Below, piece by piece: positions 1 to 64,000 of a DNA stretch of 64,000 nucleotides. The DNA lies in NCBI GenBank assembly GCA_963733195.1, contig CAVTCR010000033.1, positions 64,249-128,248 of the forward strand, given 5' to 3'. Under the pieces are notes generated by a model, which was not told the DNA's origin, made no database searches, and worked only from the letters and a program-made list of their open reading frames with translations. How positions within the stretch are numbered: position 1 is the first letter of the stretch; every line of letters starts with the position of its first letter. The DNA comes from an uncultured delta proteobacterium. GTDB lineage: Bacteria > Desulfobacterota > Binatia > Bin18. The position numbers were made by a program, and so were the translations under genes.

Positions 1-68
1 CGATCAAAGTGCCCAAAGCGACAGCACGATATATCGCTGAGAGCAAGGATCTCGAATATGACGGTTGA
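1..68 (+). CDS. 3' end of a probable antitoxin (partial)
   Basis: Reads ...IKVPKATARYIAESKDLEYDG*; its stop overlaps the start of a PIN-like ORF, a typical type II TA layout. Confidence 0.45.
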   Translation, partial: IKVPKATARYIAESKDLEYDG

Positions 69-189
69 TGAAATCCGTGACGGTGAAGCGATTTTCCTCG
101 ATGCGAATATCTTTGTGTATCATTTGTGTGAACGTACCTCTTGTTGTCATCAAACCGGGCTGGTAATCTCCTGCCGTCTACTATCGTGA
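58..189 (+). pseudogene. Truncated PIN-domain (VapC-like) toxin
   Basis: MTVDEIRDGEAIFLDANIFVYH matches the PIN N-terminal DxN motif, but the ORF ends after 43 aa. Confidence 0.6.
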
Positions 190-216
190 TAACTCAACAA
201 AAAGGAGGAGTCTGCC

Positions 217-597
217 ATGATTAAATTGAAGTCCATTCGGCATACCGGGGTTCCAGTGATGGATGTTGATAAAGCCCGCGAGTTCTATGGAGATGTTCTG
301 GGATTCAAAGAAATTCCGCGTCCCGAAATTAAGGGCATTCCCGGTATCTGGTATGAGTGCAACGGCACGCAAGTGCACATTATTGGACAGCGCAATGAGA
401 TGGCGGCACAGGGATTGCCTGGCATCGGCACGCATATCGCTATCCATGTCGAAGACTTCGAAGAGGCGAAGCGAGAGCTGACGGCCAAAGGCATCGAGTT
501 CAAGGAATTCATGCCGCCGCCTCATATTGGCAATGCGCCAGTACTGTTTGTGAAAGACCCTGACGGTAATGTCGTTGAGTTGCGGGCGGAAGCGTAG
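217..597 (+). CDS. VOC/glyoxalase family protein
   Basis: IRHTGVPVMDVDKAREFYGDVLG, HIAIHVEDF and FVKDPDGNVVEL motifs; AGGAGG RBS. Confidence 0.92.
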   Translation: MIKLKSIRHTGVPVMDVDKAREFYGDVLGFKEIPRPEIKGIPGIWYECNGTQVHIIGQRNEMAAQGLPGIGTHIAIHVEDFEEAKRELTAKGIEFKEFMPPPHIGNAPVLFVKDPDGNVVELRAEA

Positions 598-684
598 CCT
601 GAAGTGATGAGTCACGGGTAAAAGTAATGAGCCTCGTAGCCTCCCCGTGTGTGCACTGCCCACTCTACGCTGGCAACCGAAGAA

Positions 685-706
685 CGGTGGGCCATGCCCA
701 CCCTAC
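685..706 (-). repeat. GTAG-type REP-like palindrome
   Basis: Reverse complement is GTAGGGTGGGCATGGCCCACCG; a degenerate copy lies at ~646-668. Confidence 0.6.
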
Positions 707-742
707 TGTTCTGTATTTGACGTGTGAGCAAAGGGTGATCTC

Positions 743-1204
743 ATGCGAATCGAAGTCCATCCCAAGCCTGACGGTATGCAACATATTAACTTCATGTTCA
801 ACGCAGAGGCGCAGGAACCTGAAGATCTTTGGGTGATTGCGCAATTGCATGAGTTTCCTGTCCCGCCGAAGCGGACCTTACAATGGGAACGAGAGGGGCA
901 GGAGTACACCGTGTGGCAATACGGTCAATGTGTGGTCGGCAACGTCATGTTCTACATCGAGAAACATAAAGGCGTGGTAGATAAGATTCGTACGGTGTGT
1001 AATAGCGAATTCGAGCAGGCCGCTCTATCTCGTGCAGTATTCAACGAACTCGTATCACAAATTGCGTTAGAGTTGCAGAAGGACGCTCGCTTCATTGTCA
1101 ATGGCAGTGGTGAGCTGGCGATCGACGTTGATGAAGCGAAGCTGCGCGAATGCGTGCAGAGAAAGTTAGCTGAGGCGCGCGAGATTGCTCGGAGTGAAGC
1201 GTGA
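743..1204 (+). CDS. Hypothetical protein
   Basis: 153-aa ORF with protein-like composition, co-oriented with its neighbours; no motif recognised. Confidence 0.75.
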   Translation: MRIEVHPKPDGMQHINFMFNAEAQEPEDLWVIAQLHEFPVPPKRTLQWEREGQEYTVWQYGQCVVGNVMFYIEKHKGVVDKIRTVCNSEFEQAALSRAVFNELVSQIALELQKDARFIVNGSGELAIDVDEAKLRECVQRKLAEAREIARSEA

Positions 1205-1259
1205 TAAGTCTCACGTACCACGTGATACGTAAAACGTGGTGCGTGAATCTGGAGGCCAT

Positions 1260-2012
1260 GTGGCAGGTGTAGAAGGAAAGATCGCATTCATTACAGGAGC
1301 TGGATCGGGGATAGGACGCGCAACTGCCCTGGTTTTGGCAAAAGGTGGCGCTGACATTGCGGTCTGTGATGTAAACCTGCCTGGAGCCGAAGCTACTGCC
1401 GAAGAGGTTCGCAAGCTAGGACGACGAACGCTGGCGCTCCGAGTTGATGTGACACGGCTAGATGAAGTCGAACAAGCGGTTGCGAAAACAAAAAGTGATC
1501 TCGGTACGATTGACATTTTGCTTAGCAATGCGGGTATTGCGGAACAGGTCGCGTTTGCCGAGATGACCGAGGCACAGTGGGATCGCATGTTCAACGTTCA
1601 CCTAACCGGTACATACAACTGCTTCCGAGCGATTCTTCCTGGTATGCGTGAACGCAATTGGGGACGGCTGATTAGTACGTCCTCAATGGGGGCATTCACC
1701 GGCGGGGTGCGTCTCTCACATTACTGTGCTGCCAAAGCCGGTATTGCGGGATTGACGATCGCAATGGCAAGCGAGCTGGCACGGACAGGGATTACCGTCA
1801 ATGCCGTTGCGCCTGGAGTGATCGATACCCCGATGCTGCAGGAGAGCCCGCCGCAGTGGGTTGAGCGGATGGCGAAAACTATTCCCATGCGCAAACTCGG
1901 TAAACCTGAAGATATTGCCTATGCCGTCGCCTATCTTGCATCAGAAGAAGCCGGGTTTGTCACTGGGCAAATTCTCAGCCCCAATGGCGGCTCGTATACG
2001 AAGTGGTGTTGA
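1260..2012 (+). CDS. SDR family oxidoreductase (FabG-like)
   Basis: TGAGSGIG, SNAG and YCAAK motifs; GTG start after GGAGG. Confidence 0.92.
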   Translation: MAGVEGKIAFITGAGSGIGRATALVLAKGGADIAVCDVNLPGAEATAEEVRKLGRRTLALRVDVTRLDEVEQAVAKTKSDLGTIDILLSNAGIAEQVAFAEMTEAQWDRMFNVHLTGTYNCFRAILPGMRERNWGRLISTSSMGAFTGGVRLSHYCAAKAGIAGLTIAMASELARTGITVNAVAPGVIDTPMLQESPPQWVERMAKTIPMRKLGKPEDIAYAVAYLASEEAGFVTGQILSPNGGSYTKWC

Positions 2013-2013
2013 T

Positions 2014-2796
2014 ATGCGACTCAAAGGAAAAGTAGCGTTAGTGACAGGCGCTGGCTCAGGATTAGGACAAGCCACGGCGCAGTTGTTTGCCCAAGAAGGG
2101 GCGAAAGTCATCGTTGCTGATATCAGCCAGCGTCGTGCTGAGGCGGTAGCCGCAGAAATCAATGGGACCGGGAAACGCGCAAAAGCAGTGGCGGTCCGTG
2201 GCGATGTCTCCCAGAAGGCTGAAGTTGATGCGATGGTGGCCGAGGGCAAGAAACGTTTCGGCACGATCAATATTGTAGTGAACAATGCTGGGATCGGCCA
2301 GATCAAGAATTTTGTCGATATTTCGCCGGACGAATGGCAACGCATGCTTGATGTTCACATGAAGGGGACATTTCTGTGTACACAGGCAGTGATCTCTGAC
2401 ATGATTGCCACGAATTGGGGACGGGTAATCAACACCGCCTCAGTTGCGGGTATGCACGGCGGCCCGCAAAACGCACACTACGCTGCGGCGAAGGCGGCGA
2501 TTATTGGATTCACGCGATCGCTGGCGCTGGAGTTGGCCCGTAATAACATCACGGTGAACGCCGTTGCCCCCGGCCTCATCGATACGCCGATGGCGCGCGG
2601 TGTCGGAGCGGGTGAGGACAGAGCCATTGACGAGGCGAAAGCCGAACAAGTCAAACAATTCTTCTTGCGACGCATTCCCTTACGTCAACTCGGGCGACCG
2701 GCTGATATCGCCTCTGCTCATTTGTACCTCGCTTCGGATGAGGCGGCCTATGTCACCGGCCAGATCCTGAGTCCGAATGGTGGATATGTGATGTAA
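2014..2796 (+). CDS. SDR family oxidoreductase (FabG-like)
   Basis: TGAGSGLG, NNAG and YAAAK motifs; ATG 1 nt after the upstream stop. Confidence 0.92.
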   Translation: MRLKGKVALVTGAGSGLGQATAQLFAQEGAKVIVADISQRRAEAVAAEINGTGKRAKAVAVRGDVSQKAEVDAMVAEGKKRFGTINIVVNNAGIGQIKNFVDISPDEWQRMLDVHMKGTFLCTQAVISDMIATNWGRVINTASVAGMHGGPQNAHYAAAKAAIIGFTRSLALELARNNITVNAVAPGLIDTPMARGVGAGEDRAIDEAKAEQVKQFFLRRIPLRQLGRPADIASAHLYLASDEAAYVTGQILSPNGGYVM

Positions 2797-2802
2797 CCAA
2801 CA

Positions 2803-2930
2803 ATCTAGGGGTCTATGGGTCTAAGAGTCTAGAGTTAGGAGTCGAAAAAAGTGTGGAAGCAGAGATTTTGTTTTTGACTCCCAGACGCCAGACTAAGACT
2901 CCTCGACGCATAGACTAGCCCTAGACTGTT
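2803..2930. repeat. Imperfect inverted repeat built from GTCTAGA-like heptamers
   Basis: ctaggggtctatgggtctaagagtctagagttaggagtcgaaaa ... ttttgactcccagacgccagactaagactcctcgacgcatagactagccctag. Confidence 0.6.
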
Positions 2931-2975
2931 TTCGCTGTTTCGTCTATCTAGTAACTCTCTGAGAGGAGACAATCT

Positions 2976-4142
2976 GTGACGACATTGACGGCCCCTTCGC
3001 GGTTCTTCACCCCGGAGCACGAGATTTTTCGTGAACAAGTGCGGAACTTCGTCAATAAAGAGCTCAATCCGTACATGGATCAATGGGAAGAAGAACAACT
3101 TTTCCCGAAATCCCTATACCGCCGAATGGGTGAGCTCGGATTTCTCGGTATTCGTTATCCTGAAAAGTACGGTGGGAGTAATGGCGACATCTGGATGACT
3201 GTCGCATTTTGCGAAGAACTGTGCCGTGCCCGCGGCATGGGGCTACCTATGAGTGTGCTGGTTCATACCGATATGTCATCAACGCATATTGCTCGTTACG
3301 GGACAGAAGAGCAGCGGCAGCAATATCTTGTGCCCATGATCACCGGCGAGAAAGTGTGTGCGATCGCAGTGTCTGAACCAGCTGCGGGGTCTGATGTCGG
3401 TGGCATTCAAACAACCGCGGTAAAGGATGGTGATTCCTACGTTATTAACGGCTCGAAGATTTTTATTACTAACTCGGTGCATGCTGACGTTTTTTGTGTC
3501 GCGGCGAAGACCAATAAAGACGCTGCTCATAAAGGCATCTCGATGATTATTGTCGAGCGTGACACACCAGGGTTTCGTCTTGCCAAGAAACTCAAAAAGC
3601 TCGGTAATAACTCTTCCGATACCGGCGAGCTGGTGTTCGAAGATGTCCGGGTTCCACGTAAAAATTTGATTGGTGAAGAGGGCAAGGGATTCTACTACAT
3701 CATGGGGAATTTTCAGGACGAACGTCTGATCGCGGCGGCGATGGCGGTCGGTGCCGCGCAACAGGCACTCGAAGATACCCTACGGTATACGCGAGAACGA
3801 CGTACCTTTGGTAAGCGCGTGTTTGATCATCAGGCACTTGCGCACCGTTTGGCTGACCTCGCCACTGAGCTAGAAGCAGCTCGACAGTTGACGTATTACG
3901 CTGCTGATGTTCTTCAGCGGGGTGGCGATTGCAGTACTGAGGTTTCGATGGCTAAGCTGTTTGCCTCGGAAATGGCCAATCGAATGGCGTATCACTGTTT
4001 GCAACTTCATGGTGGTTATGGTTATATGCAGGAGTTTCCGATTGAGCGCTTTTTCCGGGATATTCGTCTGAGTCCGATTGGGGGAGGAACCTCGGAGATC
4101 ATGCGTGATATTATCGCGAGACGGGGGCTTGATAGAGACTAA
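2976..4142 (+). CDS. Acyl-CoA dehydrogenase
   Basis: SEPAAGSD, INGSKIFITN, LHGGYGYM and IGGGTSEI motifs. Confidence 0.95.
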   Translation: MTTLTAPSRFFTPEHEIFREQVRNFVNKELNPYMDQWEEEQLFPKSLYRRMGELGFLGIRYPEKYGGSNGDIWMTVAFCEELCRARGMGLPMSVLVHTDMSSTHIARYGTEEQRQQYLVPMITGEKVCAIAVSEPAAGSDVGGIQTTAVKDGDSYVINGSKIFITNSVHADVFCVAAKTNKDAAHKGISMIIVERDTPGFRLAKKLKKLGNNSSDTGELVFEDVRVPRKNLIGEEGKGFYYIMGNFQDERLIAAAMAVGAAQQALEDTLRYTRERRTFGKRVFDHQALAHRLADLATELEAARQLTYYAADVLQRGGDCSTEVSMAKLFASEMANRMAYHCLQLHGGYGYMQEFPIERFFRDIRLSPIGGGTSEIMRDIIARRGLDRD

Positions 4143-4335
4143 CGATTGGGAGCGTAAATCGAAAACCGTAAAGAAAGCCGACCCTCATCATCTACTAGGA
4201 TTCATCCTTTGGAATTCTTTCCTCTTTACGAGTTACCTTTTACGGCTTCGGGAGTGGTTGTGATGTGTGGTGGTGGAACGTTACCCCTTAGGCTCTTGAG
4301 GAGAATAGGGGTGGTGGAGTGGGGAGGAAGAGCAC

Positions 4336-4821
4336 ATGGGAAGAGTGTTGGAGGTCGAAGTCCCGCAAGACGTATTTAGTCGCCGTATTCAACCCTTTGG
4401 CATTGCCCTCGCCGAAGTCTCCTGGCGGGTGAAAATGTTCACCCACGATGGTGTCGTGCTGGCTGCGCTGCACCTGGAAGAGCCTAACCTCATCATCGCG
4501 CTCTCGTTCTGGCCGCAGGCCGAACTTGCCCGGCGCTGTTTTAAGGGAAGCTTTGAGATCAGTCTGGTTGCGGTGAACACTCCGAGCAGTCGAGTTCGTA
4601 TGGATGTCCAACTGGATGCGACAACAGTTGAGGAACTATTCGTTGCTGCCGAGTTAATTAACGCTCGTCCTACGCGAACTGGCGTTCGACGGGCGGAGAA
4701 ACATTTTGCCGAGTTCCTCAAATCGAGTTTTCCTGACATGGTTGTGGTGTGGGCTGATGCCTACCGCTGGCGCGAACGGCGGCGGCGAGTTGATGCCACT
4801 ACGCCGATTCGCGTGGGATGA
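4336..4821 (+). CDS. Hypothetical protein
   Basis: 161-aa ORF with GGAGG RBS; no motif recognised. Confidence 0.65.
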   Translation: MGRVLEVEVPQDVFSRRIQPFGIALAEVSWRVKMFTHDGVVLAALHLEEPNLIIALSFWPQAELARRCFKGSFEISLVAVNTPSSRVRMDVQLDATTVEELFVAAELINARPTRTGVRRAEKHFAEFLKSSFPDMVVVWADAYRWRERRRRVDATTPIRVG

Positions 4822-5112
4822 GCCATGAGCGAAAAAAGCACAACGACCTTGCAGTAGTGTTCTCGAAGACTGCTTGCTACGATGATGTATAGTGCACTCT
4901 TTGTGAGTGTAGCCAGCGCTGAAGATGAAGTGACGAAGCTCAATGCCGGTAAGCGAGAGCTACCAGACGGCTTCATTGTCGAGATTCGGAAGCAATGAGT
5001 CTCGGGGCTCGAAGCACAGTCTTTCTACTATTGTTGACTCTAGACTCTGGACCCTCGATGAGCTTCTCAGTATAGTAGCCCGACTCACAAACCCGCGTTA
5101 AAGGAGGTTGTC

Positions 5113-5586
5113 ATGACCGACGAGGAACTCAAAGCAAAAATTAAAGAAGTTATCTCAGAAATGGGAATCTGGAGTGGTCATCGGGAGATGACAGTCGATG
5201 ATATTGCTACCATTCAGCCAGGTCTGGCGCGTATCATGCCGGATGTTGGCATCCGCACCTGGAAACTTTACTATGCTGCGAAGGAAGGTCACTGGGAGTT
5301 AGCCAATTTCCAATGGAAGGAAATTAAAGAACTCATGGAACTCGGAGCGTTCACCCGACCAAAACATGAGGAGGCCCTGAACCAGTTCATGGCGGAAGAC
5401 TGGCCACCGATCGGCAAAGCAATTGCCGCGAAAGATTTTGCGGCGTTTGAAACCGCCTTCCATAAAGCGGTTGAACAAGCAAATGCCTATCACGAATTGA
5501 AAGATAAACCGTATATTCGTTGGAAACTGCCGAATACCCCGCCACCGGATTTAGAGATGGCACCGCGAGGGAAGAAGAGTAGTTAG
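5113..5586 (+). CDS. Helical-bundle protein, cytochrome-c-like but lacking CxxCH
   Basis: AAGGAGG RBS; QPGLARIM..WKLYYAAKEGHWELA..ANAYH..PYI pattern. Confidence 0.75.
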   Translation: MTDEELKAKIKEVISEMGIWSGHREMTVDDIATIQPGLARIMPDVGIRTWKLYYAAKEGHWELANFQWKEIKELMELGAFTRPKHEEALNQFMAEDWPPIGKAIAAKDFAAFETAFHKAVEQANAYHELKDKPYIRWKLPNTPPPDLEMAPRGKKSS

Positions 5587-5612
5587 GCTAGAAAAATCAG
5601 GCCGGAATGATG

Positions 5613-5644
5613 AAGGGCAGGTTAGCGCTGACCTGCCCTTTTTT
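5613..5644 (+). terminator. Rho-independent terminator between convergent genes
   Basis: aagggcaggttagcgctgacctgccctt followed by a T-run. Confidence 0.85.
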
Positions 5645-5648
5645 GCTG

Positions 5649-7388
5649 CTAAGGTGCTGGTTCAGTCGCCGACTGAGTATCTAAAAAAGACGGCTGCGAA
5701 TCTCTCACTTGAAAGGCGGTTTCTGCAGGGGTTGAGCCTCCCTTCGTCAAAGTTCTGATGCCCCACCGGACGTTCGACCCTCGTGCATCGACGTGAATGA
5801 ACGGGCCGTGGCTAGATGTCTCCCGGTAGCGAGCAAGACCCCCCATCAGTATTTTTTGCAACCGAGGCTCAGATGCATTCTCGATAAGTTGATAGATCAC
5901 GTCGGCGTCATGCGTGTCGATAACGCCATCCTGATTCAGGTCGTCCATTTCCCCATCATGTGGCTCTTCATCAATGAAAATATCCGCAGCATCACCCCAT
6001 AGATGCCGACTGTAGGTGGTCCGGTTACCGATGGCGCGATTGTAATACGGTGTACGATACCCGCTCATGATGCTAAACGTTCGCGCGCGATAACCGTGTG
6101 CGTTGACCATTTCGAGGAGCTGCTCAAGAGTGGCAAGTAGGCGTGCATCTAAGATCATGTATTTGGGATAATCTCCATCTTGTTTACAAAGAAATTGGCG
6201 CAAACGAAAATGGGGGCTGACAAGTATATTCTCATTCTCTGGTGTGACTTCGATGAGTCCACGAGGTGGGTTGTACATCGGCAGTTTGCGCAGCGCCTCG
6301 GTAGGATACTGGCCAATGCGATAGCCATTGAGATGCCCATCTTGTATCCGGTCTAAAGGAACCATGACGAACACATTGAGAGTTACTGAGCTACCGGTCC
6401 GGGTATTTGTGATCTTCACCGGATAGAGGCCAGTGTCTGCTGGTGCGGTCCAGTACCACCGACGTGACGCCAAGAGACGTTCCGGACCTAACGAGCTGTG
6501 AAGAGTATATTCGCCTTTCCTCTGCGGGTCATTCACTGCCAAAAAGATCTCGTCTCTAGGAAGGACGAAGGCGCTATTGATACGACGCCCGAGTTGATCG
6601 TCATTAAAAGTGACAGTAAAGGGTGCCCTCTGCGGAGTATACCCTGACCACTCCTTGGTCCGGCTCTCGTCCTTTAGCATTACAGTTGGAGGGACGCGCT
6701 CTACGAGTGCGACGGTAGCAGGTGACGATGGCGACGGTGATTGTACAGCTGTTGCACTTTGCACCCTCTCCTCTTGAGTAGTCGATGCTAGAGGGCTTGA
6801 TGGTTGTGTTGATCGTAACACATACATGTGTGAACTCTGAGATTTTGTAGCAATCAGACGCGTTTTGCGCGCTGTCGAGGGAGGTGATTTCCGCAGTGAA
6901 ATTTTCTTCTCTTTCCATCGGTGGTTCCGGGCTTCAGTTCGTGAAACAGGAAGTGCGACCACCGTCTTCTCCATAGTGTGGCGTTTGGTCTCCTTAAGAA
7001 CTGTGACATATCGAGCTTTTGCACGATTTGAAGCAACAGTGCTGCGCTTCTTCTTTGTCCTGCTGTTCACAGCAGATTTATCAGATGCTCGAGATACAGG
7101 TTGGTATTTCTCTCGCGAAATAGAAACAGAAGGTTGGTCTTGCTTAAGTTTTTTTTCCTTCTGCACCCGCTGTTGACGTTGTGACGTCGGACGAATGGGA
7201 GTCGAGACCGAGCTACCTTTCGTGGCTGATGCAGGGGGCTTTTTCTTGGCGTTCGTCGGCTTCCGTGGGTTGTGCTTTTCTGTCGATGAAGCTGAAGATA
7301 GTTTTGCAAGCGCAAGGTACGAAACTGAGACAAAAATGCACAGGAGCAACGCTTGCCAACTGTATTGAACCTTTTTCTTGTTCTTCAT
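5649..7388 (-). CDS. Peptidase M15A (D-Ala-D-Ala metallopeptidase-like) with long basic N-terminal region
   Basis: Signal peptide; SPHFRLRQFLCK, MSGYRTPYYN, SRHLWGDAADI and FIHVDAR zinc-site motifs. Confidence 0.85.
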   Translation of the reverse strand: MKNKKKVQYSWQALLLCIFVSVSYLALAKLSSASSTEKHNPRKPTNAKKKPPASATKGSSVSTPIRPTSQRQQRVQKEKKLKQDQPSVSISREKYQPVSRASDKSAVNSRTKKKRSTVASNRAKARYVTVLKETKRHTMEKTVVALPVSRTEARNHRWKEKKISLRKSPPSTARKTRLIATKSQSSHMYVLRSTQPSSPLASTTQEERVQSATAVQSPSPSSPATVALVERVPPTVMLKDESRTKEWSGYTPQRAPFTVTFNDDQLGRRINSAFVLPRDEIFLAVNDPQRKGEYTLHSSLGPERLLASRRWYWTAPADTGLYPVKITNTRTGSSVTLNVFVMVPLDRIQDGHLNGYRIGQYPTEALRKLPMYNPPRGLIEVTPENENILVSPHFRLRQFLCKQDGDYPKYMILDARLLATLEQLLEMVNAHGYRARTFSIMSGYRTPYYNRAIGNRTTYSRHLWGDAADIFIDEEPHDGEMDDLNQDGVIDTHDADVIYQLIENASEPRLQKILMGGLARYRETSSHGPFIHVDARGSNVRWGIRTLTKGGSTPAETAFQVRDSQPSFLDTQSATEPAP

Positions 7389-7401
7389 ACATGCTCCTGT
7401 C

Positions 7402-9507
7402 TTATTGTCCCGTTAATGCTTGTACTGGCGCTGGCGCTGGCGCTGGCGGCTGGGCAGGGGACTCCATACTTGGTGTACGTTTATGGATCTTTGTTCTGGG
7501 CGGTTGCCGCTTACGGCCGCGGTTCGAGCGTAATGTCGGGCCTAAGCGATCGTACCGGTAAATGTCATTACGGAATTGTAGCTCGCCGTCGTCGTCCACC
7601 CAGGCTGTCCAGTATTGAATGTAGACAGGCAGGGGGTCGGGTAGATATACAGTTTGTTCTTTGCTACGGCGTAGCGTAGCCTCGATCGCCTTCTTTGGCC
7701 ACTTGGGAGAATCGCGTAAGAGATATTCGGCAAGTTCGAGGGGCTTTTCTACACGAATGCAGCCATGGCTAAAGGTCCGCACTGTACGATTAAAAAGACT
7801 TTTTGATGGGGTATCGTGGAGATACACGCTATACGGATTGGGGAATATGAACTTGACTCGACCCAGAGCATTTTTTGGTCCCGGCCCCTGACGGATGACG
7901 TAGTCGTAGACTCGAACTGACTTCGTAGACCCATCTATCGCGTCAGGGTCGGGAACTTGTTTATAGCCGACTGGAATGCGGCGGACAGCGTAGTTGTTAC
8001 GTCCAAAGTACGAAGGATTGCGCTGATGAAGAGGCCAGAGCTCTTTCTCGGCGATCGTCTTGGGAACGTACCAGTATGGATTGAGTACGACATAAGTCAT
8101 CTTGGCACTGAATGTGGGAGTGGCGTTCTCTTTGATCATCTTGCCAACGACAACCTTCATGTCCATCACCGATTGTTCGTTCTCTACAACCGCTAAGGTG
8201 AAGTTCGGCACATTCACGGCGATGTAGCGGCGTCCGAGATCTTGCGGCAGGCTGCGCCAACGTGTCATGTTCATGGTGATTTGGCGTACGCGGGTCTCGG
8301 CGGAGATATTCAACGCGGCTAACGTCTCTCCCCCAACAATACCATTTACCGTCAATCCGTGCCGGCGTTGGAACTTCTGCACTCCTTGTTCTATTTCCTG
8401 ATCAAAGATTGCAGCAGATATAGATTCCGGGCTTTGTTTTCCTGACGGATCAAACAGGTTGTCAGGACTGTCTACTGCAGAAGCGGGGATATCGCCACTG
8501 GCAATGAGACGCGCTCGCAATTTCGCAACCCGGTCCCCACTAGCGCCGAGAACAAGTTCAGGTCCTGCCGGAACACTTGGCCAGCCACCGTGGGCGGCAA
8601 TATCACGATAGCGGGCCAAAGCCTCGCGCAAGCGTGTGTATCCAGGTTGCTTTGGTGGCAAGTTCCGAATGGTGTCGACAATCTGGTTCGAAATCAGTGC
8701 CGTTTGCAATAGTGGCACTAAATCGCTCTCGTCATTTTTGGTAAACCACTTCTCATCCAGCATCTCGAGATTGACCCGACCAAGAGAGGCATCCACTCCG
8801 TACAGGAAGAAAGCATCGGTCAGCAAAAAATCCAGATCCGCCAGGAGCACTGGATCATGAGTTTTCTGGGCAGCTTGTCCGAACTGCAGATCCGCCAGCA
8901 CGGCTTTGATCTTGGCGAGGTGATAATCGCTGGCACGTAGTCCTTCACGACCCGCTTCTTCTTGAATGGAGTTCAGAAAATCCTCTGCGTGTGGAAGCGG
9001 ACCGGAAGCACTTGTCCAGGCTGGTTGGTGCTCTCGTCCTTCATAGAATCGCGTGAGGAGCGCGGTGGCACGGATGAGTTCCTTGCCGACATACAACTTC
9101 GGAGGAATAAACTTTGCCGGTTTCTCTGGTGGTGCTGGGGCAACAGGGGGAGTTGATGGTACTGCCTCAGGAGCCGCGCCGTTGGCATCGTTTGCTGGGT
9201 TAGCGTTTGCATCGACGGGCGGGGTGCCAGTGACTTCTATCGGTGTCGCAGTAGGCACCGGTTCTGGAGGTGGCTTACGTGCTTCGAGTTGTGTCCGAAT
9301 ACGTTCGGTTATTGGGTCTGAAGCAAGCTGGGCGGATAGCGGAAGTGGAAGCAGTAAGTCTGATGCAGAGAGCGCTACTCCTATCAACAATATCAGCCTG
9401 TGCACCCTCAGACTTACCGCTGCAAGTGAGAGTCTGTGGCGTCGTGCGGACGATAAGAGTATCGTCAAGCACTGTACGAACCGTCGGCGTAACATCATGT
9501 ACTCCAT
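7402..9507 (-). CDS. L,D-transpeptidase, YcbB/LdtD type, with scaffold and PG-binding domains
   Basis: FQRRHGLTVNGIVG PG-binding motif; GPGPKNALGRVKF; YLHDTP...SHGCIRV catalytic motif. Confidence 0.93.
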   Translation of the reverse strand: MEYMMLRRRFVQCLTILLSSARRHRLSLAAVSLRVHRLILLIGVALSASDLLLPLPLSAQLASDPITERIRTQLEARKPPPEPVPTATPIEVTGTPPVDANANPANDANGAAPEAVPSTPPVAPAPPEKPAKFIPPKLYVGKELIRATALLTRFYEGREHQPAWTSASGPLPHAEDFLNSIQEEAGREGLRASDYHLAKIKAVLADLQFGQAAQKTHDPVLLADLDFLLTDAFFLYGVDASLGRVNLEMLDEKWFTKNDESDLVPLLQTALISNQIVDTIRNLPPKQPGYTRLREALARYRDIAAHGGWPSVPAGPELVLGASGDRVAKLRARLIASGDIPASAVDSPDNLFDPSGKQSPESISAAIFDQEIEQGVQKFQRRHGLTVNGIVGGETLAALNISAETRVRQITMNMTRWRSLPQDLGRRYIAVNVPNFTLAVVENEQSVMDMKVVVGKMIKENATPTFSAKMTYVVLNPYWYVPKTIAEKELWPLHQRNPSYFGRNNYAVRRIPVGYKQVPDPDAIDGSTKSVRVYDYVIRQGPGPKNALGRVKFIFPNPYSVYLHDTPSKSLFNRTVRTFSHGCIRVEKPLELAEYLLRDSPKWPKKAIEATLRRSKEQTVYLPDPLPVYIQYWTAWVDDDGELQFRNDIYRYDRLGPTLRSNRGRKRQPPRTKIHKRTPSMESPAQPPAPAPAPVQALTGQ

Positions 9508-9740
9508 CGGACGACTGTGACCTCCTTAAGAAGAGAAGAAGCAGGGGGATGATTAATCATAGCACGGTTAGAGGCAGTGTATCACCTGTTCAGCAAAATC
9601 TTTACAGTAATGCCGAATTTCGTGGCCGATTTCTCCTCTCCAGGATGGACAGAGGCTGTGACTCCGACCTCGGGTCTAATAGCACGGATATTCGTTTGGC
9701 ACATTGCCTTCCGACGATGAGGAAGGCAAGAGAGATCACA

Positions 9741-10005
9741 TCAGAAGGGGGAATCGAGATCAGGTACAGGCCGTTGTTCCTCGATTCCCGGAGGAGAAAG
9801 CAAACCTTTGATATTATCTCCCGATCCTCGCGGCTGTCTGAGCGGCGCATTGGCACTGGGCATCGTAACATTCTGCTCGGCACGCACAGTGACGTATACA
9901 TCGGGAACAAATTCCCGAAAGCGCTGTTTCAATTGTTCTCGCAACTGAGTTATTGTTAAGCCGACAACCTGAACATCATTTATGAGAGGAGTGAGGCAAA
10001 TTTCA
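9741..10005 (-). pseudogene. Fragment of a polysaccharide-export (Wza-like) domain
   Basis: TPLINDVQVVGLTITQLREQLKQRFREFVPDVYVTVR resembles LPLVNEVQVVGLKTAELRETLEKRFREFVTDAYVTVR of 32867..33484; N-terminus missing. Confidence 0.7.
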
Positions 10006-10037
10006 TATTTTTACACCCATCGAGCCCCGGCTTCATC

Positions 10038-10274
10038 TCATGTAGACTGCTTCTGCAGCGCTGCACGAACTTCCTCGTACTCAGGGAATCTGCCCGTCGC
10101 TTTCTTGGAATAGATCTTCTTCCCGTCGACAAGCACTTCAAAGCGTCCGTCATCGTACGGGGCTAAAGTGAGTGAGTTCACGCGTTGTTTATACTCGTTG
10201 AGTAGTTGTTCCGTCAGACTGACGGCTTCAGGTTCATAACTTCACGCGGCGCAATATTCGATGCGGATTTCCAT
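10038..10274 (-). CDS. Rdx/SelW-SelT-SelH family selenoprotein (78 aa, CxxU)
   Basis: MEIRIEYCAA-TGA-SYEPEAVSLTEQLL...DDGRFEVLVDGKKIYSKKATGRFPE; AAGGAG RBS; in-frame TGA at 10242-10244. Confidence 0.92.
10211..10225 (-). promoter_or_regulatory. Putative bacterial SECIS apical hairpin
   Basis: CCGTCA-GTC-TGACGG; stem starts 16 nt and loop 22 nt after the UGA, with GT in the loop. Confidence 0.7.
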
Positions 10275-10386
10275 ACGAGACTCCTTTGGGAGAAGAATAC
10301 AGAAGTTAGAAGTCAGAATCTAGAATAGTGCTTCATCGCAAAGGATTTGAGGGGTGTGTCATTCTCCCTCACTGAAGATGAGGAGT

Positions 10387-10416
10387 TGTCATTGCGAGCA
10401 TAGCTGAAGCAATCTC
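10387..10416 (+). repeat. TGTCATTGCGAG...GAAGCAATCTC palindromic repeat element
   Basis: tgtcattgcgagcatagctgaagcaatctc resembles a widespread small intergenic palindrome family. Confidence 0.5.
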
Positions 10417-10501
10417 GGTCTTCCCTCTTCTAAATTCTCAAAAGCAGCTTTGCTTTCCCTCTGTGGCTGGTCTATGCTCCGGGCAAGATTCATGAAGGAG
10501 G

Positions 10502-11815
10502 ATGGTTATGGACTGGCGTGAACGCTGCGGCGACAAGCTTGTCGCTGCCCAGGAAGCGATGAAAGCTGTGCGCGATGGAGATTCAGTGCAAGTGAACTGG
10601 CTGCATGCCACGCCGGTAACGTTATGTGAGGCGTTGCTTGCACGAAAGGATACGCTCCGCAACGTTACAGTCGGTACAATTGGTCCGCTGTTTAATTGGG
10701 ACCAGCCAGGTGCAGATCAAGCTCTGACGATACAGACACCGTACCTTGGTGCCACAACACGGCCCATGATGGAGAAGGGGAAAGTGGATTTCGTTCCGGT
10801 GATGTACTACCGCCACCATGAACTACCACCGGGCTTACGATGCGATGTCTATCTGACGCCGGTCTCGCCACCGGATAAGCACGGATATTGTAGTTTCGGG
10901 ACTGGTCTCTTCATGTCGAAGACGATGAGTGCTGCGGCACGAGTCGTGATCGCTGAAGTGCACGAAGGCTTCATTCGTACCGGTGGTGAGAATTATATTC
11001 ACGCCTCAGAAATCACACACTTTGTCGAACCTACCACGCCGCCAGCGACACTTCCGGCTACTGCACGTAACGAAGAAGAGGTCACGGCGACCGAGATCAT
11101 CTGTACGTTGGTAGCAAATGAATTGATCAATGACGGAGATACTGTCCAGATTGGACTTGGGAGCGTCTCATCACCCCTAGCGATGTATCTTGATAATAAG
11201 AATGATATCGGTATTCACACTGAAGTCATTCCCGGCGGAGTTGCGCGATTAGTACAAAAGGGTGTGATTACTGGAAAGTATAAAACGGTCAACCCGGGAA
11301 AAGTCGTTGCTAGTGCTGGTATTGGCGTGTTACCCGACGAACTCGACATTATCGACCATAATCCTAACTTCGAGTTCTATGATTTCACCTATACCGATGA
11401 CTTACGCTTGCTCGTGAATCAGAAGAACTACGTTGCGGTCAACAATGCATTGGCCATCGATCTAGGTGGGCAAGCGTGTTCGGAATCGATCGGGCCGTTG
11501 ATGTATACCGGCACTGGTGGACAGGCAATTTTTGCTGTCACCGCCGCCTACTGCAATCCTGGGAAATCGGTACTCGTCACTCCGTCAAGTTCGATCGTGA
11601 AAGGCCGACGTATCTCGCGGATCGTGCCGACATTGGAAGCTGGCAGTGTGGTGACGGCGCAGCGTGCCTTTGTTGATTATGTCGTCACTGAATATGGCAT
11701 CGCTACGTTGCGCGGCAAAAGTCTGCGACAACGAGCTGCCGCGCTTGTCGAGGTGGCACATCCTGAGTTCCGCCCGGATCTCATGAGAGAAGCGCAGCGT
11801 ATCTATCTGATGTAA
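10502..11815 (+). CDS. Acetyl-CoA hydrolase/4-hydroxybutyrate CoA-transferase family
   Basis: [32 protein letters not shown] and [10 protein letters not shown] motifs. Confidence 0.93.
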
Positions 11816-11867
11816 GAACGTGGAACGTAATGCGGAAAAACGTGAACTGGTAAAAATAAGGCTTGAT

Positions 11868-13925
11868 ATGGAACAGAAATTCACTAATCGCCTAGCTCAG
11901 GAAACGAGTCCTTATCTTCTCCAGCATGCACACAATCCCGTGGATTGGTATCCGTGGAATGAGGAAGCATTTGCCAAAGCCAAAGCTGAGAACAAGCCGA
12001 TATTACTCAGCGTTGGCTACTCTGCGTGCCACTGGTGTCATGTGATGGAGCGTGAATCGTTTGAGAATGAGAAAATCGCTAAGCTCATGAACGATCTGTT
12101 TGTGAATATCAAGGTTGATCGCGAAGAACGACCAGATGTTGACGAGATCTACATGAATGCGGTGCAGATGCTCACTGGTCGCGGCGGATGGCCAATGACG
12201 GTGTTTCTCACGCCGGAAGGCAAACCCTTCTACGGAGGAACGTATTTCCCTCCTGAGGATCGCCATGGCTTGCCTGCGTTTCCGCGCGTACTTGCTGGTG
12301 TTGCGCAAGCGTATTACGAACGCCCACAAGATATTGTCAACGCGACGACACAGATTCTGGAGAACCTCGAAAAGATTGCGCATCGTGAAGAGACCTTACG
12401 CCCTCTCCAAGTGGAAGCGTTGGAAAAAGCCGCCGCGACTTTAGCCCAGCATGTTGATCACACGCATGGCGGATTGGGAGGCGCGCCGAAATTTCCCAAC
12501 TCCATGGTGTTTGCCCTCTTTCTCCGTCAACACAAAGCTAGTGGAAGTGCGCAGTACCTTGATATGACACTCCATACATTGCGCAAGATGGCCGACGGTG
12601 GGATGTACGACCAGATCGGTGGTGGATTCCATCGCTACTCTGTTGATGAACGCTGGCTCGTACCCCATTTTGAGAAGATGCTGTACGATAACGCGTTGCT
12701 CGCTCGTGTCTATCTCGAAGCCTATCAGGTGACACAGGATGTGTTCTTTCGCCAAGTAGTCGAGGAGATTCTTGCCTATGTTGAGCGAGAGATGTTGCAC
12801 CCAGAAGGCGGGTTCTACTCGACGCAAGACGCCGACTCAGAGGGTGAGGAAGGAAAGTTTTTTGTCTGGAGCCGAGATGAGGTGCTACACATTCTTGGTG
12901 ATGAGGTCGGAGAGATTTTCTGCCGCTACTATGATGTGACCGATGTCGGGAATTTCGAACACTACAATATCCTCCATCCGACACTTTCGATTGAACAATT
13001 AGCAAAACTCTTCCGACGCGATGCCAATGAATTATCGCGACACCTGACCGAGGCGAAGCAAAAGCTTTTTGCCGTACGCGAACACCGGGTGAAACCTGGG
13101 CGTGACGAAAAGATCCTGACGAGTTGGAATGGGCTGATGCTCTCGGCGTTTGCCGAAGGGTACAAGGTTCTTGGTAATCCGCGCTACCTAGAAGTTGCGC
13201 GTAAGACGACCGACTTCATCTTTACTCGGCTCTACCGGGATGGGCGGCTTTTACGCAGTTACAAGGATGGTCAAGCGAAGTTCAACGCCTATCTCGACGA
13301 CTACGCATTCTTGACGGCGGCATTGCTTGATCTCTATGAAGCGACATTTGAACGTTCGTTTCTGAATCGAGCGGTCGAACTTACTGAGACGCTTCTCACA
13401 CGCTTTTGGGACGAAACAGAAGGCGCGTTCTTTTTCACGAGTAGCGATCATGAGGAGCTTATCAGTCGAACGAAATCGGCGTTTGATGGCTCAATTCCCT
13501 CCGGGAATTCTGTGGCAGCGTTTAACTTGTTACGCCTCTTCTACTTGACTGAGAAACAAGACTATCTGACCAAAGCGGAGAAGTTGCTGCGGCTTTTCTA
13601 TGATGCCATGGAGCAAAATCCATTCGGCTTCAGTCATATGCTCTGCGCGCTCGATTTTTATCTGCGCCGACCAAAGGAAGTGGTACTCTTGGGAGAAAAG
13701 CACGAGCCGCAGACACGCGAGTTGATTGCTTACATTCACAGCTTGTTTATTCCGAATAAGACGTTGATCTGTATAGACCCGCAGCAAGGAGACCCGCTTC
13801 CGAGTTTGCTGACTGGGAAGACACAGATCGAAGGCAAAGTCACTGCATACGTTTGCCACAATTTCACCTGCTCGCTACCAGTTACGAACCGAGAAGCGCT
13901 GAAAGAAGTACTGCTCTCGTCATAA
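11868..13925 (+). CDS. Thioredoxin domain-containing protein (YyaL/SSP411)
   Basis: [37 protein letters not shown] and [10 protein letters not shown] motifs. Confidence 0.95.
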
Positions 13926-13948
13926 GACATAGGCCAAAAGGGGGAGCT

Positions 13949-14455
13949 ATGCGTATCGTGGGAGTGGTGTTGCAGATCGTCTTTTTTCTCGCATTAGTGT
14001 TTGCCTCGTTGTTGGTTGCTGGTGTGATTTCTAACCGCCTGCCCTTGAATGACCCGCCTGGTTTCGGCACACGAATCTCAACGTATCTCTCTACGAATGT
14101 TGCCGAAACTTCGACTGACTCTGCTTTTCCCGAGTTAAAACTGCGCCGTTACGAAGCGCCACCGAGTTTGTTGTTTGATGTCGTACGGCGCGCTGTCCAA
14201 GGAATGAAATGGGAAGTGACTGCAATGGATGACACGAAGAATGAGATTCGTGCAGTTGTCACAACCAAGCTGTGGAAATATAAGGATGACGTGACGGTAC
14301 AAATCCAGCCTGCCCAGCCGAGCGGGAGTTGGCTGTGGATTCGTTCTTCCTCACGTGTGGGGAAGGGGGATTTAGGGGCGAACACGCGCCATGTGATGGA
14401 CCTGGTTCGTTATGTTGATGAAACCGTGCCAAAACAAGCATTGGTTACACAATGA
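13949..14455 (+). CDS. DUF1499 family membrane-anchored protein
   Basis: N-terminal TM segment; KLWKYKDDVTV and IRSSSRVGKGDLGANTRH motifs. Confidence 0.85.
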   Translation: MRIVGVVLQIVFFLALVFASLLVAGVISNRLPLNDPPGFGTRISTYLSTNVAETSTDSAFPELKLRRYEAPPSLLFDVVRRAVQGMKWEVTAMDDTKNEIRAVVTTKLWKYKDDVTVQIQPAQPSGSWLWIRSSSRVGKGDLGANTRHVMDLVRYVDETVPKQALVTQ

Positions 14456-14501
14456 TGAGTTAAGAATGAAGAGTGAAGAATTAAGAGTACGTCAGAAGGG
14501 A

Positions 14502-14711
14502 TACTCGTACCCTGTCAGGGGGATTGTGAAGGGCTTCCGTCTGTCATGCCCGCACAGCCTGTCCCAAGTTCTACTGGGACTTGTCTCAGGTTCTACCGAG
14601 AGCGGGCATCCAGAAATCTCAAGCCGAAGCCGTGAGGTTTACCCCACGGCTTCCCACTTCCGCGAGAATGATGCCGCCACAATCTCCCTCTCAAATCTCA
14701 ATGACCGAGTA
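14502..14711. ncRNA. Candidate large structured RNA of unrecognised family
   Basis: Nested stems tactcg/cgagta, agggggattgtg/cacaatctccct, ggctt/aagcc, tctg/caga and atgcccgc/gcgggcat; two GTTCTAC-loop hairpins; a gaagccgtg/cacggcttc hairpin. Confidence 0.65.
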
Positions 14712-14767
14712 CTAGCTTTCGCATAACTCTTCACACTTCATTCTTCATTTCCTAAAAAGGGGGGACA

Positions 14768-15649
14768 ATGGAGAAGCCGGTACGCTTCTACAGCGAAACC
14801 GTGCCAATGGCCGGGGTGCTATTCATGCCCGAGGGAATGGCTGCAAATGAAAAGCGACCCGGTATCGTCATGTGTCACGGATTTACCGCGGTCAAAGAGG
14901 TTCTGCTTCCAGAGATTGCACGCAGGATGGCTACCCTCGGGTATGTCACCTTAACTTTCGATTATCGTTTTTTGGGGGCGAGCGGGGGTGAACCACGTCG
15001 GCAAATCCTACCGATGCGGCAGATTGAAGATATTCGTAATGCCGTCACGTTTTTACAGAACCAGCATGAAGTGAACCCTGAACGGATTGGTTTACTGGGA
15101 GTGAGTCTTGGTGGTGCGAATGTCAGTTATGCGGCGGGAGTCGAAGATCGTGTGAAAGCCACGGTGAGTGTGTGTGGCATTGGTGATTGCGGCCGCTGGA
15201 TTCGTGATGCGTGCCACTTTTGGGAATGGAAAGCGCTGTTACAGCGACTCACAGAGGATCGACGCGAGCGGGTTGTGACCGGGAAGTTGCAATATGTTCA
15301 TGCCAAAGACATCGTCCCTGAACCTGAAAGCACCTCCGTCCTGTTCGAGCAGATTCTTCATCAGTATCCACAATGGAGCCGGGAGATCACACTGGCTTCT
15401 GGGGAGGCGCTGATAGCCTATCGCCCGGAGTCGGTCGTCGAGAAAATATCACCGAGAGCTATTATGTGGTTGCATGGCGATGCCGACGAGCGCGTGTCGA
15501 TGGAAGAATCGGTTTCGATGTTTAATAAGGCTAGCGAACCGAAGAAGCTTGTGATTCTTCCAGGCCTTGGGCACAGTGATATTATTTCGGGTCCTGGACT
15601 AGATCAAAGCGTGCCATATATCAAGGAATGGTTTGCCTTACATCTTTAA
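14768..15649 (+). CDS. Alpha/beta hydrolase (FrsA/DAP-like)
   Basis: MCHGFTA, FDYRFLGASGG, GVSLGG nucleophile elbow, HGDAD, GLGH. Confidence 0.9.
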   Translation: MEKPVRFYSETVPMAGVLFMPEGMAANEKRPGIVMCHGFTAVKEVLLPEIARRMATLGYVTLTFDYRFLGASGGEPRRQILPMRQIEDIRNAVTFLQNQHEVNPERIGLLGVSLGGANVSYAAGVEDRVKATVSVCGIGDCGRWIRDACHFWEWKALLQRLTEDRRERVVTGKLQYVHAKDIVPEPESTSVLFEQILHQYPQWSREITLASGEALIAYRPESVVEKISPRAIMWLHGDADERVSMEESVSMFNKASEPKKLVILPGLGHSDIISGPGLDQSVPYIKEWFALHL

Positions 15650-15746
15650 GGCAAAAGTCAAACGTAGCGTGCGTGGTGAGTGCTTTAGCAGTGACCCTAC
15701 TTGCAACCTTTACGTTTGAATGTGCGAATAATAGGGAGGGAAACGA

Positions 15747-16535
15747 ATGAGTGATTTTCGTGAAGAATACGTTGAATTGAGCGGCGCGAAAGTTCACCTG
15801 TTACGTGGGGGAAAAGGAGCCCCGCTGTTACTCTTGCACGGGGCGGCTGGGAACCCGGGCTGGTTGCAAATTCACCAGATGCTCGCTCAACACTATGAGC
15901 TATATTTCCCAACCCATCCTGGGTTTGGTCGTTCAACACGGCCAAACTGGTTCGACTCCATGAGTGATATGGTTGATTTTTATATGGACTTTCTCGACCA
16001 TTTTAAGCTGCAGCGTGTTCCGGTTGTCGGCTTTTCGATGGGAGGATGGATTGCGGCAGAATTGGCAGCGACGTGCCCAGAGCGTGTGACGAAGCTGGTC
16101 TTGGTTGATGCCGTTGGGTTGAAAGTAGAAAGCGTTGAGATTGCTGATATTTTCCTGCTCACTCCACAAGAAATGTCTCCGTTAGTATTCTATGACCTAA
16201 ACCAAGTCGTAGAGAGGGAAAAACTCTTTCCTGCAAAGCCCACACCTGAAGAAGTGGAGCTGCGAGAAAACAGTCAACTTATGGCTCAGCTTATTGGGTG
16301 GAAGCCGTACATGCATAACCCAAAACTGATTCATCGCTTACGTCGCGTGACGTCACCGACACTTGTGGTGTGGGGCAAGCAAGACCGATTGGTGCCGCTT
16401 GCGCACGGAGAGGCATATTGTAAGGCGATCCGTAGAGCCGAACTTAAAGTGCTAGATTGTTGTGGCCACTCGCCACAACTGGAACGACCAGCAGAATTTG
16501 CTGCGATAGTTGAAGAATTCTTGGCGCGCGCTTAA
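15747..16535 (+). CDS. Alpha/beta fold hydrolase
   Basis: LLLHG, PGFGRS, GFSMGG, WGKQD and [10 protein letters not shown] motifs. Confidence 0.92.
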
Positions 16536-16555
16536 GCAAGGGACAAGGGGAGCAT

Positions 16556-17702
16556 ATGATTGATTACTATTATTTCAGCGAGATGCCGTATCCTGAAACT
16601 CCGGAGCTTGATCAGTATCCATCTATTCGTCTGACTTATCCCAACAAATACTTTAATCCGGAAACTGGGGCCAAACTCTATAAACGCTATCTTGATGAGT
16701 ATGCGTATGCAGAGACGGTGGGGTTTGATGGATTAATGGTCAATGAACACCATAACACCCCAACCTGTATGCATATGGCCGTGAACCTGAGTGCGGCGGC
16801 TCTCATCCAGCGCACGAAGACCAGCAAAATTCTTCTCTTGGGGAATGTGATCGCGTTATGGGAGAATCCCATCCGTCTGGCGGAAGAAGTTGCCATGCTC
16901 GACCTGATGTCTGAAGGGCGGATCATCTCGGGTTTTGTGCGTGGCATTGGTATCGAGCAATTTTCCATGAACCTCAATCCAGGATTGAATCGAGAGCGCT
17001 TTCAAGAATCTCATGATTTAATCCTCAAAACCTGGACGCAGCCTGGGCCGTTCCGTTGGGAAGGGAAACATTTCCATTTTCGTTATGTGAATCCGTGGAT
17101 CTTCCCTTTACAAAAACCGCACCCACCCATTTGGATTCCTGGAATCGGCAGCCGGGAATCAATCATATGGGCTGCACAGCATGGCTATCCTTACGTTTCG
17201 TTTCTGGCGCCGATGGATATGGCCGAGCAATGGTTTGATCTTTATCGTGAAACCGCGCAAGAGAGTGGCTACACGCCGACGCAAGACAACCTTGGATACA
17301 TGACCGGTCTCTTCGTTGCCGATACCGAGGCGGAAGCGCGTAAATCGTTTGAGCACTATTTGTGGCGAACCCAGACCTCACTAAAAGGGCCGATACATTA
17401 TTATATGCCTATCGGGATGACGACACGTGGAACAGCCTCTATTCTTTCGGAAGGAGGGGTCGGTAAAAAACATAAACCAGTTTTTCAGATGTCGATTGAT
17501 GAGTCTGCAGGAGTCTGGTGGCTTTGTTTTCGGAACACCACAAACAGTGAAGCAACGGCTCAAGGAAATCATTAAGCGTTTAGGTATCGGACACATGATT
17601 TTCGAAGCACAGTATGGCGGATTACCACATGATTTGACGATGCGGAGTATTGAGTTGATGGGCAAGGAGGTATTACCTGCGCTGCGACAAGAGCTAGCAT
17701 AG
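16556..17702 (+). CDS. LLM class flavin-dependent monooxygenase (one frameshift near 17500)
   Basis: NEHH, NPIRLAEEVAMLD and PLQKPHPPIW; C-terminus GTPQTV...GKEVLPAL continues in ORF 17427..17702. Confidence 0.88.
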
Positions 17703-17718
17703 GCAAAGTATCTCCATC

Positions 17719-17748
17719 GTAGAGACGTGACATATCGCGTCTTTCTAC
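17719..17748 (+). repeat. GTAG-type REP-like palindrome
   Basis: gtagagacgtgacatatcgcgtctttctac just after a stop codon. Confidence 0.6.
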
Positions 17749-17906
17749 CAAGTACATCTCATGCGAAATCTCAGGAAGTGAATCCACAATTCACTCGAAA
17801 AAACTATAGGGCTGGGCCCTGAGCGATTTGAAAAGGGGCCGATGGTGTCGATACACCAGAGATATGAATAAATGCCTACTGGCAATTGTTGCATTCGCGA
17901 GGTGAC

Positions 17907-18440
17907 GTGCAAAAAGGGGTAGTGAATACGTGTCGCTTGCTATTATTAGTCCTTGCAGCACTCATCAGTCATTCGAACTGTGTTGAAGCGCAAATCTACA
18001 AGTGGGTGGATAAGAATGGAGTCATCCACTTTGGACAAGCTCCGCCGCAAGGTACTGACGGCACGGCAAAAATGGAATCGACACTACCAACTAAGAGCGT
18101 TGGTCCGAATATCGATCATTCTTCAGTAGAAGCTGAGAAAGCTCAACGAACTGAGAAAAAGCCTCCAGTGGTGGAAGAACGCGCCCCAACGATGAATCCG
18201 CAAGTCGCGGCCGAAATGTATTCGACCAGTTGGTGCGGGTATTGTCGGAAAGCACGTGAGTATTTTCAGGCACGGGGGATTCCTCTTATCGAGTACGACA
18301 TCGAAGTTGATGATGCTGCAGCTCAACGCAAACGACAAATCGATCCGCGCCCAGGAGTGCCACTGGTTGTGATTAATGGACAGCTGATTCATGGTTTTGT
18401 TCCGGCGATGTATGAACGTGCTTTAACTCGTCGGCCCTAA
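17907..18440 (+). CDS. Secreted DUF4124 + glutaredoxin domain protein
   Basis: Signal peptide; IYKWVDKNGVIHF (DUF4124); YSTSWCGYC and GVP (glutaredoxin). Confidence 0.88.
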   Translation: MQKGVVNTCRLLLLVLAALISHSNCVEAQIYKWVDKNGVIHFGQAPPQGTDGTAKMESTLPTKSVGPNIDHSSVEAEKAQRTEKKPPVVEERAPTMNPQVAAEMYSTSWCGYCRKAREYFQARGIPLIEYDIEVDDAAAQRKRQIDPRPGVPLVVINGQLIHGFVPAMYERALTRRP

Positions 18441-18478
18441 GACGGGAAAGGGCGAAAGAAAAATAAAGGATTACTCTC

Positions 18479-19231
18479 ATGCTTCTAGCGAATAGAGTTG
18501 CGTTAATTACCGGTTCATCACGAGGGTCGGGTGCTGGGATTGCTCGTGTCTTTGCTCGTGAAGGCGCACAGATTGTTCTGAATCAAGTTAAAGATGAAGG
18601 CAATCCGCAACGGGTGCTTGAAGAAATTCATGCTGCTGGAGGGAAGGCTCTTTGTGTGAAGGCAGATATTACGAATGAGCAGCAAGTCAATGAGATGATG
18701 AAAAAAGCTGAAGACGTATTTGGGCAAGTTGACATTTTGGTTAGTAATTACGCAGCAGCGATTCCGCGGAAGAGTTTTTCCGAGATGACGTGGGGAGAAT
18801 GGCAGGAGCAAATAGAGACAACCGTAAAGGCAGCGGTTCTGTGTAGCCAAGCAGTATTACCTAGTATGAAGGCACGACGCTGGGGCCGTATCATTAGTGT
18901 CAACACTATCGGTATTCACCAACCTGCTTTGACGTATCATGGCTATACCGCTGCAAAGACGGCCATGATCGGCTTTACTCGTAACCTGGCGGTTGAAGTT
19001 GGACAGTTCAACATCACCGTCAATATCATTTCTCCGGGACTGACGTTGACCGAAGAAGTGAAAGCGATGCTCACCCCCGAAGCTCAGGAGAAACATGAGA
19101 AACAAATCCCGTTGCGCCGTACTGGCACTGTCGAGGATACTGCCAATGCTGCGTTGTTTTTTGCTTCAGATCTCGGGAGTTTTGTGACCGGACATTACTT
19201 ACCGGTTTGCGGTGGACAGGTGATGGAATAA
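18479..19231 (+). CDS. SDR family oxidoreductase
   Basis: TGSSRGSG, YTAAK and ITVNIISPG motifs. Confidence 0.92.
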   Translation: MLLANRVALITGSSRGSGAGIARVFAREGAQIVLNQVKDEGNPQRVLEEIHAAGGKALCVKADITNEQQVNEMMKKAEDVFGQVDILVSNYAAAIPRKSFSEMTWGEWQEQIETTVKAAVLCSQAVLPSMKARRWGRIISVNTIGIHQPALTYHGYTAAKTAMIGFTRNLAVEVGQFNITVNIISPGLTLTEEVKAMLTPEAQEKHEKQIPLRRTGTVEDTANAALFFASDLGSFVTGHYLPVCGGQVME

Positions 19232-19525
19232 CTTCCAGTTCCAAGTTTCTAGTTGCTATAGTCGATGGCGTTTCCTTTTTGACATAAATGTCCGATAAAT
19301 ACGCTAGCGTTAAAAATATAGACCTGGAGATTTGTGCCCTTACTTTTCTGTTTGCGAGAGAGGGCATTTTTATCATGGACTCTTTGTGAATTTCAGTTTA
19401 TTGTCTCACCTTAAGGGCTTAGATGGCGGGCAGATTGTGGATGACATCCTTCAGCTTGCTGAGATGTTGAGCCGGTTCTTTGGTCGTTAGGTTGCTGTTT
19501 GTTTATCTGAAATACGAGAGATTCT

Positions 19526-20539
19526 ATGCAACGTCGAGCAATTGCACTGTTTACCCCGACCATTAAAAACATGGTTGAAGTCGCAAAGCTTGCAGATGAT
19601 GCAGGCTTCGATTCAGTTTGGAACGGAGAGTTTTTTAATCGTAACGGCCTTGTTACGCTTGCGGCGGTGGCGCAAGGCACGAAACGGGTGAAGATCGCTA
19701 CTGGCATTGCCTATGCCTACATGCGAAATCCAGTTCTTAATGCGACTGGAGCGATGGATCTCGACGAAATGTCTGACGGACGGATGATCCTTGGATTAGG
19801 CAGCGGGACAAAATCGATGAACGAAGGGTGGTATGGTCAAGCCTTCGAGCCCCGGTCAGCAGCGAAGATGAAAGAATGTGTCGCGCTCATCAGAAAAATT
19901 TGGGCGTCACACAAAGGCATGGGTGTCAGATTTGATGGTGAGTTCTATCATCTTAACATTCCCGCTTTTAGCCGTCCGTACGCTGTGCGTGATCGCATTC
20001 CTTTGTATCTTGCTGGTGTACAAAAGGGGATGTTACGGACGACAGGAGAAGTAGCCGACGGACTAGTTGGTCACCCGCTGTATAGCCGTAAGTACATCGC
20101 CGAGTTTATCAAACCAAACCTTGAGATTGGCGCAAAGCGAGCAGGGCGGAGTATCAGCGATGTCGATCTTACTACGCTGCTCATTACCTCTATCAGTCAT
20201 GACAGAGCACGAGCGATTCAAGATGCGAAGAATCAGATTGCCTTTTATGCGTCAGTGAAATCCTATGAGGGGATTCTCAACTTGCATGGTTGGGAGAAAC
20301 AGAAGCTGGCAATCTGGGAAAATTTCAAAACCTTCAATCTTCCCAAGATGGCTGAGGCGGTCACTGACGATATGGTTGAACAAATCGCCGTTGCTGGTAC
20401 CCCGGATGAATGTCGTGAACAACTCAAGAAGTGGGATGGGTTTGTAAACTTGCCGATTCTTTACACACCGACCGCCGGAGTGAAAGCTGACCGGGTCATG
20501 GAGAATCATCGTCTGATTGTTGAGACCTTTGCGCAGTAA
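19526..20539 (+). CDS. LLM class flavin/F420-dependent oxidoreductase
   Basis: GFDSVWNGE, SDGRMILGLGSG, GEVADG and IAVAGTPDEC motifs. Confidence 0.92.
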   Translation: MQRRAIALFTPTIKNMVEVAKLADDAGFDSVWNGEFFNRNGLVTLAAVAQGTKRVKIATGIAYAYMRNPVLNATGAMDLDEMSDGRMILGLGSGTKSMNEGWYGQAFEPRSAAKMKECVALIRKIWASHKGMGVRFDGEFYHLNIPAFSRPYAVRDRIPLYLAGVQKGMLRTTGEVADGLVGHPLYSRKYIAEFIKPNLEIGAKRAGRSISDVDLTTLLITSISHDRARAIQDAKNQIAFYASVKSYEGILNLHGWEKQKLAIWENFKTFNLPKMAEAVTDDMVEQIAVAGTPDECREQLKKWDGFVNLPILYTPTAGVKADRVMENHRLIVETFAQ

Positions 20540-20568
20540 GCTCAGCTCGCATTACTGAATTAGAGATA

Positions 20569-20598
20569 TAAGGGCACGGCGATATTTCGTGCCCTTAC
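20569..20598. repeat. REP-like palindrome
   Basis: taagggcacggcgatatttcgtgcccttac. Confidence 0.55.
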
Positions 20599-20603
20599 TT
20601 CTT

Positions 20604-21266
20604 ATGATCACGACAATCATCTTTGATGCTGAAGGGGTTGTATTTGATAGTGAACCAGTGTGGGATCGCGCGCAGGTGGAATTCCTGCGACGTCGGAGAA
20701 TTATCTACAAAAGAGAACAACTTAAACCTTTGCTTACAGGAAGGTCGCTAATCGAAGGCGTCCGCGTCATGCAGGAAATGTACGGGTTCCCCGGAAAGCC
20801 AGAGATACTAGCGCAAGAACGTCTCGCTATAGTCAAGGAATTTCTCGGAGTCGGCGTGAATTTTGTCGAAGGCTTTCTGGATTTTTACGAACAAATACAG
20901 AAAAAATATAAAGCTTGCATTGCGACTGCGATGGATCGTACTTTATTTCGAGAAGTAGAAAATTCTTTAAATTTACGCAAGCTCTTTTTGGAAAACATAT
21001 TTTTTATCGACGATGTTCATGGGAAAGGAAAACCTCAGCCTGATATTTTTCTCCATGCTGCGGAACGACTTCAATCCCTAGTTGAGGAATGTCTTGTTAT
21101 TGAGGATGCTCCTTTAGGAATTGAGGCAGCACGAAGAGCTGGTATGCGATGTATCGCATTAACTACGACCTATGAACGGACGAGGTTGCAAGATGCTGAC
21201 GTAGTTGTTGACAGATTTTCTCAGATGATAAAAGGGAACGCGTTAATTATTGGCGATCAAGATTAA
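20604..21266 (+). CDS. HAD family phosphatase (beta-PGM-like)
   Basis: IFDAEGVVFDSE, GKPQPDIF and VIEDAPLGIEAA motifs. Confidence 0.9.
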   Translation: MITTIIFDAEGVVFDSEPVWDRAQVEFLRRRRIIYKREQLKPLLTGRSLIEGVRVMQEMYGFPGKPEILAQERLAIVKEFLGVGVNFVEGFLDFYEQIQKKYKACIATAMDRTLFREVENSLNLRKLFLENIFFIDDVHGKGKPQPDIFLHAAERLQSLVEECLVIEDAPLGIEAARRAGMRCIALTTTYERTRLQDADVVVDRFSQMIKGNALIIGDQD

Positions 21267-21298
21267 AAATCCCAATCCAAAAAAGGCATTATAAACCA

Positions 21299-22270
21299 TC
21301 AACATTTATTTTCTTGAATTGTTTTGCGTGCGCGTGCGCGTTCGAGGTCCATCTCAGTTTTAATTCCTAACGCATTAAGAGCGGTATTCGCTTCTTCCAA
21401 GGACGTACTTGACGCAACGGTTCGCGCTAGGCGTGCTACGGATTCAAACACAGTTGACGGGGTGAGGTAGAATGTAAGGGTGGCTAGAGGGGTGAGTTTC
21501 ACCGTACGCTCATCGTAGCGAATCTTTGCCTCACCCCATGCTCCTTTGGCACAGCGAAGAGGGATCGCACTAGCTTCTGTTGGTACTTTCTCAATGACAT
21601 CTTCGAGTTCGCAAACAATCTGTGGTGTCAGTGCTGACGCTCCGAGAAATCCGCCTGCCTCGGCGACGTGGGCTAGGGCACGTTCGATCTCATCTGTTGT
21701 CAGCTCTCCATCACTGCCGTAGCCGAAGACCCCCCAAATGGCAGGAACCCCCTTCCTCTCCAGTTCGGTAAACGCCGCAAGCATAACAGCATCAGCGAGA
21801 GGACTACGTAATCCTGCTTCTCCACCATAAGCGAGTGAATCTCCTCCCACATCAATTCCGACAATCAGATCTATACCAAGAGTAGATATAGCAGCTTCCA
21901 GACCAGCGATCGCCCCAGCCGCACCTCCGTTGATGTCGATGTGTACCACTTCCCAGCCGTACAACGCAGCCATCTCGGTTTCAGTGAAACGCACGCCGGT
22001 GTGAGAATGGGTAGTGCCGTTCACCATCCATGCGTAAGGATGCAGAACGCGAACATTTCTCACTTCAAGTAATCCTCTCGGACCAGGAAGAGGATCGTAG
22101 ACAAACCGCTCCCATGGTAATCCCCCGAGCGTGAAGCGTAAGCCGCAGAACTCCAGAAATCGTGCAGTGGCGAGAGCCCCAACGACATCACCACCGCCAC
22201 CAACTCCAATCACCAAAGCGTGCGAGCCACGCTGGAGCAATGTTTCGAGAGTTTTTGGTGTTTGCTTCAT
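21299..22270 (-). CDS. DUF1152 family protein
   Basis: GVGGGGDVVG, IDVGGDSLAYGGEAGLRSPLAD and GYGSDGEL motifs. Confidence 0.88.
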   Translation of the reverse strand: MKQTPKTLETLLQRGSHALVIGVGGGGDVVGALATARFLEFCGLRFTLGGLPWERFVYDPLPGPRGLLEVRNVRVLHPYAWMVNGTTHSHTGVRFTETEMAALYGWEVVHIDINGGAAGAIAGLEAAISTLGIDLIVGIDVGGDSLAYGGEAGLRSPLADAVMLAAFTELERKGVPAIWGVFGYGSDGELTTDEIERALAHVAEAGGFLGASALTPQIVCELEDVIEKVPTEASAIPLRCAKGAWGEAKIRYDERTVKLTPLATLTFYLTPSTVFESVARLARTVASSTSLEEANTALNALGIKTEMDLERARARKTIQENKC

Positions 22271-22398
22271 GGCCAGAGCGTTTCGCGTGGAACAGTCGTA
22301 AGTAGTAGGTTAACTATCTAAATGTGAAGTCTTACTTTTATAAATGTTAAAATAATTCGCTGTTTTCGTAATATATGGAAAAAATGTAAGAGCAAATC

Positions 22399-22995
22399 TC
22401 ACTCGTGGATATATACGAAGGTACCAAGTGAAACCATCTTTTCAAATTCTTTCAGATCGGCATTGAGTAGCGAAATACATCCAAGAGTCCAATTGATTTT
22501 CGCGCGATTGAACGCCTCTCGATCGCTACCATGGATACCAACTGCGCCGCCAATGCCAGGCCCCTCACGTTTGTGGCCAGGAACCGTTCCTAATGACAAT
22601 CCTTGCCGGTAGCGGCGGGCATCTTCTTCTGATGGGTAGTCGATTAGCATGAATCGCCACCAGCGCGGGTGTGGGTCTTTATCGATGATAGTATAGAGGC
22701 CATTCGGAGTACGTCGGTCCCCTTGATACAGCTTACGTCCAGGTTTTCTGCCTAGGACGACTGGAAAAGTCCGAACCAATTTCCCATAGTTATAGACATT
22801 GAGTGTTTGGCACGTCTTGTTAACTGTGACGAGCACTTGCTCTTCCTGTCCCCAGGGAAGAGATATTTCGTGATCTACCCGATCAAAGACCTCCACTCGT
22901 GGGGGAGCCTCTTCGGCTAACCGAGGAGTGGGTTTGGTGGGGGTACAGTTTGCTACGGAAAAGAAGAAGAAAAAAATCCAGGATATGCGCCGCAC
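22399..22995 (-). CDS. L,D-transpeptidase (YkuD family), probable lipoprotein
   Basis: GTG start after GAGG; lipobox-like VANC; GDRRTPNG; GIHGS...WTLGCI. Confidence 0.85.
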   Translation of the reverse strand: MRRISWIFFFFFSVANCTPTKPTPRLAEEAPPRVEVFDRVDHEISLPWGQEEQVLVTVNKTCQTLNVYNYGKLVRTFPVVLGRKPGRKLYQGDRRTPNGLYTIIDKDPHPRWWRFMLIDYPSEEDARRYRQGLSLGTVPGHKREGPGIGGAVGIHGSDREAFNRAKINWTLGCISLLNADLKEFEKMVSLGTFVYIHE

Positions 22996-23115
22996 CAGCG
23001 TCAACCTCACCCGAGTTATTATTGAGAAAAACGACCAACTCCGCAACTGTGCTGCGGCCTTGCTCGGGTGCGACGAAGACGATTTAATGCAAGGAACGTT
23101 TCTTGGGAGTGTGGG

Positions 23116-23913
23116 GTGGCAAGAGAAAAAGCCATCGGTATTTTTGACTCTGGTATCGGTGGATTGACAGTCCTCCAGCAAATTGCGCGACTTCTACCGC
23201 ACGAGACCCTTGTGTACCTTGGGGACACGGCACGTTCCCCGTACGGAACCAAGTCTCCTGATGTGGTCCGAGCATATTCATGTGAGAACACCGACTTCTT
23301 ACTTGAACGCGGACTGAAAATGCTGGTGGTGGCGTGCAATACGGCTTCCGCAGTTGCCCTCGACGTCTTACGGGAGCGCTACGAGATTCCCGTAGTTGGA
23401 GTCATTGATCCGGGCGCGCGTGCAGCGATACGTCGAAGCAGGAATGGCCATATCGGTGTGATTGGGACGGAAGCGACCATTGCCAGCGGTGCGTACACGC
23501 ATGCGCTCCGAGAGTTAGACCCTGAGGTTGAGGTGTATTCCCGAGCCTGCCCGATGTTTGTTCCATTGGTAGAAGAGGGGTGGGTGGATAACGAAGTCAC
23601 GCGTGGAGCAGTGGCTCGCTATCTCAGGAGTCTGAAACAAAGTGCCATTGATACTCTCGTGCTCGGCTGTACGCACTATCCACTATTGAAGAAGAGTATT
23701 ACCGAGTTCCTTGGAGCGCAGGTTGGGCTGGTCGACTCGGCAGAAGAAACAGCGAAGGTTGTGAAAGCGACACTGCTCAGCTACGGTTTGATTCGACGCA
23801 AAGGGAGCGGTGGTGCCAGTTTTTTCGTCACCGACGTTCCCGATCGCTTTGTGAAAGTCGGCGCACGCTTCCTTGGTGAGCAGATTGAGTCTGCGGTGCG
23901 AATTGAGCGTTAA
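23116..23913 (+). CDS. murI: Glutamate racemase
   Basis: IGIFDSGIGGLTV, PYGTKS, VACNTAS and LGCTHYP motifs. Confidence 0.97.
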   Translation: MAREKAIGIFDSGIGGLTVLQQIARLLPHETLVYLGDTARSPYGTKSPDVVRAYSCENTDFLLERGLKMLVVACNTASAVALDVLRERYEIPVVGVIDPGARAAIRRSRNGHIGVIGTEATIASGAYTHALRELDPEVEVYSRACPMFVPLVEEGWVDNEVTRGAVARYLRSLKQSAIDTLVLGCTHYPLLKKSITEFLGAQVGLVDSAEETAKVVKATLLSYGLIRRKGSGGASFFVTDVPDRFVKVGARFLGEQIESAVRIER

Positions 23914-24005
23914 ACAGCTACGCTTTTGCTGCCGATGGATGTACAATAGTACCGACCTCACGCAGCTTCCTGCCAGAGAATTTGTAAGGGGGTAGAGAAA
24001 AAACC

Positions 24006-27000
24006 ATGTTCAGCGCCTTACTACGTAAGCTCATCGGCAGCAAGAACGACCGAGAGCTGAAAAGGATCCGTTCGTTGGTAGCAGAAATCAATCAGTTCGA
24101 GCCGGAACTCACCAGTCTTGATATGGATGGGTTGCGAGCAAAAACTGACGAGTTCCGCAAACGTATTGCTGAAGCTACACAAGCTGCGCGAACCCAGTTT
24201 GCGGATGCACTGGAGCAAAGTCGTAACGCCGAGGACGAAGAGGTACGCGTGCAATGGCAAGAGGAGAGCGAGAAGTACGAAAAGGAAGTGCGCCAAGCTG
24301 AAGCTGACGCCCTAACCGAAATCTTGCCGCACGCCTTTGCTGTTGTTCGGGAGACTTCACGCCGAGTGACTGGAATGCGGCATTTCGATAGTCAAATGCT
24401 CGGTGGTGTCGTTTTGCACCAGGGAAAAATCGCCGAGATGAAAACCGGTGAAGGGAAGACTTTGGTGGCGACGTTGCCACTGTATCTCAACGCACTTTTA
24501 GGACGTGGTGCTCATCTGGTGACCGTCAATGATTACCTGGCGCGACGAGACGTACAGTGGATGGGACCAATTTATCACGCGCTCGGGCTCTCGGTTGCTT
24601 CGATTGTGCACGATACCAGTTTCCTCTTTGATCCGACCTATCTGGTCAAAGACTATCGGTACATTAATCTGCGCCCGATCGACCGGAAGGAGGCATATCT
24701 TGCAGACATCACGTACGGGACGAACAATGAGTTCGGGTTTGATTACCTGCGCGACAACATGAAATTCAGCCTCGACGACTATGTGCAGCGTGAACTGCAG
24801 TTCGCCATCGTTGATGAGGTCGACAATATTCTGGTTGATGAAGCTCGGACTCCGCTGATCATTTCTGGACCGGCAGAGGAATCAACGCAAAAGTATTACA
24901 GTCTCAATCGAGTGATCCCACGACTACAGAAAGAAATTGATTACGCGATCGATGAGAAACTACGGACGGCCACCCTCACAGAAGAAGGTATTGCCAAAGT
25001 CGAACGCCTCTTGGGTGTGAAAAACCTCTACGACCCATCTGAAATCGGCACTCTCCATCATGTGAACCAAGCCCTCAAGGCGCATGCCGTGTTCCGTCGC
25101 GACGTTGATTACGTCATCAAAGACGGAGAAGTCATTATCGTCGATGAATTCACCGGTCGGTTGATGCCAGGGCGGCGCTGGTCCGATGGGCTGCATCAAG
25201 CGGTCGAGGCCAAAGAGGGCGTGCGTATTCGTGAGGAGAACCAGACGCTGGCGACCATCACGATTCAGAATTACTTCCGCATGTACAAAAAGTTGGCCGG
25301 GATGACGGGGACAGCAGATACGGAATCCGTCGAGTTCAAGAAGATTTATAATCTTGATGTGGTAGTGATCCCTCCAAATAAGAAAATGGTTCGGATCGAT
25401 CATCCTGACGTAGTATATAAGTCGGAACGCGAGAAATTTGACGCTGTTATTAACGACATCACTGAATGTCATGGACGTGGCCAGCCGGTTCTTGTCGGGA
25501 CGATCTCTGTCGAGAAATCTGAGCATCTCAGCAAATTGCTCAAGAAAAAGGGCATCAAGCACAGTGTACTCAACGCGGTAAATCACGAAGCTGAGGCGAA
25601 CATTATTGCTCAGGCCGGACGCTTCGAGGTTGTGACAATTGCAACCAATATGGCTGGGCGCGGGACGGACATCTTGCTGGGTGGAAACCCGGAGTTCCTC
25701 GCGCGCGCGGAAATCGAAAAGCAATGGGTGAACACGAAACTCGGGACTGGAGCCACAAACGCAAATCAGACAACAAAGAGTTACGAAGAAAGCTTGGAGG
25801 AGCTACGTGCGGAGTACAATGAAGCTGTCAGCCAGGCACGGCAGAAGTACGAAAAAGAATGGCTGCCGTTTGAAGATGCGCGCAATGTTGCACTGAAACG
25901 TATGACGGAAACGTATCGTCCGTTTCTTCACGCCTCATGGCAAAAGGCAAAGTCTGAGTATGAAGAATTTGGTCCCCGTCTCGACGCGCTTAACGGAGGA
26001 GGCATTGAGCCTCCTCTCTTGGCACGTTATGGAGAGGCCCGACTCGCGTATGAACATGCACTGACTGAATACGATAAAGTCATTGGTCCGGCGTTGACTG
26101 AAGACCAAATGCATGAATTCGAGACCGCTCGCACTGAGTATGTGTCGGTTCTTGAAAGTAACGGTGGGACGGTGAAAGAGGCTCGCTTTGACACCGTGCG
26201 TGGTCGCTATGAGAAGCTACTGGGGAATTATAGCCGAGCCGTGTTGCGCCTGACAGAAGGACAGATGAGTGACAATGGAGAAGTCGGGCGGCAATACGAA
26301 GAGGCGCGCGACGCCTACGAAGGGGCGGTGCGCGCGTACGAAGAAGCGGAGCATCACTACGAAGAGAAACACAAGCCGTATGAAGAGGCACTGGCTGCGG
26401 CCGAACGGGCATATGAAGAGCAGCGTCGTGAGCGTGTGAAGGCGGTTGAGGAGGTCCGTGCTCAACTTGAGAAAGCTCCGGATCTGTATAAGCAGCTCTA
26501 TGATGAGGTCTTGGAGAAATATCAAAAGATTTGTGCCGAAGAGCGAGAAAAAGTCGTTGTTGCGGGAGGGTTGCATATTCTCGGAACGGAACGTCACGAG
26601 GCACGCCGCATCGATAATCAATTGCGAGGGCGAGCGGGACGACAAGGAGATGCTGGCTCGTCCCGTTTCTACTTGTCATTAGAAGATGATCTCTTGCGTA
26701 TCTTCGGTGCTGAGCGGATTCAGCGAGTCATGGATCGCTTGGGGATGGAAGAAGGAGAACCTATCGAACACCGTCTTGTCACCCGTGCGATTGAAAATGC
26801 CCAGAAGCGTGTTGAATCCCACAACTTCGATATCCGCAAGCATCTGTTGGAGTATGACGATGTGATGAATAAGCAGCGGGAAGTGATTTACCAACAGCGG
26901 CGTGGATTCTTAGCCGGTGAAAATCTCAAAACAGAAGTGCTAGGAATGGTTGAAGACCTCGCTGATCAAACCGTAGCGAATTATGCGAACGATACTTCAT

Positions 27001-27587
27001 CTCCTGAAGAGTGGGACTGGAAAGCGTTTGATGATGCGCTCTTCCGACAGTTCAACTGTCGCTTGTCTCTCAGTTCGGAAGAACGGGAGGCTCATACACC
27101 AGACTCGCTGACCACATTTGTTCAAGACTCCGTGTTGCGGACGTACGAAGCTAAGGAACGCAACTTCACCCCAGAGGTGATGCGTTATCTTGAGAAGATG
27201 ATTCTTCTGCAGACAATGGATGGGTTGTGGAAAGATCACTTGCTGTCCATGGACCATCTGAAAGAAGGGATCGGCCTGCGAGGATATGCGCAACGGAATC
27301 CTTTGCAAGAGTATCAAAAAGAAGCGTTCGCGATGTTTGAGGCGCTCTCGCAACGTATGCAGGAAGATGTTGTAGAAAAGCTCTTTACCGTACAGATTGC
27401 ACGGCAAGAGGATGCCCAGCGTATCGAGCCTCGTCCAATGCCGCAGCGACAAGTTGTAATGAGCCACGGTGGAGCGGCGATACAATCGCAGCCCGCACAA
27501 CTTAAGCGCGAAGCCCCCAAAGTCGGACGCAATGATGTCTGTCCGTGTGGTAGCGGGAAGAAGTTTAAAAAATGTCACGGAGCGTGA
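24006..27587 (+). CDS. secA: Preprotein translocase SecA with very large VAR-region insertion
   Basis: [40 protein letters not shown] and C-terminal [17 protein letters not shown]. Confidence 0.98.
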
Positions 27588-27621
27588 CCTCAGGGAAACG
27601 ACAAGAAGAGGGGAGAAGCGG

Positions 27622-28831
27622 ATGAAAGTGAAGGTGGAGAAGAGACCGATTGTGATTCCAGGATTTCGCTTTGCGGGAGTTGCGTGTGGTCTTAAACCGA
27701 GCGGCAAGAAGGACTTAACACTACTGGTATCTGATGTGCCGGCTACTGCGGTGGCTGCGTTCACTACCAATCAGGTGAAAGCCGCGCCAGTGTTGGTTGG
27801 CCAAGAACAAATGAAATCCGGCCAAATACAAGCTGTGGTGGTTAATAGTGGAAATGCGAATGCCTCTACAGCACGGCCGGGATTGCAGCTTGCGCGTGAT
27901 ACGTGTGCATTCGTCGGACAAACGCTCGGTATTAGCGGCAAACTCGTGTTTCCTTCATCTACCGGGAAGATTGGCGTGTTGCCAGCGTGGGAAAAGATAC
28001 AGGCAGGAATTCAAGCTGCAAGTGCCGCGCTTTCAGTACATGGGTTTTGGCCTGCACTCGCAGGGATCATGACCACCGATGCATTTCCGAAAGTGTCTAC
28101 TCGTCAGCTTGTAATTGACGGTAAGCTGATCTCTATCGCTGGAATGGCCAAAGGGGCAGGGATGATCAATCCCAATATGGCGACTCTGCTGTGCTATGTC
28201 CTGACCGATGCCCGTATCGAGCGGTCCGCGCTGCAACAGGTGCTGGATGAGATGCTACCTGATTCCTTCAATGCGATTTCGGTCGATGGTGATACCAGTA
28301 CAAATGATACACTTTTGCTATTGGCGAACGGGGTTGCCAATAACAGTGAGATTGGACGGAGTAGGAAAAGCTTGACGGTTTTCAAACAAGCGGTCGGAGA
28401 TATCCTCCGAGAGCTTGCCCGACTTGTTGTGAAGGATGGAGAGGGAGCTACGCGTATAGTAGATGTCTTCGTACATGGTGCAAAGACCTCTGCAGATGCG
28501 GAACGAATCGCACGGTCAGTTGCTTACTCCCCACTGGTGAAGACTGCCTTCTTTGGTGGCGATCCGAATTGGGGACGCATCGCGTGCGCAGTAGGATATG
28601 CTGGAGGCGACAGTTAATCCTGATAAACTTGATCTCGCGATTGGGGATGTTCTGATCGGGAAAGATGGCATGAGTACGGGTCGAGAGAGCGAAAAACAAG
28701 CCGCACAAGTAATGCAACAAGCGGAATTTTCAGTCACGCTTAACCTTAATATCGGTCGTGGGACGGCGCATGTCGTGACTTCTGATTTGTCAGTTGGCTA
28801 TGTCCGGTTTAATTCTGCCTACTCTACGTAG
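27622..28831 (+). CDS. argJ: Ornithine acetyltransferase / N-acetylglutamate synthase (frameshift near 28605)
   Basis: NSGNANA, IMTTD, KGAGMINPNMAT, DGDTSTND, KDGEGAT and GGDPNWGRI; tail in 28598..28831. Confidence 0.95.
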
Positions 28832-29421
28832 ATTCCAAGAAGAGTTTCCTTCCTATCCCTAAACTAGAACGTAAAATTTGAATGAGAGCAGTTTTATGGT
28901 ATGCTCCCTTGTGTAATATTGTGTAACATTGTTCGACTTTGTGACAAGCAGCTGAGATATTGCTCTGGCTTGTTCCATAAGTCGTTAATCAGAAAAGAAA
29001 TCGATTTGGTTTCGAGTCGCGATAGTAGGCCCCTCTCATAGTGAAAAAATCTAAAGAGAACAAATGTAAAACCGAAGGATACAACAGAGACCTGAGGTGG
29101 ATTTTTCGAGTTTTGATGCGAAGGAGTGGTGGTTCTGTAACGAATACAGGGGCCACCTACTGAAGCTCAACTAGACGGTCTGACTTCCTTCGTGTGATTG
29201 GTTTTTCTCTAGCCGAGAAGATGAGAAACCAAAGGGGACAGAGACTTCAAGCAAAGCCGCTTAAAGAAGTATTAGTAGTGTCGATCGATTTTCTGCAACG
29301 TAGCATTGCGATTGAGGTTGGCTACGCTTCTGTTGCGCAGGTATAAAGTGAGAAGAGAACGAAAAGAGAAAATGCTGTAGCGCAGATTTTTTCAGAGTTC
29401 CCCTACCACACTGGATCTTCC

Positions 29422-31272
29422 ATGTATCTCGAATTTTTTGGTTTTCGCGAAAAGCCGTTCAATGTTACTCCCGACCCGCGCCTTTTTTACAACAATCCGA
29501 TTTATCAAGAGACGTACGCAGGTCTTCTCTACGGTATCCGCGAGCGTAAAGGTTTTATCTCGTTAATTGGTGAGGTTGGCACTGGCAAGACGACTCTACT
29601 CCGTAAACTCATGTCGGAGCTACGGGAACCTGTGCATTTTGTGTATCTTTGCTACACGACACTTACGTTTGAGGAGTTGCTTAGTTTCATATGTGCTGAC
29701 CTTGGACTTGCCCTTGGCGAGAAAAGTCATCTTCAAATGATCCAAGCGCTGAATGATTTTCTCCTGAACGTTTCTAAGGATGGGGGGACGGTGGTTCTGC
29801 TAGTTGATGAGGCCCAAAATTTAGCAGACGAGGTGCTAGAAAATCTACGACTGCTTTCGAATCTTGAAACTGCTAGTGAAAAATTGCTGCAGATCGTTCT
29901 GGTGGGCCAACCCGAGCTCGAACGAAAACTTGCTCAACCAAAGCTGCGGCAACTCAAGCAACGTATCGCGATCCAAGGGCGACTCGGTCGCCTAAAAGAA
30001 CGGGAAGTTGGGCCGTTTATATCGAGTCGACAGATGGCAGCTGGATACGAAGGAGAAGCGCTGTTTACGCCTGAGGCGATCCAGCGAATTGCGGTCTACT
30101 CAAAAGGAACGCCACGACTGATCAATGTCATTTGTGATAACGCACTGTTAGTAGCGTACAGCCTCAATCTGAAAAGTGTACAGGTCGAAGTGATTGAGGA
30201 GGTCGCTCGCGATCTCCAACTGAAGCAAGATATTCGCCCTTCGCGCCTGGAGGGATTAGCAGGGGAAGCCGGTGCAGAAGGGCGTTTGCCTGATGAAGGG
30301 GAAAACTTCATTAGTGGTGAATCTTCTATTGTGAACATGGCAGCTCGGGTCGCCGCAACAAGTACAGAAATTTATCCTCCCAAAAGAGCGTATTATCAGG
30401 AAAATGTGCAATCAAGTCGGCGTTTCTCTCGTATTCTTACAGGTGCCATCCTGGCACTTGCGCTTCTTGGTGGAGCCGGGGCCGCTATTTTTGCTGGGCA
30501 ACATCCCCCTGGGTTTTTCGATGTTGCTACGAAAATAGGTGAATGGTTAAGGGCAGATCCCGATCCCGCGCTAGAGACTCAGGAAGAAGAAGAGGAAATC
30601 AAACCGTTTTCTCCAGTCCTTCCTCCCGTTGATCCAGCTCAAAATCAAATTCGCAGGGCAGGCGATGAGAGATTGGAAGATTCCACTCCCCTAGAGCAGC
30701 CCGGGAGTAGAGAAAAAGAAAGGCTGAGTTCTCAAGGAGAACCGAACCCTGAACCAAAACCAGGCCCTACAGTGGCAGCTTCTCTCAGTTCGTGGAAAGA
30801 TCGCCCCCTTCGGATTGAGTCGAAGATGACGGTCTTTGACTTAGTACTCAAAAACTACGGCACTTACAATATCCTCGCTGTCGACCTGATACAAGAAAAT
30901 AATCCGCACCTCAAGAATCTCGAAAAGATCGTTGTCGGAGAGAAACTCTGGTTACCGCCATTAACACAAGAAACTTTGGTGCGAGAACAACCCGATGGAA
31001 AATATCAGCTCATCCTTGCGTCCTTCCGAAATAAACGGGAGGCTGAGCAGTTTGCACAAGGAGTGAAATCACAGGGATATGTAGTTACCGTAACCCCACG
31101 CAAAGTTGTCGAGAACCTCGTGGTGCAAAGAGTTGTGATTCAGGAATTGAAAGATTTTGATGAAGTGAAAAAGGCATGGGAGTTGGTCAATGTCAACAAC
31201 GTGTTTTCAGGGAAACCTGCGCTAATAAAGAATAGCATTGCGACCCTAGAGCCGACAGTTGGGGCGAGGTAG
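29422..31272 (+). CDS. ExeA-like AAA ATPase with TM, LysM-like and SPOR-like C-terminal domains
   Basis: MYLEFFGFREKPFNVTPDP, GEVGTGKT, DEAQ, VGQPEL and GTPRLIN; C-terminal NPHLKNLEKIVVGEKLWLP and YQLILASFRN. Confidence 0.88.
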   Translation: MYLEFFGFREKPFNVTPDPRLFYNNPIYQETYAGLLYGIRERKGFISLIGEVGTGKTTLLRKLMSELREPVHFVYLCYTTLTFEELLSFICADLGLALGEKSHLQMIQALNDFLLNVSKDGGTVVLLVDEAQNLADEVLENLRLLSNLETASEKLLQIVLVGQPELERKLAQPKLRQLKQRIAIQGRLGRLKEREVGPFISSRQMAAGYEGEALFTPEAIQRIAVYSKGTPRLINVICDNALLVAYSLNLKSVQVEVIEEVARDLQLKQDIRPSRLEGLAGEAGAEGRLPDEGENFISGESSIVNMAARVAATSTEIYPPKRAYYQENVQSSRRFSRILTGAILALALLGGAGAAIFAGQHPPGFFDVATKIGEWLRADPDPALETQEEEEEIKPFSPVLPPVDPAQNQIRRAGDERLEDSTPLEQPGSREKERLSSQGEPNPEPKPGPTVAASLSSWKDRPLRIESKMTVFDLVLKNYGTYNILAVDLIQENNPHLKNLEKIVVGEKLWLPPLTQETLVREQPDGKYQLILASFRNKREAEQFAQGVKSQGYVVTVTPRKVVENLVVQRVVIQELKDFDEVKKAWELVNVNNVFSGKPALIKNSIATLEPTVGAR

Positions 31273-31366
31273 GGAAAAGAGCCGTATCGTTGTCGGTGGG
31301 GATTGATCTCTACGGTGTAACCGAGCGCCAAGAAGTGGCTCATCGGGAGCTATAAGGGACACGAGG

Positions 31367-32855
31367 ATGTTGTCTGCTTTGCAGAATGGGAGTCGAGCGT
31401 ACCAAAGGTGGTGGTCGGCCATATTAGTATGTTCCACGGTAACCTTTTTTCCTGGACAAGCTGTGGCCCGGTTCGCGAGTCGGTTCTCGCTATCCGTAGG
31501 AGAAGAGTATAATGATAATATTTTTTTCTCAGAGGATAAAACCCACGATTTCGTTACGGTCATTACCCCAGGATTGCACTTTATCTACGAACCACAGTTT
31601 CGTCTAAATTCGCGGTTGACGGTTGACGTGAATGCACCGGCCGAGATTTATGTACGCCATGGAGAACAAACGAATATTGGAGACCGCTTCTCACTTCGTA
31701 CTCGCTATTATTATCCATACTCGCAAAATCTTACTTTCTCGATAAGTGACAACGTTTGCCGTATTGGGAAAACCCGACTGAGTGGTTTTGATGAAGGACG
31801 AGGAGGAGGATTTGGTGGTTCTTCGGGGGGAGGTAACGTTCTTGGAGGAATTAGTAATATTGGTGGGATTGGAGGGGAAGATGGCTGTGGTGGAGGCGGA
31901 GGTGGACGAGGACTCGGTGGGGTCGGGAGAAGCGAGCCTGGGTCTGAACTGAATACAGACGATCTTATCACAACTGGAGATACACTCTCTAACAATTTCG
32001 ATATCTCTGGTGATTTTTTGTATTCTCAGAATTTGAGCTTTAATGTGGGTTATTCTTGGCAATATCAGGCCTTTTTTGATGTCGGAGGGTTGGAAAATTC
32101 TCATGAGGTAGAGGTGGGAGGGCGATATCACCTCTGGAGGTTGCATAACCTCAAAGCAAATTATCGGTTGCAGTTATTACGAACTCGTGACGGGGAAAGG
32201 GATACTATTCATGACTTTGACGTTGGTGATGATTTCTTTAGCTCGCGTCAAATCAATCTGACTCCCACCTTGTCGATTTGGGGCTCAACAGGTTTGACCT
32301 TTGGGTCGCAAGGTAATGGCTTTGATCTGCGGCACAAACTCGACGTTGCCTTAGTTAAATTGTGGAGAACTGCTGCTTTCAGTGTTGGAGTTCAACGACA
32401 ATTCACTGGAAGTTTTGGTGTCTCTGGCCCTTCCTATACGACGGATTTTTTTGCCCAATATGCCATTCAAATCACTCGACGACTGGTGGGTTTTGCAGCT
32501 ACATCCTATTCTTTGTATGATACAGACGGATGAGGATTTCACGACTTTTCAGGCTGTCGGAGGTTTCCAATATTGGCTGACGAACTGGATGTCGGCTAAC
32601 CTGGTGTACAATTATCGTCTGCTCAATCCCGATGGGGATAATCAAGAATCTGATATACTTCAAACAACAACAATAGATGGCAATAGTGTTATGCTTTCTA
32701 TAGCAATGTATTTCGATATCTGGCCGAATATTGGACTTGCGCGAAATGTCGCTGCAAACTCTCAGATCTTCGGGCTGCCGCAAATCGGCGGGGGAAGTGC
32801 GCCGCCCGGACCCGCACCGCAGCCTGCTCAGCAAACACCTGCTCCGAACCCCTAG
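31367..32855 (+). CDS. EPS-locus outer-membrane beta-barrel protein (frameshift near 32530)
   Basis: Signal peptide; SVGEEYNDNIF..DFVTVITPG; alternating aromatic strands; upstream of wza. Confidence 0.78.
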
Positions 32856-32866
32856 GTAGCAAAAAT

Positions 32867-33484
32867 ATGAAGAGTACAAGGATTTGGATTCACCTAATGG
32901 TTGGGTTAGTGATGTCGATAACTCTTTCGGGATGCACCAAGGAGTTGCGACAGCATGAGACTTCAATCGCCGCAGAGATTAATAACCCTCAAGTACCTGC
33001 AGCAGAGTCGTACGTTGTTGGAGCTGGGGACGTACTACAAGTGGTCGTATGGAGAGATCCGTCCTTATCTGGAACTGTGACCGTGCGACCTGACGGGTTT
33101 ATTACGCTTCCGCTGGTGAATGAAGTACAGGTTGTTGGATTGAAAACCGCAGAGCTGCGGGAAACGCTGGAGAAGCGCTTTCGAGAGTTCGTGACCGATG
33201 CCTATGTGACTGTTCGCGTAGAGAAAATCGCTTCGACCGAAGTGTTTCTTATGGGAGAAGTTGTTAAAGCTGGTGCATATCCGCTCATAGGGAACGACAC
33301 GTTAATTCAACTCCTTACTCGATCGGGTGGACTTAGTCCCTTTGCTGATCGCCGTAATATCCGAATAAGCCGCCGCCAGGGGGACAAAGTAACGGATTTC
33401 GTTGTTGATTACGATGCGATTTTGAAAGGTGACCTGAAACAGGACATCCTTTTGAAGTCCGGAGACCGTATTGTTGTCCCGTAG
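32867..33484 (+). CDS. Polysaccharide export lipoprotein (Wza/OPX)
   Basis: LSGC lipobox; YVVGAGDVL, VRPDGFITLPLV and LKSGDRIVVP. Confidence 0.92.
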   Translation: MKSTRIWIHLMVGLVMSITLSGCTKELRQHETSIAAEINNPQVPAAESYVVGAGDVLQVVVWRDPSLSGTVTVRPDGFITLPLVNEVQVVGLKTAELRETLEKRFREFVTDAYVTVRVEKIASTEVFLMGEVVKAGAYPLIGNDTLIQLLTRSGGLSPFADRRNIRISRRQGDKVTDFVVDYDAILKGDLKQDILLKSGDRIVVP

Positions 33485-33525
33485 TATGTCGGCAATTTTC
33501 GTTATCGAAAAATGGGAGATATGCA

Positions 33526-35187
33526 ATGAATGTGTTTGCGAATGGGTTTAGCCTAGATGTCCTGCTGGCCTTAGCACGCAGACGTAAGTGGATTGGAATT
33601 TCGGTTTTTGCCATCCTTACAAGCGTGTTAGCAAGTTTGATTGTGTTTCTTCCTAATGTATACATGTCGCAAGCGCTCGTTATTGTTGAGAGCCAACAGA
33701 TTCCTCAAGAATATGTTCGTTCAACTGTTACCAAAGCAGTAGAGCGCCGCCTGCAGGAAATTAGCCAGCAACTTCTCAGTCGGTCACGGCTCGAACAGTT
33801 AGCTGCGCAGTTTGGCCTCCACCAACAGTTGAAAAAAGATGGCGCCTCAAGCGAAGTGATAGCACAGGCGATGAGGAAAGATATCGGTATCAACGTTACC
33901 AACGCGCGCGGTAGGGCGGAGATGCCGTTGCCTTCGGGGTGAGCTACCGTAGTCCTGACCCGCAAAAGGCGATGCTGGTGGCCAATGAGTTGGCGTCACT
34001 ATACATCGATGCCAATATGCAGTTACGAGAGGGGCAAGCTGCCAGTACTTCAGAATTTCTTGCGAAACAAGTGGAGGATGTGAGAATTAAACTTGAACAG
34101 CAAGAAAATAAGGTGACAGACTACAAGCGACAACATCTTGGGGAGCTTCCTGAACAGCGAGAGGCGAACCTTGCCATGATTGATGCGCTACAGAAGCAGA
34201 TGGTTCTCCTTTCGGACAACCTTGCGCGTGCACAAGAACGCCGCAATACCGTAACGCAAATGGCCAATCTTCAGACAGATCTTGAAACCGAGCTCGCTGA
34301 AGTAGAAGTACCGAGTGTCGCGCGGGAGGAGGCGAATTCAAATCTGTCACCATCCGAGCAGTTATCGCCGGAACAGCAGCTGAAGATGTTGCAGGGGCAA
34401 CTGGCTCAATTCAAAATGCGATTTTCTGAAAAACATCCAGATATAATTCGCTTGAAGCAACTCATCTCGAATCTGGAAAGTCAAGTAGCAGCGACAGCAC
34501 CACCTTTAGACGAAATTCCTACAGTGCCGGAAGAGCCGTTGGTTGGAACCGTGTCAGCCAGGGCGACAGCAACTCAAGTTGAATTGGCCGCTCTCGATAG
34601 TGAGGTTCAGCGGATGAAGGCTGAACTGCAGAAGATTGGTAGTGACGTAGTGATGTATCAGCAACGCATTGAAAATACCCCGAAAGTGGAACAAGAGCTA
34701 CTGTCGATTTCGCGAGACTACAATACATCCAGAGAGCTATTTGCAACTCTTCTGAAACGACTTGATGAAGCAAAACTTGCGGACAAGCTCGAACAAAACC
34801 AGAAGGCGGAGAAATTTAAAATTCTGGAACCTGCCTTTTTGCCCGACAAACCGGCAGGCTCCACAGCGTGACCGCCTTTTTCCTATCGCGCTAATTTTGA
34901 GTCTGGGAGCTGCTATCGGAAGCATGCTCCTTCGCGAGATGTTAGACGCGTCGTTTCATCATGTCGACGACTTGCGAAATTCTGTGAAAGTTCCTGTCCT
35001 GGTAACAATTCCGCGGATTGTTACGACTACGGATCTGTGGCGTGGGCGATTCCGACAAGGGGTTGGAGCAGTCGCGCTGACGTTGTCTGTAGTTGTGATT
35101 GTTGGTGTGATGTATCGTGTAGTCGCAGGGAACGAGAGCTTGACTCGTACGTTTCTTCCTTCTGGAAGTCCCAACCAAATGCGATAG
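33526..35187 (+). CDS. Polysaccharide chain-length determinant (Wzc/GumC N-part; frameshifts near 33915 and 34860)
   Basis: Two TM segments flanking a coiled coil; FSEKHPDIIRL and LSISRDY motifs. Confidence 0.85.
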
Positions 35188-35306
35188 TAGGAAGTCGAAG
35201 ATGCCCACACGATCCTATCGTGTAGCCATCTTGACTGAACTCCGAAATGTTGACATCCACTGCGATTACCTGAGCCTGAGTTCTTTCGGTAAGAAAGATC
35301 AACCCA

Positions 35307-36269
35307 ATGAGTAAATTCTACCAAGCTTTAGAACGAGCAGAGCAAGAGCGTACCTTACGACATCAAGAACGGCTGCAAGATGCGGTCAAGGACGCCCCCC
35401 CCTCGATGCCATCTCCCGTTCTTTCTCCGCCGCGCCGTCCTACGCGTAACGGAAATGGGGCGCTGTCCCCTACGCTTGAATCTGAATCAATGATGCCACC
35501 ATCAGGTACGATCGAAGCCCACTTGGTAAGCTTGATCGCGCCGGAAACGTTTGAAGCAGAACGATACCGAATGTTATCGTATGTCGTTGAACAGCTACAT
35601 GCCGATGCCGGTCTCTCTGTGGTTGCGGTTTCAAGCCCAGCGGTTGGCGATGGCAAGACCCTCACCTCGATTAATCTTGCAAGCTCCTTGACTCAACTTC
35701 CTGGTGCACGGGTGTTGTTGATTGATCTCGATCTCCGTCGCCCTAGTATTTCTGCGAATCTCGGTATGGGACGGCGGAGTAATCGAGGTCTTATCGACTT
35801 TATTCAGAACCCAACCCTTTCTTTTGAGGAAGTCCTGCTGGCGTATCCCTCCAGTAAGTTGACCATTTTGCTCACCGGGCAAGTGCCTTCAACCCCGTAC
35901 GATACTCTCAAATCCTCGCGCTTAGAACAACTCATTGAGGATGCACGGCAAAGCTACGACTATGTAATATTGGATACGCCCCCACTTATTCCGTTCCCGG
36001 ATTGCCGACTCATCGAGCGATTTGCCGATGGCTTCCTCGTCGTCGTCAGTGCGCATAAGACACCACGAAAGGTAGTGACCGAAGCGATCAGTACGGTTGA
36101 CCCAGAGAAAATAGTTGGAGTCGTGTTCAATAATGATGACCAGCTACCGTTTGGAGATTATGCCTACTATACTTACGATACATCCACCCCTGCAGGGGAA
36201 AATGTAGGAACATTCGACTGGTTCAAGAAGAGTTTCTCAACACTCTTCCGTCGCACTCCTAAAGAGTAA
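35307..36269 (+). CDS. CpsD/CapB family tyrosine-protein kinase
   Basis: SSPAVGDGKT, LIDLDLRRP, ILDTPP and C-terminal Tyr cluster. Confidence 0.92.
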   Translation: MSKFYQALERAEQERTLRHQERLQDAVKDAPPSMPSPVLSPPRRPTRNGNGALSPTLESESMMPPSGTIEAHLVSLIAPETFEAERYRMLSYVVEQLHADAGLSVVAVSSPAVGDGKTLTSINLASSLTQLPGARVLLIDLDLRRPSISANLGMGRRSNRGLIDFIQNPTLSFEEVLLAYPSSKLTILLTGQVPSTPYDTLKSSRLEQLIEDARQSYDYVILDTPPLIPFPDCRLIERFADGFLVVVSAHKTPRKVVTEAISTVDPEKIVGVVFNNDDQLPFGDYAYYTYDTSTPAGENVGTFDWFKKSFSTLFRRTPKE

Positions 36270-36292
36270 CGAACGTACTGCTAGAGGACTGA

Positions 36293-37783
36293 GTGAGATT
36301 CAAAGCCGCTACCTTTTGGGTAGTTGAGATATTAGCGATTGCTCTGGGAGCAATTTGGATGTTCAAGCAAACCCATACACCGCTTAGTGTGATGGGCTTT
36401 ATCTCAGCTACTCAGCAAGTGCTCATCCCAGGATTCTGCTTGATCGTCTCTTTTTATTACAATGATTTGTACGATTTACGAGTGGTGAGAAATTTTACTG
36501 ACTTCTGTAAGCATGTCCCGCAGGCTTTAGTAATTGCTTTCATTTTATTGCTAGCCTTCTCGACGATTGTTCCGGGCCTACGAGTAGAGGACACCTCTCC
36601 AGTTTCGACGTGGATGGCTTTGCTGATTGTCATTGGCGTAGTGTTTCTGATCCGTGCAGTATGTTACGGCCTGTTACGAAGTCGGACTTTTGCCGAACGT
36701 GTATTGATCTTGGGGATGAGCCCATTAGCACAGAAAATCGCCGATGAAATTAAGGGTGCCCCATATACTGGATATGTCATTGTAGGTTTCGTTGATGACC
36801 TCAGTGACCCTTCATTGCCTGGTGTTCCACCATCGCCGTACCCTGTGCTCGGACCACTTGACCGTCTAGAGCATATCATTGCTGAATTGCATCCTGATCG
36901 TCTTATTGTAGCTTTGACGGAACGACGTGGACGCCTTCCCGTGCGGGATCTACTGAACGCGCGTATGAACGGAATTATCGTAGAGGACGGTATTGAGGTA
37001 CATGAACGCTTTACTCAAAAACTTGCGATCGAGAGTTTAAATCCAAGTTTTCTTTTCTTCTCGAAAGATTTTACAACCTCTCGCGTTGAAATGGCCCTGC
37101 GGAGAATAGAGAGTCTCGCCTTTTCTCTCGCTGGACTTGTTTTGACTGCACCGCTCATGGTGCTGATTGCTCTAGCAATCAAGCTAGATTCAAGGGGCCC
37201 TGTCTTTTTTATCCAAAAGCGTGCGGGATTACGAGGGAAACCTTTCCGTTTAGTAAAGTTTCGTACTATGCACCCGATTGAGTTTGCAAGCGATGCAGAA
37301 CGGTCGGTATGGGGGAGAGACTCGACGGCTCGAGTAACGAGAGTTGGGAGAATATTGCGCAAGCTGCGACTCGATGAACTCCCGCAGTTTATCAATATTC
37401 TCCGTGGAGACATGGATCTTGTTGGACCACGACCGGAAATGGTTGACAACGTCAAAACGATGACTGAACAGATTCCCTATTATTCTCTGCGTATGGGAGT
37501 ACGGCCTGGGCTCACGGGCTGGGCGCAAATACGACATGGATATTCAGTAAGTCAGGAAGATGTGACAGAGAAAATGCGGTACGACTTGTACTATGTGAAG
37601 CATATGTCGGTGTGGTTCGACATCCAGATTTTGTTCGATACTATAAAAATTGTTTTATTGGGGCAAGGAAGTGAACAACACATCGCTGCTAAAAGTGATG
37701 AAAAGATGTCTACCGCAGGGCTTACTGGGTCAACCGTGAGTTATCTGCCCCCCGAAAACTCTCAAGAAAGAAGGCCTGCATGA
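36293..37783 (+). CDS. Priming sugar transferase (polyprenyl glycosylphosphotransferase, PEP-CTERM locus type)
   Basis: KFRTM, RVTRVG, RLDELPQFINILRGDMDLVGPRPE and RPGLTGWAQ motifs. Confidence 0.93.
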   Translation: MRFKAATFWVVEILAIALGAIWMFKQTHTPLSVMGFISATQQVLIPGFCLIVSFYYNDLYDLRVVRNFTDFCKHVPQALVIAFILLLAFSTIVPGLRVEDTSPVSTWMALLIVIGVVFLIRAVCYGLLRSRTFAERVLILGMSPLAQKIADEIKGAPYTGYVIVGFVDDLSDPSLPGVPPSPYPVLGPLDRLEHIIAELHPDRLIVALTERRGRLPVRDLLNARMNGIIVEDGIEVHERFTQKLAIESLNPSFLFFSKDFTTSRVEMALRRIESLAFSLAGLVLTAPLMVLIALAIKLDSRGPVFFIQKRAGLRGKPFRLVKFRTMHPIEFASDAERSVWGRDSTARVTRVGRILRKLRLDELPQFINILRGDMDLVGPRPEMVDNVKTMTEQIPYYSLRMGVRPGLTGWAQIRHGYSVSQEDVTEKMRYDLYYVKHMSVWFDIQILFDTIKIVLLGQGSEQHIAAKSDEKMSTAGLTGSTVSYLPPENSQERRPA

Positions 37784-39081
37784 AACTAAGTGACCGCATT
37801 CGTAGTCATTCTGGTCGAGTTGCTGTTGTAGGGCAGGGGTACGTCGGACTACCGCTGGCGGTGGAATTCGCTAATGTCGGATTTCAAGTGGTGGGTATTG
37901 ATCTCGATGAGAACAAAGTGGCCGCTCTGAATCGCGGAGAATCGTATATTCCCGATGTGGAAAGTCAGATCCTTCGCCGTCTGATCGAGGCGGGACGATA
38001 TCGAGCGACCAGCAATATGGATGTGTTAGCTGAAAGTGATGCTATCATTATTTGTGTTCCTACGCCGCTGCGAAAGACAAAGGATCCTGACATCTCATTT
38101 GTGTATTCCTCTGCAGCTGAGGTCAAAGCTCGATTGCGTGAGGGACAAGTGATCATATTGGAGAGCACCACATATCCCGGGACAACGAAGGAACTATTGT
38201 TGCCTATGTTTGAGGAACGAGGACTCAAAGTGGGGAAAGATTTCTTCCTCGCTTTTTCTCCGGAACGTATTGATCCAGGTAACCAACAGTTCCAAGTACG
38301 AGACATTCCAAAAGTCGTCGGTGGTGTGACTCCAGAGTGTTCCCGGATCGCTGCGCTGTTGTATGAACAGGTTGTGACCAAAGTAACGGAAGTGTCGAGT
38401 CCGACGGTCGCTGAACTTGCCAAGCTGTATGAGAACACATTTCGTAGCGTCAATATCGCGCTGGCAAATGAGTTTGCCATGATGTGCCGCTATCTCGACG
38501 TGAATGTGTGGGAAGTTATCGAAGCCGCAGCGACAAAGCCGTTCGGGTTTATGCCTTTTTCTCCAGGGCCGGGGATTGGCGGGCACTGTATTCCGATCGA
38601 TCCAATTTACTTATCCTGGAAGCTGCGCCTCAGTGGGTATGAAGCTCGTTTTATAGCGTTGGCCGATGAAGTGAATCGCAGTATGCCACGGTATGTTATC
38701 GAACTGCTGATGGATGCCTTGAACACGCGCGAAAAATGCCTCAAAGGTTCGCGTATCCTGGTGCTCGGTGTGGCCTACAAGCGGGGCGTGAGTGATATGC
38801 GTGAATCCCCAGCCCTTGACGTGATTAATGAACTTCAACGCAAGGGAGCCGATGTCCGCTACGCGGACCCCTTTGTTCTGTCTCTAGAGCACGAAGGGCT
38901 CACTACACCTCGTGTGGATGCGACTGCAGAGACGGTCCGTGCTACAGATGCTGTAGTCGTTGTGACCGACCATAAAGAATTTGACTATCCAATGATTGTG
39001 CAGACTGCGGATTTGATTGTTGATGCACGGAATGCCACTCGTGGCCTCTCTGCTCCCGACAACCGCTTGATCAGGTTATGA
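37780..39081 (+). CDS. Nucleotide-sugar dehydrogenase (UDP-GlcNAc/GalNAc 6-dehydrogenase type)
   Basis: GQGYVGLP, ESTTYPGTT, FSPERIDPGN and GPGIGGHCIP motifs. Confidence 0.93.
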   Translation: MKLSDRIRSHSGRVAVVGQGYVGLPLAVEFANVGFQVVGIDLDENKVAALNRGESYIPDVESQILRRLIEAGRYRATSNMDVLAESDAIIICVPTPLRKTKDPDISFVYSSAAEVKARLREGQVIILESTTYPGTTKELLLPMFEERGLKVGKDFFLAFSPERIDPGNQQFQVRDIPKVVGGVTPECSRIAALLYEQVVTKVTEVSSPTVAELAKLYENTFRSVNIALANEFAMMCRYLDVNVWEVIEAAATKPFGFMPFSPGPGIGGHCIPIDPIYLSWKLRLSGYEARFIALADEVNRSMPRYVIELLMDALNTREKCLKGSRILVLGVAYKRGVSDMRESPALDVINELQRKGADVRYADPFVLSLEHEGLTTPRVDATAETVRATDAVVVVTDHKEFDYPMIVQTADLIVDARNATRGLSAPDNRLIRL

Positions 39082-39936
39082 TGATTACTAACGCGTTAAG
39101 TGTTGATGTAGAGGAATACTATCATGGGATGGAGTTCGAAGCCGCTTTCCCTGGCGAGCGGCGCGGGAGCTTGCCGAGTCGTGTCGAAAGCAGTGTCGAT
39201 CAAGTGCTTGCATTGCTTGCGGATCATGAGTGCTTGTGCGACATTCTTTACGGTCGGACAGGTAGCAGAAGCTCATCCTGAGATGGTACGCAGAATAGAC
39301 CGTGCTGGGCACGAAGTTGCTTGCCACAGCTACCGGCATGAACTTGTCTACCGACAAAGCCCCGAGGAGTTTCGTGCCGATATTTACCGCGCAAAGGCTG
39401 TGCTCGAAGACCTCACTGGGAAAGCTGTAATAGGTTACCGTGCCCCCAATTACTCGATCCAGGGAGGTCAGCAATGGGCCTATGACATCCTTCTTGAAGA
39501 AGGGTTTCGCTACGATTCTAGTGTCTATCCCATCGTCCATGATCGCTATGGGCAGGCCGATGCCCCACGTTTTTCATATGAGATTCGTCGGACCGGAGAT
39601 CGATCTCTTATCGAGTTTCCGATCGGCACCATTCAAATTGCCGGCCTGAATCTTCCTCTCGGAGGAGGAGGATACTTTCGGCTTTTCCCGGAGTTGTTGT
39701 TTCGTGTCGGGATCCGACACGTGAATATGCGAGACCATCAGCCTGTGATGTTCTATTTTCACCCCTGGGAACTGGATCCAGGTCAACCATGCCCCCCTAT
39801 GCCTTGGCATCATCGATTTCGCCATTATGTGGGACTCTCCAGACAGGCGGCAAAGCTGTCGAAACTGTTTCGCTCTACACGCTTCGCGACAGTGCAAGAT
39901 GTGTTGGCTCAAGTGGCAGTGAAAGGGCAGGCATGA
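39078..39936 (+). CDS. XrtA-system polysaccharide deacetylase with DUF3473 (frameshift near 39230)
   Basis: NALSVDVEEY, GHEVACHS, GYRAPNYSI, GGGGYFRL and FYFHPWELDP motifs. Confidence 0.88.
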
Positions 39937-41051
39937 AAATCCTCAGTGTTGTTGGAGCACGGCCGAACTTCATCAAGATCGCTCCGCTCATTAGAGAGAT
40001 GCGAAAGTATCAGGATATCGCTCCGATTCTTGTCCATACCGGCCAGCATTATGATGTACGCATGGCTGGGCAGTTCTTTGAGGATCTGCAGATTCCCACC
40101 CCGGACGTTTCACTCGATGTTGGTTCGGGGACGCACGCACAGCAGACGGCTGAGGTGATGAAACGGATTGAGCCAGTGCTAATGGAGGTTCGCCCTGATG
40201 TTGTTCTCGTTGTGGGAGATGTGAACTCTACGCTTGCCGCGGCGCTCACTGCGGTCAAGCTGCATATTGCGGTGGCGCACGTGGAAGCAGGACTCCGGAG
40301 TTGTGATCGTTCGATGCCAGAGGAGATTAACCGATTAGCAACCGATGCGGTCTCCGACTATCTTTTTGTGACAGAAGAAAGTGGGATGCAGAACCTCCGC
40401 CGTGAAGGTATCGATGAAGGAAAGGTCTTTTTCGTTGGGAATGTGATGATCGACTCTCTTGAGGCTTCGCGACGTACGTGGGAACGATCCTCCATTCATA
40501 CAAAGCTCGGACTGACAAAAGGACACTATGGCATCGTCACGTTACACCGGCCCGCGACAGTTGATGACCCGCATATTTTGCGTGGAGTCATCGCCGCATT
40601 GGGAGAGGTTGCAGCACAACTCCCGTTGATTTTTCCTGTTCATCCGCGAACGCGAAAAAACCTCATGGAGATGGGACAGTTGGCGTGTCCGCTATGGTTC
40701 GGTGAAGGTCAGGTTCCATCGCGGGGAGTTTGTTGTCTTGAACCGATTGGATATTTGGACTTTATGGCATTGGTTTCAAATGCGCGTATCGTCTTAACCG
40801 ATTCCGGCGGCTTGCAGGAAGAAACCACGGCGCTGGGGATACCATGTGTGACTCTCCGCGACAATACCGAACGGCCTGTGACTGTGACGCATGGCACCAA
40901 CCAACTTGTAGGAACAACTCCAACCAGGATTATTGATGCGGCAGATCGAGCACTCGCAGGAGGAGCGGTTGCTCCTTCCCCACCACCCTTATGGGATGGT
41001 CGAGCGGCGGAACGGATTGTTGCCCTCTTGCGCGAGAACGTGGGGAAGTAA
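39933..41051 (+). CDS. wecB: UDP-N-acetylglucosamine 2-epimerase (non-hydrolysing)
   Basis: VGARPNFIK, HTGQHYD, HVEAGLRS and TDSGGLQEE motifs. Confidence 0.93.
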   Translation: MKILSVVGARPNFIKIAPLIREMRKYQDIAPILVHTGQHYDVRMAGQFFEDLQIPTPDVSLDVGSGTHAQQTAEVMKRIEPVLMEVRPDVVLVVGDVNSTLAAALTAVKLHIAVAHVEAGLRSCDRSMPEEINRLATDAVSDYLFVTEESGMQNLRREGIDEGKVFFVGNVMIDSLEASRRTWERSSIHTKLGLTKGHYGIVTLHRPATVDDPHILRGVIAALGEVAAQLPLIFPVHPRTRKNLMEMGQLACPLWFGEGQVPSRGVCCLEPIGYLDFMALVSNARIVLTDSGGLQEETTALGIPCVTLRDNTERPVTVTHGTNQLVGTTPTRIIDAADRALAGGAVAPSPPPLWDGRAAERIVALLRENVGK

Positions 41052-41153
41052 TTCAACTTCGGCTAACATCTGGCATGTGGCGAGCTGCTGAAAATATGTA
41101 AGGGCGTCACCGGTGCGTCCCGTGCTGCTAACCTCGCCACTGTACCTACAGGA

Positions 41154-42293
41154 GTGGCAAAAAGACCAATGAGACAATTATTAGGTGAGTTTATGTCAAG
41201 TGAGGCAATAGTCGTAGCAGGACACGATGCAGGAGCTGTGGAAGAATCAGCTTTACGGGTACACTACCTGACAACGAACAGCCGTCAGGAAGAAGAAACT
41301 TGGGATCGTTTTATTCGGCTCTCGCCTAATGGGACAGTTTTTCATTTGTCTTCGTGGAGACGGGCTGTCGAGGAAGTCTATCGGCACAAGCCTCACTATC
41401 TAGTAGCGTATGCGGGAAACGAAATTCGTGCAGCACTACCGTTGTTTGAAATTCATGGCGTGCTTTCTGGTCGCATTCTCGTTTCTGTACCATATGCAGT
41501 CTATGGAGGGCTCTGCGGAACTGATCCGATTGCGCGCAAGCTCCTGCTCGAAGAAGCGAGGAGGTTAGCTGTACGCCAGCGGATTCGCTACGTTGAATTG
41601 CGCCACTTAAGCGACCCTGATCCAGAGTTGCCAACAAAGTCACTATATGTTAGTTTTGTAAAAACTCTAGCTGCTGACCCGGAAGCGAACATGGAGGCGA
41701 TTCCGCGGAAGCAGCGGCGGATGGTTCGCGTTGGCCTCAAGAATGGCCTTGAGGCTCGACGAGGCTGGGAGCACCTTGGCCGCTTTTTCGATATTTTCGT
41801 AGCTAATAAAAGGCGGCTGGGATCCCCTTCATTTCCGTTACGGTTTTTCGAAGCTGTGCGTACCCATTTCGGCAAAGAGGCCGAATTGCTCACCGTGTGG
41901 CATGATAGCCATATGGTAGCCGGAGTCATTTCTTTTTTTTACGGCGATCGTGTGATGCCGTATTATGGAGCGGCACTGGAGGAGGCATTTCGCCTCGCAG
42001 TCAACGATTTTATGTATTGGGAATTGATGCGAGAATCCTGTGTATCTGGTTATCGAGTATTTGATTTTGGCCGCAGTCGTGAGGGGACAGGATCGTACGA
42101 CTTCAAACATCATTGGGGATTTGAGCCTCAGCCACTCGCGTATCAATATCTGTTGATGAACGGGAATGCGATGCCCAACTTGGATCCGTCCAACCCGCGC
42201 TTGCATTTTTTTATTGATACCTGGAAGCGGCTCCCACTCCCTGTCACCAAATGGATTGGTCCTGCATTAACTCGTTGGCTTCCACTTGACTAA
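41154..42293 (+). CDS. FemAB-family XrtA/PEP-CTERM system-associated protein
   Basis: VSVPYAVYGG, IPRKQRRMVR, NDFMYWELM, FDFGRS and FKHHWGFEP motifs. Confidence 0.88.
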   Translation: MAKRPMRQLLGEFMSSEAIVVAGHDAGAVEESALRVHYLTTNSRQEEETWDRFIRLSPNGTVFHLSSWRRAVEEVYRHKPHYLVAYAGNEIRAALPLFEIHGVLSGRILVSVPYAVYGGLCGTDPIARKLLLEEARRLAVRQRIRYVELRHLSDPDPELPTKSLYVSFVKTLAADPEANMEAIPRKQRRMVRVGLKNGLEARRGWEHLGRFFDIFVANKRRLGSPSFPLRFFEAVRTHFGKEAELLTVWHDSHMVAGVISFFYGDRVMPYYGAALEEAFRLAVNDFMYWELMRESCVSGYRVFDFGRSREGTGSYDFKHHWGFEPQPLAYQYLLMNGNAMPNLDPSNPRLHFFIDTWKRLPLPVTKWIGPALTRWLPLD

Positions 42294-43504
42294 TGAACAT
42301 CTTATACATTACTCATCGCATTCCGTACCCTCCGAATAAGGGCGACAAAATCCGATCGTTCCATCAACTTCGGCAGCTCGCCAAAAGGCACACGGTTCAT
42401 CTGGCGTGTTTGGTTGATGACCCGGAAGATCTCCAGTATGTACCGGTGTTGGAGCAGCACTGTGCGTCTGTAGATGTCGTTTATCGAAAGAAAATAGTTT
42501 CCCTGCTGCACGCGACTGTTGCGCTACTGACAGCGGTACCGTTATCAGTAGCGTCTTTTTATTCGTGGAAACTGGCGAAAAAGATAAAACAACGACTTCA
42601 GGACGCCAGCATCGATCGAATCATTGTGTTCTCGTCAGCGATGGCAACTTATGTGCGACACGTATCTGACATCCCGAAAATTATGGATTTCGTCGATGTC
42701 GACTCTGAGAAATGGCGGATCTATACGGACTACCATTCGTTTCCCCTGTCGTGGATATATAAGGCGGAGGCGGACCGCCTCGCTCGTTATGAAGAGGAAG
42801 TTGCGAAGGAGTTTGCATACTCCCTGTTTGTTTCGCAGACTGAAGCAACACTGTTTGAACAGCGTGTCTGTGACCGTCCGATTGGTGTTATCCCCAACGG
42901 GGTTGATCTTGAATATTTTACTCCTCCAGCGCAAACGGAGCGAAGTCCTGCTGCACCCCTTGTAGTCTTCACCGGGGCTATGGATTATTTCCCCAATGTC
43001 GACGCAGTGTGTTATTTCTGTCGGGAAATCTTTCCGCTGATTCAGAGTGTGTTACCGGAAGTGCGCTTTTCAATTGTTGGACGCAACCCGACGAATCAAG
43101 TGAAGGAATTGAGGCACCTTCCCAATGTGACGGTGAGTGGAACCGTGCCGGATATTCGCCCGTACCTTGCTGAAGCGATGCTTGCCGTTGCTCCATTCCG
43201 TATCGCGAGAGGGATTCCGAACAAAGTTCTGGAGGCGATGGCGATGGGGCTGCCTGTGATTGGCACGACTCTCGCCTTTCAGGGTATCCAAGCGACAACG
43301 GCAGATGGTATTCGCATTGCGGATGATCCACAAAAATTCGCGCACGAGGTGTTGACCTTTTTGACTGACGTCCAGTTACAACGCCGCTGTGCGCTACAGG
43401 TCCGCCAGTACGTAGAGCAACAACACCGATGGGAAGACTGCGGAAATCGCCTAGAGCAGCTTCTGGACACCGTAGCAATGGAGACATCAGGTTGCTGCTC
43501 CTGA
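42293..43504 (+). CDS. GT4 glycosyltransferase, PEP-CTERM/XrtA system (TIGR03087-like)
   Basis: HRIPYPPNKGDKIRS, DFVDVDSEKW, FTGAMDYFPN and IARGIPNKVLEAMA motifs. Confidence 0.9.
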   Translation: MNILYITHRIPYPPNKGDKIRSFHQLRQLAKRHTVHLACLVDDPEDLQYVPVLEQHCASVDVVYRKKIVSLLHATVALLTAVPLSVASFYSWKLAKKIKQRLQDASIDRIIVFSSAMATYVRHVSDIPKIMDFVDVDSEKWRIYTDYHSFPLSWIYKAEADRLARYEEEVAKEFAYSLFVSQTEATLFEQRVCDRPIGVIPNGVDLEYFTPPAQTERSPAAPLVVFTGAMDYFPNVDAVCYFCREIFPLIQSVLPEVRFSIVGRNPTNQVKELRHLPNVTVSGTVPDIRPYLAEAMLAVAPFRIARGIPNKVLEAMAMGLPVIGTTLAFQGIQATTADGIRIADDPQKFAHEVLTFLTDVQLQRRCALQVRQYVEQQHRWEDCGNRLEQLLDTVAMETSGCCS

Positions 43505-43551
43505 CGCCTCCCCTCGAGGGTTGATAGGGGTGGGACGGTGAGGTCAGAGCG

Positions 43552-44751
43552 ATGACTGTTCTTAGACAGCCGAAGGAGTTTCAACCTCCGCTCGTGGTCC
43601 ATATTATTTTTCGCTTGGCGACGGGAGGATTAGAGAACGGGCTTGTCAACCTGATCAACCGAACACCTCGAGACCGTTATCGTCATGCTATTGTATGTTT
43701 GAAAGATTCGACTGATTTCCGAGGCCGTATTCAGCATCAAATCCCGATTGTCGCACTACACAAACGTGGAGGGCAGGATCTTGCAAGCCACATGCGATTG
43801 TGGCGGACCCTGCACGAGCTGCGCCCGACATCGTTCATACTCGCAATCTGCCGACGCTTGAGTATGCGATCGTTGCAGCCCTCGCTGGAGTTCCGGGGCG
43901 AGTGCATGGTGAGCATGGACGTGATGTCTATGACATTGATGGATCAAGCCGAAAGTACAATATCTTGCGGAGAGCGATCAAGCCGTTGATTCATCACTAC
44001 ATCACTGTGAGTAGAGATTTGGCTGGGTGGCTCAACCGGACTGTGGGAGTTGCGGATGGTCACATTTCAGCAAATCTACAACGGTGTGGATGACCAGCGT
44101 TTTCAGCCGCGCAAAGGGTCTTGTGTTTCTCTCGGACCAGAAGGATTCTTACCTCCTGAAGCATTCGTGATCGGAACGGTGGGGCGCATGGAAACGGTCA
44201 AGAACCAACCCTTATTAGTGCGTACCTTTCTCCGATTGCTAGATTTGATTCCCAATGCTCGTGAGCGGGTCCGACTTGTCATGGTCGGCGATGGAGCCCT
44301 CCGCGAAGAGTCACAGCGCTTGTTGCGAGCGGCACAGGCCGAACACCTGGCGTGGCTTCCAGGCGAGCGTGGGGACATCCCCGAGATTATGCGCGCCTTG
44401 GATGTCTTTGTCCTACCGTCTCTCGCTGAAGGCGTTTCCAATACGATCCTTGAGGCGATGGCAAGTGGTCTTCCGGTTGTTGCAACCCGAGTCGGAGGTA
44501 ACCCCGAGTTAATTGAAGATGGGGAAACAGGGCAACTTGTGCCGTCGTCTGATCCTGACGCTATGGCTAAAGCGCTGGGGTCGTATATGCTTAATCCCAA
44601 GCAAGCTATCCAGCATGGTCAAGCTGGACGAAAGAAGATAGAAAAACAGTTCAGTATGGAAGCGATGGTCGCTAACTACCTTTCTGTCTATGATGCAGTG
44701 TTAATGGGTAACCAAGCGAACCCACGCTCTCTCGCGTTAGAAACTGCCTGA
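43552..44751 (+). CDS. GT4 glycosyltransferase (TIGR03088-like; two frameshifts)
   Basis: GGLENGLVNLIN, HTRNL, VHGEHGRD and EGVSNTILEAMASGLP motifs. Confidence 0.85.
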
Positions 44752-44797
44752 CCCTATTGGACGTGTGTCGGTTAAGTCCTGAATCCTGCTTTCTCTT

Positions 44798-46732
44798 ATG
44801 TGTGGCATTGCTGGTATTCTAGAGTTTGAAACGGGACGGCAGCCCTCCCTGGAGCAGTTACAGCGGATGGCTCACGCACTCGTTCATCGTGGTCCCGATG
44901 AAGAAGGATTTTATCAGTCCGGGCCGGTCGGTTTCGCCCATCGACGGCTGAGCATTATTGATCTTGCTTCCGGCCAGCAACCGATGCAAAGTCCTGACGG
45001 GCAAGTGTGCGTGGTGTTCAACGGTGAGGTCTACAATTACCTAGAATTGAAGCATGAGCTGGAGCAAAAGGGCTATACGTTCTCTACCCGCTCTGACACT
45101 GAGGTGCTCCTGGCTTTGTATCTGCACTATGGGGTAGCTGCCTTTCCCAAGATCAACGGCATGTTAGCGTGCGCAGTGTGGGACCAGCGAACCCGCCAGC
45201 TTGTCTTAGCGCGTGATCGTTTCGGCAAAAAGCCGCTCTTCTATTACCAGGATACACACCGCTTCCTCTTCGGGTCGGAAATAAAAGCCCTGCTTGCCCA
45301 TGGAGAGGTACCGCGTACCCTCAATCCCGCTGCGCTGCATAGTTATTTCACTCACAGTTACATTGTTGGTGAGCATACCATTCTGGCCGATGTGCGTCGC
45401 GTGCCGCCAGCGCACGTATTGGTGGTGCGCGACAGACACGTGACATGCCAACCGTACTGGGAGTTCCGCCTCCATCCCGATGATGCTCCTCCGAATGAAG
45501 AAGATGCGACGACGCACCTTGACGGTCTGTTACGTCAAGCTGTTCAACGCCGATTGATGAGTGAGGTTCCTCTTGGGGCGTTTTTGAGTGGCGGACTCGA
45601 TTCAAGTACTGTCGTTGCGCTGATGGCTCAGATGTCTTCTCGTCCGGTACAGACCTTCACAGTTGGGTTTGATGAGTCGGACTATTCAGAACTTGCCGAT
45701 GCTCGGGAAGTGGCGAAACATCTGGGGACTGAACACCACGAGATGGTCGTGAAACCCGCTGCACTGGATATTCTGCCCGATCTGGTCTGGTATCTTGATG
45801 AGCCGTTCGGTGACTCCTCGGCGGTGCCGACCTACTATGTCAGCCGTGCCGCCCGACAACACTTGACCGTAGCGCTTTCTGGTGACGGAGGAGATGAGGT
45901 CTTTGCCGGCTACATGCGCTATCAGCAAATTGCTGAATATCAGCGCATGCAGGCTATCCCTGCTGGGGTGAGACAACGGGTGTTGCAGCCGTTAGCGGCG
46001 AGATTGCCTTTTACCTGGCCAGGCTGGAACTACCTGTATGCCATGGGAAAGATGAATGGAAGTGCCTTGCCTTACAATCTCGGCTTGTATCCATACATCC
46101 AAGAGCAGCTCTATACACCGGAGTTCCAGCAGCAACTCCAAGGGGACGATCCCTTTGCGCTGACGGAGCAGATTTTGAGTCGGGGTGAACACCTCGACCC
46201 AGTCAGTCGCTATCAATACCTGGACACCTTACAGTACTTGCCAGCGGACATTCTCACCAAGGTTGACCGCATGAGCATGGCGACTTCTCTTGAAGTGCGG
46301 GCGCCGTTGCTCGATTATACTGTTGTCGAGTACCTGGCGACACTGCCGCTCTCCTACAAACTCCGCGGGGGGGTGAGCAAGTACATCTTACGGAAACTGA
46401 GTGAACGATTATTGCCACCGTCCGTGCTTGCTAAACGCAAGCAGGGATTTGCCATTCCCAAGGACCGCTGGTTTCAACAGGATCTGCGTACCTTTGCTGA
46501 AGAACTGTTGTTATCTCCTCGCACTCTCACCAGGGGATATGTACGTGGAGACACAGTGAGACGGCTCCTTCGCCACCATATATCGGGGCGGCGAGATTAC
46601 AGCACCTGGATCTGGTGCTTAATCATGTTCGAAATGTGGTGCCGCACCTTCTTAGATGAGCGACTAGACAGAACACTGGAGCGCAGAGAGCGTCCTGGCG
46701 ACTTTTCTCGGCGAGTTGGAGTGGAGGTGTAA
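44798..46732 (+). CDS. Asparagine synthase-like glutamine amidotransferase
   Basis: MCGIAG, HRGPD, FNGEVYN, LSGGLDSS, SGDGGDE and DRMSMATSLEVRAP motifs. Confidence 0.93.
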   Translation: MCGIAGILEFETGRQPSLEQLQRMAHALVHRGPDEEGFYQSGPVGFAHRRLSIIDLASGQQPMQSPDGQVCVVFNGEVYNYLELKHELEQKGYTFSTRSDTEVLLALYLHYGVAAFPKINGMLACAVWDQRTRQLVLARDRFGKKPLFYYQDTHRFLFGSEIKALLAHGEVPRTLNPAALHSYFTHSYIVGEHTILADVRRVPPAHVLVVRDRHVTCQPYWEFRLHPDDAPPNEEDATTHLDGLLRQAVQRRLMSEVPLGAFLSGGLDSSTVVALMAQMSSRPVQTFTVGFDESDYSELADAREVAKHLGTEHHEMVVKPAALDILPDLVWYLDEPFGDSSAVPTYYVSRAARQHLTVALSGDGGDEVFAGYMRYQQIAEYQRMQAIPAGVRQRVLQPLAARLPFTWPGWNYLYAMGKMNGSALPYNLGLYPYIQEQLYTPEFQQQLQGDDPFALTEQILSRGEHLDPVSRYQYLDTLQYLPADILTKVDRMSMATSLEVRAPLLDYTVVEYLATLPLSYKLRGGVSKYILRKLSERLLPPSVLAKRKQGFAIPKDRWFQQDLRTFAEELLLSPRTLTRGYVRGDTVRRLLRHHISGRRDYSTWIWCLIMFEMWCRTFLDERLDRTLERRERPGDFSRRVGVEV

Positions 46733-46765
46733 GTAGCACCCATCTTCGGCGGAAAAACCATATTT

Positions 46766-48658
46766 ATGTGTGGAATCGCCGGCATTTTTTATCCACGATC
46801 GTCAGACACCGTCGAGGTGAACCAACTTCACCGGATGACCTCGGTCCTCGTCCACCGTGGGCCAGACGAGGGGGATGTCTATAGTGAGGGGCCGATCGGT
46901 CTTGGTCATCGGCGATTGAGTATCATTGATCTTACGGGAGGCAAACAACCGATCTTCAATGAAGATCGCACGATGGCAATCGTCTTTAATGGCGAACTCT
47001 ACAATTTTCAGCGATTGCGTGAGACCCTCCTACAACGAGGGCATCGTTTCATAACGAATAGTGATACCGAAGTGATTCTGCACGCCTACGAAGAATACGG
47101 ATCGCAATGTGTTCGTCATCTCCGTGGGATGTTTGCCTTTGCAGTGTGGGATGGCCGAAAAAACAGCTTTTTCTCGCTCGCGATCGTATTGGCATTAAGC
47201 CACTGTATTATTACTGGAACGGGCAAAAGTTTCTCTTCGGCTCGGAGATCAAAGCTATCTTGCAAGACCCGACAGTGCAACGAGATATCGATCCCTCATG
47301 CTTTAGATGAATACTTGACCTACCTGTATATTCCGGCACCCAGAACGATTTTTCAGCAGATCTATAAGCTCCGGCCCGGACACACACTGACCGTCTCTGA
47401 GTGCGGTCTCAAGGAAGAGGAATACTGGGACCTCACTTTTCAGCCGGAAAGCGATCAACCTGAGCATGATGTGGCCGAAGGAGTATTGGAAAAACTGCGA
47501 GAATCAGTGTCTGTCCATCTGATGAGTGAGGTTCCTTTAGGAGCGTTTTTGTCGGGCGGGATCGATTCGAGTGCTGTCGTGGCAATTATGGCCGGTCTGC
47601 TGGATCAGCCGGTGAACACCGCCTCGATCGGATTTCGCGAAGCCGAATTTGATGAGAGCCCTTATGCGAGGGCAGTTGCGCAACAGTTTCAGACCAACGC
47701 CTATGAGAAAACAGTGGAGGCTGATGCTGCGAAGATTCTTGAAACCCTAGCGTGGCACTTTGACGAACCCTTTGCTGACTCCTCAATGGTGCCAACTTAC
47801 TATGTCTCACAGGTCGCTCGTGAACGGGTGACCGTGTGTCTCTCCGGTGATGGTGGGGATGAGAATTTTGCTGGGTATCGACGGTATCGGTTTGACGTGT
47901 TTGAGAATGCAGTCCGGAAGGTGTTGCCGCAGTCCTTGCGAGGGCCGCTCTTCGGCACCCTCGGGTGTCTTTATCCCAAGGCGGATTGGCTCCCACGGAT
48001 TTTTCGGGGCAAAAACGCTTCTCACGAATCTCTCTCTTTCCCCTGAGCGAGCGTATTTCCAGACGATGAGTTGGTTTACGCCGGCAATGAAACGCCTGCT
48101 CTACAGAGATTCATTGCGGACGGCCCTGAGTGGGTATGATTCCTTCACCGTCATGCAACAGTATTTCGACCGTACACAAGGCTGGGACCCGCTCTCGCGC
48201 ATTCAATATGTCGACATCAAGACCTACCTCGTTGACGATATTCTGACCAAGGTCGATCGGGCCAGCATGGCGCATTCCCTCGAAGTGAGAGTTCCGCTCT
48301 TGGACCACGAATTCATGGAATACGTGGCTCGTATCCCTGCCTAGTTATAAACTCCATGCTGGTGAGGGGAAGTACATCTTCAAGAAAGCGCTTGCAGGAC
48401 TCTTGCCGAAAGAGGTGATGGACGAGGCCGAAGATGGGGTTTTCGATCCCTCTATCACACTGGTTCCGTGACGGCTTGAAAACCGTATTTGAAGAACGAG
48501 TTTTACCGAACGAGCGTTCTTGGCCAATCTGTTCGATCTTGCCCCAATTCGTCAGTGGTGGGCGCAGCATCAGCGCGGAACAAGAGATTATGCTCCAGAG
48601 TTATGGGCACTGCTGAGTACTAGAATGTTGGGGTAGGCGCTTTGTTTCTCATTCGTGA
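46766..48658 (+). CDS. XrtA/PEP-CTERM system amidotransferase (AsnB-like; several frameshifts)
   Basis: [37 protein letters not shown] and [12 protein letters not shown] across consecutive ORFs. Confidence 0.85.
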
Positions 48659-48743
48659 TCATCGAATTGTGGTAGAAACGATTAGTTGATGTTTAGGCTT
48701 TGTGCGCGCCGTCATTAATTGAATAATGGGAAGAGGCAGGTCC

Positions 48744-49812
48744 ATGAAGATTGTTGTGAAGAGGAGAATTTCTGATCTACTGAGGCTGATTTCTGCACTA
48801 CAAAAGTATAAAGGCGGTATTTTCCCTACAATAATTCGATTCTTTCGGTTGGCGTTACAGGAGTTGTTCTCGCCGGATGAAATCTTCATGTTAGGATTGC
48901 TTGATCCACAGAAAACGCAATACGATCTTGCGCGTTTCGTAAGCAAGGAAAAGATGCTGAGGTTACAAATAAAGCTTAATCCTGGTGCACAATGTATTTA
49001 ACCGAAGATAAGCTCGCTTTCTACACGTACTGTTGTGATCATGATTTAGCGACACCGCGTGTATACGCCGTCTTTGCTGAACGGGATTCGGTTAGAGAAG
49101 GAATCTACCATATTCGTGAATCCAGTGAGTGGCTAAATTTTTGTAGAAATTTCTCTTTTTTCTCATATGGTAAGTTCAAGCCCGTTGGGGGGGCACATGG
49201 TGAAGGGGTGTTGGTACTAAGAAAAGACCCACGAGGAGTTTCGGGATTCCCATGGGAATCACTATAACGCATACGACTTACTCTCATTTATGAAGAGAAT
49301 GATGTACAAAGAGTGGTTAATTCAGGAGCGTTTACAATGTCATTCTGCACTCCATGAACTATCAAATGTGAATTATATACAAACTGCTAGGGTTGTGACT
49401 TTTGCAAATAACAATGACCGAGCATCGATTATGGCAGCTTGGATGCGTATCATTGGGAAATCTTCGCCAACTGATAACTTTAACTTTGGGACCTCTGGTA
49501 ACTTAGTAGGAGTTGTCAATATCAAAACTGGATGTATAGAAACAGCTGTAGGAATGGGATCAGACGCGCTTGGGATTGTGCCCGTTACTGAACATCCGAC
49601 AACAAGAGTTCGCTTGCCTGGATTTCAGATACCTGATTGGGATAAAATTCTTGAACTGGTTAATCGCGCTGCTCTATGTTTCCGTCCATTACGCCATAGG
49701 TTGGGACGTAGCAATTACTGACAAGGGGCTAAGTCTGATAGAAGGAAATGTGACCTGGGACCCGCTACCGGGCCACCCTAACATCGAAAAGACGTTTACG
49801 ATATGCTGCTAA
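48744..49812 (+). CDS. Sugar-transfer-associated ATP-grasp protein (fragmented)
   Basis: EDKLAF, KPVGGAHGEG, IQERL, TDNF..G, GFQIPDW and IGWDVAITDKGLSLIEGN pieces. Confidence 0.75.
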
Positions 49813-50042
49813 AGGGCCAAGGGAACCTGAGCGTTGCTCACTGAGGCGTTATCGCTAGCGTTAGGCTAAAAAATCGCGCAAACACGAAAGGGTCTAAACT
49901 ATCACTACGAGAAAGTGAAGTTTAGCAACTAACATTGACAAAGCACCAGACCCATCGATTGTCTTTTCAGTTTAGAATAAGACAAAACTTTGATTGTGCT
50001 AAAATCTTTTGAACGAAGATTCGCTTCTTCTGGTAAGAGAAA

Positions 50043-51215
50043 ATGATCTTGAAATTGTGGAAAAAGCGACTCCATCGGCCTGAAGCTGTGAGAGTCATTA
50101 TCAGGGATTGGTCCGGAGGCCGAGGTCCGGTGTTAGAAAGTCGAATACATCTTCATGAAGCTGCACAATGGATACTACGGGCACAGGCGGCGACGCCAGA
50201 TGGAGGCGTATCTGCCGGATATTCTTTCGAGGATGGATGGATCGCCTCGTATCCAGAAACAACTGGGTACATCATTCCCACGCTTCTTGGTTACGCTAAC
50301 TACGCAAGAAATCCTCTTTACCGAGATCATGCACTTACTATGGCTGAATGGGAGCTGAGTGTCCAATTGGACTCTGGGGCTTTTCCTGGGCATTTTGTTG
50401 ATCGCTCCAATCCTCCTATAGTTTTTAATACAGGCCAAATCATTTTTGGTCTCATCGCAGCATATCTCGATACACAATCCGAACGATTCTTGGCAGCAGC
50501 AAAAAAGGCTGGGGCGTGGCTCGTCGCTGTGCAAGATAAGGATGGTGCTTGGCGGCAGTTTGATTATCGAGGAGTTGCACATAGTTACAACACTCGGACT
50601 GCATGGGCCATGGTTGAGTCAGCTTTGCTGACAAATGACGAGCCACTTCTGCAGGCCGCTGAGCGGCATCTACGATGGGCACTAGAACAACAACAAGAAA
50701 ATGGCTGGTTCAGAAATGTTGCGTTTTTACCAGATCAGGCCCCATTTCTCCATACCATTGCTTATGCTGTCCAAGGGCTCTTAGAAGCAGGGATCAGGCT
50801 CAATTGTAAGGACTATATCACTGGAGCGGAACGGACGTGTCGGGCCCTAGTGCCTTTTGTCGGTTCGGATGGCGCTATTCCAGGAACGTTTGACTCCCAT
50901 TGGCAGCCGACTGCCCGGTACAGTTGTCTAACAGGCAATGCGCAGATGGCCGCCTCATGGTTGCGCCTTTACCAGGTGAAGCAAGAACCGATCTTTCGAG
51001 AATGTGCTGAAAAAGCCAACTGCTTTCTCAAATCGCTTCAAGATTGCCGAACCGACAATCTTGGGATCAGAGGAGCGATTCAAGGCTCTTATCCTATTAC
51101 TGGGAGATATCTGTTTGGCACTTATCCAAACTGGGCGACCAAGTTCTTTATGGATACTCTCCTTCTCGAAGAATCCGTGCGAAGCGGTCAGAATGCGTGG
51201 GTGCCGTGTTGGTAA
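50043..51215 (+). CDS. Conserved EPS-locus protein, alpha/alpha-toroid-like, function unknown
   Basis: SYPETTGYIIPT, FNTGQ, QDKDGAW, QQENGWF, CLTGNAQ and YPNWATKFF motifs. Confidence 0.75.
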   Translation: MILKLWKKRLHRPEAVRVIIRDWSGGRGPVLESRIHLHEAAQWILRAQAATPDGGVSAGYSFEDGWIASYPETTGYIIPTLLGYANYARNPLYRDHALTMAEWELSVQLDSGAFPGHFVDRSNPPIVFNTGQIIFGLIAAYLDTQSERFLAAAKKAGAWLVAVQDKDGAWRQFDYRGVAHSYNTRTAWAMVESALLTNDEPLLQAAERHLRWALEQQQENGWFRNVAFLPDQAPFLHTIAYAVQGLLEAGIRLNCKDYITGAERTCRALVPFVGSDGAIPGTFDSHWQPTARYSCLTGNAQMAASWLRLYQVKQEPIFRECAEKANCFLKSLQDCRTDNLGIRGAIQGSYPITGRYLFGTYPNWATKFFMDTLLLEESVRSGQNAWVPCW

Positions 51216-51266
51216 GATATTGTGTAACAACGAACGAGGCGGCTCATAACAGTTAGGAAAGGACAG

Positions 51267-52270
51267 ATGGAAGCAACCGAGAATCCGCCAGTCTTTTGGG
51301 ACCGTCTTGTTCAGGTCCCTTGCCAGGTGCCTGGGTTTGCGCAAGCAATGAAGCACCTTGGATACTCGCCGCTTTATCTCTGGGAGGGCGGTCACGGGGC
51401 ATTAGCGCTGCTGCGAGGAAATATTCGTGGTCTTACGTGGCTGACTGCGCGCGCAAATCTTTTTGTGACAAACGTAGAGCCGGAGTTTCTGACGAAGGCA
51501 CTACAAACTCTAGGAACGTTAGGAATTTCTCACGTTAAAGTGGGGGATTCGATGTGGGGGCCACGTTGGGAGCAATTGCCGACTCCCTGGGTTTTCCCCC
51601 GTACTCAGTTTGTGAGGAGACACACCTTTATCCTCGACTTGGAAGCTTCGCAAGAAACCCTTGTCAAACACATGGACGGAGCTGCGCGCAAAATTCGTAA
51701 AGCAGAGAAAGAAGGAGTGACTGTTCGCTCTGTAGAAAACCCAGAAGATCTTTCCGCTTTCTGCATGCTTGCTGAGGAAACTGCTGATCGTGTACGGCAA
51801 CGTTCAGCGTATACCGACTTTCCTCCGTCGTTCTTCAGAACCTTATATCAGTTGTTGTCCCCTTCGGGGCAGGCCAGATTTTACGTTGCCTGGTATAAGG
51901 ATCAACCGCTCGCAGCCTGCGTTTTTCTCTGCTCCTCGGATACTATGTTGTACTATCTCGGTGGCTCAAGCCGGGATCGAGAGTTGACCGCGAAGCAAGC
52001 TCCGAGCGCCCTTTTTTGGCATGCAATACAGGAGGCACGACGGTTGGGGTTACGGCGATTCGACTTCGGAGGTTGCACACGACCGATGATCCAAATGATT
52101 CTCGCTATGGGGTTTATACCTTCAAAAAGCGATGGGGTGGACGACTCGAGAATTTTGCAAATCTTGATGTAGTCTTGTCAGCTCTCCCATACTACTTCCA
52201 AGAGCAAGTGCTCTCCCCACTCTGGGACCGATTACATCCTTTCTACTTCAAATTGTTCGCGCAAAAATAG
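51267..52270 (+). CDS. FemAB/GNAT-like acyl or aminoacyl transferase (frameshift near 52080)
   Basis: TFILDL, KIRKAEKEGV, LFWHAIQEA, FDFGG and GVYTFKKRWGG motifs. Confidence 0.82.
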
Positions 52271-52289
52271 AATCGGTGCTGTAGGTCGC

Positions 52290-53525
52290 ATGAAAATTCT
52301 CGTTTTTACTACTCTCTATCCCAATAACACGCGCCTTTATCACGGCGTGTTTGTGAAAGAACGCATGTCCCGCGTCGCCCGACTAGAGGGATGTGATATC
52401 AAGGTAATTGCTCCAGTTCCCTATTTCCCGAGTATTCCTATTACGCGAAGGTGGCGTTTTTCTCAGGTAATGCGTTACGAGCAACAGGAGGGAGATAGAA
52501 GTTTACCATCCTCGCTACTTCATCACTCCCAAAATCGGTACGGCCTACTATGGATTTTCAATGTTTCTCTCAGTCTTACCGATTATCGCTACGGGTCCAA
52601 CGTAAATTCTCCTTTGATATTCTTGACACTCATTATGTCTACCCAGATGGATTTGCTGGAGTGTTGCTCGGACGTTACTTCAAACGCCCGGTAGTTGTCT
52701 CAGCAAGAGGAAGCGATATTAACCTCCTATCTCAGCTTCCCCTTATGCGTAATCTATTACGATATACACTCAAGAAGTCGGATAGAATCGTTGCCGTAAG
52801 CCAAGCTTTGAAAAATGAAATGGTGCGATTAGGAATTCAGGGACGATAAGATTCATCTCATTCCTAATGGAATCGATACCAAGAAATTTTATCCGATTGT
52901 AAAATCACACGCACGGACACAAGTCCAGATTTTGTCGGATCAGAAAATTATACTTTCTGTCGCCGCGCTTATTCCTAATAAAGGTATTGAGATCTTGATA
53001 CGAGCGTTACAGATTCTTCTTGCTCAAAAAGAGGAAAAAAATTGCTGCCTTGTAATTATTGGTGAAGGTCCGTTACGTGCAGAACTGGAAAAACTTGCGA
53101 CGACTCTTTACGTCGAGAAGCACGTTCGCTTTGTCGGAGCCGTGCCACATGGAGAGTTGTACCGTTGGTATAATGCTGCCGATGTGTTTTGTCTGGCGAG
53201 TAGTCGAGAAGGGTGGCCAAATGTGGTGACTGAGGCCTTAGCCTGCGGTACGCCTGTTGTTGCTACAGATGTTGGTGGGATTCCAGAAATCATTTGCTCA
53301 CCAGAAATTGGGCTCATCGTAAAACGTCATGAACGAGAGATTGCTGATGCTCTTGCCATTGCCCTCAAGAAACCGTGGCAGCGTGAGAGTATCGTTACGT
53401 ATGCGAGAGCGCGCACATGGGAGCAAGTTGCGCGGTCCTTGCATGATGTTTTTACCTCCGTTGTGAACACTCGTAGAAAGTCTCTCCCATTGTTGACAAC
53501 AACCAGCACGGCGGGGCGATGCTAA
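52290..53525 (+). CDS. GT4 glycosyltransferase (TuaC-like; frameshifted)
   Basis: FTTLYPN, GVFVKERM, HYVYPDGFA, ARGSDI and REGWPNVVTEALACG motifs. Confidence 0.85.
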
Positions 53526-54792
53526 CAAAGAACCATCCACGAGAATCCTTCACATTCTGGACCATAGCCTCCCCTTCACAGCGGATACGCATTTCGAAGC
53601 CATAATATTCTGAAAGCGCAGCGAAAGAGAGGATGGCAACCCATTGGCACTGACTTCTCCAAAACATGAAGAAAACTGGAGAGTCACAAGGGACAGTGGA
53701 GAAGAAATAGACGGGTTTCGTTACTACCGCACGGGTGCTGTTGCTCCTTCGCGGCTCCTTTTGCCTCCGAACTGCAGTTGATGAAGACGCTTGCGCGGCG
53801 CACTCGCGAGATCGCTACCCTGGAGAAACCAGATGTGCTCCATGCCCACTCGTCAGTGCTTAATGCTCTTCCTGCTCTTTGGGTAGGACGGAGCTTGGGG
53901 ATCCCTGTTGTGTACGAGATTCGGGCGTTCTGGGAAGACGCAGCTGCTGACCACGGGACCTATGCTCAGGGACTCGTGGAAATACAAAATGACGCGATTT
54001 CTCGAGACCCTTGCCTGTCGAAGCGCGAAAGAGGTCGTGGTTATTTGCCAAGGACTTAAGAACGATCTCTCTAGGAGAGGGATTCCTTCGCAAAAAATCT
54101 CAGTCGTCTTTAATGGTATTAACCCAGATGAATTCCAATCCTGCGACCCTGATCCTGAGTATTTCCAGAGCTGGAAGTTGAAAGGGAAGAAGGTCATAGG
54201 CTTCATCGGTTCTTTCTATCGCTACGAAGGCCTCGAACTGCTTATCGAGGTTATAACCCATCTTACGGCGAAACATCCTGATGTCGTTCTACTCTTGGTT
54301 GGAGGAGGAGAGGTCGAGCAGAAACTCAGGAAACAGGTAAGCAACCTGCAGCTCGAAGGAAAAGTTGTTATGCCAGGCAGGATTCCTCATGAGCGAATTC
54401 CCGGCGTATATGCCATGATCGATGTCCTCGTGTATCCGCGCTATTCCATGAGGCTCACGGAACTAGTGACGCCACTCAAACCACTTGAAGCAATGGCAAT
54501 GGGAAAGGTCCTTGTTGCAAGTGATATCGGTGGCCACCGAGAACTTGTTCAAGATGAACGAAATGGTTTTCTTTTTCCAGCGGGCAATGCTTCTGCGTTG
54601 ACAGAACTCTTGAATCGCCTCATCGAGAGCCCTGCTCTTTGTCGCCAGGTCGGAGCACAAGGAAAAGCTTGGGTCTCGCAGCAACATTCCTGGGATAAGA
54701 CGACATTGATTTATAATGACGTCTATGCGCGAATTCGAGATAGGTTTGACGGAGAATTAAAGAACGAAAACCAGCTCGTGTCAACGCCGTAG
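53519..54792 (+). CDS. GT4 glycosyltransferase, exosortase A system-associated (TIGR04063-like; frameshifted)
   Basis: LHILDHSLP.HSGY.FRS, YEIRAFWEDAA, GFIGSFYRYEG and RLTELVTPLKPLEAMA motifs. Confidence 0.85.
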
Positions 54793-54832
54793 AGAACATG
54801 GTGCTTGGTTATACGGTCACCATTGATGCACA

Positions 54833-55531
54833 ATGGCAATGGTAACGATGGATATTCGACAAAATACGCAACAGCTCTTGTATTGGTATCGAGGTGGTGG
54901 ATTGTCATGGGTTACCATACAATTGCTGAGGAAACTTCTCGGGCCTATTTATCGACACGAGGTACAATATATCTTGATGAAGGATCCAGATTTAAATTTT
55001 GATCCGTCTGCAGCTAACGCAGAGGTTAGGAATTGCGTTATAGAAACAGTTAATGGTCTTCAACAAATTGAAACAGAATTGCCTGCTATAATTCCGTTGG
55101 AGACTATAAGGAGGCGGCTAGAGACAGGGTGTATTGCTGTTTTCGCGTATCGAGAGAGGGCGGAAAAAGAGGAGAAAGAAATCGTGGGATACAGCATTTG
55201 TGAGCGAGGGGTCTTTTCTTCGTTAGGACGGAGGAGATCAGTTTCTTCTGAGGTTCTTTTTACCCACGACACTGTAGTATTACCTGACTATCGTGGACAA
55301 AGAATTCTCCAGTGTCTTACCGCAGCCAGGGTTGAATATGGTCAAACAAGAGGCATCAAAAGATACTATAGTGCTCTATCTCCGACTAACCGTTCTTCCT
55401 ATCGGGGGTTTATGCGTGATGGATTACGAATCGTCGGAACGGTCGAGCGAATTTCCTTCCTCGGCGGACTATTTGTGTGGGAAACCCCTTGGGAAAAGAT
55501 CGAGGCTATACTCGCAGATACTAAAAAGTAA
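54833..55531 (+). CDS. GNAT-like N-acetyltransferase
   Basis: HDTVVLPDYRGQRI (motif A) and NRSSYRGF. Confidence 0.7.
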   Translation: MAMVTMDIRQNTQQLLYWYRGGGLSWVTIQLLRKLLGPIYRHEVQYILMKDPDLNFDPSAANAEVRNCVIETVNGLQQIETELPAIIPLETIRRRLETGCIAVFAYRERAEKEEKEIVGYSICERGVFSSLGRRRSVSSEVLFTHDTVVLPDYRGQRILQCLTAARVEYGQTRGIKRYYSALSPTNRSSYRGFMRDGLRIVGTVERISFLGGLFVWETPWEKIEAILADTKK

Positions 55532-55590
55532 TGATCGATTGGGAACACAATTGCGGGCATAGAGCTATTGAGCCTGGGAGAATAATTTAA

Positions 55591-57480
55591 GTGAGTGGTA
55601 TCTGTGGAATCGTCTTTAATGATCGAGATACGAAGGTGAACCTGAGTTCTCTACATCCTATGGTGAGAGCGCTCAGCATGTCTAGGCAGGAATCTGATTC
55701 CATCGTCGTCGAGGGTCCTGTTGGCATGGGTGCGCAAGAGTTTCCTGGACGGTTGTCCGGGGTAGTCAAAATCAACATCCATGACCGGCCCGTCGCCCTC
55801 GCTTTTCACGGGAGTCTCTATAATCGCACCGAGTTGATTACCGCCGAGGAAAAATCTTCATCTTTGTTTGAACGGTTGCTGTTTTTGTATGTGAATGAAG
55901 GAGTTTCGATCTTCCAGAAACTGCGAGGGGAGTTTGCCTTGGCGCTTTGGGATGGTCGGCACGAGACCTTTTATCTTGCTTCGGATCGGTTTCGGGTTCA
56001 TCCCCTTTTTTATTATCAGGATGAAGCAAAGTTGCTGTTTGCTTCGCGTGTGAAGAGTCTTCTCGATTGCCCGGTCGGAATGAAGACAACGATTAGTCCT
56101 GAAGCCATTGTTGACGTTGTGATGTCTTCGGCTATTCCAACGCCGCGAACGATTTTCCGGGAAGTGAAGAAACTTCCACCTGGGCACGTTTTGACGTATC
56201 ACAATAACGTAATTGAGGTGCTACCATATTGGGAAATTAATTTTCTTCAACCAAGTAATAAAGGAGAGGGAGAACTTGCTCAGCAGTTGAGAAACAAATT
56301 TGAAGAAGCTGTTTCGGTGCGCCTCCAAGGCGAAGGACCTTCACCAAAAGTGGGAACGTTCCTGAGCGGTGGAGTAGATAGTAGCACAGTTACTGGAGTC
56401 TTGACGAGATTAACCAAACAACCTGTCAAGAGTTTCACTATCGGTTTTGGCGAACCTCGTTTTAACGAAGTGAGCTACGCGCGTATCGCAGCTCAAGCCT
56501 TCGGAGCTGAACATCACGAATATTTTGTCACGCCTCAAGACGCCTACGAGGCAATTCCTATTTTGCTAGAAACGTTTGACGAGCCGTTCGCGAACGCCTC
56601 TGCGATTCCAACGTAGTTTTGTGCGAAACTTGCTCATGAACACGGAGTAGATACGCTGTACGCTGGAGACGGGGGGGATGAACTGTTCGCCGGAAATGAT
56701 CGCTATGCTGCCCAGCGGGTGTTTGAGTACTATGCCAATGTCCCCCGTTGGCTTCGTGAATCCCTCGTCAAGCCCGTGACTTTTGCTTTAGCCGAAAATC
56801 TACCCTTGTATCTCTTCGTTAAAGGCAAGAAGTATATTGAACGAGCGAGCATCCCATATCCTGAACGACTATGGTCATATAGTACCAATATTCTTCTGCT
56901 GGCAAACTTGCTTACCGATGATCTTGTTGAGAGTGTGGGGAAAAATTATGAGCCGCACGCGACAACCCGGATGTATTACTTGCAAGCGCCGGCCAAAACT
57001 GAATTAGACCGTCAACTTTACATTGATCTCAAGCGTGCGATTTCAGATAATGACCTTTTCAAAGTGACGCGGATGACAGAGGCAGCGGGGGTAAACGTGC
57101 GTTATCCCTTTCTCGATTCTCACCTTGTCGAGTTTGCGATGACTGTACCCGCACGCATGAAAATGCGAGGACTTCGGCTGAGAACGTTTTTCAAGAAGGC
57201 CTATGCTGACCTGCTTCCGTTGGAAGTACGCACCAAGACGAAGCATGGCTTTGGTCTACCGATTCCGGTGTGGCTGCGAACAGACAAACCGCTGAACGAC
57301 CTCATGCATGATCTCGTCCTCAGTCCCCAAAGTATTCAGCGAGGGTATTTCCGTAAAGACGCTCTAGAAACCCTAGTTGAGCATCATAGGACAGATGAGA
57401 CCTCTTTTTACGGAACTGTATTGTGGCACTTTATGATCTTAGAACTATGGCACCGAAAATATATAGGGAATGGGAATTAA
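55591..57480 (+). CDS. Asparagine synthase-related protein (in-frame TAG at 56614)
   Basis: MSGICG, LRGEFALALWD, LSGGVDSS, DEPFANASAIPT*FC, GDGGDELF and YPFLD motifs. Confidence 0.82.
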
Positions 57481-57483
57481 CAC

Positions 57484-58515
57484 ATGTTGCGGATTGAGGT
57501 GGTTACATCCGAAGCCGGATTTGATGAGAGCCCTTATGCGAGGGCAGTTGCGCAGCAGTTTCAGGCCAACGCCTATGAGAAAACAGTGGAGGCTCATGCG
57601 GCGAAGATTCTTGAAACCCTAGCATGGCACTTTGACGAACCCTTTGCTGACTCCTCAATGGTGCCAACGTACTATGTCTCACAAGTCGCTCGAGAACGGG
57701 TGACTGTGTGTCTCTCCGGTGATGGAGGGGATGAGAACTTTGCTGGGTATCGACGGTATCGGTTTGACGTGTTTGAGAATGCCGTCCGGAAGGTGTTGCC
57801 GCAGTCCTTGCGAGGGCCGCTCTTCGGCGCCCTTGGGTGTCTTTATCCCAAAGCGGATTGGCTCCCACGGATCTTTCGGGGCAAAACGCTTCTCACGAAT
57901 CTCTCTCTTGCCCCTGAGCGAGCGTATTTCCAGACGATGAGTTGGTTCACGCCGGCAATGAAACGCCTGCTCTACAGAGATTCATTGCGGACGGCCCTGA
58001 GTGGGTATGATTCCTTCACTGTCATGCAACAGTATTTCGACCGTACGCGAGGCTGGGAACCGCTCTCGCGCATTCAATATGTCGACATCAAGACCTATCT
58101 CGTTGATGATATTCTGACCAAGGTTGATCGGGCCAGCATGGCGCATTCACTCGAAGTGAGAGTCCGCTCTTGGACCACGAATTCATGGAATACGTGGCGC
58201 GTATCCTTGCCGGTTATAAACTGCATGCTGGCGAGGGGAAGTACATCTTAAGAAGGCGTTGGCAGGACTCTTCCTAAAGGGATCATGACGAGGCCAAAGA
58301 TGGGTTTTTCGATCCCTCTATCACATTGGTTTCGTGATGGCTTGAAAACCGTATTTATGAAAGAGTGTTATCCGAGTGAGCGTTCGTGGCCGACTTGTTT
58401 GACCTTGTCCAGGTCCGCCAGTGGTGGGCACAGCACAACGCGGAACGAGGGATTATGCTCCGATGCTGTCGTCGCTTCGGTCCTTGAGCATTGGGGAAGG
58501 AGGTTGTGCAGTGAG
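57484..58515 (+). pseudogene. Duplicated C-terminal half of the 46766 amidotransferase fused to a foreign 9-aa N-terminus
   Basis: From 57511 the sequence closely parallels 47639..~48640 with scattered substitutions. Confidence 0.8.
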
Positions 58516-58583
58516 GATCCTAAACTTTTTTTCGTTTCAGGCTGGAGAAGAAATATCTTCGATTATTGCGACGCAATGGCAAA

Positions 58584-59130
58584 TGTCTGTCGCAAAACGT
58601 TATGGTCGGAAGTCTGGCTGGCTCCGCCATCACGTATTCCTGTTTATTTACCTTTTTCGGCAGATACGGACAGTTTGCGCATATCAAATGGGGGCAAGTG
58701 AAGCGGTTGGTTTTTGTATGCAAAGGCAACATTTGCCGCAAGCCCTTATGGCGAAGCCCGAGCACGCGAATTCGGAGTCACTACTGTTTCCTGTGGGCTG
58801 CAAGCCGATAGTGGGAGTCCTGTCGATTCGACTGCTCTTGTAGTGAGTTACCAGCGTGCTCTTGATTAGAGCTTCATCGTTCCCGTGCATTAGCCGACAT
58901 TCCGGTCTGTTCTGGAGACCTCTTTGTTGCAATGGAACCGTGGCAGGGGAGACAATTGCAGCGTCTTCAAGAGGGTGCTGATGTTCAGATAACGTTACCT
59001 GGGGTTGTGGCAGCCGACCACGCCCACATATCGAAGACCCGTACGGACTAGGTTCTGAGTATTTTGAGACCTGCTTTACAATCATAGATGATGCAATTCA
59101 GAACATGACCGCGAATATGAAGGGTACCCA
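58584..59130 (+). CDS. Low-molecular-weight protein tyrosine phosphatase-like protein (fragmented; ends approximate)
   Basis: LVFVCKGNICR P-loop and HIEDPYG motif. Confidence 0.72.
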
Positions 59131-60343
59131 TGCCCAGTATGGGGTCGACTTGACGCCCCATCATGCGTACCCAGTTTACCAGTGCTTATGTTCGAATCTC
59201 ATGCGATGGGATCGATCGCTGTCATTCGCTCATTGGGACGTGGGGGCTACCCTGTTCATGCCTGTGCTCGTTTTCAAGACGCTTTGGGTTTTCTTTCCAA
59301 CCTATGTCCATAATCGAGTCATCTGTCCATCTTACGAAACAGACGAATTTATTCCGTGGTTACGGCAATACGTTGAACATCATAACATTCAGGCAATTAT
59401 TCCATCAGAAGGATTTCTCCTTGCCGTGCGGCCTTATTTTTATTTGCACATTTGCTCCCCTTCTCTGAGCAAGAAAATATTCTCTATAGTGGAATGAGCA
59501 AGTTTGATCTGTTTGCCTCCTTCCTGGAGAATTGCAGTAGTCTTGATACGAAAGCCCATCTTCCTCCAACCTTATTAGTGGCAGATATGGCTGATATTCC
59601 TAGTAGTGATAAACTGGAGAAGTTAGGGGAGCCCCTCTATATTAAGGTGGACGGTTGCTACAGCTCTACAGGGGAAAGCAGCTCTGTATACAAGGTCGCT
59701 TCTGCCGTGGCGGCGTACAAAAAGCTACAACAACTCGCGTCGCGGTTTCGGAAAGCGCTTGTTCAGGGATACGTGCCAGGCCAGGGTGTTGGTGCTTTTT
59801 TCTTGCTTTGGAAGGGGCAGCTCCTTGCCCAGTTTATGCATCGCCGCCTGCATGAGGTGCCTTATACTGGGGAGTATCTTCGTTCAGGGAAAGTTGGTGG
59901 CATGCCGCTATTCGTAGCGATGCCCTGACGAAACTGCAGGTTCTTGGCTGGCATGGTGTTGCCATGATGGAATATCGTTGGGATCAAGGACGGCACCGAT
60001 TTACCTTATGGAGATGAACGGTCGATTTTGGGGTTCCCTCCACTTGGCTCTTTATGCTGGGTCGATTTTCCCTTGCTCTTGTTAGATGCCTTTCATGGCC
60101 GTCTCCCATTCCCTGTTGAACAATTCGTACATGGTGTGCGCTGTCGTCTTACTTTTCCCCGAAAAGATAGAATACGTGTGGTCTCGACTGAAAGACTCTC
60201 AACTTTCCTTGCGCTTCGTCTTTCTCGTCGATAGTAGAATTTTTTCAGTTGTCGGTAGATCCACGAATTTATAGTGATCTGCTCTTCCCTGGATATATAA
60301 GCTTTATTGGGAAAGTATCAAACGCTTCATACGGAATCCGTAG
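59130..60343 (+). CDS. ATP-grasp (carboxylate-amine ligase-like) protein (fragmented; ends approximate)
   Basis: IIPSEGF, PLYIK, LVQGYVPGQG, HRRLHEVP, GWHGVAMMEY and EMNGRFWGSL motifs. Confidence 0.72.
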
Positions 60344-60428
60344 GCGAGATCGTCTTCCGTCTCTTTCCTAGCATGATAATTACCAGAAGATATGAATATC
60401 GATTGTCCGATATGGCGGGGTTCAGCTT

Positions 60429-61495
60429 ATGGATGTAAATCGGAAACGCCTTAAACAGGGTTTGCTGTATTGTAGTAAGTGGATTGGCTTGCTGAGCCTA
60501 GCAAGAGATCTCACTCGAGGAGGATTGCGCATTCTCTGTTATCACGGGATATGTCTTGAAGACGAAAGCGACTTTCGTCCCAAACTCTTTATTAACCGAG
60601 AGACGCTCCTGCGGCGGTTGGAATACCTCCACGCCTCTGCTTATCCCGTGTTAACGCTGGAAGAGGCCCTGCAACGCTTGGCTCGCGGCGGGTTACCTGA
60701 TTCTGCGACTGTCATTACCATTGATGACGGGTTTTACAGTACATTCAACTCCACTTTTTCCTTGCTTCGTAAGTTTTCGTTTCCAGCCACTGTGTATGTG
60801 ACGAGTTATTATTTGACGAAAGAAAATCCGATTTTCCGACTCGTTGTTCAGTATATGTTTTGGAAAACGAAGAAGGATGTCCTTCAATTGTCGGATTTGC
60901 TGCCCTTTATAGAGGACAAGATTTTCTTAAGGAGATTCTCAAGAAAAAGACCAGGGAATGTGGAAGATCATCCAGTACGGGGAAGAAGAGTGTAGTGAGG
61001 AACAACGTGTTGAGATCGCGAGACTTTTAGGGATGCGGCTAGAAGTAGATTTTGAACATATTAGACGGTCGCGTATTTTTGACATTATGAATAGTAGAGA
61101 AATACAAGATGCGGCAGCGCAAGGTATTGATATTCAGTTGCATACTCATCGACACTGCTTACCCCAGAATGAGATGCAATCGAAAAGAGAGATTGTTGAA
61201 AACAAAGCTGTTCTCGAACCCTTGATTCGGAAAGACGCTTGAGCACTTCTGTTATCCAAGCGGAATTTGGGAGCGATCACACTGGCCGTGGTTAGCGGCA
61301 GTTGGAGTCAAAAGTGCAACAACCTGTGACATCGGACTCAATTACCCCGGAACCCCACAACTTGGGTTGAAGAGAATTCTTGATGGAGAAAATGTCTCCC
61401 AGATCGAGTTCGAAGCAGATATGACAGGTTACGGGGATTTTATTCGCTGGGTGCGGTTGGCTATGCAGCGTTTGTTCGCTCCACAGACTCGCTAA
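60429..61495 (+). CDS. Polysaccharide deacetylase (frameshifted)
   Basis: RILCYHG, ITIDDGF, PATVYVT, IQLHTHRH and HFCYPSG motifs. Confidence 0.82.
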
Positions 61496-61572
61496 CATAC
61501 CCTTAAGTCTTGGGAGAACATTCCGCCGTCCCCAGTCCCAGAGCAATACCCTAGAGGAACGAAGTGAAGCAA

Positions 61573-62428
61573 ATGCCAAGCATTCTAGAAGAGATATGTG
61601 GGGGCTTTTTGACCCGTGCCGGAATGGAGCAACCTTTCAGAATTTTGGTCAGGGCGTTGTTGAAGCGATTAAGTGTTTCAGTAAAAACGCGGGCGCTGTG
61701 GTAGCTCTCAAATAAGCCGGAGTATCTCTTGGGAGTGCTAACTGCGGCAGAGCAAGCCTGTAAGCAGAAAGTCTCAGAAATTTCTGTTGTCGAATTTGGT
61801 GTTGCTGGTGGCAAAGGGTTGATAACGCTTCAGGAGGAAGCCGATGCAGTAGAGCGGGAGACCGGTATCCGAATTAAGGTCTATGAGTTTGACGCTGGAG
61901 CCCAGGGACTTCCAGAGTTCATAGGGGATTACCGTGATCATCCGGACGCGTGGCAACCAGGCGATTATCCTATGGACGAAGTCGTATTACGTTCCCGTCT
62001 CGCAAAACGAACCACGCTCATTCTCGGCAACGTGAAAGACACAGCCCCGAGATTTTTTGACGATTTTCAACCTCCGCCTATTGGGTTTGTGTCCTTCGAT
62101 ATGGATTTGTATTCGTCTACCCGAGATGCACTTCTGATCTTTACGCACCCTAATAAAAGAATGCTCTGGCATGTGCCTCTTTACTTTGATGATGTCGACT
62201 TCTTGTTCAACCATAAATTTGCTGGAGAGCTACTTGCAATCGACAAATTCAATGAGGAAGAATCTCACCGTGAAGATTGATCGATGGCATGGAGTGAAAG
62301 GAGGGCGACCTTTCCCTGAAAGAGGGTTTCTTAAAAAACTCTATGTGGCTCACGATATCGAAGCGGTATCAAAGGTTGTTCTCCAGCGAGAGGTCGCAAC
62401 TTACCCACTCGAAGCAACAGCTAGGTAG
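61573..62428 (+). CDS. Putative methyltransferase-like protein (TylF-like); in-frame TAG at 61702 and a frameshift
   Basis: VVEFGVAGGKG, GNVKDT, FVSFDMDLYSST, YFDD and GELLAI motifs. Confidence 0.65.
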
Positions 62429-62480
62429 GAGCAAAGCCCTGTTAGAGAAAATCCCGTTCAGTAGCGATAGTCACCTCAAT

Positions 62481-63758
62481 ATGAAAATTCTTGTTTTCAC
62501 CTCCCTGTATCCTAATAATGTCTGGCCTCATCATGGAGTTTTTGTAAAAGAACGCATGACTCAGTTTGCCCGGTTGCCGGGATGTCAAATAAAAGTTGTT
62601 GCGCCAGTTCCCTATTTTCCTCCGGTCAAAATTTCGTCACGGTGGCTCTTTTCCCAGGTGGCACGTCAGGAAACTATTGAAGGAATGGAGGTCCATCATC
62701 CTCGATACTTCATGACCCCTAAAATTGGCATGGCCTGCTATGGAATGATGATGTTCCTCTCTGTACTACCAGCGGTAAGACGTATTTAACGGAGCTTCGA
62801 CTGTGACTTGATTGATGCACATTATGTGTACCCTGATGGATTTGCGGCTATCCTACTTGGCCAGTTTCTCAAAAGGCCGGTTGTGGTTTCTGCGAGAGGG
62901 AGTGATGTTAATCGTTTCAAGGATTTTCCTCTGATTCGTCGCTTGCTATGCTACACCCTTAACAAGGCTGATGGTGTCATTGCCGTGTCTCAAGCGCTCA
63001 AAGAGGCAATGACGTGGCTTCCCGTTCCTGAGGACAAAATTACGGTTATTGGTAATGGGGTCGATCAGAAGAAATTCTTTCCTTGTTCTCAGGCTGAGGC
63101 TCGCACAAAATTAGGCCTTACAAGTAAGAAGATCATTCTCTCAGTAGGCCATCTGACTGCTAATAAAGGCTTTGATCTCCTTGTGAAGGCAGTGTCTCAG
63201 CTCCTGACCGAAGGCAAAAAGGGAGAGACCTCTCTAGTGATTGTCGGAGCGGGGACGTTTCGCAAGGACCTGGAGCAGTTAATTACTAGGCTGCAGATCC
63301 GTGATTATGTGCAGTTGGTGGGAGACGTTCCTCACCACGAGTTGTGCGATTGGTATAATGCAGCGGATCTTTTTTGTTTAGCGAGTGAACGGGAGGGATG
63401 GCCTAATGTTATCCTAGAGTCGCTTGCGTGTGGAACTCCGGTGGTTGCTACTGCAGTCGGTGGGATTCCTGAGATCATTCGCTCTGATACAGTTGGGATG
63501 TTAACGGAGCGCAACGAACAGGCGATCGCAGCGACAATTTCAAACGCCTTCCAGCGGTCCTGGAACCGAGACGCCATCGTGGCATACACCTGGAAACATA
63601 GCTGGGACCAGGTCGCATATGCGGTCCAGCAGATGTTTGTAAAAGTTATAACGCGAACGACCGATAGAGGTTGGCGACCGGCGATTACGGAGTCGATGCC
63701 CACGCCAGCCGGTGGTGAGATAAACAAAAAGCCTGATCTTCGGCGAAATGCACAGTAA
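62481..63758 (+). CDS. GT4 glycosyltransferase (TuaC-like; in-frame TAA at 62787), paralogue of 52290
   Basis: MKILVFTSLYPN, HYVYPDGFA and REGWPNVILESLACG motifs. Confidence 0.85.
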
Positions 63759-63763
63759 TCTTT

Positions 63764-64000
63764 ATGGCTCTTTCCTCACTCAAGGTTCTTCACATCCTCG
63801 ACCACAGTCTCCCTCTCCATAGTGGCTACACCTTTCGTAGCCACAATATTCTCCAAGCCCAGCGAAAGAGGGGATGGCAGCCCATCGCACTGACTTCACC
63901 GAAACATGAAGAGAACTGGAAGAACGGCACTGCGAAGCAAGAGGAAATTAATGGCTTTTGCTACTATCGTACTGGAGTGCAACGACGAAGAAATGTCCCT
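63764..64000 (+). CDS. TIGR04063-like glycosyltransferase (partial), paralogue of 53519
   Basis: MALSSLKVLHILDHSLPLHSGYTFRS...LTSPKH; runs off the window end. Confidence 0.85.
   Translation, partial: MALSSLKVLHILDHSLPLHSGYTFRSHNILQAQRKRGWQPIALTSPKHEENWKNGTAKQEEINGFCYYRTGVQRRRNVP

What the first reader, a model, noticed from the sequence alone, without database searches (positions are those of the whole stretch)
14462..14745. Unrecognised multi-branch structured element with twin bulged-A GTTCTAC hairpins: candidate novel ncRNA or cis-regulator
Seen: almost the whole gap between DUF1499 and a hydrolase-hydrolase-LLM cluster folds into nested helices. These are tactcg(14502)/cgagta(14706), agggggattgtg(14517)/cacaatctccct(14678) (12 bp, one G-U), ggctt/aagcc, tctg/caga and atgcccgc(14546)/gcgggcat(14602). 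The innermost stem closes a 3-way junction with two sister hairpins, gtccca-A-G-TTCTA-C-tgggac (14561-14580) and tctc-A-GG-TTCTA-CC-gaga (14584-14601). They share the loop and a bulged A but have different stems. Side hairpins are gaagccgtg...cacggcttc (14626-14653) and a small GCGA-loop stem. The unit is bracketed by a 22-nt inverted repeat with 20/22 matches (14462-14483 vs 14724-14745). It lacks the SRP, RNase P, tRNA and cobalamin/TPP/SAM riboswitch hallmarks I know. Inference: the same loop on different stems suggests selection on RNA structure, e.g. tandem protein-binding or T-loop-like modules. It could be a trans ncRNA, a leader of the downstream genes, or a MITE-derived element. Strand is uncertain.
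Basis: partly seen in the sequence, partly recalled or inferred. Interest (0 to 1): 0.85.

Follow-up and report, generated by a model that had tools for sequence, protein, structure and literature searches.

The report
Nested intergenic repeats, not an ncRNA
The strongly folding gap between two genes is three kinds of dispersed repeat inserted one inside another, with a core hairpin of the type that Neisseria Ssn nucleases cut in single-stranded DNA, so it is a piece of genome repeat ecology and not a new RNA gene.

Summary
Every helix named is present, the 22-nt inverted repeat is 20/22, and the gap folds far better than shuffles on both strands (z about -5.3). Rfam finds nothing. The interpretation as a single novel ncRNA fails, because each helix belongs to a dispersed repeat family of this 6.9-Mb genome.

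- Outer arms: tandem GARTKAA heptamers, 145 loci, 50 of them hairpins.
- Middle layer, 14502-14711: a roughly 210-nt palindromic MITE-like element, 18 loci, bounded by TA within CTAG.
- Core of that element: two inverted hairpins of the Neisseria NTS/dRS3 type. The genome holds 51 matches to the NTS consensus at 3 mismatches or fewer, against 0 in the control (PMC11893778).
- Twin GTTCTAC hairpins: tandem copies of a 22-nt unit sitting in the loop of the first NTS-like hairpin. It occurs 1-3 times at about 27 loci.

The orthologous gap holds only a short heptamer hairpin in one congener and is about 10 nt in another. No NTS-flanked ssn gene was found here, though a genome of the same family has one. 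I read this as a new variant of a known kind, of moderate interest.

The parts
13853..14455 (+). Upstream gene, a DUF1499 protein. Its stop codon TGA lies at 14453-14455.
   Evidence: ORF. Pfam PF07386, E 2e-14.
14449..14488 (.). Left arm of the outer hairpin: a tandem array of heptamers of the form GARTKAA.
   Evidence: repeats I1-I4, 14-nt periodic D1, D5, D6. BLAST depth is 50-52 hits over 14460-14479. 145 such loci in the genome.
14489..14501 (.). Remnant of the loop of the heptamer hairpin, left of the inserted element.
   Evidence: Low copy depth of 1-6. It lies between the heptamer arm and the first TA.
14502..14711 (.). A palindromic MITE-like element. TA lies at both ends (14502-14503 and 14710-14711) and CTAG follows at 14712-14715.
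   Evidence: nhmmer profile built from three other copies hits window 14514-14719 at E 3.3e-18. 18 loci cover at least 100 of 181 model positions. CTAG lies on both sides in copies C82, C65 and C24.
14542..14613 (+). NTS-like hairpin with an expanded loop. The 5' half is TGTCATGCCCGC (14542-14553) and the 3' half is GCGGGCATCCAG (14602-14613).
   Evidence: Half-sites compared with the published NTS consensus. Genome-wide class GCCCGC has 10 hairpins. 28 loci carry this module.
14561..14580 (+). Mini-hairpin 1, GTCCCA-A-G-TTCTA-C-TGGGAC. It is the first of two tandem 22-nt units in the NTS loop.
   Evidence: (D3).
14584..14601 (+). Mini-hairpin 2, TCTC-A-GG-TTCTA-CC-GAGA. Its TCTC/GAGA stem variant is seen only in this copy.
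   Evidence: The nearest relative, G001 L129, has TCTC/GGGA, a T.G intermediate.
14614..14645 (.). Spacer between the two NTS-type hairpins (AAATCTCAAGC...). It includes the 5' arm of the local hairpin 14626-14653.
   Evidence: Aligned with the spacer of other copies. Hairpin I5.
14646..14673 (-). Degenerate second NTS-type hairpin in inverted orientation.
   Evidence: Aligns with CTGGATTCCCGC-TTKC-GCGGGAATGAC of the other copies. All 51 of 51 close NTS-type pairs in the genome are inverted.
14712..14723 (.). Remnant of the loop of the heptamer hairpin, right of the inserted element. It starts with CTAG.
14724..14752 (.). Right arm of the outer hairpin: the inverted heptamer array TTMAYTC.
   Evidence: I1-I4. 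The same arm, CATTCTTCATTTCC, is kept in congener G001.
14757..15649 (+). GGGGGG ribosome-binding stretch followed by the downstream alpha/beta-hydrolase gene (ATG at 14768).
   Evidence: The AAAAAGGGGGGAC-ATG stretch is conserved in G001, and G002 has a G-run directly after its stop codon.

Best explanation
The gap is a DNA-level mosaic of three repeat families inserted one inside another. It is not a dedicated RNA gene.

1. A hairpin made of tandem GARTKAA heptamers sat between the stop codon of the DUF1499 gene and the ribosome-binding site of the hydrolase gene. One congener still has only this layer.
2. A roughly 210-nt non-autonomous palindromic element landed in its loop at a TA/CTAG site.
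3. That element is built around two inverted hairpins of the NTS/dRS3 (Ssn-related motif) type: GTCAT, a covarying 6-bp stem, a loop, the stem complement, then ATCCAG.
4. The loop of the first hairpin carries two tandem copies of a 22-nt mini-hairpin with loop TTCTA and a bulged A.

Inferred mechanism: these sequences matter as hairpins extruded from single-stranded DNA. Hairpins of this type are bound and cut by small GIY-YIG Ssn nucleases in Neisseria, where loop identity and loop extensions do not prevent cleavage. They spread as inverted doublets, much as REPINs do. The copy number of the mini-hairpin changes by slippage or duplication. Stems are kept complementary either by selection for the hairpin or by intrastrand templated repair.

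Any effect on the two flanking genes, such as mRNA stability or decoupling of a formerly tight gene pair, would be a by-product. Shown: repeat membership, nesting, absence at orthologous sites, and the match to NTS. Inferred: the enzyme, the mode of spread, and any RNA effect.
For: - Multi-copy. The 312-nt gap gives 60 matches in its own genome. Depth by part is 50-52 for the arms, 20-23 for the twin-hairpin module and 3-9 for the rest.
- Heptamer family. 145 clusters, 50 of them in hairpin form with a median span of 100 nt. This locus is the longest at 301 nt.
- MITE-like family. 18 loci cover at least 100 of 181 profile positions, and the ends are CTAG|TAGTCAGTCA...TGACTGACTA|CTAG.
- NTS type. 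The published 28-nt NTS consensus matches 8, 12, 40 and 51 times at 0, 1, 2 and 3 mismatches, against 0 in the reversed-genome control. The dRS3 pattern with stem GC matches 25 sites against 0. Generic GTCAT-stem-loop-stem'-ATCC hairpins number 195 against 30, with stem classes TCCGGG 53, TCCAGC 25, TCCCGC 24, GCCCGC 10 and GCCAGC 8.
- Pairing. All 51 of 51 close pairs are inverted.
- Location. Only 32 of 138 hairpin midpoints lie in open frames of at least 150 codons, against 82% of the genome.
- Loop inserts of 1, 2 or 3 mini-hairpins occur in NTS loops, and G001 has them too.
- Empty and half-filled orthologous sites. G001 has a heptamer hairpin only, and the G002 gap is about 10 nt.
- Published biology of NTS. 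In the passages of PMC11893778 that I read, SsnA cuts NTS only as single-stranded DNA, loop identity is dispensable and loop extensions are tolerated.
- Same taxonomic family. G009 has a 94-aa GIY-YIG gene flanked by inverted NTS.
- No independent transcription signals. There is no promoter-like or terminator-like site in 14300-14900.
- No Rfam match here or in 7 other copies.
Against: - No ssn gene flanked by NTS was found in G000. GIY-YIG (PF01541) gives only 3 matches. One is an 88-aa UPF0213-like protein with no NTS-type hairpin within 5 kb. Nothing lies between neighbouring hairpins. The proposed enzyme is therefore missing from this 93%-complete draft, and likewise from G001 and G002.
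- This copy fails the strict NTS and SRM patterns because its loop is 48 nt. Its second hairpin is degenerate.
- No parent transposon with the same ends was found, so mobility rests on copy number, the TA/CTAG flanks and the empty orthologous sites.
- A contig from an RNA library covers 14480-14678 with one difference. Transcription, and hence some RNA-level role, cannot be excluded.
- Compensatory stem changes would also fit selection on RNA.
Confidence: 0.8

Rival explanations
1. It is a functional structured RNA, either a trans ncRNA or a leader or cis-regulator of the hydrolase-hydrolase-LLM cluster. On this reading the twin GTTCTAC hairpins are protein-binding modules.
For: - Very stable fold.
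- Compensatory changes keep the mini-hairpin: G-C or A-T at one pair, and TCTC/GAGA here against TCTC/GGGA in G001, which would be a G.U step in RNA.
- A metatranscriptome contig covers 14480-14678.
Against: - The parts recur at dozens of unrelated loci in variable combinations and orientations.
- The orthologous gap lacks the element in 2 of 2 congeners that have the same flanking genes.
- There is no promoter-like or terminator-like site.
- Both strands fold equally well.
- Rfam finds nothing.
- RNA-library contigs may hold DNA or read-through transcripts (caveat stated).
Confidence: 0.06
2. The 210-nt element is an ordinary MITE of the IS630/Tc1-mariner type, moved in trans by one of the genome's many DDE_3 transposases. 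On this reading the NTS-like hairpins inside it are passengers.
For: - TA at both ends within CTAG (14502-14503, 14710-14715), and CTAG on both sides of copies C82, C65 and C24.
- CTAG is otherwise 3.4-fold under-represented: 7973 found against about 26800 expected.
- The genome has 26 DDE_3 (PF13358) matches.
- That IS630 targets CTAG and duplicates TA is my recollection and comes from no call.
Against: - blastn-short of both ends of all 18 copies against 22 DDE_3 regions (plus or minus 1.6 kb) gave no hit at E 0.05.
- The end motif CTAGTAGTCAGTCA at 2 mismatches or fewer is not enriched: 27 hits against 58 in the control, and the good ones are the copies themselves.
- The NTS-type hairpins also occur by the dozen outside this element.
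Confidence: 0.25
3. It is a REP/REPIN element mobilised by a RAYT (Y1 HUH) transposase.
For: - Hairpins stand in inverted doublets, as in REPINs.
- The genome has 7 Y1_Tnp matches.
- One RAYT-like gene is flanked by classic GTAG-type REPs.
- The mini-hairpin loop contains CTAC.
Against: - None of the 7 Y1_Tnp genes has a GTCATTCCCGC or GCGGGAATCCAG half-site within 1.5 kb.
- The REPs beside the RAYT-like gene are a different sequence class.
- NTS-type hairpins with plain tetraloops carry no GTAG/CTAC.
Confidence: 0.04
4. Whatever its origin, the insert now acts on the mRNA. On this reading it is a REP/BIME-like stabiliser of the upstream DUF1499 message, or a brake that uncouples the downstream hydrolase genes. 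This does not exclude the best explanation.
For: - The insert sits exactly between the stop codon and a conserved ribosome-binding stretch. In G002 these are about 10 nt apart, so the genes were probably co-transcribed.
- The fold is very stable.
- RNA-library contigs lie over the gene and over the insert.
- That REP/BIME stabilise mRNA in E. coli is recalled knowledge.
Against: Nothing has been measured. No terminator-like T-run follows any stem. Contigs cannot show transcript ends or levels.
Confidence: 0.3

Closest known systems
Neisseria NTS/dRS3 repeats and Ssn-related motifs (SRM), with their GIY-YIG single-stranded DNA nuclease SsnA (PMC11893778; passages read)
   Same: - The genome carries the 28-nt NTS consensus exactly 8 times and 51 times at 3 mismatches or fewer.
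- The conserved oriented flanks are the same, CGTCAT upstream and ATCCAG downstream, and the stem covaries.
- The repeats are intergenic and clustered.
- The paper reports that the loop is dispensable and can be extended, which matches natural loop inserts here.
- A genome of the same family (G009) has the NTS-gene-NTS unit with a 94-aa GIY-YIG protein.
   Different: - This copy has a 48-nt loop holding two extra hairpins, so it fails the strict NTS and SRM patterns.
- Its stem is the GCCCGC variant.
- No NTS-flanked ssn gene was found in this genome or its two congeners.
- Cleavage was not tested.
Loop-expanded forms may be listed there.
Neisseria intergenic mosaic elements (NIMEs): repeat units bounded by dRS3. 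I saw search listings and abstracts only; the definition is partly recalled.
   Same: Mosaic arrays in which dRS3-type palindromes bracket other short repeat units between genes.
   Different: The organism is different: a 6.9-Mb, 54% G+C soil bacterium, with no match to the Spo0A or PsaA/PsaB families. Here the mosaic is nested, with hairpin inside loop inside loop, and not linear.
REP, BIME and REPIN elements with RAYT transposases. This is recalled knowledge; the comparison is also drawn in the Discussion of PMC11893778.
   Same: Short imperfect palindromes, inverted doublets, intergenic position, and dozens to hundreds of copies.
   Different: There is no GTAG head, and no Y1 transposase is associated with them. 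The genome has a separate, classic GTAG-REP class beside a RAYT-like gene.
MITEs, including nested MITE insertions (recalled knowledge)
   Same: About 210 nt, terminal inverted arms, no coding capacity, TA/CTAG at the ends, present or absent at orthologous sites, and inserted inside another repeat.
   Different: Copies are diverged (66-93%) and no parent element was found. The interior is an NTS-type doublet and not a deleted transposase gene.
Intergenic heptamer direct repeats: TAACTGA arrays of Beggiatoaceae, Cyanobacteria and Bacteroidetes (PMC4679880, abstract read), and cyanobacterial STRR (recalled)
   Same: Tandem 7-nt units, 2-6 or more per set, in intergenic DNA close to start codons, with a patchy phylogenetic spread. 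Here 6 of 151 genomes of the phylum have them.
   Different: The unit here is GARTKAA. In 50 of 145 loci the array is followed by its inverted complement, so that it forms a long hairpin. In the TAACTGA case only one indirect repeat was reported.

Membership tests
NTS / Ssn-related motif (SRM) repeats | Match to the NTS consensus CGTCATTCCCGCGMAVGCGGGAATCYRG, or to the degenerate SRM pattern | tested here: inconclusive
   The genome matches: 8, 12, 40 and 51 hits at 0-3 mismatches against 0 in the control, and SRM 107 against 58. The window copy itself does not match either pattern because of its 48-nt loop. Its two halves differ from the consensus at 2 of 12 and 1 of 12 positions, and one change on each side is mutually compensatory (T-A to G-C).
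NTS / Ssn-related motif (SRM) repeats | A hairpin with a conserved, oriented non-palindromic flank upstream and a C just after the palindrome | tested here: met
   GTCAT precedes and ATCC follows six different covarying stems: 195 hairpins against 30 in the control. The window copy has TGTCAT...ATCCAG.
NTS / Ssn-related motif (SRM) repeats | Mostly outside genes (the paper reports 2% inside genes in N. meningitidis) | tested here: met
   32 of 138 midpoints lie in open frames of at least 150 codons, against 82% of all bases and 46 of 57 background-like hits. No gene caller was available, so 23% is an upper bound.
NTS / Ssn-related motif (SRM) repeats | A cognate small single-domain GIY-YIG (Ssn, cd10448) gene in the same genome, typically flanked by the repeats | tested here: not met
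   - PF01541 gives 3 matches. One is an 88-aa protein most like UPF0213 structures (1zg2, E 1.5e-14), with no repeat within 5 kb.
- There is no ORF between neighbouring repeats.
- The NTS-flanked 94-aa protein of G009 finds only that same gene, at 38% identity and E 9e-10.
- The draft is 93% complete.
- CDD assignment to cd10448 could not be run.
NTS / Ssn-related motif (SRM) repeats | Strand-specific binding and cleavage as single-stranded DNA by Ssn | not testable with these tools
   This needs purified protein and oligonucleotides.
MITE (non-autonomous DNA transposon) | Terminal inverted repeats, small size, and no ORF | tested here: met
   Terminal arms of about 40 nt pair with each other. 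The element is about 210 nt. The overlapping 104-aa ORF has no Pfam match.
MITE (non-autonomous DNA transposon) | Target-site duplication | tested here: inconclusive
   TA lies at both ends here, and CTAG on both sides in 3 of the 18 aligned copies read closely (C82, C65, C24). Boundaries of the diverged copies are uncertain.
MITE (non-autonomous DNA transposon) | An autonomous parent with the same ends | tested here: not met
   No hit of the element's ends near 22 DDE_3 genes. The end motif is not enriched elsewhere.
MITE (non-autonomous DNA transposon) | Presence/absence polymorphism at orthologous sites | tested here: met
   The element is absent from the same gene gap in G001 and G002.
REP/REPIN-RAYT | A RAYT gene flanked by the repeat, and a GTAG/CTAC head on the palindrome | tested here: not met
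   0 of 7 Y1_Tnp genes have the half-sites within 1.5 kb. A different REP class flanks the RAYT-like gene.
Rfam RNA families | A covariance-model match at or near gathering score | tested here: not met
   0 matches at gathering score in 64 kb. Only chance-level hits in the gap. 0 at E 0.1 or below in 7 related loci.

The most novel reading that the evidence does not exclude
The conserved TTCTA-loop, bulged-A mini-hairpin could be a second, independent recognition module. It has colonised the loops of NTS-type hairpins in a genus that has lost the NTS-flanked ssn gene. It might be the binding site of an as yet unidentified protein, possibly the remaining UPF0213-like small GIY-YIG protein, that now maintains or moves these repeats. 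If so, this genus would be a natural case of 'programmable' loop-extended Ssn substrates and of a repeat family outliving, or switching, its enzyme.
Probability: 0.12. Interest if true: 0.6.

Novelty: new variant of a known kind. Interest (0 to 1): 0.38.

Why it matters
This case warns against reading strong multi-branch folds in intergenic DNA as RNA genes. Nested palindromic repeats give the same signal on both strands.

On the positive side, it extends the recently described NTS/Ssn-related repeats in three ways.
- They occur in a soil bacterium, and widely in its phylum: 99 of 301 sampled genomes hold the Neisseria consensus at 2 mismatches or fewer.
- They can persist by the hundred without a detectable NTS-flanked nuclease gene.
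- Natural loop-expanded forms exist whose inserts vary from 1 to 3 copies. The paper showed that engineered loop extensions are tolerated by SsnA, so these natural variants are ready-made substrates for testing how far that tolerance goes and how such repeats spread.

Tried and rejected
- Rfam at gathering score and at permissive E-value, on the window and on 7 related loci: nothing usable.
- RAYT/IS200 link: 7 Y1_Tnp genes, none next to the repeats.
- IS630-type parent: 26 DDE_3 matches, no shared ends. The end-motif scan showed no enrichment.
- Fuzzy scan for the mini-hairpin with up to 5 errors: 249 hits against 155 in the control. Only hits with about 3 errors or fewer are informative, and I used the curated loci instead. 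In one search the gapless register mis-scores units with indels (for example C7_39492, C58_1794b, C61 and L139). They were kept in the printed table and in the pair counts; I discount the off-register cells they add.
- Taxonomy: the search for related loci with the neighbouring 701-aa protein gave only distant relatives from many phyla, 62% at best. There was no match to Spo0A_C or PsaA/PsaB and HIP1 is only 1.8-fold enriched.
- Plasmid collection, distant mode: no match.
- Sequencing runs:
  - No run held half of the sampled words; the best share was 0.29.
  - A contig of X4 lies on 14394-14544 with no difference.
  - An RNA-library contig of X11 lies on 14480-14678 with one difference.
  - The one 'joint' skipping 14483-14725 (X1, side 24 letters) is most likely another heptamer hairpin locus. 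I do not count it as an empty site.
  - Parts without cover mean nothing.
- Literature on heptamer arrays: the first search was swamped by protein heptamers. The second gave the TAACTGA paper.
- I found no paper describing GARTKAA arrays or loop-expanded NTS. The searches were made, and they cover only the open-access library.
Full report
**The observation.** The repeat finder recovers four inverted pairs:
- the 22-nt repeat 14462-14483/14724-14745, 20 of 22 complementary;
- the 12-nt pair 14517/14678;
- the perfect 8-nt pair 14546/14602;
- the hairpin 14626-14653.

It also shows that the two 'sister' hairpins are a 20-nt direct repeat, 22 nt apart and 80% identical. As RNA, the 312-nt gap folds at -115.3 kcal/mol on the + strand (z -5.28) and at -127.9 on the - strand (z -5.33). 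No shuffle of 100 folds as well on either strand. As single-stranded DNA, 14540-14616 gives exactly the three-way junction with two bulged-A hairpins (z -5.56). Rfam has no match at gathering score in the whole window. Under a permissive threshold it gives only three chance-level hits to eukaryotic models.

**Copy number.** The interpretation changes once the rest of the genome is searched. The window lies in a 6.9-Mb, 87-contig, 93%-complete assembly. The gap gives 60 matches there. A more sensitive BLAST shows that the parts have different copy numbers:
- 50-52 hits on the outer arms;
- 20-23 on 14543-14613;
- 3-9 on the remainder.

The 'structure' is therefore a composite of separate repeat families.

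**Layer 1, the outer 22-nt inverted repeat.** The arms are tandem heptamers of the form GARTKAA (AATGAAG, AGTGAAG, AATTAAG and so on). The genome has 145 such clusters. In 50 of them the array is followed, after a short spacer, by its inverted complement, so that it forms a hairpin with a median span of 100 nt. The locus in the window is the longest at 301 nt. A strict four-heptamer pattern matches 25 times in G000 and 0 times in the reversed control. It is found in only 6 of 151 sampled genomes of the phylum, one of which has 178 matches. 42 of the 145 cluster midpoints lie in open frames of at least 150 codons, against 82% of the genome.

**Layer 2, the helices tactcg/cgagta and agggggattgtg/cacaatctccct.** These are the terminal arms of a palindromic element of about 210 nt (14502-14711). 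A profile built from three other copies finds the window copy at E 3.3e-18, and 18 loci cover at least 100 of its 181 positions. Well-preserved copies end as CTAG|TAGTCAGTCA...TGACTGACTA|CTAG. In the window, TA stands at both ends and CTAG follows the right end. CTAG is 3.4-fold under-represented in this genome. No parent transposon was found. The end motif is not enriched elsewhere, and none of 22 examined IS630-like (DDE_3) gene regions shares the ends.

**Layer 3, the stem atgcccgc/gcgggcat and the small GCGA-loop stem.** In all copies the interior of the element is a pair of inverted hairpins: GTCAT-stem-loop-stem'-ATCCAG, and its reverse, CTGGAT-stem-loop-stem'-ATGAC. A full-text search for the half-site led to the 2025 description of the Ssn nuclease family (passages read). 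That paper reports the following.
- It defines the Neisseria Transformation Sequence as CGTCATTCCCGCGMAVGCGGGAATCYRG. This sequence encompasses the dRS3 repeat ATTCCC-N8-GGGAAT.
- The 94-aa single-domain GIY-YIG protein SsnA binds and cuts NTS only as single-stranded DNA and only on one strand.
- The gene is typically flanked by the repeats.
- The loop sequence is not needed, and extensions can be added at the loop position.

**The same repeat type in this genome.**
- G000 matches the NTS consensus 8 times exactly and 12, 40 and 51 times at up to 1, 2 and 3 mismatches, with no match in the reversed genome.
- A generic search for GTCAT, 6-nt stem, loop, complement, ATCC finds 195 hairpins against 30 in the control. 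Six recurrent stem sequences sit between constant flanks.
- Close neighbours are always inverted, 51 of 51.
- Only 32 of 138 lie in long open frames.

These are NTS/SRM-type repeats arranged as doublets.

**Layer 4, the twin GTTCTAC hairpins.** In plain copies the loop of the first NTS-type hairpin is a tetraloop such as GTAA or AAAG. In about 27 further loci (28 with the window copy) the same position holds a 22-nt unit (CYTGTCCCARGTTCTACYGGGA). From the loci printed I count it once at about 12 loci, twice at about 10 including the window, and three times at one. The unit also stands beside an NTS-type hairpin, not inside it, at three loci. Other loop inserts of unrelated sequence exist too.

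Among 44 units from 38 loci of G000 and congener G001 there are 22 distinct sequences. The pair next to the bulged A is G-C in 12 and A-T in 6 of them. The window's second hairpin has a TCTC/GAGA stem found nowhere else. Its closest relative, in G001 and 93% identical over 74 nt, has TCTC/GGGA. The two hairpins are nevertheless duplicates of one unit. Compensation in DNA palindromes can also arise by intrastrand templated repair, so it does not prove an RNA function.

**Comparative evidence for insertion.** Both flanking genes are syntenic in two genomes of the same genus, at 76-79% DNA identity.
- In G002 the stop codon is followed within about 10 nt by a G-run and the start codon.
- In G001 the gap holds only a short heptamer hairpin (AATGAAGAATG...CATTCTTCATT) before the same AAAAAGGGGGGAC-ATG.
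- G000 alone has the 210-nt element inside that hairpin.

The twin-hairpin module is found in 4 of 41 related genomes, essentially only in this genus.

**The enzyme question.** G000 has only three GIY-YIG matches. Two are in long open frames of 701 and 486 aa; their size suggests UvrC-type proteins, but I did not check them. The third is an 88-aa protein that overlaps the start of the next gene by 4 nt. That neighbouring ORF carries an ATP-binding P-loop motif (GPNGAGKST). The 88-aa protein resembles UPF0213 structures (1zg2, E 1.5e-14) and has no NTS-type hairpin within 5 kb. No ORF lies between neighbouring hairpins. G001 and G002 show the same picture.

By contrast, the NTS consensus at up to 2 mismatches occurs in 99 of 301 sampled genomes of the phylum, with 0 in all controls. 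Five NTS-rich genomes were examined, one of them (G009) from the same family. In four (G009, G291, G184, G323) a second small GIY-YIG match is bracketed by inverted NTS; in G196 the single small match is bracketed in the same way. In G009 the order is NTS at L162 1453-1476, a 94-aa ORF at 1492-1773, and an inverted NTS at 1780-1803. That 94-aa protein finds only the UPF0213-like gene in G000, at 38% identity and E 9e-10. The repeats are therefore of the Ssn-associated kind, but the cognate gene was not found in this genus. Either it is in the unassembled 7%, or it was lost, or the remaining paralogue has taken over. I could not decide between these.

**Transcription.** No promoter-like or terminator-like site lies in the gap. 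Soil metagenome contigs confirm the junction from gene into element. One RNA-library contig covers 14480-14678 with a single difference. Contigs cannot show transcript ends, and DNA may be present in such libraries. Read-through transcription of a formerly tight gene pair is plausible. A REP/BIME-like effect on mRNA stability is a reasonable by-product, but it is untested.

**Verdict.** The finding is real as a structure but is not a novel ncRNA. It is a four-level nest: a heptamer hairpin, a MITE-like palindrome, an NTS-type doublet, and tandem mini-hairpins in an NTS loop. The kind is known (NTS/dRS3/SRM repeats, NIME-like mosaics, nested MITEs). The variant features are:
- natural loop-expanded NTS hairpins with a copy-number-variable insert;
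- their persistence without a detectable NTS-flanked ssn gene;
- the heptamer-array hairpins that host them.

Noticed in passing
G000 C70:93700-94500 (locus L045 1300-2200): A RAYT-like Y1 transposase gene (L045 1456-1926) appears frameshifted after the RFWEH motif; the usual C-terminal part continues in another frame. It is flanked on both sides by several copies of a classic GTAG-headed REP (GTAGGCCGGAATAAGCGCAGCGTTTCCGGC). This is a second, separate REP system in the same genome.
   Followed up: partly
G000 C6:37899-38143 (locus L184): This is the second-longest heptamer hairpin (245 nt). It also carries a nested insert, here with a different palindrome (GTCATTGCGAG...CTCGCAATGAC). Heptamer-hairpin loops therefore seem to be recurrent landing sites.
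   Followed up: no
G000 C14:56420-56906 and C51 (about 10350-10840, reverse strand): A 487-bp non-coding repeat is shared at 98.8% by two contigs. It ends in an inverted NTS-type hairpin followed by one GTTCTAC mini-hairpin. A 92-nt part recurs at C62:208450-208545. Rfam gives no match.
   Followed up: partly
G000, for example C8:90085, C27:23419, C57:16748, C62:209248, C77:9184, C86:23520: Another hairpin family, CGTCCCAGGCTCTGCCTGGAACGG, has almost the same 12-nt flanks at six loci (one has a one-base flank difference). Looser relatives (GTCCCAGGCTCTGCCTGGGAC) occur elsewhere. It was seen as a by-product of the fuzzy scan.
   Followed up: no
G000, at least 10 loci, for example C19:75560, C58:26545, C62:344415, C62:347845, C62:356590: A conserved motif, CAAGGCGGGGCTCAAAT, directly precedes one-sided heptamer arrays. 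It may be the end of a further element.
   Followed up: no
G064 (same phylum, another family), contigs C2, C5, C12, C15, C21, C29: The same GARTKAA heptamer pattern matches 178 times, often at contig ends. This genome has no NTS match. The heptamer arrays and the NTS repeats therefore spread independently.
   Followed up: no
G009 C1 (locus L162 1440-1810): In the NTS-gene-NTS unit the 3' end of the upstream NTS runs into GGAGG (ATCCAGGAGG) just before the 94-aa ORF. The stop codon abuts the inverted NTS. The repeat thus seems to supply the gene's ribosome-binding site.
   Followed up: partly
window 14420-14432 and 14795-14807: An exact 13-nt direct repeat, GAAACCGTGCCAA, lies in the 3' end of the DUF1499 gene and the 5' end of the hydrolase gene, 375 nt apart and bracketing the whole gap (D4). 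Both sites are coding and roughly conserved in the congeners, so this is probably chance.
   Followed up: partly
whole genome G000: CTAG is 3.4-fold under-represented: 7973 found against about 26800 expected from composition. GATC is 1.35-fold over-represented.
   Followed up: no
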